64,000 bases of DNA from Raja brachyura. Its lineage: Eukaryota. Below, in pieces: positions 1-64,000 of this stretch. The notes under the pieces are model-generated. The model was not told the DNA's origin. It saw nothing but the letters and a program-made list of their open reading frames with translations, and did not search any database. The stretch is taken from assembly GCA_963514005.1 (NCBI GenBank), contig OY740792.1:36146001-36210000 (forward strand). The letters run 5' to 3'. A program made the translations under genes and the position numbers. Each line of letters begins with the position of its first letter. Position 1 is the stretch's first letter.

Positions 1-831
1 TTGCTTTAGTGTAAGTGGGAACTTTGCAGCTGCCTGTGAGAATGCGTTTCTAGACATATGGGATCTGTTACTTGCTAACTGTCGATGATACGCTTAGACT
101 ACCATGATTTCTCAGTGACGTTTGGGAAAAAATAGGAATTTGCCAGAATTTTCCCCAAATCTTACACGTCTGTTTTTCCCCTCTTCCCTGGAATTACATT
201 GGTGAATATGGCTGAATCCAACTGGCTCCTTTTCATAATATAAACTATCATGTACTTAATTTATTATAAATCTTTTATTATTATACCTGTTAACGGAACA
301 AAAAGTTTAATTAAGTGAGAGTGTTAATTTATAACTTAAATTATAATATAATTCAACCATTAGCTGATCTATCATTCCTTCTCAACCCCATTCTCCTGCC
401 TTCTCCATGTAATCTTTGACACCCTTCCCAATCTAGCAAAATTGTTTTTGAATTTATTTGAAATTGGCATTTTTTGATATGTATCCCAATAAGTAAATTA
501 ATTTTAATTTATAATTTAAGTTATAAATTAACTCACTTGATTTTGTTTTGTTGTGCTTCGAGATACAACGTGGAAACAGGTTCTTCGATCCACCGAGTCC
601 ACACTAGTTCTATATTATCCCACCTTTGCATACAGTCCCTACACACTAGGGGCAATTTACAGAGTGCCAATTAACCTGCAAACACACGTGTTCTTCTGTA
701 TGTGGGAGGAAACCAGAGCACCCAGAGGAATCTCACACGGTCACTGGGAGAACGTGCAAACTCCGTACAGAGAGCACCAGAGGTCAAGATCGAACCCGGA
801 GCCTCTGGGTTCTATAACTCTGGTGCTCTAA

Positions 832-1109
832 TGCCCCTGTCTCACTTAGAAAACCTGAACGGAAACCTCTGGAGACTTTGCGCCCCACCCAAGGTTTCCG
901 TGTGGTTCCCGGCGGTTTGTGTCCTCCGGCAACCACCTTCAACTAGCATCGCAGCCGGCTTCGACTAAAAAATCACCGATTTTTAAAACGGAAACCACTT
1001 TCGACCATTAGGAAGACTGACAAAAACCTCCGGGAACCGCACGGAAACTTGGGTGGGGCGCAAAGTCTCCAGAGGTTTCCGCTCAGGTTTCCTAAGTGGG
1101 ACAGGGGCA
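832..1109. mobile_element. PIF/Harbinger-type MITE inserted in an HE1 SINE
   Basis: Terminal inverted repeats of about 80 bp (TGCCCCTGTCYCACTTAG...CTAAGTGGGACAGGGGCA). TAA duplication at 829-831 and 1110-1112. The host SINE (about 555-1147, minus) resumes on both sides. Confidence 0.9.
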
Positions 1110-1952
1110 TAAGGCAGGAACTACTGCTGCACCACTGTGCTGCCCTAATGTTATTGGGATACATAGCAAAAATCAAAATTTGCTAAAGGAATAATTTCAA
1201 ATTAATCCAGGAGGATTTTTATCTTGATTAGGAAGGGCGTCAAAGGTGATGGGGATAAGGCAGGAGAATGGGGTTGTGAGGGGAGATAGATCAGTCATGA
1301 TTGAACGCAGAAGCTGACTTGTTGGGCTGAATGGCATCATTCTGCTCCTATGTATTATTATGGTCTTTAATTGTACAACTGTGTGTACAGCTTACATTGA
1401 GATCAAAGGATATTGAAGACCCAATGTCATGGAATAGATAAAATGTGTAGGGAGGAACCGCAGATACTGGTTTAGATTGAAGATAGACACAATAAGCTGG
1501 AGCAAGTCAGCGGGACAGGCAACATTTCTGGAGAAAAGGAATAGGTGACGTTTCAGGTTGAGACCCTTCTTCAGACGCTCATTGTGTAGAGTTAGACTAC
1601 TGTTCCCTTGATTCTAAAGCTGTACCTAAGTTGATATTCTCAAAGCATTCACCATTTACAAAGCAAGGAACAGTGATCATAATTCAATAAGCTTCATGCA
1701 CACCTAGACAATTTAAACAGAATTAATTAACCCATCTGATGTCAGTCCAGATGGGCCATGTAAACAAACAGGCAGATCTTAAACGCAACGCTAACCCACC
1801 GAGCATGAATATCACTAATTCTATCAAGGGCTATTAATGAAAACGGGGATTAAAAACATCTTCACAGTGATGAGAGCAAGATGCTGTGTGGCACTCACTA
1901 AAACTACCTGTTAAATGGCTCGTTTATACAAAAATATGGCTCAAATACTCAA

Positions 1953-2190
1953 CGATAGACACAGAATGACTCAGCGGGTCAGGCAGCATCTCTGGAGAAA
2001 AAGGAATAGGTGGAGTCTCAGGTCGGGACCTTTCTTCAGGCTGGCTCCCCTGATTCTCAGTCTGAAGAAGGGTCTTGGTCCAAAACACCACCTATTCCTG
2101 TCCTCCAGAGATGCTGCCTGTCCCACTGAGTTACTCCAACATTTTGTGTCTGTCTTCAGTGTAAACCAGCATCTGCAGTTCCTCCCTACA
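1953..2190. mobile_element. Palindromic PLE-derived short element with degenerate hammerhead motifs
   Basis: Inverted arms around a short spacer. Flanked by CAAATACTCAA (1942-1952) and CAAATATTCAA (2191-2201). Confidence 0.75.
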
Positions 2191-2879
2191 CAAATATTCA
2201 AAGATGTTGCTTGTTTTGTACCCAGGAGCCAGATTGAAACCACTCCTGAGATCGATTGAATTTTCGGAAGATCATAAAACATAGGAGCAGATTTAGGCCA
2301 TTCGGCCCATCGAGTCTACATCACCATTCAATAATGGCTGACCCATCTTTCCCTCGCAACCACATTCTCCTGCCTGCTCCCCATAACCATTGACACGTTT
2401 ATTCATCAAGAATGTATGAAACTCCGCCTGAAAAATACCCAACACATTTTTCAAAACATGTTCAACCTTTCCAACGCTGCATTTTGTGCCCTGGTATTTT
2501 ATTTCATTCTTCACATGTTTAAATCATAATGTTTTAGTTGGAATTATCTACTACTGTACATCGTGTTGTTACTTGCGAACAAAGCACCAAGGCAAATTCT
2601 TTGTATGTATACATACTTGGCTAATAAAAACAAATTCGGTTATTCAATTCAATTTTAATAACGTGTGCATTGAAATAATGTCAATTTCCAAACAAAAACT
2701 CACAAGTTCACCAGAGGACCTCTGAAGACAGATCCCATTCCCCTCCCCCAAACACATACACAAAACACAAAAATCACAGTGGACCGCAAACTCCTAGCCT
2801 CTACTTTTTGATTCATCCCTGCAGTTAATCTCCATAACAATTCACGGCAACGGTTAAAGAGCGAATGCACACGACTCAC

Positions 2880-2919
2880 CCAAAAGCAACGCGACCAACT
2901 GGATGGGAATGCACTTCAT
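2880..2919 (-). CDS. IGSF3: IGSF3-like gene, first coding (signal peptide) exon, MKCIPIQLVALLL+G; the rest of the gene lies left of the window
   Basis: Minus strand reads acaATGAAGTGCATTCCCATCCAGTTGGTCGCGTTGCTTTTGG|GTGAGT: A at -3, 13 codons plus a phase-1 G, and a consensus donor at 2879-2874. The hydrophobic peptide resembles my recollection of the human IGSF3 N-terminus (MKCFFPVLSCLAVLG). It lies next to an EWI paralogue and below a TATA promoter. Confidence 0.7.
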
Positions 2920-3139
2920 TGTTGCAACTGCCTGAAAAGCATTTGCTCTCACCAACACGTTACAGCCCGGGTTGTCTCAGAACTATCCAGTCTTCGTGCA
3001 GTGTGGAGCTCCCAGGGTCAAGGCTACTGGAGAGGGGGAGGTGTCGAGTCGAGGGCAGTGGGGTGGCTTGAAGTAAGGTTAAAGCCAGGTACAATTCCTA
3101 GAGCTTCTCAGCGCGGCACGTTCATCCCACCGACTACTT

Positions 3140-3300
3140 GGCTACACTGGAAACACACAGGCTCTCGCTTTATAGGTTGGGGTGGTTCAAAACAAGGCGA
3201 CAGATCCGCCCCAGATGCAGACGGACTGGATGCAGTGAGTGGAAGAGAAAAGGAGGTGGGATCGCGACGTCAAATTGTGGGCGGAAAGGTGGGTTGTTCA
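3140..3300 (-). promoter_or_regulatory. Core promoter of the IGSF3-like gene (TATA box, GC boxes, CRE-like site)
   Basis: TATAAA on the minus strand at 3174-3169, about 250 bp above the ATG. GC boxes near 3205 (ccgccc) and 3279 (gggcgg), GACGTCA near 3265. CpG-enriched and free of recognisable repeats. Confidence 0.55.
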
Positions 3301-3303
3301 AGC

Positions 3304-3306
<3 letters not shown>

Positions 3307-3343
<37 letters not shown>

Positions 3344-3580
3344 AGAGGGAGGCGAAAGGAGGGGGGAGGGATGGATGCAGAGGAAGGGAGGGAGAGAGAG
3401 GGGAAGGGAGGGTGGGATAATGGGAGGGAGGAGAGATAGAGCTAAAGGGATGGGCAGATTAATGGATGCTAAGTGCAATGTGGGAAAGGGCAGAGTGAAG
3501 ATAGAGAGGCACAGAGAAGCCCAGATACAAAAATCAATGGGCACTCAGAGGTAGGAGAGCTTGGAGAAGCTAGTGCTGAA

Positions 3581-3617
<37 letters not shown>
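3307..3617. repeat. Polypurine tract bounded by two (GA)n microsatellites (about 3307-3339 and 3585-3617)
   Basis: Read directly from the sequence. Confidence 0.9.
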
Positions 3618-3618
<1 letters not shown>

Positions 3619-3895
3619 GAAGGAAACATAGGCTGTGAGCTGCACTGTGCTGTGTGTGGCTCCCGAAGGCTGGAAGGAATAAAGAGAGGAAATAAAGTGA
3701 TTTTTTTATTTCCCCTTTGCTGAACGTTTCAAGTTGAAATAAAAGAAACATCAATGGTACAGAACTATGAGCAAAACACAAAGCGCTGGAGGAACTCAGC
3801 AGGATCAGGCGGCAACTGTGGAGGGAACGAATAGGCAATGTTTCTGTACACATATATGGTATATCTGATCTGTTTGGATAGCTTGCAAAACACAC

Positions 3896-4427
3896 TTTTG
3901 CGCCCCATATCTGAGGAAGGATGTGCCGGTGTTGGAGAGGGTCCAGAGGAGGTTTACGAGAGTGATCCTGGGGATGATTGGGTTAATATATGATGAGTGT
4001 TTGACGGCACTGGGCCTGTACTCGCTGGAGTTTAGAAGGAAGAGGGGGTACCTCATTGAAACGTACGGAGCAGTGAAAGGTCTGGATACTGTGAGTGTGG
4101 AGAGGATGTTTCCCGTAGTGGGAGAGTCTCGGACCAGAGGGCACAGCCTCAGAATAAAAAGACATTCCTTTAGAAAGGACACGAGGAGGAATTTCTGTAG
4201 TCAGAGGGTAGTGAATCTGAGGAATTCATTGCTACAGACAGCTGTGGATGCCACGTCAATGGATTTTTTTAAGGCGGAGATGAACAGATTCTTGATTAGT
4301 AAGGGTGTAAGGGGAGATGGGAGGAGAACGGGGTTCAGAAAGAAAGATAGATCAGCCGTGATTGAATGGTAGAGTAGATTTGATGGGCCAAATGGCCTAA
4401 TTCCTCTCCTACAACATGAATTTATGT
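3896..4427 (+). mobile_element. CR1 LINE 3' fragment
   Basis: [10 protein letters not shown]...LGLYSLEFRR...TRGHSLRI...SQRVVNL C-terminal motifs plus the 3' UTR. Confidence 0.9.
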
Positions 4428-4803
4428 CAGGTGTAGTGTTAGTTGCTTTGTTGGATGTAGATCCCCGTTATCCCTGAGGCCACACAAAATCAGTGGAAAA
4501 TGTGCCCGCCATCTCCAGCACGGCCAGGAACACCCACAGACGTGACACCCAGGGGCCAAGCTGGTGAGAGGCAGATTGGAGGGGGGCTGAGTTAATCAAC
4601 AAATGTTGTATTGGTACAGCTAAGCTAATTATTTGGAACAAAGAATATAGATCATCGAACAGTACAGCACAGGAATGGGCAATTCGGCCCACAATGTCCA
4701 TACCATACATGATGCCAAGTTGAAGTAATCTCCTCTGCCTGCACGTGATCCATATCCCTCCATTCCCTGCGTACCCACGTGCCTATCCAAGTCTTTAAAA
4801 TAT

Positions 4804-5098
4804 GGTGCCACGGTGGTGCAGCGGTAGAGTTGCTGCCTTACAGCGCCAAAGACCCGGGTTTGATCCTGACTACACGTGCTGTCTGTACGGAGTTTGCACG
4901 TTCTCCCCGCGACCACGTGGGTTTTCTCCGGGTCTTCCGGTTTCCTCGCCCACTCCAAAGACGTACAGGTTTGTAGGTTAATTGGCTTTGGTAAAATTGT
5001 CCTTAGTGTATAAGATGGTGTTAGTTTACTGGGTGAGTGAGCGCTGATCGGCGTGGACTCGGTGGGCCTTATTCCACATTGTATCTCTAAACTCTAAA
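4804..5098 (+). mobile_element. HE1-type tRNA-derived V-SINE (representative of about 30 full or partial copies)
   Basis: tRNA-like head with A and B boxes, central V-domain (GTCTGTACGGAGTTTGCACGTTCTCCCC...GTGGGTTTTCTCCGGG) and CR1-like tail ending in CTAAA repeats. Other copies start near 8855, 13600, 16375, 17265, 19518, 22695, 23550, 29020, 29905, 31920, 33815, 36545, 45445, 51490, 52035, 55525, 57620, 58765 and 59915. Confidence 0.9.
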
Positions 5099-5920
5099 TG
5101 CCATTATCGCATCTGCCTCCATTACCTACCCTGGCTGCACATTTCCGTCAAATACTCTGTAATGGAGCAAGTACGTTTACCTACATTTTCTCAGTGACAT
5201 TTTGGAAATGTGATGTTATAATAGGTGGGGGAAAAAAAGCAAATTCTTCTATTTCTGGGAGTAAACATCCCTCACTTCATTGAGCAGAACAATACACTGT
5301 GTAACCAATAATATCACCAAACACTGGTTGTCAAGGTAATAAATGTACCCTATGCTAGGTTCTATATAATTTGCATATTATTCACAACATTAAAGAGATA
5401 AACCATGCTACTATTTTTAAGAATCTTACAAAACAACTTCAAAAGGAGTAGTGCTACTCCCTAGCACAATGTTATTCAACTCTTTATACCTCTTCTGTGC
5501 CACTCTAATTTTTTACCAGAATTATACCTGTATTCAAGGGTCCAGGAATGGTCCTGTCTGCGGAGTTTGCACCTTCTCCCTGCGAACGTATGGGTTTTCT
5601 CCGGCTGTTCCCATGTCCTCCCATGTTGCAAAGACATGCAGGTTTGTAGGTTAATTGGCCCTCTGTAAAATTGTCCCTGGTGTGTAGGGAGTGGATGCAA
5701 GTGTCGGATACCATAGAAACAGTGTGAATAGGTGATCAATGGTCGGCATGGATTCGGTGGATCATAGGTAGAACAAGGAACTGCAGATGCTGGTTTCTAC
5801 CAAAGATAGACACAAATTAACTAAGCAGGTCAGGCAGCATCTCTGGAGAAAAGCATGCGTGATGTTTCTGGGTCAGATGTCTGAAGAGGGGACCTGACTC
5901 GAAATGTTACCCATCCTTTT

Positions 5921-7297
5921 GTCACCCACCCACCTCTGCCTTACATTCACCAAAATACTATCTTGGAAACTTTCCAATCAGGTTTCAGGGCCCACCACAG
6001 CCAGAGTCTGCCTTGTTGAAGGTACATAATGACCTACTGCTCACCATTGACTCCGGCGGCTGTGCAATCCTGCTCCTTCTTGACCTCAGCGCAGCATTTG
6101 ATACTGTCGACCACACCATCCTAATTGACCGTCTCCGGTGCGGGGTTGGTATTGATGGCACTGCCCTGAGCTGGTTCGTCTCCTACCTCAAAGGTAGGAG
6201 TTTATCCACTAACATAGGTAACTCTTTCTCCTCCCCAGCTAGTCTCTGCTGTGGTGTTCCACAAGGCTCCATCCTTGGCCCCATTCTCTTCTTCCTGTAT
6301 ATGCTTCCCTTAGGTCAAGTCATTGAAAGGAATGGCATTTCCTTCCATTGCTACGCAGATGATACACAACTGTACCTCCCCCTGAAGCCCAAAAACCAAT
6401 CAAATCTGCTTAACCTTATCCGCTGCCTCGAGGATATAATGTGTTGGATGGTCCAGAACTTCCTCCAACTAAACGAGAATAAGTCTGAGGTCATCCTTCT
6501 CGGCCCCTCGGACTCAATCAAAACCATAGCATGCAGCCTTGGAAGCCTTACCCCACTACTCAAACCTCACGTCAAAAACCTTGGCGTGATATTTGTCTCA
6601 GCATTGAAATTCAACAAACAAGTCAATGCCATGGTAAAAGCTAGCTTCTTTCAGCTTCGGATGATAGCTAAAATAAAACAATTCCTCCAGTTTGATGACC
6701 TCGAAAAGATCATCCACACATTTATCTCCTCCGGCCTAGATTACTGCAACTCCCTTTACACTGGCATCAGCCAATCTTCCCTATCCCGCCTGCAACTGGT
6801 CCAAAACGCCGCAGCGAGACTCCTGACACCCCGATCCTGGCCTCTCTCCACTGGCTCCCTGTGCGGTTCCATATAAATTTCAAGATCCTCCTCTATGTCT
6901 ACAAAGTCCTCAATGCGCTTGCCCCCACCTACATTAAAAGTCTTCCCACCCACCACTCCACCTCCAGGTCCCTCAGATCGGCCGACTCGGGGTTACTGAA
7001 CATCCTGCGGTCTAGGCATAAGCTCAGGGGCGACCTCACCTTTGCGGTTGCAGCTGCTAGACTGTGGAACAGCATCCCTCTTCCCATCAGAACTGCCCCC
7101 TTCATCGACTCCTTTAAGTCAAGACTAAAAACGTATCTATACTCCCAAGCCTTTCTTGACGTCCTCTGAGCGAGGGCTATATGTATATATGTATGTAGTT
7201 TGTTTGTTTATACTATTCTTATAACAAATGTAAAGGACTTTGGCCAACAAGAGTTGTTTATTAAATGTGCTATATAAATAAATGTGACTTGACATGA
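5921..7297 (+). mobile_element. L2-clade LINE, 5'-truncated RT fragment with 3' end
   Basis: LLDLSAAFDTVDH, GVPQGSILGP, HCYADDTQLY and LQLVQNAAARLL motifs, with a frameshift or deletion near 6830. Ends TATAAATAAA-tgtgacttgacatga. CCTTTT duplication at 5915-5920 and 7298-7303. Confidence 0.92.
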
Positions 7298-7489
7298 CCT
7301 TTTCTCCAGAGATGCTGCCTGACTCATTGAGTTACTCCAATACTTTGTGTCTATCTCCGGTGGGTGGGCCGAAGGGACCGTTTCCATGCTGCATCTTTCA
7401 ATCAATGGGACACCATTTAGGAAACAAGGAATTTGGTTCCTTCCACTCCTGATATGGTGGTCTTCTGTCTTTGAAGGACTTCGCGCTAC

Positions 7490-7810
7490 ATCCACCCTCG
7501 ACTTCATCAAGGGATCTCAGCAGTCCTTCCAGGTGAGACAGCGTTAGTTCCTGCATCCTGTACATCGGCAATATCAATCGCAGACTCAGCAACCATTTTG
7601 ACAAACACTCACGCTCGGTCCGTCAAGGCCGAGGAGATCTCCCAGTTGCCAACTATTTAAACTCCCTGTCCCATTCCTACACAGACCTTCCTGTCCTGGG
7701 CCTCCTCCATTACCAGAGTGAGGCCGTACGCAAATAGGAAGAACAGCACCTCATATTTCGCTTGGGTAGCTTACAACCCAGTGGTATGAATGTTGAATTC
7801 TCCAATTTTA
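7490..7810 (+). mobile_element. Penelope-like GIY-YIG endonuclease fragment (degenerate)
   Basis: DNA similarity to the reverse complement of 10835-11200, including gaacagcacctcatatttcgcttgggtagc (EQHLIFRLGS). Confidence 0.8.
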
Positions 7811-9227
7811 TGTAACTTCTACAAACACTCTCCTCCCTCCCCCTTGCCCCCCCCTAAACTCCTCACACAGAGACTGCACCCGAGGTCAGGTTCAAACCCG
7901 ATTCTCTGGCGCTGTGAGGCAGCAACTCTACCCGAGAGATGGGTCTGTAATGGAGATCACGAAGCAAATGTAGTGCCCCAGTATGATCCATAATCACAAT
8001 GCATGAAAGATTTGAGCTGATGTTATACATTCTTTGCTGACTATTCTTCCTCCTCTGCAACTCAAAGATCTAACGTGAAAGAAATGAGAATTTGGACTCA
8101 GGAATCACAACTTCTTTGAAGGGACGTATATTAACAAGAAACACGAATGCACAATACAGATATTTAATTGGGTACTTGATACCACTTGAAGATTAAAAGA
8201 GGGGAAAGATGGAGATAAATGAGTGAAAACCGCATTCTGTTCTAATTAACCCGGCTGCAAAGCAAAAGTGCTGCTTTACATAAATAGGACATAAACAAAA
8301 CAAAAAGATAGGATAGAAAAAAGAAAGTGCTTCTGTAAACGGAAGTGTAGCAGAATGACACAAGCTTAACAGTGTAGAGACAAAAGGCAGCAAAATATAG
8401 AGAATGGTGTAGACCAGAATATCAGCTTCCCAGAATGTTTTTAAATAAATAGTTCTTCACTGACATTGAGAATCAGTATGGCGCATGTGAATTCTGCCGT
8501 TCTGATTTGAATGTTGCTTCGAAGTTAGGGAGATGCCTGCAGGTTTTTACATAGCGTACAGATTTATGATTCATTTAACAAGCACCTCTGGAATTATCAC
8601 CCTTCTCTATTAACGTATGTTGTCAACTAGATGATGTAATTTGAAATACAAGGCGTAGCTTATTAAACTGATCAATGCGCAACTGTTAGTAGCAGACACC
8701 ATCTTAGCTGAGACTGATGCACAGTGAAGTTAATGCCTGCAAGATTTCTTATATTGCCAAAATATATATTTTTCCCCAGTATAAACCCTTCAATAATTTA
8801 ATTGATTAAAGAATAGTCCAACAATAGGTGGAAAGTCAAAGAAAACAATATTGGATGGCACTGTGGCACAGCTGGTAGAGCCTCTGCCTCACAGTGCCAG
8901 ACGCGGGTTCGATCCTGACATGGGTTCCGTCTCTGTGTGGATTTTGCATGTTCTCCCCGTGGCCGCGTGGGTTTCCTTCAGGTGCTCTGGTTTCCGTCCA
9001 TATCTCTAAGATGGGCTTGTAGGTTGATTGGCCCTCTCTAAATTGCCCCTGGTGTGTAGGGAGTGGATGAGAAAGTGGAATAACATACAAATAGTGTGAA
9101 CGGGTGATCAGTGTGGGCCTGTTTCCATGCTGCATCTTTCAATGAAAATATTCCGAAAGGGAATCCAGCTGTGTTAATGGGATCGACTCAAATGAAGGGA
9201 ATTTGGTACATAAGGAAGGGGCAATGG

Positions 9228-9770
9228 ACAATAGACAATAGACAATAGGTGCAGGAGGAGGCCATTTGGCCCTTCGAGCCAGCACCGCCATTCAATGTGA
9301 TGACGGCTGATCATCCCCAATCAGTACCCCGTTCCTGCCTTCTCCCCATATCCCCTGACTCCACTATTTTTAAGAGCCATATCTAGCTCTCTCTTGAAAA
9401 CATCCAGAGAACCTGCCTCCACCGCCCTCTGAGGCAGAGAATTCCACAGACTCACCACTCTCTGTGAGAGAAAGTGTTTCCGTTCCAAATGGCTTACTCC
9501 TTATTCCTAAACTATGGCCCCTGGTTCTGGACTCCCCCAACATCAGGAACATGTTTCCTGCCTCTAACGTGTCCAAGCCCTTAACAATCTTATATGTTTC
9601 AATGAGATCCCCTCTCATCCATCTAAACTCCAGAGTGTACAAGCCCAGCCGCTCCATTCTCTCAGCATATGACAGTCCCGCCATCCCGGGAATTAACCTG
9701 GTAAACCTGCACTGCACTCCCTCAATAGCAAGAATGTCCTTCCTCAAATGAGGGGACACAATACTCCAGG
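9228..9770 (-). mobile_element. CR1 LINE 3' fragment
   Basis: RFTRLIPGMAGLSY...LGLYTLEFR...TRGHSL; tail of TATTGTC-type repeats. Confidence 0.9.
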
Positions 9771-10633
9771 GCAAAAGAAGACATTTCAAAGTGTGATATT
9801 AAGGCAATTATAGAATTGGGCGTTTAAGGGGAACAGGAAGATACAATTTTTGGACAGGGATTAAAGAAAAGTGTGGGGTAATATTAGCTAAAGAAACGAT
9901 GATAGCTGCGGGCAGGGATAATACAACAGGAGGATCATAAGATGAGGTTATGAGTTTTGGAATGAGATATGAAGATGGGTGGTGACCCGAAACGTCACCT
10001 GTCTGTTATCCAGAGATGCTACCTGACCCGCTGAGTTACTCCTGTCCTTTGTGTTTTCCTTTTGTATTCACAAGATCTAATTTAGTTGGTACGTAACCGT
10101 GTTTAACAAATGTGGGGTAGAAAAATCGCTGGAGTAACTCAGCGGGCCAGGCAGCAGCCCTGGGGAACGTGGATTGGTCAGAACCTTTCTTCAGACTCAA
10201 AAAATGCAGGAGGGGGGGTGGGGGGGGGGGGGGGGGAGTTTGTAATTTTGGATTTTGGATTTTGTTTTGGGAATGATAAGCAATTGGAAGGCACTTTTAT
10301 GGACCATCTTTGGTTTTTTGCACTAGTGTTACGGTGATAAATTTATTGAATATCTCGACCCAAAATGCTGCTTGTCCCGCTGAGTTACTCCAGGATTTTG
10401 TGCCTACCTTTCTGTTATTCCGAGGCTGTGCCCTCTGGTCCTAGACTCTCCCACTAGTGGAAACACCCTCTCCATATCCACACTATCCTGGCCTTTCACT
10501 ATTCAATGCAGTTAGATTTAGCATAGTTTCAAAAAAGGTTGAAGATAAACAAGGAGGATAATTTTAAATAAGGGTAAGGATGGCTTGACTAGATGAAGGT
10601 ATGATTAGGCATGGCGATAGCTAATTGAGGTAG

Positions 10634-12300
10634 GGTACACAAAATGCTGGAGAAACTCAGCGGGTGCAGCAGCATATATGGAGTGAAGGAAATAGGTAAC
10701 GTTTCGGGCCGAAACCCTTCTTCAGACTGATAGGGGGTGGGGGGGGGGGGTGGGGGGGAAGAAAGGAAAAAGGAGGAGGGGCCAGAGGGATGAGGGAGAG
10801 GTGGGAAGGGGAGGAGACAGCAAGGGCCAACTGAATTGAGAGAATTCAATGTTCATGCCAAGAGGATGCAGACTCCCCAAGCAGAATATGAGGTGCTGTT
10901 CCTCCAACTTGCGGTGTTGCTCACTCTGGCCATGGAGGAGGCCCAGGACAGAGAGGTCGGATACAGAATGGGAGGGAGAGTTGAAGTGCTGAGCCACCGG
11001 GAGGTCGGGTTGGTTATTGCGGACCGAGCGGAGGTGTTCGGCGAAACGATCGCCAAGCCTCCGCTTGGTCTCACCAATATATATCAGCTGGCATCTGGAG
11101 CAGCGGATGCAATAGATGAGGTTGGAGGAGGTGCAGGTGAACCTCTGTCGCACCTGGAACGACTGCTTGGGTCCTTGAATGGAGTGGAGGGGGAGATAAA
11201 GGGACAAGTGTAGCACCTCTTGCGGTTGCAAGGGAAAGTGCCCGGGGATGGGGTGGAGCGGGAGGGAAGGGAAGAATTGACAAGGGAGTTGCGGAGGGAG
11301 CGGTCTTTGCGGAAGGCAGACAGGGGGGGAGATGGGAAGATGTGGCGACTGGTGGGGTCACGTTGGAGGTGGCGAAACTGGCGGAGGACTATGTTGTATG
11401 TGCCGACTGGTGGGGTGAAAGGTGAGGACTAGGGGGACTCTGCCCTTGTTGTGAGTGGGGGAATGGGGAGAGAGGGCAGTTACGGAGTATGGAGGAGACC
11501 CTGGTGCGAGCCTGAACTATAGTGGGGGAGGGGAATCCCTGTTCTCTGAAGAATTAGGACATTTGTGATGCCCTGGTGTGGAACACCTCATCCTGGGAGC
11601 AGATGCGGCGTAGACGGAGGAATTGGGAATAGGGGATGGAGTCCTTACAGGAAGCAGGGTGGGAGGAAGAGTAGTCCAGGTAGCTGTGGGAGTCAGTGGG
11701 TTTATAATGGATGTCGGTCATGAGTGTATCCCCTGCGATGGAGATGGTGAGGTCAAGGAATGGTAGGGAAATGTCGGAAATGTTCCAGGTGTATTTGAAT
11801 GCCGGATGGAAGTTGGTGGTGAAACGGATGAAGTCAGTCAGTTGTGTGTGGGTGCAGGAGGTGACACCAAAGCAGTCATCGATGTAACAGAGGTAGAGGT
11901 CGGGGATGGGGCCCTGGTATGCTGCAAACAAGGACAAAGAGGCAGGCGTATCTGGGGCCCATGCGTGTGCCCATAGCAACGCCTTGTGTTTGGAGGAAAT
12001 GGGAGGAGTTAAAAGAGAAGTTGTTGAGGGTAAGGACCAACTCCGCTAGGCGGAGGAGGGTGTCAATGGATGGGTATGGGTTGGTTCTCCGGTCGAGGAA
12101 GAACCGGAGGGCTTTGTGACCATCCTGGTGGGGGATGGAGGTGTAGAGTGATTGGAGGTCCATGGTGAAGATGAGAAGATGGGGGCCTGGAGAATCGAAT
12201 GCGCGGAGAGTGTCTGAGGTATCTTGAACATAGGTGGGGAGGGATTTAACCAAGGGGGATAGGATGGAGTCAAGGTATGTGGAAATGTTGAACATAGGTG
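10634..12300 (-). mobile_element. Penelope-like retroelement, 5'-truncated and frameshifted: RT, GIY-YIG endonuclease and 3' pseudo-LTR with a hammerhead motif
   Basis: RT motifs FTMDLQSLYTSIPH, QTQGVAMGTRMGP, YIDDCFG and LPFLD. Endonuclease FTCTSSNLIYCIRC..CQLIYIGETKRRLGDRFAEH. The 3' UTR carries CTGAAGAAGGGTTTCGGCCCGAAACGTT at 10696-10727. Confidence 0.93.
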
Positions 12301-13212
12301 GGGAGGGAGCTAATTGAGGTAGATTCGTACAAGGCTTTTGACAAGGTCCTGCATGGCAGACCTGCTCAGAACAGTAAAAGCCCAGGGGACCGCATGAAGA
12401 GCGGTAAATTGGGTTTACAAGTGGATCAGCGGCAGAAAACAAAGGTAATATTTGATGTGTGTTTATGCGACAGGAATACCATTAGTGGTAGCATTCTGCG
12501 GTAGATCAGAACACATTCCCTCGCTTTTTGTAAGATATTACAACCATTTACATGTTATTGGACAGCCACCATAAAGATGTTTGCAGATAATATGCAAACT
12601 GTCCATGCAATAGACATGAAGGATGAAATACAGGGACTGCAGGGAAATACAGACTGTCTTGAGCTAGAGTAACTCAGTGGGTCAGGCATCATCTCTGGAA
12701 AAAAAGAATACGCGACGCTTCAGGTCGAGACCCTTCTGCAGACTGTCTGAAGAAGGGTCTCATCACGAAACATCGCCTGTTCCTTTTGTCCAGAAACGCT
12801 GCCTGACCTGCTGAATTACTCCAGCATTTTGTGGCTATCTTCAGTGAAAATCACTCCATGTGACATTTTAGGTTGAGACACTACTTCAGACAGATCCTTC
12901 CTGCACAAATGGAGTTTAGATTAATTTATTGTCATGTGTATCGAGGTACAGCAAAAAGCTTTGTTGCATACTAACCGGTCAGCAGAAAGACAATACATGA
13001 TTACAATCAAGCCGTCCACACTGTACAGATTCACGATGAAGGGAATAACGTTTAGTGCAAGATAAAGTCCAGTAAAGTCCAATTAAAGATAGTCCGAGGG
13101 TCTTTAATGAGGTAGATAGTAGCTCAGGACCGCTCTCTAGTTGTTGGTAAGATGATGCATTTGGGGAAATGGAACAGGGTAGGAGAATTCAGAATAAATA
13201 GGAGGTTATTAA

Positions 13213-13420
13213 AAAAGTCACAAGGTGCTGGTGTAACTCAGTGGGTCAGGCAGCATCTCTGGAGAACATGGATAGGTGACATTTCAGGTCAGATCCATTC
13301 TTCGACCTGAAAAGTCACCTATCCATGTTCTGCAGAGATGCTGCCTGACCCACTGAGTTACACCAGCACCTTGTGTCATTTTTTGTGAAGCAACATCTAC
13401 AGTTCCTTGTTTCTATATAC
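13213..13420. mobile_element. Palindromic PLE-derived short element
   Basis: Near-perfect inverted arms. Flanked by TAGGAGGTTATTAA and TAGGAGGATTCTAA (degenerate 14-bp duplication). Confidence 0.75.
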
Positions 13421-13913
13421 TAGGAGGATTCTAAGTTGTATGGAGGAACTTCCATTTAGATATGTACGTGGATTGGAAATATTTTAGAGGGATATGGACT
13501 GAACTTGGGCAACTACCTCCGTATTCAGGGACAGTTTCTTCCCAGCTATTATCAGGAAACTGAAGCACCTGCTCCTACAACATATGAACATGAACAGAGA
13601 CCCAATAAACCTCGAGGAAACCTACACAGCCAGAGGAAGAACATGTAAACTCCACACAGACAGCACCCAAGGTCAGGATTAAACCCAGGTGTTTGGCGCT
13701 GTGAGGCAGCAGCTCTACCAGCTGTGCCACTGTGCCGACCAGGTGATGGAATGGTTGGGGTTGGTCTTAGAGTAGTTACTATTGCGTGCCATCATGGATC
13801 CAATAGCAATTACAGGCTAGGCAACATCTGACAGCACCTTCTGACAGGAAAGAGGATCAGACTCAAAGGTTTTCTTCTGATATCCAAAAGGAGTATCTTA
13901 GCAAAGATAAATC

Positions 13914-14240
13914 GGGCGGCACATGCGTGCAGCGGTAGAGTTGCTGCCTCACAGCGCCGGAGACCCAGGTTTGATCCTGACTATGGGCGCTATCTGTACG
14001 GAATTTGCACTTCGTCCTGCGAGTGCATAGGTTTTCTCCGGGTGCTCCGGTTTCCTCCCATACTCCAAAGATGTGTGGGTTTGTAGGTTAATTGGCTTCT
14101 GTAAATTGCTCCTAGTGTGTAGGGTTTAGATGAAAAACCGGGATAACATAGAACTAATGTGTGAACGGGTGATCGTGGGTTGGCGTGGACTCGGTGGGCC
14201 TGTTTCCACACTGCATCTCTAAACTAAACTCAAACGAAAC
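13914..14240 (+). mobile_element. HE1-type V-SINE, full length
   Basis: GGGCGGCAC head, V-domain and CTAAA-repeat tail. Confidence 0.9.
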
Positions 14241-15934
14241 AAAGGGGGCATTAATTTCACCTCACTGATCTTGTCATAGTGTGCAGAGCTTCTGCCTCAC
14301 GTGGGATCGAGATATCATTTTGAGCAAGCCCTCCTCTTTCATGTCACTGTCTTTTGTTTCCCCTCTTGCATGTTGCTCTCCCTCTTTTGTTAGGAGCTGA
14401 TTTCTTCCGCAATTAGAGCTAAAGTGAACGGTGGCAATTATTATTATCAGTTTGGATGTCAGCATGCAGTCACATTTAATGCTAGGATTACTTTGGTTGA
14501 AATGGATGTAACAGTGGAAATCACTGGGTGCTTGCAGAGGAAGGATGTGTTATTAATGTTCACCCTACACAAGGAGTTGCAACCGGTGACAAACAGTGAA
14601 AATGACTCAAACTCTGCCATGGGAGGTAATTGTTATTATGCTAGATAATAATGAATTGCTCTATCTTCACTGACTTGGTTTATGTTTATGTTTGGATCCT
14701 TGATGGTGTGCAATGTCAGCCACTCTAAGGAGCAGCCCCAACCTCAGAATAAAAGCACGTACATTTAGAAACGAGATGAGGAGGAATTTCTTTAGCCAGT
14801 GTGTGGTGAATCTGTGGAATTCATTGCCACAGATGGCAGTGAAGGTCAAGTCATCGGGTATTTTTAAAGCGGAGATTGACAGGCTCTTGATTAGTGAGGG
14901 TGTCAAAGGTTACAGGGAGAAGGCAGGAGAATGGGGTTGAGAGGGAAAGATAGATCAGTCATGATTGAATGGTGAAGCAGACTCGATGGACTGAATGGCC
15001 TAATTCTTCTCCCATGTCTCATGAAATCTGCTGGTTGCACAGTGTTACATTTGGTAGACCTACTGCTTCCCTGCACCAGAGACCCAAGTTCAATCCCGAC
15101 CTCAGGTCCTGTCTGTGTGGAGTTTGGGATTATCATTAAAAGGACACAAAGTGCTGGAATCATTGGGTATTTAAAAAATGGAGATTGACAGGTTGTGGGG
15201 AGAAGGCATGAGAATGGGCAGCAGGTCAGTCAGCATCTCTGGAGAACATGGATAGATGACGTTTCAGGTCAGGATCCTACTTCTAGTTTTGCATGCTACG
15301 CCATCAAATCAGATAACACCACACACAATCAAATCAAAGTCAAGTACAATGCATAGAGTAAAAGGGAAGATACAGAGTGCAGAATATAGTTCTCAGCATT
15401 GTAGCGCACCAGTTCCCCAGACAAAGTCCAATGTCCGCAATGGGGTAGCGGTGAACCGGACAGAGCACCAACTTATGGAAGCCTGATAACAGAGAGGACG
15501 AGGCAGTTCCCTAGTCTAGTGGTGAGCGCTTTCAGGCTTCTGTACCTGCTGCTGGATGGGCGCAGGGAAAAGGAGGAATGACGGGGTTGGAAAGGTCTTT
15601 GATTCTGTTGGCTGCTTTCCCCAGGTAGCGTGAAGCGTAGATGGAGCCGGTAGTTAATCGGATCATTAAACACCTTCAATCATGTCCAGGTGTGCATTAT
15701 GTTGCTCAAGACATTTATGTCGGGCAACTCATTTAAGGTCCTGTGGTGTTTCATTACTCCTGCCTGGTGTCTCCATTTTTCTATCAGAACTTCAAGAGAT
15801 TCACCAACAAAAATGGCATTGCTTTTATATAGTCGAGCCATTTGAAGAACCTTACAGAAAAACAATTTGTTTAATTTTATCATTATTATATGCATACAGT
15901 TTACTCTATGAAATAGAGTGAACTGCCTAGACCA

Positions 15935-16365
15935 TCACACAAATCAATCTCCCTTCCATTGACTCCATCTACACCACGCTGCCTCAGCAAGGCCAGCAGC
16001 ATAATCAAGGACAAGTCTCACCCTGCACTCCCTCTTCACCCCTCTCCCATCAGGCAAGAAATATAGAAGTGTGAAAATGCATACCTCCAAATTCAGGGAC
16101 AGTTTCATCCCAGCTGTTATCAGGCAACTGAACCATCCTATACACAACTAGAGAGCAGTCCCAACCTGCCATCTACAGTACCTCATTGGAGACCGCCAGA
16201 CTTTCTTTAATTGGACTTTATTGGACTATCTTGATCTAAGCGTTATCCCCTTTATCCTGTATCTGTGCAATGTGGACGGCTTGATTGTAATCATTTATAG
16301 TCTTTCCGCTGACTCGCACGCAATAAAGCTTTTCACTGTACATCGGTACAATTGACAAAAATAAG
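15935..16365 (+). mobile_element. Rex1/Babar-type LINE 3' end (representative copy)
   Basis: Encodes degenerate IIKD.SHP.HSLF..LPSG..YRS...SF.PAVIRQLN followed by the shared 3' UTR. Other copies lie near 12915-13150, 15285-15650, 23045-23200, 23945-24432, 30740-30945, 55195-55480 and 60285-60750. Confidence 0.75.
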
Positions 16366-17904
16366 ACTTTATTTTAGACTTTAGAGATACAGTGCGAAAA
16401 TAGGCCCTTTGGTCTACCGATTTCATGCTGACCAGTGATCACCCCAAACACTAACACTACCCTACACACCAGGGACAATATAACAGAAGCCAATTAACCA
16501 ACGTCTTAGGAGTGCCGGAGGAAACTGGAGCACCCGGAGGAAACCCGCAGGTTCACAGAGAGCACAGGCAAGCTTCCTACAGACAGCACTGGTAGTCAGC
16601 ATCGAACCTGGGTCTCTGCCGCTGTAAGGCAGCAACTCAACTGCTATGCCACTCCAAAATTAAATAAACTAAAATAAAGTATTTTTAAAAGTGTCTTTCC
16701 AGGCATCACTGCACTTGAACATCACATTTGTTGACAGAATGCTAGTCCAGATTTCCCGAGACTTGTTCTAACACTCGACAGAATGTAAATGTCAGAAGCT
16801 ACAAGTGGAGATCAATAAGGACAACAAGGCTCAGGGGAGTAAAGGCTTTCATTCCATCTTCTGAATTTAAATATCTCCGAACTTTATTGATAATATGAAC
16901 ATTAAAGTTCCAAATCGTATAAACAAGAGCTTACATACATCAGCATCGACATACTTAAGAAAGTGCATTTGTGGAAGCATTTCAATTTGTAATGCAGGGT
17001 TTCAAAATTATTAAAAAGCATTTGATAAAGCAAAAACTACACGCAGGGTAAAAACAAAAATTTCTAAAAATATTGCTGTGAGGTGCCAGAAATGTTAACA
17101 TCTTCAGGTACAGATCCAACGAAGATTTTGGAATATAAATCATATTAGGTTTATTATTGTCATGTGTACCGAGCTACAGTGAAAAGCTTTGTTTTGCATG
17201 CTATCCAAAACTATGTAAAAAAACTCCAAAGTCCTTAATACAACCAAAGTTGTGTCGTGTTCAAGACTTTAAACTTTTGAGCTACAGCATGGAAACAGGA
17301 TCTTCGGCCAGCAATCACCCCTGTACACTAGAACTAACCTAAACACTAGGGACAATTTAACCAATTTCAATTAACCTACAAACCTGTACATCTTTGGGAT
17401 GTGGGTGGAAACCTGAACACCTGGAGAAAACCCACGCGGTCATACGAACTCCGTAGAAACAGCGGCCATAGTCATGTTTGAATTCTGGTCTCTGGCGCTG
17501 CAAGGCAGCAACTCTACCACAGCGCCACCATACTGCCCCGTGATATGAAGGAACCACGTGGGTTTTTTTTAGCAAATTTAACTCTGAAGTGTTGGAAATT
17601 TTTGCATTGGCCACATTTCCCCATGATATTTGCATGGACGCTTTTTATGCAGGTTCTCTGTAGAACTGTGACTATTGTGCCCTTCGCCAGGAAATTCAGA
17701 TCACCTTTTATTCCTTTACCTGTTATTTATTGGTTGCCGCTTTGTTAACTCCCGTCTACTGATTGAGCATTACTTCCCACTTGTTTACTGGGATTATTTC
17801 TTGATACCTGATATCCGAGCCATAATTAAGTGTGAAGGCATTCCGTATCTGTAGCAAAGCTGGTAATAAAGCTGGTGAGCTTCTTGTTCCTTGGAGAAGC
17901 GATG

Positions 17905-18225
17905 AATGTTTAGTTTAGTTAAGAGTTTGGAGATACAGCATGGAATCAGGCCCTTCAGCAGTTCATCAGACCCTTCAGCATATTTAGTGGTACAGCATCA
18001 AAACAGGCGCTTCAGCTATGAGTATTTCGGTTAGTTTAGTTAAGAGTTTAGAGGTAGAGCATAGAAACAGGCCCTTCAGCTATGTATGTATAGTTAGTTT
18101 AGAGACGCAATACAAAAACAGGCCCCTCAACTATGAACATGTAGTTTAATTTAGTTATGGGCATAGAAACAGGCCTTTCAGCTATGAATGTTTCATTTCG
18201 TTAAAGGTTTAGAGATACAGCGCCA
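17905..18225. repeat. Minisatellite of about 6 units (45-60 bp) derived from the SINE/CR1 3' tail
   Basis: Repeated gtttagtt...agatacagcatggaaacaggcccttcagctatg units. Confidence 0.8.
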
Positions 18226-18788
18226 TGTTCGGAATGGTCATTGTGGGCCGAAGGGCCTGTTCCTGCGCTATGTTCCATGTTCTAAGTGCGCATTTGACAG
18301 TAAGATTTGGTGGATGTCAAAAACTGTATAATACAATTGCTGTTCAGTGCAGTCTTCAAGATGTTCATCCATTATCCCTCACAATAAAAATAACATAAGG
18401 AATAATGGTGCATTGCTTTGCATAAAAGCCCATTTTCTCCATTAAACACAGATTTTTGGCACCGATTCCATATAATTGGAACTATTTTAACACTGCCTCA
18501 ATTGTGCACATTCCAACAAGATTGAGTGTTTTAACCATCTAACTGAATCCAGAAGTAAGATAGTCTGAAGAAGGGTCCCGACCCAAAACGTCACCTATCC
18601 ATGCTCTCCGGAGATGCTGCCAGACCCGCTGAGTTACCCCAGCACTTTGTGTCTTTTTTGTAAACCAGCATCTGCTGTTCCCTGATATCTTCAAAACTAG
18701 GAATCCAGTTTTAGGATTGCACATTGTTGGTTAACTGGTTATTAAAATCCAGGTATGTTTAATAACAGCCTTTATACATTATTAAGTA

Positions 18789-18913
18789 CAGTAAACCCGC
18801 GGTGACTGTGACAGGCCCGGCCTGGAAGAGGCCAAGGAGGCGTAGTGAACTGGGAATATTGTGGACAGCCATCATTCACGATTATCAAAACCCATTAAAA
18901 CAAGGGTTCAATG
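18789..18913. mobile_element. Possible short pogo/Tigger-type MITE
   Basis: TA|CAGTAAACCC...GGGTTCAATG|TA; the termini match at 8 of 10 positions. Confidence 0.4.
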
Positions 18914-18919
18914 TATTAA

Positions 18920-19151
18920 GATCGACACAAAATGCTGGAGAAACTCAATGGGTCGGGCAATAAATCTGGATAAAAGGAATAGGTGATGTTTCAGGTGGGG
19001 ACCCTTCTTCAGAGTGGGAGTCTGAAGAAGCGTCTCAACCCGAAATGTGACCCATTCCTTTTATCCAGAGATGCTGCCTGACCCGCTGAGTTACTCCAGC
19101 ATTGTGTGTCAATCTTCGGTGTACTGCAGCAACTGCAGTTCTTTCCTTCAC
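18920..19151. mobile_element. Palindromic PLE-derived short element with hammerhead-like motifs on both strands
   Basis: Inverted arms. Perfect TGTATTAA duplication at 18912-18919 and 19152-19159. Confidence 0.85.
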
Positions 19152-20324
19152 TGTATTAATATTTATTTGCTTTTATAGATTTAAACATTATAAATTGAAT
19201 GCTGTCATTCCACCACTTGACCCAAGCTGACCAATTCTAAAATCATGTCTTAACCAATCAATTTTTGGGAGGCATTTAGATTATATGTAAAGATATTGGT
19301 AAAGATGAAAAGGCATGTTTCGATCAAGGAAGACCAATATGTCCGAGCCAGCACAAAGAACCAGTCGCATTATTTTTAAATTAGTGACTCTGTGCCCACT
19401 CTAAGTCCACTCCAAACAGATTGTTCTGAAATGGGTTTTAAAATTAGTTTAAATTCATTGTAATAAGTGCCCAGAATGACTACTTGCACTGATATACTCA
19501 CAAAATAATTACCACTCAGGACAGCATGGCGGCGCAGCGGTAGAGTTGCTGCCTCACAGCGCCATAGACCCGGCCTTCATCCTAACCACGGGTACTGTCT
19601 ATATAGAGTTTCTTCCCATAGTCCAAAGAAATGCAGGTTTCTAGTTTAATTTGCTTAGATAAATTGCCTCTAGTTTGTGTGGGATTGTGTTAGTATACGG
19701 GGTAATCGGTGGTCGGCATGGACTTGGTGGGCTGAAGGGCCTGTATCTCTAAAAGTCCAACGTCTGTCCGCATAGAGGTTCTTTACTATCTCCAGAAAAT
19801 AGCAACCATTCTTTACTTCTGTATCATGTGGTCCCAGCGAGTGTGAATGAGAGTGTGTTGGAGTGCAGAGATCTGGGAGATTTAGTCAAGGATCAACAAT
19901 CAAACACCACCCGACACTTCGGAATACTTTGTTAGAACATAGAACAGTACAGCACTCAGACCATTCCACCCACAATGCCTGTGTCGAATATGAAGCCAAA
20001 TTCTACTAATTTTATTTATTTTTCTTTTTACAGACACAATGTGAAAACAGCCCCTTCAACCCACCAAGTCCATGCCATCCATCATCCATTACACTAGCTC
20101 CATCCTCCGCTCCTGACACACTAGGGACAATCCCCTGGGCGTGACCTGGGCACTACAGCCGGCCACAGGTCAGCGCGCCTGCTCCACACTCCAAAGACGT
20201 GTAGGTTAAGCGCTTTGGTAAATTGTAAATTGTCCGTTAGTGAGTCGGCTGGTGCAAGTGCACGGGATGATAAGTGGTTGGCGCGGACACGGTGGGCCAA
20301 AGGACCTGCGGTTCCCAGGACACC

Positions 20325-20485
20325 TGCGCGCCCAGGTCGGCTCGCCTGCCCCGGGACTGGTGTTGCGCCCAGGTCAGCTTGCAGGTCTGGCTGTCGCACC
20401 CGGGTCGGCTCGCTTGCCCCAGGTCTGGCTGTAGCACCCAGGTCGGCTCACGCCCCAGGTCTGGCTGTAACGCCCAGGTCGGTTC
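20325..20485 (+). repeat. GC-rich minisatellite, about 5 units of 30-38 bp (GCRCCCAGGTCGGCTCGC...CAGGTCTGGCTGTA)
   Basis: Direct tandem units; an inverted copy lies at about 20135-20162. Confidence 0.8.
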
Positions 20486-20486
20486 T

Positions 20487-21318
20487 TCGAGCCTGCACCG
20501 CCATTCAATATGATCATGGCTGATTATCCAACTTAGTATCCCCAACCTGCCTTCTCTCCATAGCCCCTGATCCCCTTAGCCACAAGGGCCACATCTAACT
20601 CCCTCTTAAATATAGCCTACTGGCCTCAACTACCTTCTGTGGCAGAGAATTCCAGAGATTCACCACTCTCTGTGTGAAAAATAGTTTTCTCATCTCGGTC
20701 CTAAAAGACTTCCCCCTTATCCTTAAACTGTGACCCCTTGCACAGGACTTTCCCAACATTGGGAACAATCTTCCTGCATCTAGCCTGTCCAACCCCTTAA
20801 GAATTTTGTAAGTTTCTATAAGATCCCCCCTCAATCTTCTAAATTCTAGCAAGTACAAGCCGAGTCTATCCAGTCTTTCTTCATATGAAAGTCCTGCCAT
20901 CCCAGGAATCAGTCTGGTGAACCTTCTCTGTACTGCGTGAGACTATGGCAAGCATGTCTTTCCTCAGATTAGGAGACCAAAACTGTACGCAATACTCCAG
21001 GTGTGATCTTACCAAGACCTTGTACAACTGCAAGAACCTCCCTGTTCCTATACTCAAATCCTTTTGCTATGAATGCTATCATACCATTCGCTTTCTTCAC
21101 TGCCTGCTGCACCTGCATGCCTACTTTAAATGACTGGTGTACCATGACATGCAGGTCTCGTTGCATCTCCTCTTTTCCTAATCGGCCACCATTCAAATAA
21201 TAGTCTACTTTCCTGTTTTTGCCATGAAAGTGGATAACCTCACATTTATCCACATTATACTGCATCTGCCATGCATTTGCCCACTCACCCAGCCTATCCA
21301 AGTCACCTTGCAGCCTCA
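20487..21318 (-). mobile_element. CR1 LINE RT C-terminal fragment
   Basis: LQGDLDRLGEWANAWQMQYNVDKCEVIH...LSYEERLDRLGLY...FFTQRVVNLWNSLP. Confidence 0.92.
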
Positions 21319-21624
21319 CCTTGTATGACTCACACTGTATGACTCTATGACTCATAGAATGGGTGCAGAGAAGACTCACGGGGATGTTGACAGGACCTGA
21401 GGCTGTGAGCTCTAGGAAGAAGTTGATCAGGCTAGGACCTTATTCCTTGGAGGTCAGGAGGAAGAAGAGTAATCTTATAGAGGTGTAAAAAATCATGAGA
21501 GGAATAGATAGGGTAGTCGACAGTGTCTTTTCCCCAGAGTAAGGGATTCAAGAACTAGAGGACATAGGTTTAAGGTGATGGGGAAAAGATTAAGTAGGAA
21601 CTCGAGGGGTAACATTTTTACACA

Positions 21625-21925
21625 CTTTAGAGATACAGCGTGGAAACAAGCCCTTTGGCCCACCGAGTCCGCGCCGACCAGTGACAACCCTGTACATTAG
21701 CACTATCCTACGCTCCAGGGACAATTTACAACTTTACCGAAGCGAGTTAACCTGAAAACCTGTACATCTTTGAACTGTGGGAGGAAACTGGAGCACCCGA
21801 AGAAAACCCACACGTTCACAGGGAGAACGTACAAACTACGTACAGACAGTATCCGGAGTCAGGATCGAACCCGGGTCTCTGGCGCTGTGAGGCAGCAACT
21901 CAACCGCTGCGCCACTGCACGGCCC
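21625..21925 (-). mobile_element. HE1-type V-SINE, full length
   Basis: Reverse complement of head, V-domain and tail, with an intact B box (GGTTCGATCC). Confidence 0.9.
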
Positions 21926-22391
21926 TATATTCCCGCATGATATGCGTGAATGAACACAACTTATATATTAATTGTTAATTTCCACGTTTCCAAAGGAAAT
22001 CTTAGCCATTAGTAAGGGTTGGCAGATTTTGCCTGGGGTATCCAGCGTGGATTGTCTCTGGAACTGCAAGTTCCGACCGACAGATAATAATTAGCTACTG
22101 TGTTCTACTTATCATGCAAATGAGGGGATCTTTGAAGTTGTGTTCAGATGATTTATGATTTAATTGACCGAATCGTATATCACAGTGATGAGAATGTTTT
22201 GCGCAGACTGTTTAGTTGCTGGCATATTGGTGGACTTGACTGCACAGCGAGGGTTCCAGAGATGCTGCCGTGGACGGATTAAAAGGTCATTGTTAACATG
22301 ATGTGTGGCCCATACTCTGCCTTGCTACAATCAGTCACCAGATAAAGTCACATTCATACCATTCTTATGCATAATTGAAGAGTACTTATAA

Positions 22392-22620
22392 ATTCAAGTG
22401 CTGCTGGAAGCCCCTCAACACGGTGAAAGACGCTCCTTGGTCCGTCCGAATCTTGTTGGTCTCCCAGCGGAGCGAGATGTCGGCCAGGGAATGTTGCTGA
22501 CTGGCCCGCTCCAGACTGCGGTAGTACGGGCTGAGAAACTCACTGAAGCTCAGTGCAGCCAAGGCCAAGGCTCTGTGGGGGAGGACCACAGTCTAGGGTC
22601 CACTGCTGAACATGAGGGGG
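22392..22620 (+). mobile_element. Tx1-clade LINE C-terminal fragment
   Basis: Translates CCWKPLNTVKDAPWSVRILLVSQ...ECC*LARSRL...LKLSAAKAKALWG, a Tx1-type ORF2 end as recalled. A second copy is inverted at about 51835-52000. Confidence 0.65.
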
Positions 22621-23805
22621 GAGGGGGGGGGGTAATCATGTGTAAATCTCTTCTGCACTCTCTCTAAAGCCTTCACATCCTGTAATTCATGTTGGGAGCA
22701 GCAGCAGTAGAGTTGCTGCCTCACAACATCAGAGACCCAGGTTCAATCCTGACCATGGTGTTGTCTGTACGGAGTTTGTACATTCTCCCCCGTGACCTGC
22801 GTGGGTTTTCTCCAGGTCCCCTGGTTTCCTCCCTCACTCCAAAGACGCACAGGTTTGTAGGTTAATTGGCTTCATTTGAATTGTAAATTGTCCTTACTGT
22901 GTGTAGGATAGTGCAAGGGTGCGGATACCGCTGGTCGGTGCAGACTCGGTGGGCTGAAGGGTCTGTTTCCGTGCTGTATCTCTAAACTAAACAAAACTAA
23001 TATACTAATACCACAATGCCTAGAACTGTTAACACTCTGAATGTAGTTTAGTTAAGGTTATTGTCATGGGTACAGTGAAAAGCTTATATTGCATGCTAAC
23101 CAGTCAGCAGAAAGACAATACATGATTACAATCGACCCATCCACAGTGTACAGATACATGATAAAGGGAATAATATGAATAACACTTAGTGCAAAATAAG
23201 ACTGTGTAGACTGAATGTAACTGGGAGTGACTATAGTTTAGGAGAAATTCCTTAATTTAGTTTTAGTTTAGTTTAGAAATACAGCGTGGAAACAGGCCCT
23301 TCGGCCCACCGAGTCCACACCAACCACCAATCACCCATTCACACTAGTCCACGTTATCCCACTCTCTCATATACTCCCAACACACACGGGGGCAATTCAC
23401 AGAGACCTATTAACCGTACACTATACTGGTAGCTGGCTGCCTGTACACAGTGAATGGCTCAATTGTAATCATGTATTGTCTTTCCGCTGACTGGTTAGCA
23501 CGCAACAAAAACGTTTCAGTGTACCTAGGTACACGTGATAATAAACTAAACTGAACCTACAAACCCGCAGTTCTTTGTCATGTGGGAGGAAACCGGAGCA
23601 CCCAGAGAAAACCCACACGGTCACAGCAAGTACGTACAAAACGTCACACACACAGACAGCACCAGAGGTCAGGATCAAACTCAGGTCTCTGGCGCTGTGA
23701 GGCAGTGACGTTACCACTGCCACTGTGCCACCCTTGATAGTTTAAATGTTATCAGCTCATCTGCTAAATTGCTCCCTCTCGTGGAAATACGTGCTATTAC
23801 ATCTT

Positions 23806-23910
23806 AGGTAGATAAAAATGCTGGAGAAACTCAGCAGGTGAGGCAGCATCTATGGAGCGAAGGAAAAGGAGACGTTTCGGGTCGAGACCCTTCTTCAGAC
23901 ATTTACATTA
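23806..23910 (-). mobile_element. Single-arm PLE-derived element with an intact minimal hammerhead ribozyme core (23871-23900)
   Basis: Minus strand GTCTGAAGAAGGGTCTCGACCCGAAACGTC. Perfect 13-bp duplication GCTATTACATCTT at 23793-23805 and 23911-23923. Confidence 0.85.
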
Positions 23911-24454
23911 GCTATTACATCTTGTTGCCTGTGGTTTCCTGTGAGTCAAAGAGTCAAGAGTGTTTAATTGTTATATGTACTGGCAACAGAACCATTATTT
24001 AAACTAAGTGTTATTAAATTAAATAACAGGTCTGTTAACACAGTAACACACAGATGTGTAATGATCAAACATACGATAAATGAATAACCCTAATACTAGT
24101 TAACCATAATAGCGCAAAATCGATGTCCTTAATGCAACCAGACACAGTCCATAGAAGATCATAGTTGCTGAGGTAAGTTTGTAGTTAGTGTCGTGCAGTG
24201 TTCAAGAACCGATGGTTGTTAGGAAGAAGCTGCTCCTGAACCTGGACCTTGCAGTTTTCAGGTTCCTGCACTTTCTTCCCGATGGCAGGAGTGAAATGAG
24301 CATGTGCCCAGGGTGGTGTGGGTCTTTGATGATGCTGGCTTCCTCTTTGAGGCAGCGCCTCCTGTAGATCGCTTTAATGGTGGGGCGGTCAGTACCCGTG
24401 ATGTACCAGGCAGTGTCCACCAATCTCTGTAATCAGATTCGCCCTAGTCAACAC

Positions 24455-24770
24455 GGGGTGGCATGGTGGCGCAGCGGTGGAGGTGCTGCCTCACAGCGCC
24501 AGAGATCCTGGTTCGATCCTGACCTCAGGTGCTGTCTGTGTGTGGAGTTTGCACATTCTCCTTGTGACCACAAAGATTTTCTCCGGATGCTCCGGTTTCC
24601 TCTCACATCCCAAAGACATGCAGGTTTGTAGGTTAATTGGCTTCTGTAAATTGCCTCCAGTGCATACGGAGTGGATGGGACAGTGAGAAGAGCTAGTGTG
24701 AATTGGTGGTCGATGGTCAGCATTGACTCGGTGGGCTGAAGGGCCGGTTTCCATGCTGTATCTTTTAATC
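24455..24770 (+). mobile_element. HE1-type V-SINE, full length
   Basis: TGGCGCAGCGG A box, GGTTCGATCC B box, V-domain and CR1 tail. Confidence 0.9.
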
Positions 24771-24918
24771 GATAACATCCATATCTCTTCCAATATTACG
24801 TTCTTGAACCTCAATGAGATCCAGCATCACACTTGCATCTTACTATCCACAAGCCCTTCCCCTGTCACTTGGTCATAGATTGATATACAGCACGGAAGCA
24901 GGCCCCACAGCCCACTAT

Positions 24919-25042
24919 AACCATATAACAATTACAGCACGGAAACAGGCCTTCTCGGCCCTTCCAGTCCGTGCCGACCATTTATTTTCCCCTAGTCCCA
25001 TCTACCTGCACTCAGACCATACCCCTCCATTCCCTTCCCGTC
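24919..25042 (-). mobile_element. Short 3'-terminal copy of the young CR1 family found at 37151-39605
   Basis: Matches the 3' UTR and tail of the long copy (GCTGTAATTGTTATATGGTT). Flanked by CCACTAT on both sides. Confidence 0.75.
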
Positions 25043-25287
25043 CACTATGCCCTTGTTGACCAAGTTAGGTCATGAGCTGGAACCATTTGGTTACATTTGT
25101 CAATAATCCTCTAAACCCTTCCTGTCCATATATCTATCCAAATGTATCTGAAAACTATCTTTCAATGATTATGTTATGGCTATGTTTTCAGTTTTAGTTA
25201 TTGGTATATTATAGTCACATGTACCAAGGTACAGTGAAAAGCTTTTGTTTGCGTGCTATCAAAATAAGTCAGATCATCCGATACATA

Positions 25288-26773
25288 CAGTGTCTTCCAT
25301 AATGTTTGGGACATTAATGAAGGCCCTTTTGGGACATTAATGAAGGCCATTTTTATCTTTTGGTTTCACCATGTAGAAATTACAGCAGTGTTTATACATA
25401 GTCCCCCCCCCCCATTTCAGGGCACCATAATGTTTGACACAGCAACGTAATGTAAATGAAAGTTGTCATGTTTTGTATTTTATTGCATATCCTTTGCATG
25501 CAATGACTGCATGAAGTCTGCGATTCATGGACATCACCAGTTGCTGGGTGTCTTCTGTAGTGTTGCTCTGCCAGGCCTGTTTTGCAGCCATCTTTAGCTT
25601 ATGATTGTTTTGGGGGCTAGTTCCATTCAGTTTTCTCTTCAGCATATAAAAGGCATGCTCAATTGGGTTCAGATCAGGTGATTGACTTGGCCACTAAAGA
25701 ATTGACCATTTGTTAGCTTTGAAAACTCCTTTGTTGCTTTAGCAGTATGTTTGGGATCATTGTCTTACTGTTGAATGAACTGCCAGCCAATAAGTTTTGA
25801 GGCATTTGTTTGAACTTGAGCAGATAGGATGTGTCTATACATTTCAGAATTCATGATGCTACTACCATCAGCAGTTGTATCATCAATAAAGATAAGTGAG
25901 TTAGTACCTTCAGCAGCCATACATGCCCGGGCCATAACACCCCCAGCGTAATCTTCATCTCATCTGACCACAAGACCTTTTTCCAGAACTGTGGTTGCTC
26001 TTTTAATTACTTAATGGCAAACTGTAACTTGGCCATCCTATTTTTGTGGCTTACCAGTGGTTTGCATCTGGCAGTGTAGCCTCTATTTCTGTTCATGAAG
26101 TCTTCTGCGGACAGTGGTCATTGACAAATCCACACCTGACACCTGAAGAGTGTTTCTGATCTGTCGGTCAGGTGTTTGGGGATATTTTCTTTATTATAGA
26201 GAGAATGCATCTGTCATCAGCTGTGGAGGTGTTCCTTGGCCTGCCAGTCCCTTAGCGATTAGTAAGCTCACCAGTGCTCTCTTTCTTATTAATGATGTTC
26301 CAAACAGTAGATTTTGGTAAGCCTAAGGTTTGGCTGATGTCTCTAATAGTTTTATTCTTGTTTCTCAGTCTCATAATGGCTTCTTTGACTTTCATTGGCA
26401 CAACTTGGTCCTCATGTTGATAAACAGCAATAAAAGTTTCCAAAGGTGATGGAAAGACTGGAGGAAAGACTAGGTGCTGAGAGCTTTCTTATACCTGCAT
26501 TAAGGAGGCAATTAAACACACCTGAGCAATTACAAACGCCTGTGAAGCCATGTGTCCCAAACATTATGGTGCCCTGAAATGGGGGACTATGTATAAACAC
26601 AGCTGTAATTTCTACATGGTGAAACCAAAATGTATAAAAATGACCTTTAATAAAATCTGACAATGTGCACTTTACCCACATACGATTTTTTCTATTACAA
26701 ATTTCAAATTGTGAAGTACAGAGGCAAATAAATAAATGATGGGTCTTTGGCCCAAACATTATGGAGGGCAATG
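25288..26773 (-). mobile_element. Tc1-family IR/DR DNA transposon with a defective DD34E transposase
   Basis: TA duplication at 25286-25287 and 26774-26775. Long inverted repeats each carry two CCATAATGTTTG sites. The minus strand encodes an HTH (TIRDISQTLGLPKSTVWNII), VLWSDEMKI, QQ*DNDPKH and WPSQSPDLNPIEH, with stops and deletions. Confidence 0.93.
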
Positions 26774-28486
26774 TAAATACAATCAAGTCATACACAAATA
26801 GAACAGGTAAAGATAAACACTGGAGTGGAGAAAGTAATTTTCACCTTTGTAGCATTATAGTTCCAGATTATAGTAGCATTACAGCTGTATTTTCTGCCCG
26901 ATGGAAGCAGGGAGAAAAAGAAACGACTGGGTGAGACGTCTTTGATCATGTGTGCTGCTTTTCCGAGGCAGCATGGTGTAGATGGACTCAATGGTGGGGG
27001 GTCTGGTCTGTGTGGCGGACTGGGCTGCATCAACAACTCTCTGTGATTTCACACGGTCTAGGGCAGAGCTGTTCCCAAACCAAGCTTTTAAAACAGATTA
27101 GTTAATTTCACTTAGATAGATACAAGGTGCTGGAGTAACTCAGTAGGTCAGACAGCATCTCTGGAGAAAAAGGATGGGTGGCGTTTTGGGTTGGAACCCT
27201 TCTTCAGACTTTTCTCCAGAGATGCTGCCTGACCCGACGAGTTACCCCAGCACTTTGTGTCTATCTTTGGTATAAACCAGCATCTGCAGTTCCTTCGTAC
27301 ACAGTTGAGTTCATTTGCTGAGGAAGTATAAATCAAATATTTCCAAGGGAAGTCTAGAGTATTGATTTTTGACAATGTCTTGGTGTTACATTTAATGAAG
27401 ATGATTTATACTCTCTGCTGCAGCTTTCACAATTTGGTGGAGCATTTCTTTCTCCATTCTTGTGCAAAAAACTCAATTTTATAAGGTAATTATAGTAACG
27501 TGGGTGTCAGCTTGATCTCTGGGTGATAATGCTGTATCAAATATTGTCCACCTAAAAGCATTTTCCAATGTGTAGCAAATAAGGTTTCAATTATGGGAAT
27601 AGACTTTGGCAATTGAGCCCTAAACTGGTTAAAGGGGAGACCAGATATATTTTATGTTCCAATGCAAACATTGGAAAGATCCTCAGAAAGAAAATAAAAA
27701 TTATATTTACAAACTCTAAGAGCTGGAGGAACTCTGCAGGTCTTGCAGCATTTGTGGAGGGGATGGACAGGTGATGCTTTGGGTTCAGACCATTCTTCAG
27801 TCTGGTAGGAATACAGGGGATTGTGTCCAACCAGGATGAAGAAGAGTCCCGACCAGAAACGTCGCCTGTCCATTCCCTCCACAGATGCTGCCTGACCTGC
27901 TGAGTTCCTCCAGCACTTTGGGTTCGGCTCCAGATTTCCAGCATCTGCAGTTCCTTGTGTCTCTGTATTTTGGGATAGATTCAGAGAGTCTGAAGGAGTG
28001 TCCACACCCTAAACATCATCTGTCCATTCCCTCCACCGATGCTGCCTGACCCACTGAGTTCCTCAGCACTTTGTGTCTTGCTCAAGATTCCAGCAACTGC
28101 AGTCCTGTGTGTCAACAACTCTATCTAATTCTTGCCTCGTTAATCTTTAACTCGCAATGTAAAATATAGACAGACTCCTCAACCTTTCCACACAGGAAGG
28201 CATTCATATAGATGCCCGTCTTTGGTAGTGTACAAAACCCTTTCAACTTCAGATGTGACAGTTTGGCAAAGGTTGCTTGAGCTTAGATTCATGGTTCGTA
28301 CAAATATCCTTTATCTGACACTAACAAGTATTCACACTTCACTAAATTATTCACAGGCAGCACGATGTTGCGCCCGCAGAGTTGCTGCCTTGCAGCGCCA
28401 AAGACCTGGGTTCAATCCTGACTATGGGTGTTGTCTGTGTGGAGTTTGTACGTTCTCCCTGTGACCTTGTGGGTTTTCATTGGGTG

Positions 28487-28872
28487 CATTGACGTTCATA
28501 CCGCTGGGGTGTAAACTACCCAAGCAAAATATGTGGTGCTGCCCCTCCAATTTGTGGTGGGACTCACTCTGGCCATGGAGGAGGCCCAGGACAGAAAGAT
28601 CGGATTTGGAATGGGAGGGGGAGATGAAGTGCTGGGCCAACGGGAGATCAGGTTGGTTATTGCGAACTGAGCTAAGGTGTTGGGCGAAGCGATCGCCAAG
28701 CCTGCGCTTGGTCTCACCGATGTAGAGCAGTTGACACCTAGAGCAGCGGATGCAATAGATGAGGTTGGAGGAGGTGCAGGTGAACGTCTGCCTCACCTGG
28801 AAAGATTGTTTCGGTCCTTGGATGGAGTCGTGGGTGGCGGTAATGCGACAAATGTAGCATTTCCTGCGGACC
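28487..28872 (-). mobile_element. Penelope-like GIY-YIG fragment inside an HE1 SINE
   Basis: FTCTSSNLIYCIRCSRCQLLYIGETKRRLGDRF. The SINE halves lie at about 28355-28485 and 28875-29000. Confidence 0.88.
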
Positions 28873-31800
28873 TTGGCTGCTGTAAATTGTCCCTCGTGTG
28901 TGGAATAGAACTTGTGTGAACAGGTGATCGCTGGTTATCGCAGACTCAGTGAGCTGCAGGAGCCGTTTCAACGCTGTATCTCTAAATTAACCTAAACTAA
29001 AATAGATCATATTATATTGAATTGATTGATTGGAAGATATAGCATGAAAACAGGACCTTCAGCCCAATGACTCCATCGATCACTTGGTCACACTCGTTCC
29101 ATGTTACCCCACTTTCTCATCCACTCTCTACACACTGGGGGCAACTTCACAGATGGCTAATTAAGCTACAAACCCACATGTCTTTGTGATGTGGGAGGAA
29201 ACCGGAGCACCCAGAGGAAACCCACATGGTTACAGGGGGAATGTGTAAACTCTGTGCAGACAGTAGCAAAGGTCAAGATCGAACCCGGGTCTCTGACGTC
29301 TGCTTCATCAAATTTTGGGTGCTATTTAAACATATGACCCTTAAAACCAGAAAGGCATAAAAGAAGTTCAACAAATGATAGGAAGCATGCTCTCGGCTTC
29401 ACCACATTACATCTTTTAGTTCATATTACATCTAACAGGGAATCCAATATCAATGAGATATATTGTTCCCCTCTGCAATGCCATTATTATACTATTACTC
29501 ATACCACTGTCTTGCTTCACTTTGCCTCTTGAAATAATCTCCTTAGCTCCATGTAGTCAGATGAATGACTCTTTCACTCTGACAATTATTGGTATGAAAT
29601 ACAACAATTGCTTCTCCTGAATCTTCTGAAGGAATCACATTGAATGAAAGAAACAGCGTGGAAACAGGCCCTTCGGCCCACCGAGTCCACACCGACCATA
29701 AATCACTCCTTCACACTAGTTCTAAGTTATCCCACTTTCTCATCCACTCCGTGTACACTAGGGGCAATTTACAGAGGATAATTAACCAACAAACCCGCAC
29801 GTCTTTGTGATGTGGGCGGAGACTGTAGATGGAGGAACTCAGCGGGTCAGGCAGCATCTGTACGACAGCCAACATTTCGGGTTGGGACCCTTCTTCAGAT
29901 ATTGTAGTTTAGTTTAGTTCGGAGAAACAGTGCAGAAACAGTCCCTTCAGCCCATCGAATCCACACTGACCGTATACCAGCACTACCCTACACAAACTAG
30001 AAACAATTTACAATCTTTACCAAAGCCAATTAAGCTGCAAACTTGCACGTCTTTGGAGTGCAGGAGGAACCCGAGCACCCGGGGAAAACCCATGCTGTCA
30101 CGGGGGAGAACGTACACACTCCGTACAGACAGAACCCACATATATCATAACTTTATTGGTTTCCTTTGAAAATATTGACCAACATAATTCCCTTTCACAA
30201 CTGACTGCTGATGTCCTGGAGAATATCACAAATTAATTCTATCACTGTGCAGCGACACATTTTAAATATAGCGTTAGAATTTGTGATCACACTCTGAGGT
30301 ACAAATTGTTCGGTGATTTTATTCATTTCATAGCGAGGGAAAAGTACAAGATCAACCCGCAGAGAACATGGGTTTAAGGTGCGGGGGGAAAGCTTTAATA
30401 GGAACCTGAGGGGTAACTTTTTCACTCAAAGGGTAGTGGATGCATGGAATGAGCTGCCAGAAGAGGTAGTTGAGGCAGGTACTCTCACGACATTTAAGAA
30501 ACATTTACATGGATAGTAAAAGCTTTAGAGGGATATGGGCCAAATGCAGGCAAGTGGGACGAGTGGAGATGGGACATGTTGGTCGGTGTGGGCAGGTTAG
30601 GCCAAGAGGCCTGTTTTTACGCTGCAAGACGCTTTGACATGTTGTCAGATAATTTTGCATGTAATAAAGGAAGGATTTTAAGGGGGAATTTGCTTTGAAG
30701 GTAGAAGAATTAGAAACTCTATTGAGGGAAAATGTTTTTTTAGATTTAGGTTTAGGTTTATTATTGTCACGTACTGAGATACAGTGAAAATCTGTGTTTT
30801 GTTTCGCATGCTGTCCTAATAGAGCAGCTATACCATACATAGACATAATCAGTTCGGTGTTCACTTTCAAGCTTCTGTACCTTCTGCCAGATGGGAGCTG
30901 AGAGAAGAAGGAATAACCAGGGTGGGACAAGTCTTTCATTATGTTGACTTTGAAAGGAGGTAGACAAAAGTAAAATATTAATAAACATTTTCCACTGAGA
31001 ATATAATATGTATTCTCCTATATCCAACGCCAGACAGGAAGGTTGGCGAGGGAATGGGAAGGGGAGTTAACATGGTTAGCAACCGAGCGATCCAGCGGGC
31101 CCTCCGTGGAACAAGCCAAGTGCTCGGCAAAAATATTTAGATACAACTACTCAACTAAATTAACAAGCATGTAATGAGGTCAGGCTGCACGAGAAGTGTT
31201 TTTTCCCCCAATTAATAATTGATGTATGAAACAAACTTCAAACCAAAGCCCCATTTCTATGTCAATTAACAACTTTGAAGAATAACAGCTTCAATATTTG
31301 GTTGAGAAGAGGGCTGGACATTGTAAAGATAAGGGTAGTCAGAGAACATGGAGAATAATGTAGCTTGCAATGTGAAGTGTCCTTAATTAAAAAGACATGT
31401 TACAGATTTGTATCTTTTTCAAAGTTTAACAAATTATTCTCTTCCCCTCTGGGCTCTGTATCACTTTGATAGCAGCCATCCGAGTCAATCCGGCATGAGC
31501 TTCATTGGAAGGAACAGATACACGAATTACACAAGGTTCTGATGTTCTTATCTTCATATTTTATGCATATGTTTTCTGGCTGTCTGACAAGATAATCTTT
31601 AACTACCAACATAGAATGGTGTATTTTATTAGGGAAAAGAAGACCCATGGTATGCTCGCCTTCATTGGTTGAGGCATTGAGTGTGAGAGTCAGGAGGTCA
31701 TGGTGCAGCTCCACAAGACTTTGTAGACACAAAGATCTGCAGATGCTTTAAACTTTAGACTTTCGAGCTACAGTGTGGAAACAGGCCCTTCGGCCCACCG

Positions 31801-32619
31801 AGTCGATGCCAATCAAACTGGCATACGTCCCATTTGCTCACACTTGGCCCATAACCCTCTAGACCCTACCTACCCATATATCTGTCCAAATATATTTTAA
31901 AAGTTATAAATGTGTTAAGAGCGGCACAATAATGCACCAGTAAAGATGCTGCCTTGCAGCGCCAGAGACACGGGTTCGATCCTGACTACAGGTGCTGTAC
32001 GTTCTACCTGTGACCGTGTGGGTTTTCTCCGGCTGCTCCGGTTTCCTCCTACACTCCAAAGACATACAGGTTTGTAGGTTAATTGGTTTCAGTATATTGT
32101 GATAATTGTCCCTATTGTGTAGGATAGTGCTAGTGCACGGGGTGATCGTTGGTTGGCAGTGGCTCGGTGGGCCGAAGGGCCCGTTTCCACCCTGTATGTC
32201 CAAAATTCTAAAGCCTACAGTAAGTGTCCGTTTCTATAGCTTCCTCTGGCAGCTCTTTCCAGATACAGACTACCTTCCGAGTAAAAACGTTAACGCTGAG
32301 GTCCCTCTTAAATCATTCCTGTCTCAACTTATGCCTATGTGTTATCGAGAGTTGATATTTACCTGAATGATATTTATTTCTATAATATTGATTATTACCC
32401 GCAATTTCAAGCCTGCTTCTGATTTGTATTACTCCACTGAGCCAATAGAATATTATGACCATGTTATCTATTCCCATTTGTAAGAAGTCAGTAATTATTA
32501 ACATGGCAAGGAAGACTGATAAGCAATAGGAATTCCAACCAAACAGAAGTGAAAGCAAATGTTTACTGATATTTAGTTTACCTGCATCTCTAAAACTAAA
32601 CTAAAACAATGAATAACCT

Positions 32620-33742
32620 TTGTAGATGTTTTTGTATACCTAGATTTTCAGAAAGCCTTTGATGAGGTGCCACACGGAAGGCTGCTAAGGAAGATGAGAG
32701 CCCATGGCATCAAAGGGCAGATACTAACATGGATATCATGTTGGCTGGATGGCGGAAGACAAACAAAGAGCTTTTATCTGGTTTGCTGCCAGTGACTAGC
32801 GGAGTTCCGCAGGGCTCGGTGCTGGGGCCGCTGCTCTTCACATTGGATATCAATGATGTGGATGAGGGGCCAAGTTTGCAGATTATACGAAAATAGGTGG
32901 AGGGGCAGGTAGTGTGGAGAAAGCAGGGACTCTGCAGAAGGTCTTGGATAGCTTGGGACAGTGTGCAGAGAGGTGGAAGATGGAATATAGTCTAGCAAAG
33001 TGTGGAGTCTGGCATTTTGGTAGTGGGATTAAAGGCGTAGATTATTTTCTAAATGGGGAGAGAATCCAGAAATTACAAGGCGCTGGTCAGGCCGCATATG
33101 GAATATTGTGAGCAATTTTGGGCACCATATCTGAGGAAAGATGTGCTGGCTCTGGAGAGGGTCCAGAGGAGGTTTACAGGAATGATCCCAGTCTGAAGAA
33201 GGGTCTCGATCCTAAACGTCACCTACTCCATTTCTCCATAGATGCTGCCTCACCCGCTGAGTTTCTCCAGCATTTTCTGTCTACCCAGGAATGAGTAGGT
33301 TAACATATGATGGGCGTTTGACAGCACTGGGCCTATATTCACTGGAGTTTAGAAGAATGTGGGGCGACCTCATTGAAACGTACAAAATAGTGAAAGGCTG
33401 GATAGAGTGGATGTGGAGAGGATGTTTCCACTAAGAGTCTGGGACTAGAGGTCATAGTCTCAGAATTAAAGGACGTTCTTTTAGGAAGGAGATGAGGTAG
33501 AATTTCTTTAGTCAGAGGGTGGTGAATCTGTGGAATTCTTTGCCATAGAAGGCTGTGGAGGCAAAGTCAGTGGATATATTTAAGGCGGAGATAGATGGAT
33601 TCTTGATTAATACAGATGACAGAGGTTATGGGGAGAAGGCTGGAGAATGGGGTTAGGAGGTAGAGATCGATCAGCCATGATTGAATAGCAGAGTAGACTT
33701 AATGGGCTGAATGGCCTAATTCTTCTATCACATGACATGACT
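32620..33742 (+). mobile_element. CR1 LINE fragment with internal deletions and a hammerhead-motif PLE unit inserted at about 33192-33284
   Basis: [19 protein letters not shown] and C-terminal motifs plus 3' UTR. The insert is flanked by CCCAG. Confidence 0.88.
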
Positions 33743-36700
33743 TTGAATACCTTTGAAACACATTGAGAGATTTTCTGGGACAGAGTCTAGATTTCACCAA
33801 CACCCATTTAGATTAAGTTTTAGAAATACTGCACTGAGTCCACACTGACCATAGATCACCTGTTCACGCTAGTTCTATGTTATCCCATTTTCTCATCTAA
33901 GCTTTACACACCAGGGGCAATTTTTACAGAGGCCAATTAACCTACAAACCTTCCTCCCACCTCCCATGTCTTTGGGATGTGGGAGGAAACCAGAGCACCC
34001 AGAGAAAACCCACACTGTGACAGGGAGAATGCACAAATTCCACACAGAGGTCAGGATCGAACCGGGATCTCTGTGAGGCAGCAGCTCTACCATCTGTGGC
34101 ACTGTGCCACCCTATAAATTATTTCTTGTCATATGGGGAATTATTTCAATGTTGAAGTGCCTCATAATTCCAAAACCCAGAACAATTACATTGTGCTAAC
34201 AATGTTCTCAATCATTTCCTTATTTAGGTCAATTTCACCATTTACCTCAATAGTAGTTAGACATCCTTTGAAAAATGGCAGGAAAATGCATGAGAAATAA
34301 ATTGAGTTTGTCCAATAACCTTGCAAATGTCTGGGTTCAGTAGGGTCCACTACATTCAGGTGAGCTTGCTTCTATGATGTTCCATTTGGTTTAGTGCTGG
34401 TTTAATAGGGTTGTATTTCAAATCTCTCCACCCTGGGATATTAAGCACTCTGGGTACTGAAACCAATATGTTTTTTATTAGCCGCTTCAAGATTTATGCT
34501 GTTAATAAATACAGTAGGAGATGACGTTTCATCAGAGCTTGGGGATTCTGTGAAATAATGACCCAGTGACAATCACACTGGGGATAATCATAACTTCGAA
34601 GAACAGCTGGGAATAGGTTGCGTGGGAAGTTAGATTTTTGAACTTTTCACTTCAAACCTTAACTTACCTTGAAGAAATTTTGAAAAAAGGAACTGCAGGT
34701 AATGGTTAATACAAAAAAGGACACAGCATGCTAGAGTAACTCAGCGTGTCAGGCAGCATCTCTGGAGAACATGTATAGACGACTCGACCCAAAATCTTGT
34801 CTGTCCATTCCCTCCACAGATGCTGCCTGGCCCGCTGAGTTACTCCAGCAGTTTGTTTTCTATCTTTGGTATAAACCAGCATCTGCAGTTCATTTTGATT
34901 AAGATTTAATAGGAACCTGAGGGGAAACTTTTTCCACATAGAGGGTGGTGGGTGTATGGAATGGGCTGCCAGAGGAGATGCAGTAGTTGAAGCAGGCACT
35001 GTAACAACATTTAAAAGATTTAGTGGGATACGGGCCAAACATGGGCGGGTGGGACTAGTGTAGTGGGGCATCTTGGTGAGCATGGCCGACTTCGGTCAAA
35101 GGGTCTATTTCTGTGCTGTATGACTTTATGTCTCAACAACCTCCCTTATCAATTGTGTCATTTGTCATTCAATTGATTTTTTCGTAAGATCAATTTTAGT
35201 TGCTCATGTTCATCTTCATCTACAGTTCATTTCTGATTCAGTTGACATTGTAGTTACACAGTGGCCTGTATTTCTGTCTGCATCTTAACTTGCCCAAGCT
35301 GACTACATTATTTGAAGAGACTTCTTCCTGTGTCAGTGAAAATTTGCTTTGAATACGTGTCAGTCAAATATCTTACTTGGACAAGAGTCAAGAAAGTTTC
35401 ATTGTGTTAAGAACAGTCTGACGAAGGGTCTCAACATGAAACGTCACCTATTCCTTTTCTCCAGAGATGCTGCCAGACCCGCTGGGTTACCCCAGCATTT
35501 TGTGTCTATCTGCAACAAAATTCTTACTCACTGCACCTTAACAGGCCCATACATGTAATAACACACAAAAAAAAAATCATAATCAAAAATACAAAAAATT
35601 AAACCATACTTCACAAGGGAAATGTCAAAGATTAGAGGGCACAGCTTTAAGGTGAGAGGGGCAAAGTTTAAAGGAGATGTGCGGGGAATTTTTTTTAACG
35701 CAGAGGATGGTGGGTGCCCGGAGCTTTTTCCTGCCAGGGGTGGGACCATCGCCTAGCCATGTTCACCACAGATGCTGGCTGATCCGCTGAGTTACTCTAG
35801 CACTTTGCATCCTGTTGAATTAACTCAGTGTTTGGTAAAAGAGCTACATCGGTTTGTAGGTTAATTGGCTTCAGTAAGAACTGTAAATTGTCCCTGTGTG
35901 TTGGATAGAGCTAGTGTACCTGATGATGGCTGGTCGGTGTGGACTCTGTGGGCTGAAGGCCCCGTTTCCATGCTGTATCTCGAATATCTAAACAAAATGC
36001 TGTACACAAACTAACATGAATGCTTCACCTCCATCTAGGGCAGACTATTAAGGGAGAACCACAATATGTAAATGTGGTTTAAGCTGGGCCCTGTGAATAT
36101 CAGAGTGAGAAAGATGGAACGGAAGTTTGGCGGTAAATATTGTCTAGTATCCAGCATTGATATCAGCACCTGAGAAAGACAGAAGAGAATGTCCAAGATT
36201 AAGAGTTAATGTCCTTGATGCCTGGCTCAAAAGAACAGTTTTAGAACTTGGAACAATACAGTACATTGAACCAAGGAACTGCAGAAGCTGGTTTATACCA
36301 AAGATAGACACAAAGTGCTGGAGTAACTCAGTGGATCAGGCAACATCTCTGGTGATCAGATGATAAATAAATCTCCTCTGCCTGCACTTGATCCATATCC
36401 CTCCATATCCATGTGCTTATCTAAAAGCCTCTTAAATGCCACAGTTGTATCTGCCTCCACCACCACCCGAGGCAGCACATTTTCTAGGTACTCACCACCC
36501 TCTGTGTAAAAAACTTGCCCTGCACATCCCCTTTAAACATTGCCCATATGTTATCCCCACATTCTCATCCACTCCCTACACACTAAGATCAATTTACAAG
36601 AGGCCAATTAACCTACAAATCCTGCACATCTTTATAATATGGGAGAAAACCGGAGCACCCGGAGAAAACCCATGTGATCACAGGTAGAACGTACAAACTC

Positions 36701-37150
36701 CATACAGACAGCACCCGAGTTCAGGATCAAACCGGGTCTCTGGTGCTGTGAGGCAGCAACTCCACCGCCGTTCCACGGTGCTGCCCTGAAGCAAAGGAAA
36801 ACAGGTTAGTCTGCAAATTGGGCTCTTGATTGGGAATCGGATCCATTTATGCATCACCATTATTCGCTTAAGGCAATACTGGCAGTTTGTTTTTGCAACG
36901 TCTCTAGACCTTGAAAGTTTTCCTTCTGCATTAGCAACATGGCTGCACACGGTATTCGAAGTGCGGTCTAATCACATTTTGGTGACTGTCCAGTCCATTA
37001 AAATCCTTGTGTTTTTTCCCCTTCATTCTCCCCATTTTAAAGGTTTCAAAGGTCTTAAAGGTCCTTTATTGTCCCATGTACCAATTAAGGTACAGTGATA
37101 TGTAAATTATCATACAGAAAAAAAAGCAATAAGGCACACAATTACATAAC

Positions 37151-39605
37151 TTTCCACACATAGACTGGGAAACACATTCTGTAAATGGGCTGGATGGTTT
37201 GGAGTTTGTAAAATGTGTGCAGGATAGTTTTTTGCAGCAATACATAGAGGTGCCTACTAGAGGAGGGGCAGTGCTGGACCTCCTGTTAGGAAATGAGACG
37301 GGACAGGTGGTGGAGGTATGCGTAGGGGAGCACTTCGGGTCCAGTGATCACAATACCATTAGTTTCAATATAATTATGGAGAAGGACAGAAGTGGGCCTA
37401 GGGTTGAGATTTTTGATTGGAGAAAGGCTAACTTTAACGAGATGCGAGATGATTTAAAAGGAGTGAACTGGGACATTTTGTTTTATGGGAAAGATGTAGA
37501 GGAGAAATGGAGGACATTTAAAGGGGAAATTTTAAGAGTACAAAATCTTTATGTTCCTGTTCGGTTGAAAGGAACCAGTAAAAATTGGAAAGAGCCCTGG
37601 TTTTCAAGGGAAATTGGACATCTTGTTCGGAAAAAGAGGGAGATCTACAATAATTATAGGCAGCATGAAGTAAATGATGTGCTTGAGGAGTATAAGGAAT
37701 GTAAAAAGAATATAAAGAAAGAAATTAGAAAAGCTAAAAGAAGATATGAGGTTGCTTTGGCAAGTAAGGTGAAAGTAAATCCAAAGGGTTTCTACAGCTA
37801 TGTTAATAGCAAAAGGATAACAAGGGATAAAATTGGTCCATTGGAGAGACCGAGTGGACAGCTATCTGCAGAGCCAAAAGAGATGGGGGAGATATTGAAC
37901 AATTTCTTTTCTTCGGTATTCACCAAGGAGAAGGATATTGAATTATGTGAGGTAAGGGAAACTAGTAGAGTAGCTATGGATACTATGAGTTTCAAAGTAA
38001 AAGAAGTACTGGCACTTTTGAAAAATATAAAAGTGGATAAGTCTCCAGGTCCTGACAGGATATTCCCTAGGACATTGAGGGAAGTTAGTGTAGAAATAGC
38101 CGGGGCTATGACAGAAATATTTCAAATGTCATTAGAAACTGGAATAGTCCCCGAGGATTGGCGTACTGCGCATGTTGTTCCATTGTTTAAAAAGGGTTCT
38201 AAAAGTAAACCTAGCAATTATAGACCGGTTAGTTTGACTTCAGTGGTGGGCAAATTAATGGAAAAGATACTTAGAGATAATATATATAAGTATCTGGATA
38301 AAGAGGGTCTAATTAGGAACAGTCAACATGGATTTATGCCTGGAAGGTCATGTTTGACTAATCTTCTTGAATTTTTTGAAGAGGTTACTAGGGAAATTGA
38401 CGAGGGTAAAGCAGTGGATGTTGTCTATATGGACTTCAGTAAGGCCTTTGACAAGGTTCCTCATGGAAGGTTGGTTAAGAAGGTTCAACTGTTGGGTATA
38501 AATGCAGGAATAGCAAGATGGATTCAACAGTGGCTGAATGGGAGAAGCCAGAGGGTAATGGTGGATGGCTGTTTGTCGGGTTGGAGGCAGGTGACTAGTG
38601 GGGTGCCTCAGGGATCTGTGTTGGGTCCTTTGTTGTTTGTCATGTACATCAATGATCTGGATGAAGGGGTGGTAAATTGGATTAGTAAGTATGCAGATGA
38701 TACCAAGATAGGGGGTGTTGTGGATAATGAAGAGGATTTCCAAAGTCTACAGAGTGATTTAGGCCAGTTGGAAAAATGGGCTGAAAGATGGCAGATGGAG
38801 TTTAATGCTGATAAATGTGAGGTGCTACACCTTGGCAGGACAAATCAAAATAGGACGTACATGGTAAACGGTAGGGAATTGAAGAATACAGTTGAACAGA
38901 GGGATCTGGGAATAACCGTGCATAGTTCCTTGAAGGTAGAATCTCATATAGATAGGGTGGTAAAGAAAGCTTTTGGTATGCTAGCGTTTATAAATCAGAG
39001 CATTGAGTATAGAAGCTGGGATGTAATGTTAAAATTGTACAAGACGTTGGTGAGACCAAATCTGGAGTATGGTGTACAATTTTGGTCGCCCAATTATAGG
39101 AAGGATGTCAACAAAATAGAGAGGGTACAGAGGAGATTTACTAGAATGTTGCCTGGGTTTCAACAGCTAAGTTACAGAGATAGGTTGAATAAGTTAGGTC
39201 TTTATTCTCTGGAGCGCAGAAGGTTAAGGGGTGACTTGATAGAGGTCTTTAAAATGATGAGAGGGATAGACAGAGTTAATGTGGACAAGCTTTTCCCTTT
39301 GAGAATAGGGAAGATTCAAACAAGAGGACATGACTTTAGAATTAAGGGACAGAGGTTTAGGGGTAACATGAGGGGGAACTTCTTTACTCAGAGAGTGGTA
39401 GCGGTGTGGAATGAGCTTCCAGTGGAAGTGGTGGCGGCAGGTTCGTTGGTATCATTTAAAAATAAATTGGATAGGCATATGGATGAGAAGGGTATGGAGG
39501 GTTATGGTATGAGTGCAGGCAGGTGGGACTAAGGGAAAAAAGTTGTTCGGCACGGACTTGAAGGGCCGAGATGGCCTGTTTCCGTGCTGTAATTGTTATA
39601 TGGTT
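37151..39605 (+). mobile_element. Young 5'-truncated CR1 LINE with an uninterrupted ORF2 (end of the APE domain plus full RT)
   Basis: Frame open from NFPHIDW (37148) to the stop at 39532. Motifs include [41 protein letters not shown] and KYADD. 3' UTR stem-loop and tail present. ATAAC at 37146-37150 and 39606-39610. Confidence 0.96.
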
Positions 39606-40219
39606 ATAACAGTTAACATAAATATATCCACCACAACGGATATAACGCTGTAATTTTACCAACCGTTTCTATCTTCACAAGTTGTGTTTGCCTTTCCCAG
39701 ACATCTGCTAAACTATTATAGCGTTATGCATAGCATCAGAGTTATTGACTTGCAGAGAATCAGGCCCTTCAGCCCATCACCTCCCTGCTGATTATTTTTC
39801 CTAATTGCTGGCATTGTATTCATACCCTTCTATGCCTTGCCTCCTTTCTTAGTCAGACCCAAAGAACTACAGAGCATGGAAACAGGCCCTTCTGCCCACC
39901 GTATCCATGCCGACCAAGGTTGCATACTGGGCTAGTCCCATAAACCCTCTAAACCCCAACGATCCATGTATTGTCCAAATGCCTTTTAAGAGTCATGGCA
40001 AGTCTTGGCCTAAGTTTTAGAAACCGTTCACACAAAAAACAGATGACTTTCCAAGATCTATAAAGCCTCTTGCATTGGTTCCAGTTTCCAGTTGACTGCT
40101 TATTCTTTTTTTAAAGTCTTCACCAATGTCCATAAAAATTGAAAAGTGAAAATACTCAAGAAAAAACATCAATAATATTTGATTTTGATGGTGGTAAAAG
40201 ATTGTTGCTGATATGACTA

Positions 40220-40495
40220 CAGACACTCCCTGACGTACGCAATAGGCGATTTACGTAAACTCGCACTTACGTAAAAGATTCTGTACTCAGTCCCTAGTGC
40301 AATCAAGGCAGTTTGAAAATTCCACAACACTGTACAATCATTCAAGTTTACATCAGAAACAAGCCGCCAATGGCCACAGCGTTTAGCCAGAAGGCCTTGC
40401 GCCCCCGAAAGTGCCCCGGACGCAGCTGGAAGTCGCTGAGACAGTTAATACTCGGTGAGTTATATTTCAGGCAGGGGATGGGGATGCTGATTTCG
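40220..40495. mobile_element. Probable pogo/Tigger-type transposon left end
   Basis: TA|CAGACACTCCCTGACGTACG with repeated TTACGTAAA sub-terminal motifs. No matching right end was found. Confidence 0.45.
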
Positions 40496-40575
40496 ACTTC
40501 AGTTTGGTTCAGTTTATTGTCACGTGTACCGAGGCATAGTGAAAAGCTTTTGTTGCCAGTCCACGGAAAGACAAT

Positions 40576-42518
40576 GGGTGATTCTTCAGTAAGTGTTTAC
40601 TTTGAAGTTTCTGGATTATAAAACTTACATTTTTGCAACTTTGAAAGTTGTTTCACATAGATGAACTCTGCTATGGGAAAAATATTTTTGCCGCAATCTT
40701 TTAGAGAATTTAATTTATTTTTTCCTCTTCTTTTTCCAGGTTGCCCATTGCATTCAGTCATATCCGCCGCATTTTTATGATGAACAACACTGTAAAATAT
40801 AACTGATTTAAGAATATAAAATCAAATTTTTGTCGCAGTCTTTCAAATTATAGAGTATCTTCCTCAAATAAACCACCAAACAAATACTTTTTTCAGTCTA
40901 ACGCATTGATTTTAAACCTTCGTAACAGTTTACTGCCCAAAAAAGTGGTGATTTCAGCAAGAATGGTAACCGTCACATAACCTTTCACCAACTTCCTCTA
41001 AAACAATAGTAACTTCAGATGAATAGGCCAATGCATACTGTTCATTTATCAATTACAATTCATAATTATGGTCATTGTTGTATTATTTTACACATTATGA
41101 GCATAAAATACTTTGTGACGGACATGACAGTGTGATGGAGATGGTCAAGTTCAGGAGTGTCACGTGACGGAGATGACTAAAACTATCTTTAGGGCTAGGG
41201 TTAGCGTTAAAGCTAGATTTAGATTTAGGGTTAGGGTTATTCATGTCATCTGCAAACGATGTGCATGGACAGGAGTCCCAGCAATTATCCTGTGGATCAA
41301 CTAACGGAACAAACGGGCCGGGTCACTCCCGGTGAGCAGGGACACTCCCATGGACTAGGAATGAGAGAGGTGGTGGGGGGGGGGGGGGGGGGGGGGGCAG
41401 TGAGAAGACCCGGGGGCCTTATCCTCCGTGCCATCGAGGCTGGCTGCGGGAGGTATTAATCCATCATGTCCATCACGGTCATCTCCGTCACTTACCCCCA
41501 ATCTCCCGGACTCCAGCGCCGACTCCATCTCCAACTCCAGCCGGACACAAAAGCCTTTTGCAGCCGTTGCCTCTTCCCGCCCTCACCAGGGAACAAGGGC
41601 TGAAGAGGGCCGGGCGTGGAGAGGAAGAGGCGACGGCTTCAACAGGCCTTTGTGTCCAGCTGGTGCTGGAGCTGGAGCTGGATGGATATCGGGGATTAAG
41701 TTACGGAGATGATGGCCGTGGCGAGTATGGTGGCCCAAGCCTTTAGCCCAGCATGGCCTCGCTGGAAGGCCATGCCTGGCCATATCGTTTGGACGAATGG
41801 CACATGGCACGAACACATCTCCAGAACAACTCAAGAAAGAACAAAATGCTTTTGGTTTTCTAAGAGTTCAACACCGTTCAGTGGTGCCGGTGATGAAAGG
41901 TACTCACCCGTTACGCAGGAAAAAGCGGATTAGGAGAAATTCGCATGGTAGGGGACTTTCAAATTCCGTGGTCTATTGAGGGCGGAAGTGCGCGTCTATT
42001 CCATTTAAATCCATGTGGGATGGCTCAACAAAGGTGAGTGACGGAAAATTACTCTAATCGTCGGGACAAGGAATTTGTGAAAAACGGTAAGATTTATAAT
42101 TTTATCAAGAATAGAGGAATTTTTTTAAGGGTGATAAATATTTTAATTACAAATACCTACTGTTTAAAAGTATTTCAGATAGATCCCCCATTAAATAAAT
42201 AAGCCGACTGGAAATCTCACAAGTAACCATCGGGCCATATGGTTTTCGGGGGTTGGACACCGAACATCGGGAATGTCTCTCCACACGTTGTGAAAGGAAC
42301 TCTCCCCCCAATTAGTCCCTTGAACAAGTGTTGCCATTCAATAAGATGACAACTGATTCAACTTTTCCCTGAACATCGGGAAAAAAACAAAACACTTTAT
42401 TCATTTAGAGTTTAATTTTTATTTATGAGGATTATGTTTGTTAACAATATAGAAAAAGAAGAAATGGGATAGAATTACGGATTTTCCGTATATACAGCAT
42501 CAAAGTAGCGGGGCACCC
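40576..42518. mobile_element. 1.94-kb non-autonomous DNA transposon with GGGTG...CACCC termini and a 4-bp target duplication (possibly Sola2-like)
   Basis: Interrupts a Rex1 3' UTR exactly: ...GGAAAGA-CAAT|insert|CAAT-ACATGATTACAATC. CAAT lies at 40572-40575 and 42519-42522. TACTTTGA occurs sub-terminally at both ends in inverted orientation. Confidence 0.8.
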
Positions 42519-43588
42519 CAATACATGATTACAATCGAGCCATCCACAGTGTACAGCTGCAGGATAAAGGGAATAATGTGAATAATGTTTTGTGCAAGAT
42601 AAAGTCCAGTAAAATCCAATCAAATAAAGTCCAAGGGTCTCTAATGAGGGGGATAGTAGCTCAGGACTGCTCTCTAGTTGTTGGTAGGATAATAATAGCT
42701 GGGAAGAAACTGTCCCTGAATCTGGTGGTGTGCATCTTCACACTTTATGTGCTGCTTGCCTGATGGGAGAGGAGAAGAGGGAATGGTCAGGGTGCGACTT
42801 GTCCTTGATTATGCTGCTGGCCTTTGCCAGGCAGTGTGGTGGAAATGGAGAGGAGAGGAGAGGAGCAAGTGACTGGGGTGAGACTGGTCGCTTGTTATGC
42901 TGCTGGCCTTGCCGAGGCAGCTGTGTAAGTTGGGTAGTGCCTGCTTCATTTACCCAGGGACAAAACTTATTGTTCTCTGTCTGACACCATTTTGACAGGA
43001 AATGTGTTCTTGCTTTGTTTCCATGCAGCTGATAATGGTTTAGTTTTACCTTTCTCTAAAATTTCTCTCTCCAACTTCCTCTCACTGTTGAACCACATTG
43101 CTGCAAATTCCATTCTTTCTGCCCTGCTGCAAATTCCTAAGATGCACAATGCGCGAAATGGAGCCCTTTGTTTGAGCGATACTTAGCTGACTGGTGTCCA
43201 TATTGGCGTGAGATAAACGTCTGTGGACATTTACAGCATGAATTGTGGCAATTGCGTTGTTGCTAAAGGCATTGCTGCCTCTGCGGTCCTTACCCGACGC
43301 TATTATCTGGAATTGACAGACTGTGATAGCAATGAACACACAATGCTGGCTTAACGTCAATGCTGCCAAATCGGATCAGTGCGGGAAATGATGCTTAAAT
43401 GAGCAACAATTATCAGCGGGTGAAACCTCACCCTGTACCATCTACAGTGCAGCATCATTTACACACATTGGATTTGTCTTTCGTTTGTTTGTTTGATGTA
43501 TGTATAGTATGTATGGGTGTATATGTAAGTGTACATATATATACACACACACACATATATACACACAAGCATGTATATATTCACGCAT

Positions 43589-43732
43589 NNNNNNNNNNNN
43601 NNNNNNNNNNNNNNNNNNNNNNNNNNNNNNNNNNNNNNNNNNNNNNNNNNNNNNNNNNNNNNNNNNNNNNNNNNNNNNNNNNNNNNNNNNNNNNNNNNNN
43701 NNNNNNNNNNNNNNNNNNNNNNNNNNNNNNNN
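43589..43732. other. Assembly gap (144 N) next to a (TA)/(CA) microsatellite
   Basis: N run in the sequence. Confidence 1.
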
Positions 43733-44895
43733 AGCTGATTAAAATTATAAAATGGGAATTACTAAATATAAATAGTAAAGGCATGGGAGAATTATGCCTA
43801 TCAAAGATATCGATCTCTTACGTAGGCATAATTCTCCGTGCCTTTCATCCGCAGCACTTGCAACACGCGAAGGTCTGTGCAGCCCACGTGCCGTCAGCGC
43901 AGCTTCAAGCCGTCAATGACAAGTGAAGCTGAAGGCAGCTGAAATTCTGCCTATGCTGTACTGCGCAGGCGCAGCGCTAGTTTTTTGGCAGGTTTTTCAA
44001 ATATGGATTGTCATTATCTGAAGAGTATCTTGGAAAACAAAGAGAGAAGAATGTAGTTCGTATACCAATAATATGGTAAATATAGCTTGGGTGGTTTGAG
44101 CGGCCGCTGGGCCGGACAGCGGAAACGGCCGCCACCTCAGCGCCTTCTGCCGGCCCCCGCTCACCTCTGGCAGCTCTCCATCTATAAACCTCGCTCCTGC
44201 TGCTTGTCGCCGACCTCACTCATGTTAGCCGCTTCCCGCAAATCCTTAAATTCTGACAGCGCGATTGAGGTTACTCGGCTGTGGGAATTTAAGGATTTGC
44301 AGGAAGCGGCTGACATGAGCGAAATCGGCAAGCGACAGGTGAGAGGTGTTCAGATGGAGAGCACTGCCAAAGGTGAGCGGGCCGGCAGAAGGCACTGAAG
44401 TGGCGGCCAGTTCTGCTGTCGGCTCCCGGCGGCCGCTCACAGCCACCCGAGCTGCTTCTATCATCGGCTACAATCCGGTGGCTCCGTGTCCGGAGTGCCG
44501 CAGCAGCGGTGAGTGAGTGAGTTACTGGCATTATTCCGGACCCCTTCCTTCTCAACAATCCTGCCCTCCCCGCTACTTTACCCTTGGCACAGACTCTCCA
44601 CACGCTGTGAAAGGAACTCACTTCCCCAATTGGTCCCTTGAACAAGTGTTGTCATTCAATAAGATGACAACTGATTCAACTTTTCCCTGTACTCACATTT
44701 TTCCCTCCATCTCTTCACCTGCCATCACCCTTCACCCTTCACCCCCCCCTCCCCCGGGCAAATTGAATTGTTACTGTCTTTATTTTTATTTTTTAATTTT
44801 ACGGAGAGAACAATCTGCTCATGCGTGGTTTAAGTTTATTTTTAAAGCCGACTGACTGCCTACCTTGAGTGATTAATCACGGCATGTGCCTGGTG
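43733..44895. mobile_element. Unclassified CpG-rich element between TA-rich microsatellites, containing a 370-bp palindrome
   Basis: CpG-rich block between (TA)n-type tracts. Ends GTGATTAATCAC-ggcatgtgc-CTGG|T. The left end is probably lost in the gap. Confidence 0.55.
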
Positions 44896-44896
44896 T

Positions 44897-44975
44897 GTAC
44901 ATATATATATGTATATATACTGAATATATTATGTCTATATACTGAATATGTTATGTATATATACTGAATATATAA
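44897..44975. repeat. TA-rich tandem repeat (about 3 copies of TATATACTGAATATATTATG)
   Basis: Read directly from the sequence. Confidence 0.85.
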
Positions 44976-45929
44976 TGGGTACGACATGACAGTTCCTCTA
45001 GGATGCAATGCCGAGGCTTTATACGGCGCGGGTCAGATCACAATTGGAATATTGGAGCCCCCTATCTGAGGAAGGATGTGTTGGTGTGGGAGAGGGTCCA
45101 GAGGAGGTTTACAAGAATGATCCCGGAGGAAACTCCCGTAGTCACAGGGAGAATGTGCAAACCACATGCAGACTGACAGCAGCCAAAGTCAGGATCTAAC
45201 CCGGATACCTGGTGCTGTGAGGCAGAGAATCTACCAGCTGCTTGGTGCAACACACCAACAAAGACAAGCTTTCTTTGCACGGGTCATACACCTGCTGATC
45301 TTTCACTCCTTTACCGTGGTTTATCTTCCTTCAGTGATAAAGTGGTAATAACACTGAACCACAGTTGAGTGGAAATTTAGGACGGTCTCGGGTCACACTT
45401 GCCTGGTCCTGTTCTGATGATCTACTTTCATCTATTTGCAGCTTTAGTTTAGTTTAAAGATACAGCAGCTAAACGGGCCCTTCAGCCCACCGAGTCCATG
45501 CCGACCATCGATCACCCATTCACACTAGTTCTATGTTATCCCACTTTCACATCCACTCCCGGCATACTAGGGGTAATTCACAGAAGCCAATTAACCTACA
45601 AACCTGCAATGTGGGAGGAAACCGGAGTACCCAGAGAAAACCCACGCAGTCACAGGAAGAACGTGCAAACTCCACACACAGACAGCACCTGATTGAAATA
45701 GATTACTGCCGCCAGCACAGAATTGCATTTGGGTTTGTATATAATGGTGAGGGCCTTCTGACCACTTCCCTTGTGTGCTAGTTAGAATTAAGATGTCATC
45801 TTGACTGTAAAAGCAACATTAGACCCTTGGAACATCTTATCTTGGAGGTGATGATCTTGGTCTGTGATGAACTTACCCCATACAGTACAAACCTTCTGTG
45901 TATGTTCACTATTAAGTATTCTTGCACTT

Positions 45930-46662
45930 TGGGGTGCATCCCCACACCTTCTTGATAATGGCAACACATGTAGATCGAGCGCTTTCATCGGACGAGACAT
46001 TGTGTATGAGTCAGAGAATCGTGAAGCAAATCTGTAAGACTTTGGTTAGACCACATTTGGAGCATTGCGTGCAGTCCTGGTCGACCCACTACAGGAAGGA
46101 TGTGCAGGCTTGATGAGGGTGCAGAAGTGGTTTACTAGAATGGTGCCTGCATAAGAGGGTATTACCTACAGGAGAGGTTGGGTTAAGTTGCATTGTTTTG
46201 TCTAGTTATTTGGAGGCTGTGGCAAATCTGAAGAATATAAAATTATGAGAAGCATAGATACGATGGACAGACAGAACCTTTTTACTAGGGTGGAAATGTT
46301 GAAGACTAGAGGGCATAGCATTAAGGTGAGAGGGGAACGTTTAAAGTAGATGTGTGGGGCAATGAGGCTGTTCTTATAGCGGTGTATAAAGTCACGAGGG
46401 GAATAGATGGGGTGAATGCACTGTCTTATTCCCACGGTAGGAGAATCATGAACTAGAGGACATAGGGTTAATATGAGAAGGGGAAGATTTAATAGGAACC
46501 TGAGGGGCAACCTTTTCACACAGAGGATGGATATTTGGAACAAGCTGCCAGGGGATGTAGTTGAGGTAGGTAGAATAACAACATTTAAAAGACATTTGGA
46601 CAGGTACACAGATGGGAGAGTTTGGGATATGAACGAAACATGGGCAAATGGGACTAGCTTAG
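45930..46662 (+). mobile_element. Degenerate CR1 LINE fragments
   Basis: KTLVRPHLEHCVQSWS and two consecutive TRGH...FTQR segments. Confidence 0.8.
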
Positions 46663-46694
46663 ACAATTGGATAGTTAGGATTGTTTTCTCTGAG

Positions 46695-47002
46695 GATACT
46701 TTTTTTACTCATAGGTTTAGTCGTAGTAAGTCCTAGTAGGTCGGCATGTTAGTCGCAGGTAAGCAAGGGTAGTCGAAGATAGGTGTAGATAGTCTTCATC
46801 ATAGTCGAAGGGAGGTCGAAGGAGATCGTCTTCACTCTCCACTATTCGGTGTCCAATTTTCCCAAAGTTAGTCATAGCTAGTCTTTAACATAGTCGAAGG
46901 AGGCCTTCTACATAGTTGAAGGAGGTCTTCAACATGACATTTTTTCAAACTCTCCTAAACTCTTCTAAACTAGCCAAATAGGTCGCCCAAGTGGGATAGC
47001 TC
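46695..47002. mobile_element. Partial Harbinger-type MITE related to the one at 832-1109
   Basis: Ends in AAGTGGGATAG (compare AAGTGGGACAG); internal (T)AGTCG(A/T)AG repeats. Confidence 0.5.
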
Positions 47003-47294
47003 GAAGGAAGTCTTCAAATTGCAGCAATGGAGATCAGGTGTCAAGCTAGGAACTACTTTCTTTGTCCAATATGGACAGGAAAGGTTTAGAGGGCAAAGGA
47101 GACCAGCACAGTGGGCCAACCTGGTGGGCATGGACAAGATGGGCCGAAAGGCCCATTTCCGTGCCAGAGAGCTCCATTACTCCATCGACTGAAATAATTG
47201 CACCATCCATTCCCACGTTTCATTAGTCACCTGCCTTTCATCAGTTGGCGTCCTCTCTAAAATAAGGGATAATCAAACACATTTTAGTTCTTAT

Positions 47295-47300
47295 TTTATT
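47295..47300 (-). terminator. Candidate polyadenylation signal of the CD101-like gene
   Basis: AATAAA on the minus strand in unique sequence, followed about 15 nt later by a GT-rich tgtgtttg. An alternative AATAAA lies near 49026-49031. Confidence 0.35.
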
Positions 47301-47684
47301 ATTGCAAGACAAAATTTTACATCAGTGCTTCCTCGACAACACAAGAAACAATCATAAATGTTAGATTAAAAACAATTAAAAAATGGAATGTTCTTCAGTA
47401 AAAATCATCCACACGTATCATTTGTTCGGGTGCGGGTGCAAGTCACGATATCAGGAGTTGATTTAGTATTCTTCTGAGGCTATAATTACTCTTTTGTAAT
47501 CTTCTGAAGATACAAACCTGAAGATTCTGGTTGTAAAAGCTGCCTTAAAAAGGCTTGTGGAAGAATGGAAATGAGAGGGGTGGGAACATGCCAATTTAGT
47601 ACAAGGACATTTCGCACAAGCTTCTACTTCATCTGAGATTGTTAGGCCATTATGTGGGGGAAAATAGCTTTGCAAAGCTCATTT

Positions 47685-47992
47685 TAGTTTAGTTTAGTTT
47701 AAACATGCAGCGCATTAAAACAGGCTCCTTCGGTTCACTGTGTCTGCGCCAACCAGCGACCCCCCGCACACTAACACGATCCCACACAATAGTGATAATT
47801 TACAATTTTTACTGAAGCCAATTAGTGTACAAATCTGTACGTCTTTGAAGTGTGGGAGGAAACCGGAACACCCGGAGAAAACCCACGCAGGTCACAGGTA
47901 GAACTTATAAACTCCATACAGACAGCACTCGTAGTTAGGAGCGAAGCCGGGTCTCTGGCGCAGTAAGGCAGCAACTCTACCGCTGTGCCGCC
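47685..47992 (-). mobile_element. HE1-type V-SINE, inverted partner of 48153-48460
   Basis: Reverse complement of head, V-domain and tail. Confidence 0.88.
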
Positions 47993-48152
47993 TCCCCCCT
48001 AGTGAAATAAATCTATTGTGTGGATTATGGAAGTCGATGGTAGGAGGACAATGGGGGTGGGGAGGAGAAATGGGGGTGGTATTAGCTGTGGACAGTGGGA
48101 AGCAGTCAGTGCATCAAAGAATCAGCGTTGGAGAATGAAGCACCATCCAGAA

Positions 48153-48460
48153 GTCGCACAGCTGGTAGAGCCACTGCCTCACAGTGCCAGAGACCTGGGT
48201 TCAATCCTGACCTCGGGCACCCTAAATCTGTGTGTGGAGTTTGTACGTTCTCCCTGTGCCTGCGTGGGTTTCCTCCGGGTGCTCCGGTTTCCTACCACAT
48301 CCCAAAGATGTGTAGGTTTGTAGATTAATTGGCTTTTGTAAATTGCCCCCTTAGTGTGTGGGAATTGGATGAGAAAGTGAGATAGTATAGCACTAGTGTG
48401 AACAGGTGATGGATGGTCAGCATGGAGTTGGTGGGCCGAAGGGCCTGTTTCCACGCTATA
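48153..48460 (+). mobile_element. HE1-type V-SINE
   Basis: Head with GGTTCAATCC B box, V-domain and tail. Confidence 0.88.
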
Positions 48461-50429
48461 ACTCTGGTTGATTAGTAGGACTGGATGTTACAATCCCCAA
48501 GGTTAAACTAAGACAAAGCATCGTTCCTTTCCATATTTATCATTCTCTACCGGTTTAAAACAATAGGCTGAAAATAAATCAGCCAAATATCCCCTCATTG
48601 TAAAAGTAACATATCTATAAAAATATAAAAGTATTAAAAAGTAATAAAGCTATATAACCAACAAAAACACACAAAAAAACAGGTTCCTCATTCAGTCTAC
48701 ATAAAGTCTCTATCAACCAGAGTGTGCAGAATCCATTTGAATACAAATTGAGTTTTCCCCATCCAGACTCCGCCTGTGTGAAGACATGTGGGTTTGTAAG
48801 TTAATTGGCCCTCTGTAAATTGCCCCTAGTGTATAGGGAGTAGATGAGAATAGTGGGATAACATAGAACTAGTGTGAACGGGTGATCGATAGTCGGTGTG
48901 GACTCAGTAGCCATTGGGCCCGTTTCCATGCTGCATCTTTCATTCATAAATCAGTGTTCAGTTTGATTGTTGCCTCAAGAACTCTGTATTGAGTCCTGCA
49001 TTTGTCTCTTATCAATTGGAACTTCTTTATTTTGCTAGTTTAGTTTAGCTTTACAGATTGGAATCAGGCCCTTCAGCCCACCGAGTCCGTGCCGACCATC
49101 GATCAATTGTTCACACTAGTTCTATGTTATATACTCTGTATCTACACACTAGGGGAAATTTAAAGCATGCACTTTTAGAATATCATCTACTGACTTGTTC
49201 TGTATTGTGTATATGACAGTATATACAATTTGGGGCAGTTCATGGAAAGGACTGAGGTACAGCAAAGCAGAAGTATTGTCAAAAACCAAGTCACACAATT
49301 GCAATTTAGGAAGTGGTTGTTCCAACGGAAGAACATTTAATACTGGCAATAATAAGATTAAACTGATTAAGCAAATCATGAGCGAAGTGTAGACACAAAG
49401 AACTGCAGGTCCTGGTATCGAGTAAAACACAAAGTGCTGGAGGAACTCAGTGAGTCAGGCAGCATCTGTGCACGGAATGAATCGGCGACTTTTTGGACTG
49501 GGACCCACATGTGGCCCCTTTAGAGTCTGGGAGATGATGGCCTGGTATTTGTGCGTGGGGTTCTGGTAAAGGGGTAGGGTAGTAGGAGCTGTCCAAGAGT
49601 TGGCGCCTGGCCCCAGCACAGTGGGGATATGCCAAACCACAACGGCAATACAAGGAATCGCAGATGCAGGAATATTGATTAAAACACAAAGTGCTGGAGG
49701 AACTCAGCGTGTCAGGCAGCATTTTTCAAGAGAGTGAGTTAGATTCAGCTCTTAGGGCTGAAGGAATCAAGGAATATGGGGAAAAAACTGGAACAGGGTA
49801 TTGATTTTAGATGATTAGCCATGATCATATTGAATAGCGGTGCTGGCTCGAAGGGCCGAATGGCCTACTCTTGCATCTATTTTTCTAAGTTTCTATGTTT
49901 TGCTATCTCTGGAGAACATGGATAGGCGACGTTCTGGGTCGCGTCCCTTCTTCAGATTAGTTTAGTTTGTGTCTAAAGATGCACAATTAAAATTATGAGG
50001 GACAAATTATACAGATAAAATACTGGAAGGGAATTAATTGGAAGGGTAGACACAACAAACTGCAGATGCTGGAGTCTTGAGCAAAACACAAAGCGCTGGA
50101 GGAACTCAGCAGGTCAGGCAGCATGTGTGGAGGAATATGGATAGGCAACATTTCCTGTCGGGATCTTTCTTCAGTTTCTGACTCTTCTTCAGCTTTGGAA
50201 CGAAGATGAACTTTCAACCAGTGAAGATTCATTTAAACAATTTAAACAATCCTCATTTGGCAAGAGTTGTGAATGCCAACTTTAAATGTAGACAACCGAC
50301 ATTTACGTTGAGTGGGTAGCTTCAGATGCGGATTGTGTGAACATCTCCCTAGCAACATATTATCTGGCTGTCATTTAATGACACACTTCGTCCACAACAG
50401 AGTGGCGCAAAGACCATTCATTCAGTGAG

Positions 50430-50647
50430 TCATATCACACTTGTATCCTCTTCATTTTTCAGATCGTCATTGATGGGTTCAATCGGTGCCCAAAAATTAT
50501 TTTCTTGAGAAGATTTCTGCGGCTTTTTCGGGTTCAGGTAAAAGTAGACAACGAGGACAAAGAGTACTATGAAGATGATGAACGGGTAGACAAATAGGAA
50601 GTAGAAGAGGGATGGAGAGGCACAGGCTTTGGTGTGGAGTGTAACAG
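50430..50647 (-). CDS. CD101: CD101-like gene, last coding exon: transmembrane helix and cytoplasmic tail
   Basis: Acceptor tttattttcAG in phase 1. Reads AVTLHTKACASPSLFYFLFVYPFIIFIVLFVLVVYFYLNPKKPQK...FWAPIEP...EEDTSVI*. The C-x4-LFYF..YPF transmembrane start is shared by IGSF3 and CD101; the basic-Trp-acidic tail is more CD101-like as recalled. The EWI family call is strong, the orthologue call moderate. Confidence 0.8.
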
Positions 50648-52992
50648 CTGAAAATAAAGAGGCAAAAATGTTGTTAGCAGTGGTAATGTTCTTCGAAACA
50701 ATGAATTGCATATCAAACGTTTCTTCCCAACTATCAGGATATCAAACACTACAAACTCCAACTAAACTTCAATCCAAGCTACCAACTGCCTGGGTTGTAG
50801 GGATTGAGGTTTAGTTTGGTTATACCCAGAGTATAGTTATTTAAAAGACTGTGAAGTGCCAATAGACTACCAGAACCACTAGAACTATATCAGGAGGGCG
50901 ATTTTCACTTCTTCGATTTAACCACAATGGAAACATCGGGTCAAAGAATGAAGAAGTTCAACGGCCAGGACTGCATCTAAAGAAAGCTTCACACATTTGC
51001 ATTTGGAGGAAGTGCTCAAGAGAGCTTCTCTTCAAATCCTACCATCTAAAATATATTCTGTTTTTGAGTACCCATGGTCTTGTTATTCAAACATAAACAT
51101 CATTCAAAATTAAAAAAAATACAAAACAAAAACTGTGCAAAAAGTCTTCATTCATTCTCAGTGTCTACACATTTAATCCGAATAAACAACCAGAGGACAT
51201 TGGTTTAAGGCGAGGAGGTAAAGATTCAATAGGAACCGGAAGGCATCTTTTTCACACAGAGCATGGTGGGTGTATGGAACAAGCTGCCAGAGGAGGTTGT
51301 TGAGGCAGGTACTGTCACAACATTTCAACAAATGTTTGAATAGGTACATGGATAGGATAGGTTTAGAGGGGTATGGGCCAAATGCATTCAGGTGGAACGA
51401 GTGTAAATGTGTTGTTGGGCAAGTTGGGCTGAAGAGCCTGTTTCCATGCTGTATGACTCCATTACTCTAATAGTGGCATACTCAGCAGTTTAGTTTAGTT
51501 TCAGAGAGACAGCATGGGAACAGGCCCTTCGGCCCACCAAGGCCACGCTGCCCGTTTACTTTAGGTCTATGTTATCCCATTATCTCATCCACTCGCTACA
51601 CACCAGTGGCAATTTACAGAGGGTCAATTAACCCACTAACCCGCACATCTTTACGATGTGGGAGCACCCAGAGCAAACCCAGGCAGTCACAGGAAGAACG
51701 TGCAAAGTCCACACAGAAGATGGCACCCGAGGTCAGGATCGAACCCAGGTCTCTGGCGCTGTGAGGTAGTGGCTTTACCCGCTGCACCACTGTACTGTCA
51801 ACTGTGTTGCACCTATCATTAAACAAGATACCCTTGCCACTCTTGTGGTCCTCTGGGGTAATATCCCTTCCCGTTTGAGGGGTGTCCCACCAGACTCAGC
51901 CTCCTCATTGTCCAGCAGCAGAAGGATCCTAGAGTATTGTGCTCCCCCACAGAGCCTTGCCGTTGGCTGCACTGAGCTTCAGTAAGTCCCTCAACATGTA
52001 CTCTCATCCAGTCATCTCTTTACAAATGGAGCTGTACAGTGGCGCAGCGGTAGAGCTGCTGCCTTAGAGCGCCAGAGACCCTGGTTCAAACCTGACTTTG
52101 GGTGCTGTCTGTACGGAGTTTGTACGTGCTCCCTGTGACCATGTGGATTTGCTCCGGGTGCTCTGGTTCACTCCAACTCTCCAAAGAATTACAGGTTAAT
52201 TGGCTTCGGTGAAATTGTAAATTGTGTCGGGTAGTGCCAGTGTACGGGATGATCGGTGGTCGTTGCAGACTCGTTGAGCCGAAGGGCCTGTTTCTATGCT
52301 GTACCTCCAAAGTCTTACTGAATAAAGTAGGGATTAGCAAGATGATTCAAGCAGTTGGTAGCCTCTGTTGAATGAATCATTAGAAGCAATAAAGAGCTCT
52401 GAATAATTCTGTTCATTTGAATGGAGATTATAAAAGAAGTAATTAAATTTGCGTGCCCATAAGCCAATGATTTGGTCTTGGCTCATGTGTCTAGTGTCCT
52501 GAGGCAATGTCAATGTGGAAAGTACTTCAGTATTAGCATCCACTGGATAAAATAGCAGCAGCATGGCTCCATCAGTAATACAAACGGAACCAGCACTTGA
52601 TGTAAATTGAGTGTGCAAATAAATTAGGAAAACCAGTTAAAAAACCCTAGAGTAATCACGAAAAGACTCAAAGTGCTGGAGTAACTCAGCGGGTCAGGCA
52701 GCATCTCTGGAGGACACTTGAGGAAGGGGCCTGACCAGAAACATCACCGATCCATGTCCTCCAGAGATGTTGCCTAACCCACTGAGTTACTCCAGCACTT
52801 TGTGTCTCTTTTGCAAAGCAGCATCTGCAGTTCCTGTTCCTACATTTATCAACAACTATCCATCAATATACCCAAGGTCGCAGGCACTTTAACTTGTAAT
52901 ACGTATAATAACAGAACTCTAATTATAAGCGAATAAATGTTCTAAATCATTCACTTACATTATCCATCAGCTAAGCATTATTAATAAACAAA

Positions 52993-53215
52993 CAGAAGAT
53001 ACACACAAAGCTGGAGTAACTCAGCGGGACAGGCAGCATTTCTGCAGAGAAGGAATGGGTGATGTTTCAGGTCGAGAATCTTCTACAGACTGAAATTCAC
53101 TGGAAAGAGAAACGGGTCTTGACCCGAAACATCACCCATTCCTTCTCTCCAGAGTTACTCCAGCGTTTTGTGTCTATCTTTGGTTTAAACCAGCATCTGC
53201 AGTTCCTTCCTTCAC
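52993..53215. mobile_element. Palindromic PLE-derived short element
   Basis: Inverted arms. Perfect 13-bp duplication ATTAATAAACAAA at 52980-52992 and 53216-53228. Confidence 0.87.
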
Positions 53216-54354
53216 ATTAATAAACAAATGTATCACTTAAGGGATGGGTTAGCGTGCTGTACCATTACAAAAAGAGAAAATGTGACCAAGGGATAATTTA
53301 ATTGGATAACACACAAACAAGAACTTTTCACTGTACCTCGGGACACGTGACAATAGAATGGAGACGAGGAGGAATTTCTTTAGCCAAAGGTGATGAATCT
53401 GTGGAATTCATTGCCACAGACAGCAGTGGAGGCCAAGTCATTGGGTATTTTTAATGCAAAGATTGACGTTCTCCATTAGTAAGCACATTAAAGGTTACAG
53501 CGAGAAGGCCGAAGAACAGGGTTGAGAGGGGAAAATAGATTAGCCATGATTGAATGGTGGAGTAGACTAGATGGGCTGAACATTCCTGTGTCTTATGTAT
53601 GGTATTTTAATAAAACAATACCAAATAATATAAAAACAAGGAACTGCAGATGCTGGATATGCAAAAGAAGACAGATGGCTGGGGGGGGGGGGGGGGGGGG
53701 GGGGGTCAGGCAGCATCTCTAGAGAACATGGGTGTTCTATGGATGTGCCTAATAATATAAAGAAGACATTAGGAACTGCAGATGCAGGAATCTTGAGCAA
53801 AGCGTAAAGCGCCGGAGGAACTCAACGAGTCAGGCAGAATCCGTCGAATGAATGGACAGGCGACGTTTTGGGTCAGGACCCTTCTTGTGCCCAAATAATA
53901 TAACATGTTTTAAGATAATTATTGAGGACATGGGTAAGATAATGAGCCTGCCATAGATTGGAGACCAGACAGCGTCAAGGGTATAAGATTAGAACCTGGT
54001 AAATAAAATACACAATATTGTTGGCAGAAAATAAGATTGAAAAACAGTGGGGAACATATAAACGAGCTTCCAAAAGAGTCCAGGAAAATATAGGCTACTC
54101 AAATAAAAACAGACTAAGCCCTACGGATGAATAAAGATGCAGGAGGAATGAAAATGAGTGAAAAGAAAGTATCAAACTTGGTACATGAACAGCAGGAAAG
54201 AACAATAATAAAGATTACAAAAGATTATTAGAGAATTATTTTTAACAAAATCAATTTGGAAGGCAAATAAAAACAACGGGATTACTTTATCAAAAGACAA
54301 AAGAAAAACGTGAAAGACTTGACAAATATCAAGAAAAAGAAAAGTTGCAATACA

Positions 54355-54663
54355 GGCGGCACAGCGGCGCAGCAGTAGCATTGCTGCCTCACAGCACCAG
54401 TGTCCCGGGTTCAATCCTGGCCACGGGTGCTGTCTATATGGAGTTTGTACATTCTCCCTGTGACTGCGTGGGTTTTCTCTGGGTGCTCCGGCTTCCTCCC
54501 ACACTCCAAAGACGTACAGGATTGTAGACTAATTGGCTTTAGTAAAATTGTAAATTCTCCCCAGAGTGTGTAGGATAGTATTTATGTGCGGGGGATCAAT
54601 GGTCGGCACAGACTCAGTGGGCCGAAGGGCCTGTTTCCACGCAGTATCTCTAAACTAAACTAC
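54355..54663 (+). mobile_element. HE1-type V-SINE, full length
   Basis: Head, V-domain and tail GTGGGCCGAAGGGCCTGTTTCC...CTAAACTAAAC. Confidence 0.9.
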
Positions 54664-57600
54664 AAATCCACCCCCTTCTGTCGTGGAGTAGGCTGACCCC
54701 ACGGAGGGATATGTATCACATGCAGGCAGAGGTTATTTTCATTTGGCATTGTGTTTGGCATGGACATTGTGGGCCGAATGGCCTGCTTCAGTGCTGTACT
54801 GTTCAATGTTCTACGTTCTATGACAGGATTAAATCACAGAATGCAGTATTAAAAATAAGATATATTAAGTAATAATTTAGTTTTGACATTTATCAGGGAA
54901 TCTGCTCACTTAAACACAGCATCAAAACACAAGATTAAAATGATATAGCCGCATTTAAAATAAAAAGCTAATCAAATGAAGACAATCAAAGTCTTGATCT
55001 GAATGGATGACTCCGGTAAGGGAGCGAATCCAGGGAAACAGAAACACAATTACACATAACAATTTGCTTTAAATAGATGCCAAGGGTCTGTGCAATAGCT
55101 TGGGTAATGGGAAATTTGAAAAGGGAAGTTAAATATCTCCAGGGAACAATAATCCCAATAGTTTAATTTCAGTGATAAGAAAAATAATGGAATTCAAGAG
55201 TCGAGAGTGTTTAATTGTCATATGTGGCGGCAACGGAACAACGAGTTTCTTATTTGCTGCAGCGTAACAGGTCCATTAACGTAAAGGATTCAAATAAATA
55301 TACAATAATGAACAATACTATCAATCAATGATCAGTACTGTTAGGTAACTAGATCATAATTGTGCAAAACCAAAGTGCCACCGTGCAACTAACACAAGGT
55401 CCATTTTAGTTCGCTTTTGCTGGGGGAGTTGATGCAGTGACGTGTGGTGTTCAACAGTCTGAAGGTACCCTTGGAGGAAGAAAATAGAAACAGCCAGAAA
55501 AAATAAATAAACGTAGAGCCAACGAGGGGCGGCACAGTAGCTCAGCGGTAGATTTGCTGCCTTACAGCAACCAAATTCCATCCTGGCTACGGGTGCTGTC
55601 TGTAAAGATTTTGTATGTTTTCCCTGTGACCGTGTGGTTTTTCTCCAAGTGCTCTGCTTTCCTCCTACATTCCAAAGACGTGCAGGTTTGTAGATTAATT
55701 GGCTTTTGTAAATTGTTCCTTAGGTGAAGGATAGGAATAGTGTATGGGGTAATCGCTGGTCGGCGCGGATTCGGTGGGCTGAAAGGCATGTTTCCACATT
55801 GTATTTTTTAACTCACTAAGCTAAATTAATGATGGAGGGAGACCCAGAGGAGTACAGAGTAGAGCAACATTAAGTGCTGGAGGAACTCAGCGGGTCAGCT
55901 CAAGGCCCTTCTTTGGAATGATTGCAGTACGGGGGAGAAAGCTGGAAAAGTGAGTTAGGTTGAGGCAAAGCCTGGTGAGTGATAGGTGGATACAAGTGAG
56001 GGTGGAAGTCCCTGGCAACCAAGATACCCCATCTACACTAGTCCCACCCGCCCACGTTTGGCCCATATCCCTCTCAACCTTTCCCATCCATGTACCCATT
56101 TAAATACCTTTTTAAATATTCTCAACTACCTCCTCTAGCATCTCGTTCCATACACTCACCACCCTCTGTGTGGAAAAAGTTGCCACCCTGGGTAAAATGA
56201 ACTGTAGATGAAAATGAACATGAGCAACTAAAACTGATCTTACGAAAAAAATCAATTGAATGACAAAGTACACAATTGATAAGGGAAGTTGTTGAGACAT
56301 TATGTCATACAGCACAGAAATAGACCCTTTGACTGAAGTCGGCCATGCTAACCAAGATGCCCCATCGACACTAGTCCCACCTGCCCATGTTTGGCCCATA
56401 TATCCCTCTAAACCTTTTAAATAGTGTTACAGTACCGGCTTCAACTCTCCTGGCAGCCCATTCCATACGCACACCACCCTCTGTGTGGAAAAAGTTGCCC
56501 CTCAGGTTCCTATTAAATCTTTCCTTTCTCACCTTAAACCTCTGTCCCTTGGTTCTTGATTCTCATATTCTGGGTTAAAGCCTTCACCCTATCCATTCCC
56601 CTTATGATTATATACACCTCTATAAAATCACCTCATCCTCCAGCGCTCCAATGTGCACCGCATGTCCACCATTGACTAGGTTGGGTCGAATGGCTCATTT
56701 GTGTGCTCCAATATATGACGTGTTAACACCGGTTAGCACACAACAAAAGCTTTTCACAGTACACATGACAATATAAGGAACAAAACTCAAAGTATTATTT
56801 GCGGAATTTAAATGAATTTGAGGAACTCAGAGATTTTACCGACCAAATATTCAAATCATAACCTCACTAATGCCATAATAAAAGTGAACTAAGATTGTGT
56901 GTTCATTTCTAAAGAGGCAAAAGTGGAGAAGTTTTGCGAAACATAACTTGAGGTTTAATCAAAGTTAGTTTTATTACGGAACTTAGTTAGTGCACATTAA
57001 GAACGGATAATATAATCATATTAGGAAAAGGTGGAAGAGTTGCGTCTGGAAAATAAATTCCACCATTCACTCTGGAAACAAGGAACTGCGGATGTTGGTT
57101 TACACAAAAGGACATCATGTGCTGGAGTAACTCAGCAAGTCCAGCAGCATTTCTGGAGAACATGCATAGATGATGTTTTGGGTCGGGACCAACGTCACCT
57201 ATCCATGTTTTCCAGAGATGCTGCCTGGCTTGCTGAGTAACTCCAGCACCGCACGTCCACCATTGACTAGGTTGTGACGAATGGCTCAGTTGTGTGCTCT
57301 ATAATTCTGTGAGTAATTTTCTTTTTTCTTTATATACGTCACGAGTTTTTGAATTTGGAGCATTTAATTATTCCAATAAAGCTTTTATTAATTCTATGTA
57401 TACCTTCAGGATAATTATAAATTTAGCTAATACTCCAAAGCTTATTAAAGACATTATCATGTTATTAAAGATGTTATATGGGCCAAAGGTAAACAGGTGG
57501 GAATAGTGTAGATGGGGCATCTTGAACAGCAAGGGCAAGTTGGGCAGAATGCCTGTTTTTATGGCTCGAAGCAGGTCATGTTGTAAAAGGCGGAGAATAA

Positions 57601-57931
57601 TAAAATAGGTCGAATTACTTCAGAGATACAAGGTAGAAACAGGCCCTTCAACACACCGAGTCCATGTCCTGTACATTAATACTATCCAACGCACACTGGG
57701 GACAATGTCCAATTTTTACCCAAGTCAATTAAGCTACAAACCTGTACTTTTTGGGGACGTGAGAGGAAACTGGAGGACCCGCAGAAAACCCACACGGTTA
57801 CAGGGAGAACGTAAAACTCGATACAGACAGCACCTGTGGTCAGGATCGAACCCAGGTCTCTGGCGCTGTGAGGCTGCAACTCTACCACTTGGCCACCATG
57901 CCACCCTGGGTAAAATGGTTGCTGGCGTTAC

Positions 57932-58345
57932 CTGAAGGTTGTACATAAAGGGTTGTTCTTCCGGATTCATCGCTTCCTTGAAGAGCCCATTGGTTCTGGC
58001 CGTTTGTGACCCATTCCTCCACCCTGCAATAGTAGACGCCACTATCACCTGGCGCAACGCTGGTCATGATCAGCTTGTAGTTATTGCTGGAAACCTTCAC
58101 ACTTTGCAGGGTCGACTTGTGGGAATCTGCCGTGATGTTCGCAAGGTAACGCTGGATGTTGTCACGATCTGTATGGAGCAGCTCTCTTCGAGATGCCTTG
58201 GGCTGCCCCTCGCTTTCGAAGAACCATGTCACGGAGAACTGAGAGCTTGCCTGCGTTTGGTTGTTGATAATGCACTCGAGTTCAAAGGCCGCATCCTCCT
58301 TGAGTGACTCACGCCTCCCCGTGTCAGCGACTTGTAGATTGGCAT
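57932..58345 (-). CDS. CD101: CD101-like gene, membrane-proximal Ig-V exon (probable domain 7)
   Basis: Acceptor ttctgcAG, donor G|GTAAC, 414 bp, phase 1-1. Contains FELEC...VTWFF...DSGVYYCRVEEWV...QGSDESGRTTLYVQPS. Confidence 0.85.
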
Positions 58346-59443
58346 CTGCAGAACCGACGGAAGACAGGGACAACAGTGGCACTTAATTTAGTCTAAATGC
58401 AATAAAAAGGAACTACAGATGTTGGCAGACCAAAGATAGACACAAAATGTTGGAGTAAGTGGGGAGTGCTGGGGAGAAGGCAGGAGAATCGGGATGAGAG
58501 GGAAAGATAGATCAGCCAAAATTGAATGGAAGAGCAGACTCGATGGGCCAAAGTGCCTAATTCTGCTCCTATGACTTAGGAAGTTATGAATATATGTAAT
58601 CAGCGAGTCAGGTAGAATTTCCATAAAAATGGATAGGGGATGTTTCGGGTCGGGACCCTTCTTCAGTTTCGACCCAAAATATCGCCCATCCATTTTCTCC
58701 AGAGATGTTGCCTGAACCACTGAATTACTCCAGCACTTTGTGTCTTTTTGAAATGACTGTATATTTAGACTTTAGAGACACAACCTGGTGGCAGGCCCTT
58801 CTGCCCACCGACCAGTGATCATCCTGTACACTGGCACTATCCTACACACTAGGGTCAATTTTATAATTTACCAAAGCCAATTAACCCACAAACTTGGACG
58901 CTTTGGAGCGTGGGAGGAAACTGGAGCACCCGGAGAAAACCCACATGGTCACACGGAGAATGTATAAACTCCATACAGACAGCACCCATAGTCAGGATCT
59001 AACCCGGGTCTCTGGCGCTGTAAGGCAGCAAATCACCCGCTGCGCCACTGTGCTGCCTCTATCTACGTGTGGTATGTCTGATCTGTTTGGATGGCATGCT
59101 TGACAAAGCTGTTCACTGTACCTCGGTGCACCAAAAAATAACAATAAACCTAAACCAAAACTTGAATCTAAATCCGTGGTGTAGGATGGAACTGCAAATG
59201 CTGGTTTGCACTGAAGAGAGCCACAAAACGCTGGAGTTACTCAGCAGGTCAGCATCTCTGGAGAAAAGGAATAGGTGAATCATCACCAAAATCATGTTGT
59301 CCACAGATGCTGCCTGACCCACTGAGTTACTCCAGCACTTTGAGACGTTTGGAGAACTCATGGAGATGTAAATAATCACCTAAACCGTCACCTAAATCAG
59401 TGGCATTGGTTCCGGTCAAGAGGCGTTTGAGAGACTTGTTTAC

Positions 59444-59851
59444 CTGGTGTATGCACTTGGACAGTGGTCGCTGCCGATACAGCCTTGCCCACTTTATACC
59501 AAACATTGTTGGGGTCTAAAAGCCATTCTGTGACCGCACAACAATAATTCCCTTGATCGGTCGCATCAGCTTTCCCTATAATTAGTTTGTAAAGATCACG
59601 CAAAGTCTTCTCAACCCGCATCTTCGTCCCCTCCTGATTGCTGGCTCGCAATTCCTTGTTGTATCGAATGACGTTGTTGCGATCAATGTTCAGAAGAGTT
59701 ATCTCCTGCGCTTGTGGCTTTTTGAAGAGCCATGAGACTGAGAACTGGGAATCATTCCGGGTTTGAGCAAAGATTTTACAATCGAGTTCAATGATGTCGC
59801 TAACCCTTTTCCATATAGTTGTGTCCCCTTGTGCAAGCTGCAACCGGCTTA
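59444..59851 (-). CDS. CD101: CD101-like gene, Ig-V exon (probable domain 6)
   Basis: Acceptor ttctgcAG, donor G|GTAAA, 408 bp, phase 1-1. Contains ELDC...VSWLF...DQGNYCCAVTEWLL. Confidence 0.85.
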
Positions 59852-60851
59852 CTGCAGAAGTAGAAGAGAAAACATTGGAAAAAAAATGTTATTATATTTC
59901 TTTGTACCATTTAAGCACAGTGGCGCAGCTGGTAGAGCTGCTGCCTCACAGTGCCAGAGACCCGCGTTCAATCCTCACCTTGGGTGCTGTCTGAATGGAG
60001 TTTGCACGTTCTGTGTGGGTTTCCCCCGGGTGCACCAGTTTCTTTCCACATCCTTGCACTAAGTGATTTTTAACTTCATCTTAATTAATATTAATGTTTT
60101 AATTCATTTACAACAGTCAGTTAGGTTTTACTTTGAATTTTCTTCAGTCAGATTGTTCATATTTTGAATATTAACAACTGTGAAGAAGGTTCCCGACCTA
60201 AAATGTAGCCAAACCATTCCCTCCACACATGCTGCCTGACCCACTGAGTTACTCCAGCACTGTGTGTTTTGATTTAATATTCAACTGAATTATCAGGCAA
60301 CTGAAACACCCTCCAACTGGAGAGCAGTCCTGACCTCCCACCTACCTCACTGGAGACCCTCGGGTCATCTTTAATCGAACTTTACTGGACTTCAATTGAC
60401 ACAAAATGCTGGAGTAACTCAGCGGGTCGGGCAGCATCTGTGGAGAAAAGGAATAGGTGACATTTCGAGTCGGAACCCTTCCAAAGACACCCTCATTCTC
60501 AGGAAGGGACCTGACCCAAAGCGTCACCTATTCCTTTTCTCCAGAGATGCGGCCTAAACCGTTGAGTTACTCCAGCATTTTGTGTCTATTCACTGGTCTA
60601 AGTATTATCTTGCACTAAACGTTATACCTTGGATCCTGCATCTGTACATTGTGGGAGCTTTGATTGTAATTGCGTATTGTCTTTCCGCTGAATGGATAAC
60701 GCACAACACAAAAGCTTCTCACTGTACCTCGGCACACGTGACAACAAACTAAACTAACTACAATTTTAAAAGTCCTATTTTTCTTCCTTCAGGTAAAAAA
60801 GAGGAAGCCAAGCTGGGAACATGCAAAGACGAGGAGGGATGATTGCCTTAC

Positions 60852-61253
60852 CTGGGGCTTGAACCACCACCTGCAGGATGTTTGACGTCACGCTGACTAT
60901 CCTGACCCATTGATTCGGCCGTTGTCTTTTCCACAATACTGCGTCACACAGAAACTTGCCAGCTTCCAGGCTGCTGACACTGGACACACGCAAGCGGACC
61001 GTGTTGGACGCTGTTTTAGCCACTATCATTTTCCCTTTGAAGCTCACTGCCTTGTCTCCCCACTCGATCGCTGTGTCGTGGCTGAAAGTCACAAGGTGGA
61101 AGCTCTCGTTCGAATTAGCCGGCTGAAATTTCCACGACACGTCAATTGGGAGGTGATTGATGATTGGCGGCTGGATGAAGCACTGCAGTTCAAATGTACC
61201 GTAGTATCTTGCAGTTGGCGTGCGGGTTATGGCAATGACTTTAAAGATGCTTT
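60852..61253 (-). CDS. CD101: CD101-like gene, Ig-V exon (probable domain 5)
   Basis: Acceptor ttgacAG, donor G|GTAAG, 402 bp, phase 1-1. Contains FELQC...VSWKFQPA...IEWGD...EAGKFLC, typical of IGSF3/CD101 domain 5 as recalled. Confidence 0.85.
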
Positions 61254-62007
61254 CTGTCAACAAATGTTTAAAAAGAGAGAAATTAATCTAAACACATTTC
61301 CTCCGGGTGCTCCCACATCCCAAAGACTTCCAGTTTGTAGTTTAATTGGCCCTCTGTAAATTGCCCCTTGTGTGTAGGGTATGGATGAGAAACTGGGATA
61401 ACATAGAACTAGTGGGAACAGTGTTAAAGAAGGAACTGCAGATGCTGGAGAATCGAGGGTACACAAAAGGCTGGAGAAATTCAGCGGGTGCAGCAGCATC
61501 TAAGGAGTGAAGGAGATAGGCAACGTTTTCGGTCGAGACCCTTCTTCAGTCTAAAGTTGGCCGGAGAGTCTATTTCCACGCTGCATCTCTAAAAGAAACC
61601 TATGGGGCAACAATTTTCCACATGGAGGGTGGTGGGTGTATGGAATGAGTTGCCAGAGGAGGTAGTTGACGCAGGTACTATAAGAAGATAGGACCGTTCG
61701 GTGAACTTTTGTGACTTTGTTGCTGCCAGAAAAGTGTGCAAAACAAAGCATTCCACTGTACCTAGGTACACATGACAATAATGTATCTGTGATCATTGAA
61801 TATAAGCGATACTTGGATGGGTACATGGATTGGAAAGGCTTGGAAGGATATTGGCCACACGGACTAGTGTAGATGGGACATCTTGGTCAGCGTGGGCGAG
61901 TTGGATCTATTTCCATGCTGAATGACTCTGACTGTGCCTCTAGGCGGTAAATCCCTTGCATCAAAACAAAACAAAGTATCATAGACACTTGATGTTGAAA
62001 TGCTCAC

Positions 62008-62412
62008 CCAGAGATGTAATCGTCACTGCCTTATCACTGCTGACATATTCTCCGATTAGTTTCCAGTTTTGGTTGAGCACTGCTGTCCATTCCATCACTT
62101 TGCAGGAGTACAGTCCTTCGTCTGAAATCCTGGCATCATAAATGCCCAACGTGAAAGTATCGGACCCCACTCTGGCCATCCGGATTTCTCCGTGACCAAC
62201 TCGCTCACGGTAGGGTGGAGCAGTAACTTGGACACCATTCTGCTGCATCTCAATTATATCACTCTTCACGTTGTGTTTGTCCATGAACTGCCAAATAACA
62301 GAAAGCTGCCCAGGTACTGTGGCCCCTGAACGAACATTGCAGGCAAACTGAAGAACATCTCCTTCCAAAACGTTCGTTGCATTAATGCTGATCTCCACCT
62401 TAAGGTCGGCCT
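62008..62412 (-). CDS. CD101: CD101-like gene, Ig-V exon (probable domain 4)
   Basis: Acceptor cttcacAG, donor G|GTGAG, 405 bp, phase 1-1. Contains FACNV...VIWQF...DEGLYSCKVMEW (EWI-type motif). Confidence 0.85.
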
Positions 62413-62509
62413 CTGTGAAGCAAGAGAGAGTTGGTGTTAATGTTGGCAGTCTTTGATGCAATGTATACTTGGTAGAGGAAAAGCAAGATTTAAATCATGT
62501 TTACAAGTT

Positions 62510-62850
62510 GGAGGAGTACAATTAGGCCATTTGGTCCAAAAAATCTACTCCGCCATTCAATAACGACTGTTCTATCTTTCCCTCTCAACCCCATTCTCCT
62601 ACCTTTTCCCCATAACCCTTGACACCCTTACTAATCAAGAACCTACCAATCTCCACCTGAAAAATATTAATTGACTTGGCCTCCACAGCCTTATGTTGCA
62701 ATGAATTCCATAGATTCACCATCCTCTGACTAAAGAAGTTCCTCCTCATCTCCTTTCTAAAGGTACGTATTTTTATTCTGAAGCTATGGCCTCTGGTCCT
62801 AGACTCTCCCAGAGTGGAAACAACCTCTCCACATCCAGGCCTTTCACTAT
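62510..62850 (-). mobile_element. CR1 LINE 3' fragment (intronic)
   Basis: Matches the reverse complement of the CR1 3' end at 4070-4420. Confidence 0.85.
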
Positions 62851-63414
62851 TCCATCTGAGGAAGGGTCTCGATCCAAAACATCATCTATTCCTTTACTCC
62901 AGAGATGCTGCCTGACCCTCTGAGTTACTCCAGCATTTGTATTTATCTTTTGAATTGATAATGTTAGATAACATAATGACGAATAATAATAATGTTTTGT
63001 GGTGAAAACAAAACTACAGAAAACACTGTAGTAACTCAACGCAGCATCTCTGGAGAACATGGATAGGGTTGGGACATTTCTTCATACTGAACTTGCCTTA
63101 CCAGTGATACATTATCATACATCCATCCTACTAAAAAGCCAACTATTTTAGTCTTGATACAAGGAACTACAGATTCTGGATTCCAGGCCAAAAAATACAT
63201 AAAATTACTCCTAACTGGGCTAGGAATGAAGTGAATCCAATTCCAAAGCTTTTTCAGTCCACTCCCACCTCCACTTCATCCATGCATCAGCTGCGATTGC
63301 AATATCGCGGAGTGCACAACACTGATCTGGTTTTTATTGCCCAAGATTAATGCTTCATCCACCCTTTTCAATATTGTGGCTGAGCCGAGATTTTCTTACA
63401 ATCAAAATGTACTA

Positions 63415-63722
63415 CTTTATCTATCAATGTATCATAGACATTAACAATGCACAATTTTATCTATTGCAATATTATAAGCACTAATAATGCATTAACTTCA
63501 TTGATTAATCGTAAACACTAGACATATACTATTTTATCTTTTACTGTATTGTAAATACTACAAAATGTATTTTATCTATTACTGTAACATAAACTACAAA
63601 GGTATCTTATCTATTACAATATCATAAACACTACAAAATGCATTGTTTTCTCTATTACTGCATTGTAAACTGCAAAACGTTATCTAATGCTGTATCAAAA
63701 ACACGACCAAATTGCATTATTT
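63415..63722. repeat. AT-rich intronic minisatellite, about 35-38 bp unit (TTTTATCTATTACTGTATCATAAACACTACAAAATG-like)
   Basis: About 7-8 degenerate tandem units. Confidence 0.75.
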
Positions 63723-63785
63723 TTCCTGTTACTTTATCTTAATCGCGACAAAAATAAGAAAGCTGTTCAAGTCCGTGTTCCTTAC

Positions 63786-64000
63786 GTGGCCTTTGCACGG
63801 TGATTACAATCTCCTCGGACCTGTTGGATGAGAACGCTCCCATTGTAACTTTCTCACTCTCCTCCACCTGGCAGTGATATCTCCCTCCGTCCTCCATTGT
63901 AATCTGGTACAGTTTCAGAACGTATTCCTTGTCGTCTTTCTTCCTGACAGCCAACTTTCCCAAATTCTCCCTCGCTCCGTATTCACCGTGGAAGGACAGG
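63786..64000 (-). CDS. CD101: CD101-like gene, Ig-V exon (probable domain 3), 5'-incomplete at the window edge
   Basis: Open frame LSFHGEYGARENLGKLAVRKKDDKEYVLKLYQITMEDGGRYHCQVEE...ITVQRP contains the DxGxYxC motif. Phase-1 donor C|GTAAG at 63785. Confidence 0.8.

Follow-up and report, generated by a model that had tools for sequence, protein, structure and literature searches.

Penelope-like elements (PLEs) of the endonuclease-positive kind encode a reverse transcriptase (RT) with a C-terminal GIY-YIG domain and, in the parts of the literature consulted, occur as partial tandems with head-to-head arms, a one-sided tail published as 30-40 bp long, duplications of about 9-17 bp and solo pseudo-LTRs, or pLTRs (PMC8557442, PMC3846280). 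The element of the skate Raja brachyura analyzed here resembles them in these features. Solo pLTRs of rotifer PLEs, according to the sections used of PMC3846280, are few, lack duplications and are ascribed to recombination or deletion; in the skate, in contrast, solo units are the main product, are flanked by duplications and have a fixed start. By what route PLEs acquire their tails, inverted ends and partial tandems has yet to be settled (PMC8557442, in the part consulted; PMC11167929).

The hammerheads described for metazoan PLEs by Cervera and de la Pena (2014), in the portion of that paper available (PMC4209133), share with the skate motif the core, the bulged base before helix II and the loopless palindromic helix III, and are likewise mostly single dispersed motifs, ascribed there to truncated PLEs. 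Their helix I has 4-5 bp, with a 2-bp precedent in D. virilis, and their helix II has 6-8 bp, unlike the 4 bp found here. In the anole element Poseidon PAc (Frangieh et al. 2024; PMC11167929), as in the skate, two 3' end sites bound the tail, the hammerhead lies just upstream and use of the cut RNA as template is not indicated; its ORF begins in helix II, whereas the main ATG of the skate element is at +165, and the main text is silent on a fixed 5' end and on the assignment of arms to sites. Non-LTR retrozymes, as far as covered by the parts consulted of PMC7229834 and bioRxiv 10.64898/2026.07.22.740005, also have a type I hammerhead, kinship to PLE pLTRs and no protein, but form head-to-tail arrays with a ribozyme per unit and are expressed as circles; the skate inserts are single or head-to-head and their unit is not bounded by cut sites (3' ends at +95/+131). 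Judging from the sequence comparisons reported below, the skate inserts are stubs of a Neptune-like PLE, each consisting of ~95 or ~131 bases from the beginning of the repeat unit, and not a separate mini-element.

The insert at 23806-23910 and its hammerhead motif

The window, i.e., the whole 64,000-nucleotide stretch of DNA analyzed, contains at 23806-23910 an insert that a preliminary description had reported as 105 bp long with a perfect 13-bp duplication. The duplication is exact (left copy 23793-23805, right copy 23911-23923) and does flank the 105 bases, but only 95 of them are element. Sequence and genome matches place a tail-less PLE stub at 23806-23900 on the minus strand, extending from unit position +1 (the G at 23900) to the first 3' end site at +95; the remaining 10 bases (23901-23910, minus strand) are a non-element junction filler similar to part of the target duplication, since most genome matches begin at query base 11. 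Throughout, unit positions are counted from the G of GTCTGAAGA, which is +1. Over bases 23806-23900 the 29 closest copies in the genome show 95-99% identity, and eight of them run on upstream into the PLE 3' end.

The minus strand of the insert reads as the preliminary description gave it, and sequence and a descriptor scan locate a minimal type I hammerhead motif at 23871-23900 (minus strand): CUGAAGA at 23898-23892, a bulged A, helix II at 23890-23879 (GGGU/ACCC with loop CUCG), GAAA at 23878-23875 and a palindromic ACGU, with the predicted cut after 23871, i.e., after GAAACGUC. The assignment to the minimal type I hammerheads of PLEs agrees with the presence of CUGANGA, helix II, GAAA, palindromic helix III and NUH. 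The helix I of about 2 bp attributed to this copy was an overestimate, for U stands opposite U at the first pair and the copy therefore has 0 contiguous helix I pairs. Among 27 family matches to the descriptor, helix I has 2 bp in 14 and 0-1 bp in nine, and the minimal descriptor recovers just five of the window's 56 copies (see below).

The preliminary description had proposed a hammerhead scan and a comparison of core and flank conservation. The descriptor found 29 matches in 644 kb, 27 of them within the stub family (reversed control, 0), and in five subfamily consensuses 2 of 26 hammerhead columns vary, versus 15 of 58 downstream columns (p 0.047), one of the two variable columns being in a loop and the other pair-preserving. 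This lower variation lends weak support to putative selection in the source elements. The lowest-energy predicted folds differ from the hammerhead, with folding z-scores of -0.01 to -1.02, and an Rfam scan gave 15 matches at E up to 5, with no hammerhead among them. A CUGAUGA...GAAACGU string without a clear helix II was also seen outside the stub family, at 47218-47244 of the window on the minus strand.

Copy number and the parent element

Copies were searched with an iterated profile on the 64-kb window and on 58 stretches of 10 kb picked at round coordinates of large contigs. The window presented 56 profile matches (reversed-sequence control, 0) spread over 1453-63086, with 5,295 bases in total, which corresponded to 14 head-to-head pairs and 28 singles, i.e., 42 insertion events. 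All 20 positions previously listed overlap profile matches, although the total is 56 and not the ~20 copies proposed; the claim of a density near that of SINEs holds, as the SINE profile gave 48 matches in the same window. The sampled stretches contained 207 matches, a density of 3.6 per 10 kb (bootstrap 2.8-4.4) that extrapolates, if the sample is typical, to ~0.96 million copies in 2.7 Gb. Genome-wide, one 77-base stretch of the youngest subfamily occurs in 16,036 exact copies (control, 0), and the core plus a downstream anchor in 98,398 exact matches (control, 0), versus the ~4,000 hammerheads of coelacanth and ~9,000 of Xenopus that the part of PMC4209133 consulted gives by other search rules. 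The stub family may already be named in Dfam or Repbase. Metagenome loci obtained by a pattern scan were discarded as relatives: a partial profile match was present in 1 of 80 (of at least 120 loci) and was taken as chance.

The parent unit measures 3,965 bp (3.97 kb), as obtained from long copies and from the tandem period, and is organized as hammerhead (+1), first end site at ~+95, a 36-base tail to ~+131, ATG at +165, RT-GIY-YIG and 3' UTR. Its 865-aa frame contains DKG and YIDD motifs, with GIY-YIG at the C-terminus; Pfam gave a GIY-YIG match at E 0.0012, under the cut-off, and no RT match, and the RT piece has 150 scored relatives in the genome. Between RT and endonuclease there is a Cys-rich linker, C-x4-C-x2-C, a trait common to the Neptune and Nematis clades in the part of PMC8557442 consulted, and its presence points to one of these two clades for the parent. 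Features of endonuclease-positive PLEs are present, namely the partial tandem with pLTRs, an inverted arm, a one-sided tail of 30-40 bp and the target-site duplication, and by these traits the parent is classed as an ordinary endonuclease-positive, Neptune-like PLE with nothing unusual as a family.

A 5'-truncated PLE with broken RT frames, GIY-YIG, 3' UTR and unit +1 at 10727 is located at 10634-12307 (minus strand), between 15-bp duplications at 10619-10633 and 12308-12322; no other copy among the 56 in the window has PLE sequence upstream. Another PLE copy left a GIY-YIG fragment at 28422-28934 (minus strand), whose 3' end has no profile match. At L120-L123 (G000:C18, ~46.36-46.37 Mb), four or more PLE units with near-identical junctions are arrayed at the 3,965-bp period, which makes this place a candidate source locus. 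An upstream frame of 41 codons begins at an ATG at +53 in 28 of 30 whole-body copies (L121 1553-1668 = unit +53..+168), and a donor-like AAG/GTATGC is found at +163, two bases ahead of the main ATG (L121).

Ends, duplications and head-to-head pairs

The ends were inspected in 97 young copies of one subfamily, all located in the initial 6.2 Mb of contig C1 and selected on presence of the core. In 59 of them (up to 4 of the 59 ambiguous) the 5' end lies at -6..+3, nine bases round one G; no ends were found at -7..-16, and the other 38 copies extend 18 to at least 690 bases upstream, with ends evenly spread upstream of -8. Per base, there are 5.9 ends in the start window versus 0.047 at 8-200 bases upstream (~125-fold). 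Since this set had required the core, a second count took 229 copies found through their 3' half, where the 5' end was not a criterion and copies that had brought in their locus were left out: 77 begin at -7..+3 and 39 extend further upstream. In this set no start peak was seen at the ribozyme cut site, with 9 of 229 starts at +29..+33, the per-base level of the neighboring bins; hence the template is not usually cut RNA. The GUC immediately ahead of the core was likewise discarded as a cleavage site, the match at +3 being missing in only 1 of 97 copies, a mutated long one. Among the 30 whole-body copies, of which four belong to one array, nine have their start at +1 or a few bases from it, and 21 have an upstream piece measuring 25 to >1,400 bases. 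The 3' ends of the 97 young copies fall mainly at two sites, 66 at ~+86..+98 and 29 at ~+129..+134, and none of the 97 continues past the second site into the body.

Just upstream of the start, long copies of different subfamilies have only CTGAC or CTAAC and YCAG in common. The YCAGTC at +1 resembles the initiator consensus, and likewise a splice acceptor. An extra G ahead of the start, the mark that a cap would leave, was seen in one subfamily in 9 of 15 copies (p 0.014, post hoc) but in another in only four of nine, an ambiguous signal. A slip-back signature is present at the junction of 6 of 59 copies versus 0.9% of background; being defined post hoc and partly overlapping the template, it was left out of account. 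Contigs (4 runs, 3 studies) were considered for the RNA end and set aside, as their loose ends just before +1 may be upstream sequence of other subfamilies and may be DNA; their apparent GT-starting skips of ~148 bases were not accepted as splicing, for they are present in a run without an RNA label too and fit a short shared word.

Target duplications of 9-17 bp flank 30 of the 59 young short copies (control 1.7%), whereas exact duplications of at least 9 bp are found in only 6 of the 42 mostly old window events (control 0.5%). Marks of PLE-driven insertion were recovered, namely duplications of 9-17 bp, a pair of 3' end sites and a one-sided tail, the last being already described for PLEs in the parts consulted of PMC8557442 and PMC3846280.

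Head-to-head copies amount to 28 of 56 in the window and 59 of 207 in the sampled stretches. The pair at 52992-53207, with a 13-bp duplication, has a left arm that stops at the first site and a tailed right arm; that at 18916-19143 has a single tailed arm. One tailed and one untailed arm were observed in 61 of 74 classifiable pairs (50% expected, p 6e-9 versus independence), and in 25 of 34 pairs of an unselected sample; this one-tail rule is broken in 13 of the 74, and 18 of 92 pairs were unclassifiable. In three inserts the inverted arm consists of tail only and has no sequence in common with the other arm. Arms of one pair are closer to each other than to other arms (0.120 vs 0.216), and some joints are located at +11..+17, inside the palindromic helix II. 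Rfam microRNA matches below the gathering score at 13209-13407 and 41519-41681 of the window have long inverted repeats as their source; the former is a head-to-head stub pair, and such pairs can therefore pass for microRNA precursors.

Origin of the stubs

The stubs are probably written into nicked DNA by the PLE enzyme, which would prime near the front of the RNA and run off its 5' end. The initiator-like +1 would be where the RNA starts, and reverse transcription would begin at the two end sites, as it does in the anole element; from the copies of these sites near the RNA 5' end, priming would yield a short run-off cDNA, akin to a retroviral strong stop, and head-to-head pairs would arise if the nicked strands each prime at one site or the other. 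The hammerhead would be carried along because it is located between +1 and the priming sites, its cutting would be unnecessary for stub formation, and stubs would mostly be dead ends, as they are without sequence downstream of the priming sites. In vitro, the anole element uses two internal start sites and both strands are nicked and extended; its hammerhead cleavage requires protein and is dispensable for insertion (PMC11167929). PLE transcripts begin inside the pLTR, according to the parts consulted of PMC2377424 and PMC8557442. In D. virilis Penelope the start lies upstream of an intron terminating at the hammerhead (PMC4209133 and PMC2377424, in part), so that +1 as a start would differ from the fly element. 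The scatter of starts over nine bases instead of one counts against the run-off model. The literature searched, which lay outside subscription journals, Repbase and Dfam, gave no description of stubs with a fixed start as products of run-off.

Ordinary random 5' truncation, which the preliminary description had kept as a fallback, is an extremely improbable origin: PLE copies are usually 5'-truncated (PMC8557442, PMC8969392, in the parts consulted) and the ends upstream of -8 are evenly spread, but the start is fixed in 59 of 97 young and 77 of 229 anchored copies, and the ~125-fold excess of ends in a window of about ten bases refutes this origin for the sampled subfamilies. The preliminary description itself favored non-autonomous, retrozyme-like units mobilized by the PLE protein; a family of this kind, retrozyme- or SINE-like, would have its own masters, be processed by the hammerhead and be mobilized in trans. 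The fixed length, the duplications, the very high number and the less variable hammerhead columns fit such a family, and animal retrozymes derive from pLTRs (bioRxiv 10.64898/2026.07.22.740005, in part). Cut RNA, however, would be without the core, which the stubs retain, and the 9 of 229 starts at +29..+33 form no cut-site peak. Nor are the short copies set apart from the long ones: in five clusters of 138 copies both kinds are mixed in four, the nearest neighbor of 16 of 24 long copies is a short one, young short and long copies have variants in common (Fisher p 0.47), tails are present in 18 of 59 young short and 14 of 38 young long copies, and no variants private to short copies versus long ones were found in the 138- and 97-copy sets. 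The oldest cluster had no long member among 10 sampled copies, which may reflect reference choice. Inverted arms and frequent target repeats apart, short copies have no 5' flank in common; a direct piece lies upstream in only 4 of 59, with a regular array in none, and no head-to-tail short units were detected, the only array seen being of whole 3,965-bp PLE units. The run-off model is favored also by a duplication-flanked insert (L082 1063-1155, minus strand) that joins unit +164..+200 to +41..+95 within one duplication, so its template contained body sequence; the join is read as a template jump, to sequence that lies downstream of where priming occurs, and two further body pieces just upstream of units suggest templates carrying the body. 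As the copies sampled show neither private variants nor tandem short units nor a peak of 5' ends at the cut site, the retrozyme-like family was given up as very improbable.

Truncation at a fixed point, in which a longer RNA is reverse transcribed from a 3' copy of the start site and the enzyme is halted at +1 by a protein, a fold or a pyrimidine tract, appears unlikely. The 38 of 97 young copies that extend past +1 do imply longer templates or strand transfers, a pyrimidine-rich tract lies upstream in all subfamilies and in the predicted fold the tail pairs to the opening bases of the unit; against this, the fold would halt the enzyme at its 3' side and not once copied, the folding z-scores (see above) only reach -1.02, the upstream tracts vary between subfamilies while the start is constant, and whole-body copies end at the same place after 4 kb. 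It is also very improbable that +1 is a splice-related RNA end and that pairs arise by fold-back self-priming on the antisense template. CTGAC...YCAG is conserved upstream in most long copies and +2 follows YCAG, the D. virilis intron ends at the hammerhead (PMC4209133, in part), self-priming has been proposed for rotifer PLEs (PMC3846280, in part) and the joints at +11..+17 fall in the palindromic helix II, but short copies lack a common upstream exon and starts are most frequent at +1/-1 and not on the A that would serve as branch point. Tail-only arms, of which there are three cases, are impossible by self-priming, whereas they could result if the nicked strands each prime at one site or the other.

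Whatever their origin, the stubs do exist and in very great number, as products of an element of known type, and show a useful mechanistic pattern that can be tested. As a wider form of the run-off reading, we tentatively regard it as possible that most of the ~1 million inserts are integrated strong-stop cDNAs, for which a dimeric enzyme would prime both nicked strands at +95/+131 on one RNA and run off at the capped 5' end at the ribozyme; if true, this single cycle would explain the tails of PLEs together with their inverted and solo pLTRs, with no need for ribozyme cleavage. The 16,036 exact young copies represent many natural insertion footprints, and the fixed start and the one-tail rule make predictions directly testable in the existing in vitro assay. 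Huge genomic hammerhead counts should be read with caution, as they can be retroelement-leader passengers and not active ribozymes.

Two other features of the window were recorded. A LINE-type reverse transcriptase, apparently young, occupies a 799-aa open frame at 37133-39532 on the plus strand (Pfam RVT_1, E 2e-34), and four exon-sized frames, three with immunoglobulin V-set matches, lie at 57882-62494 on the minus strand, where the nearby stubs are intronic.
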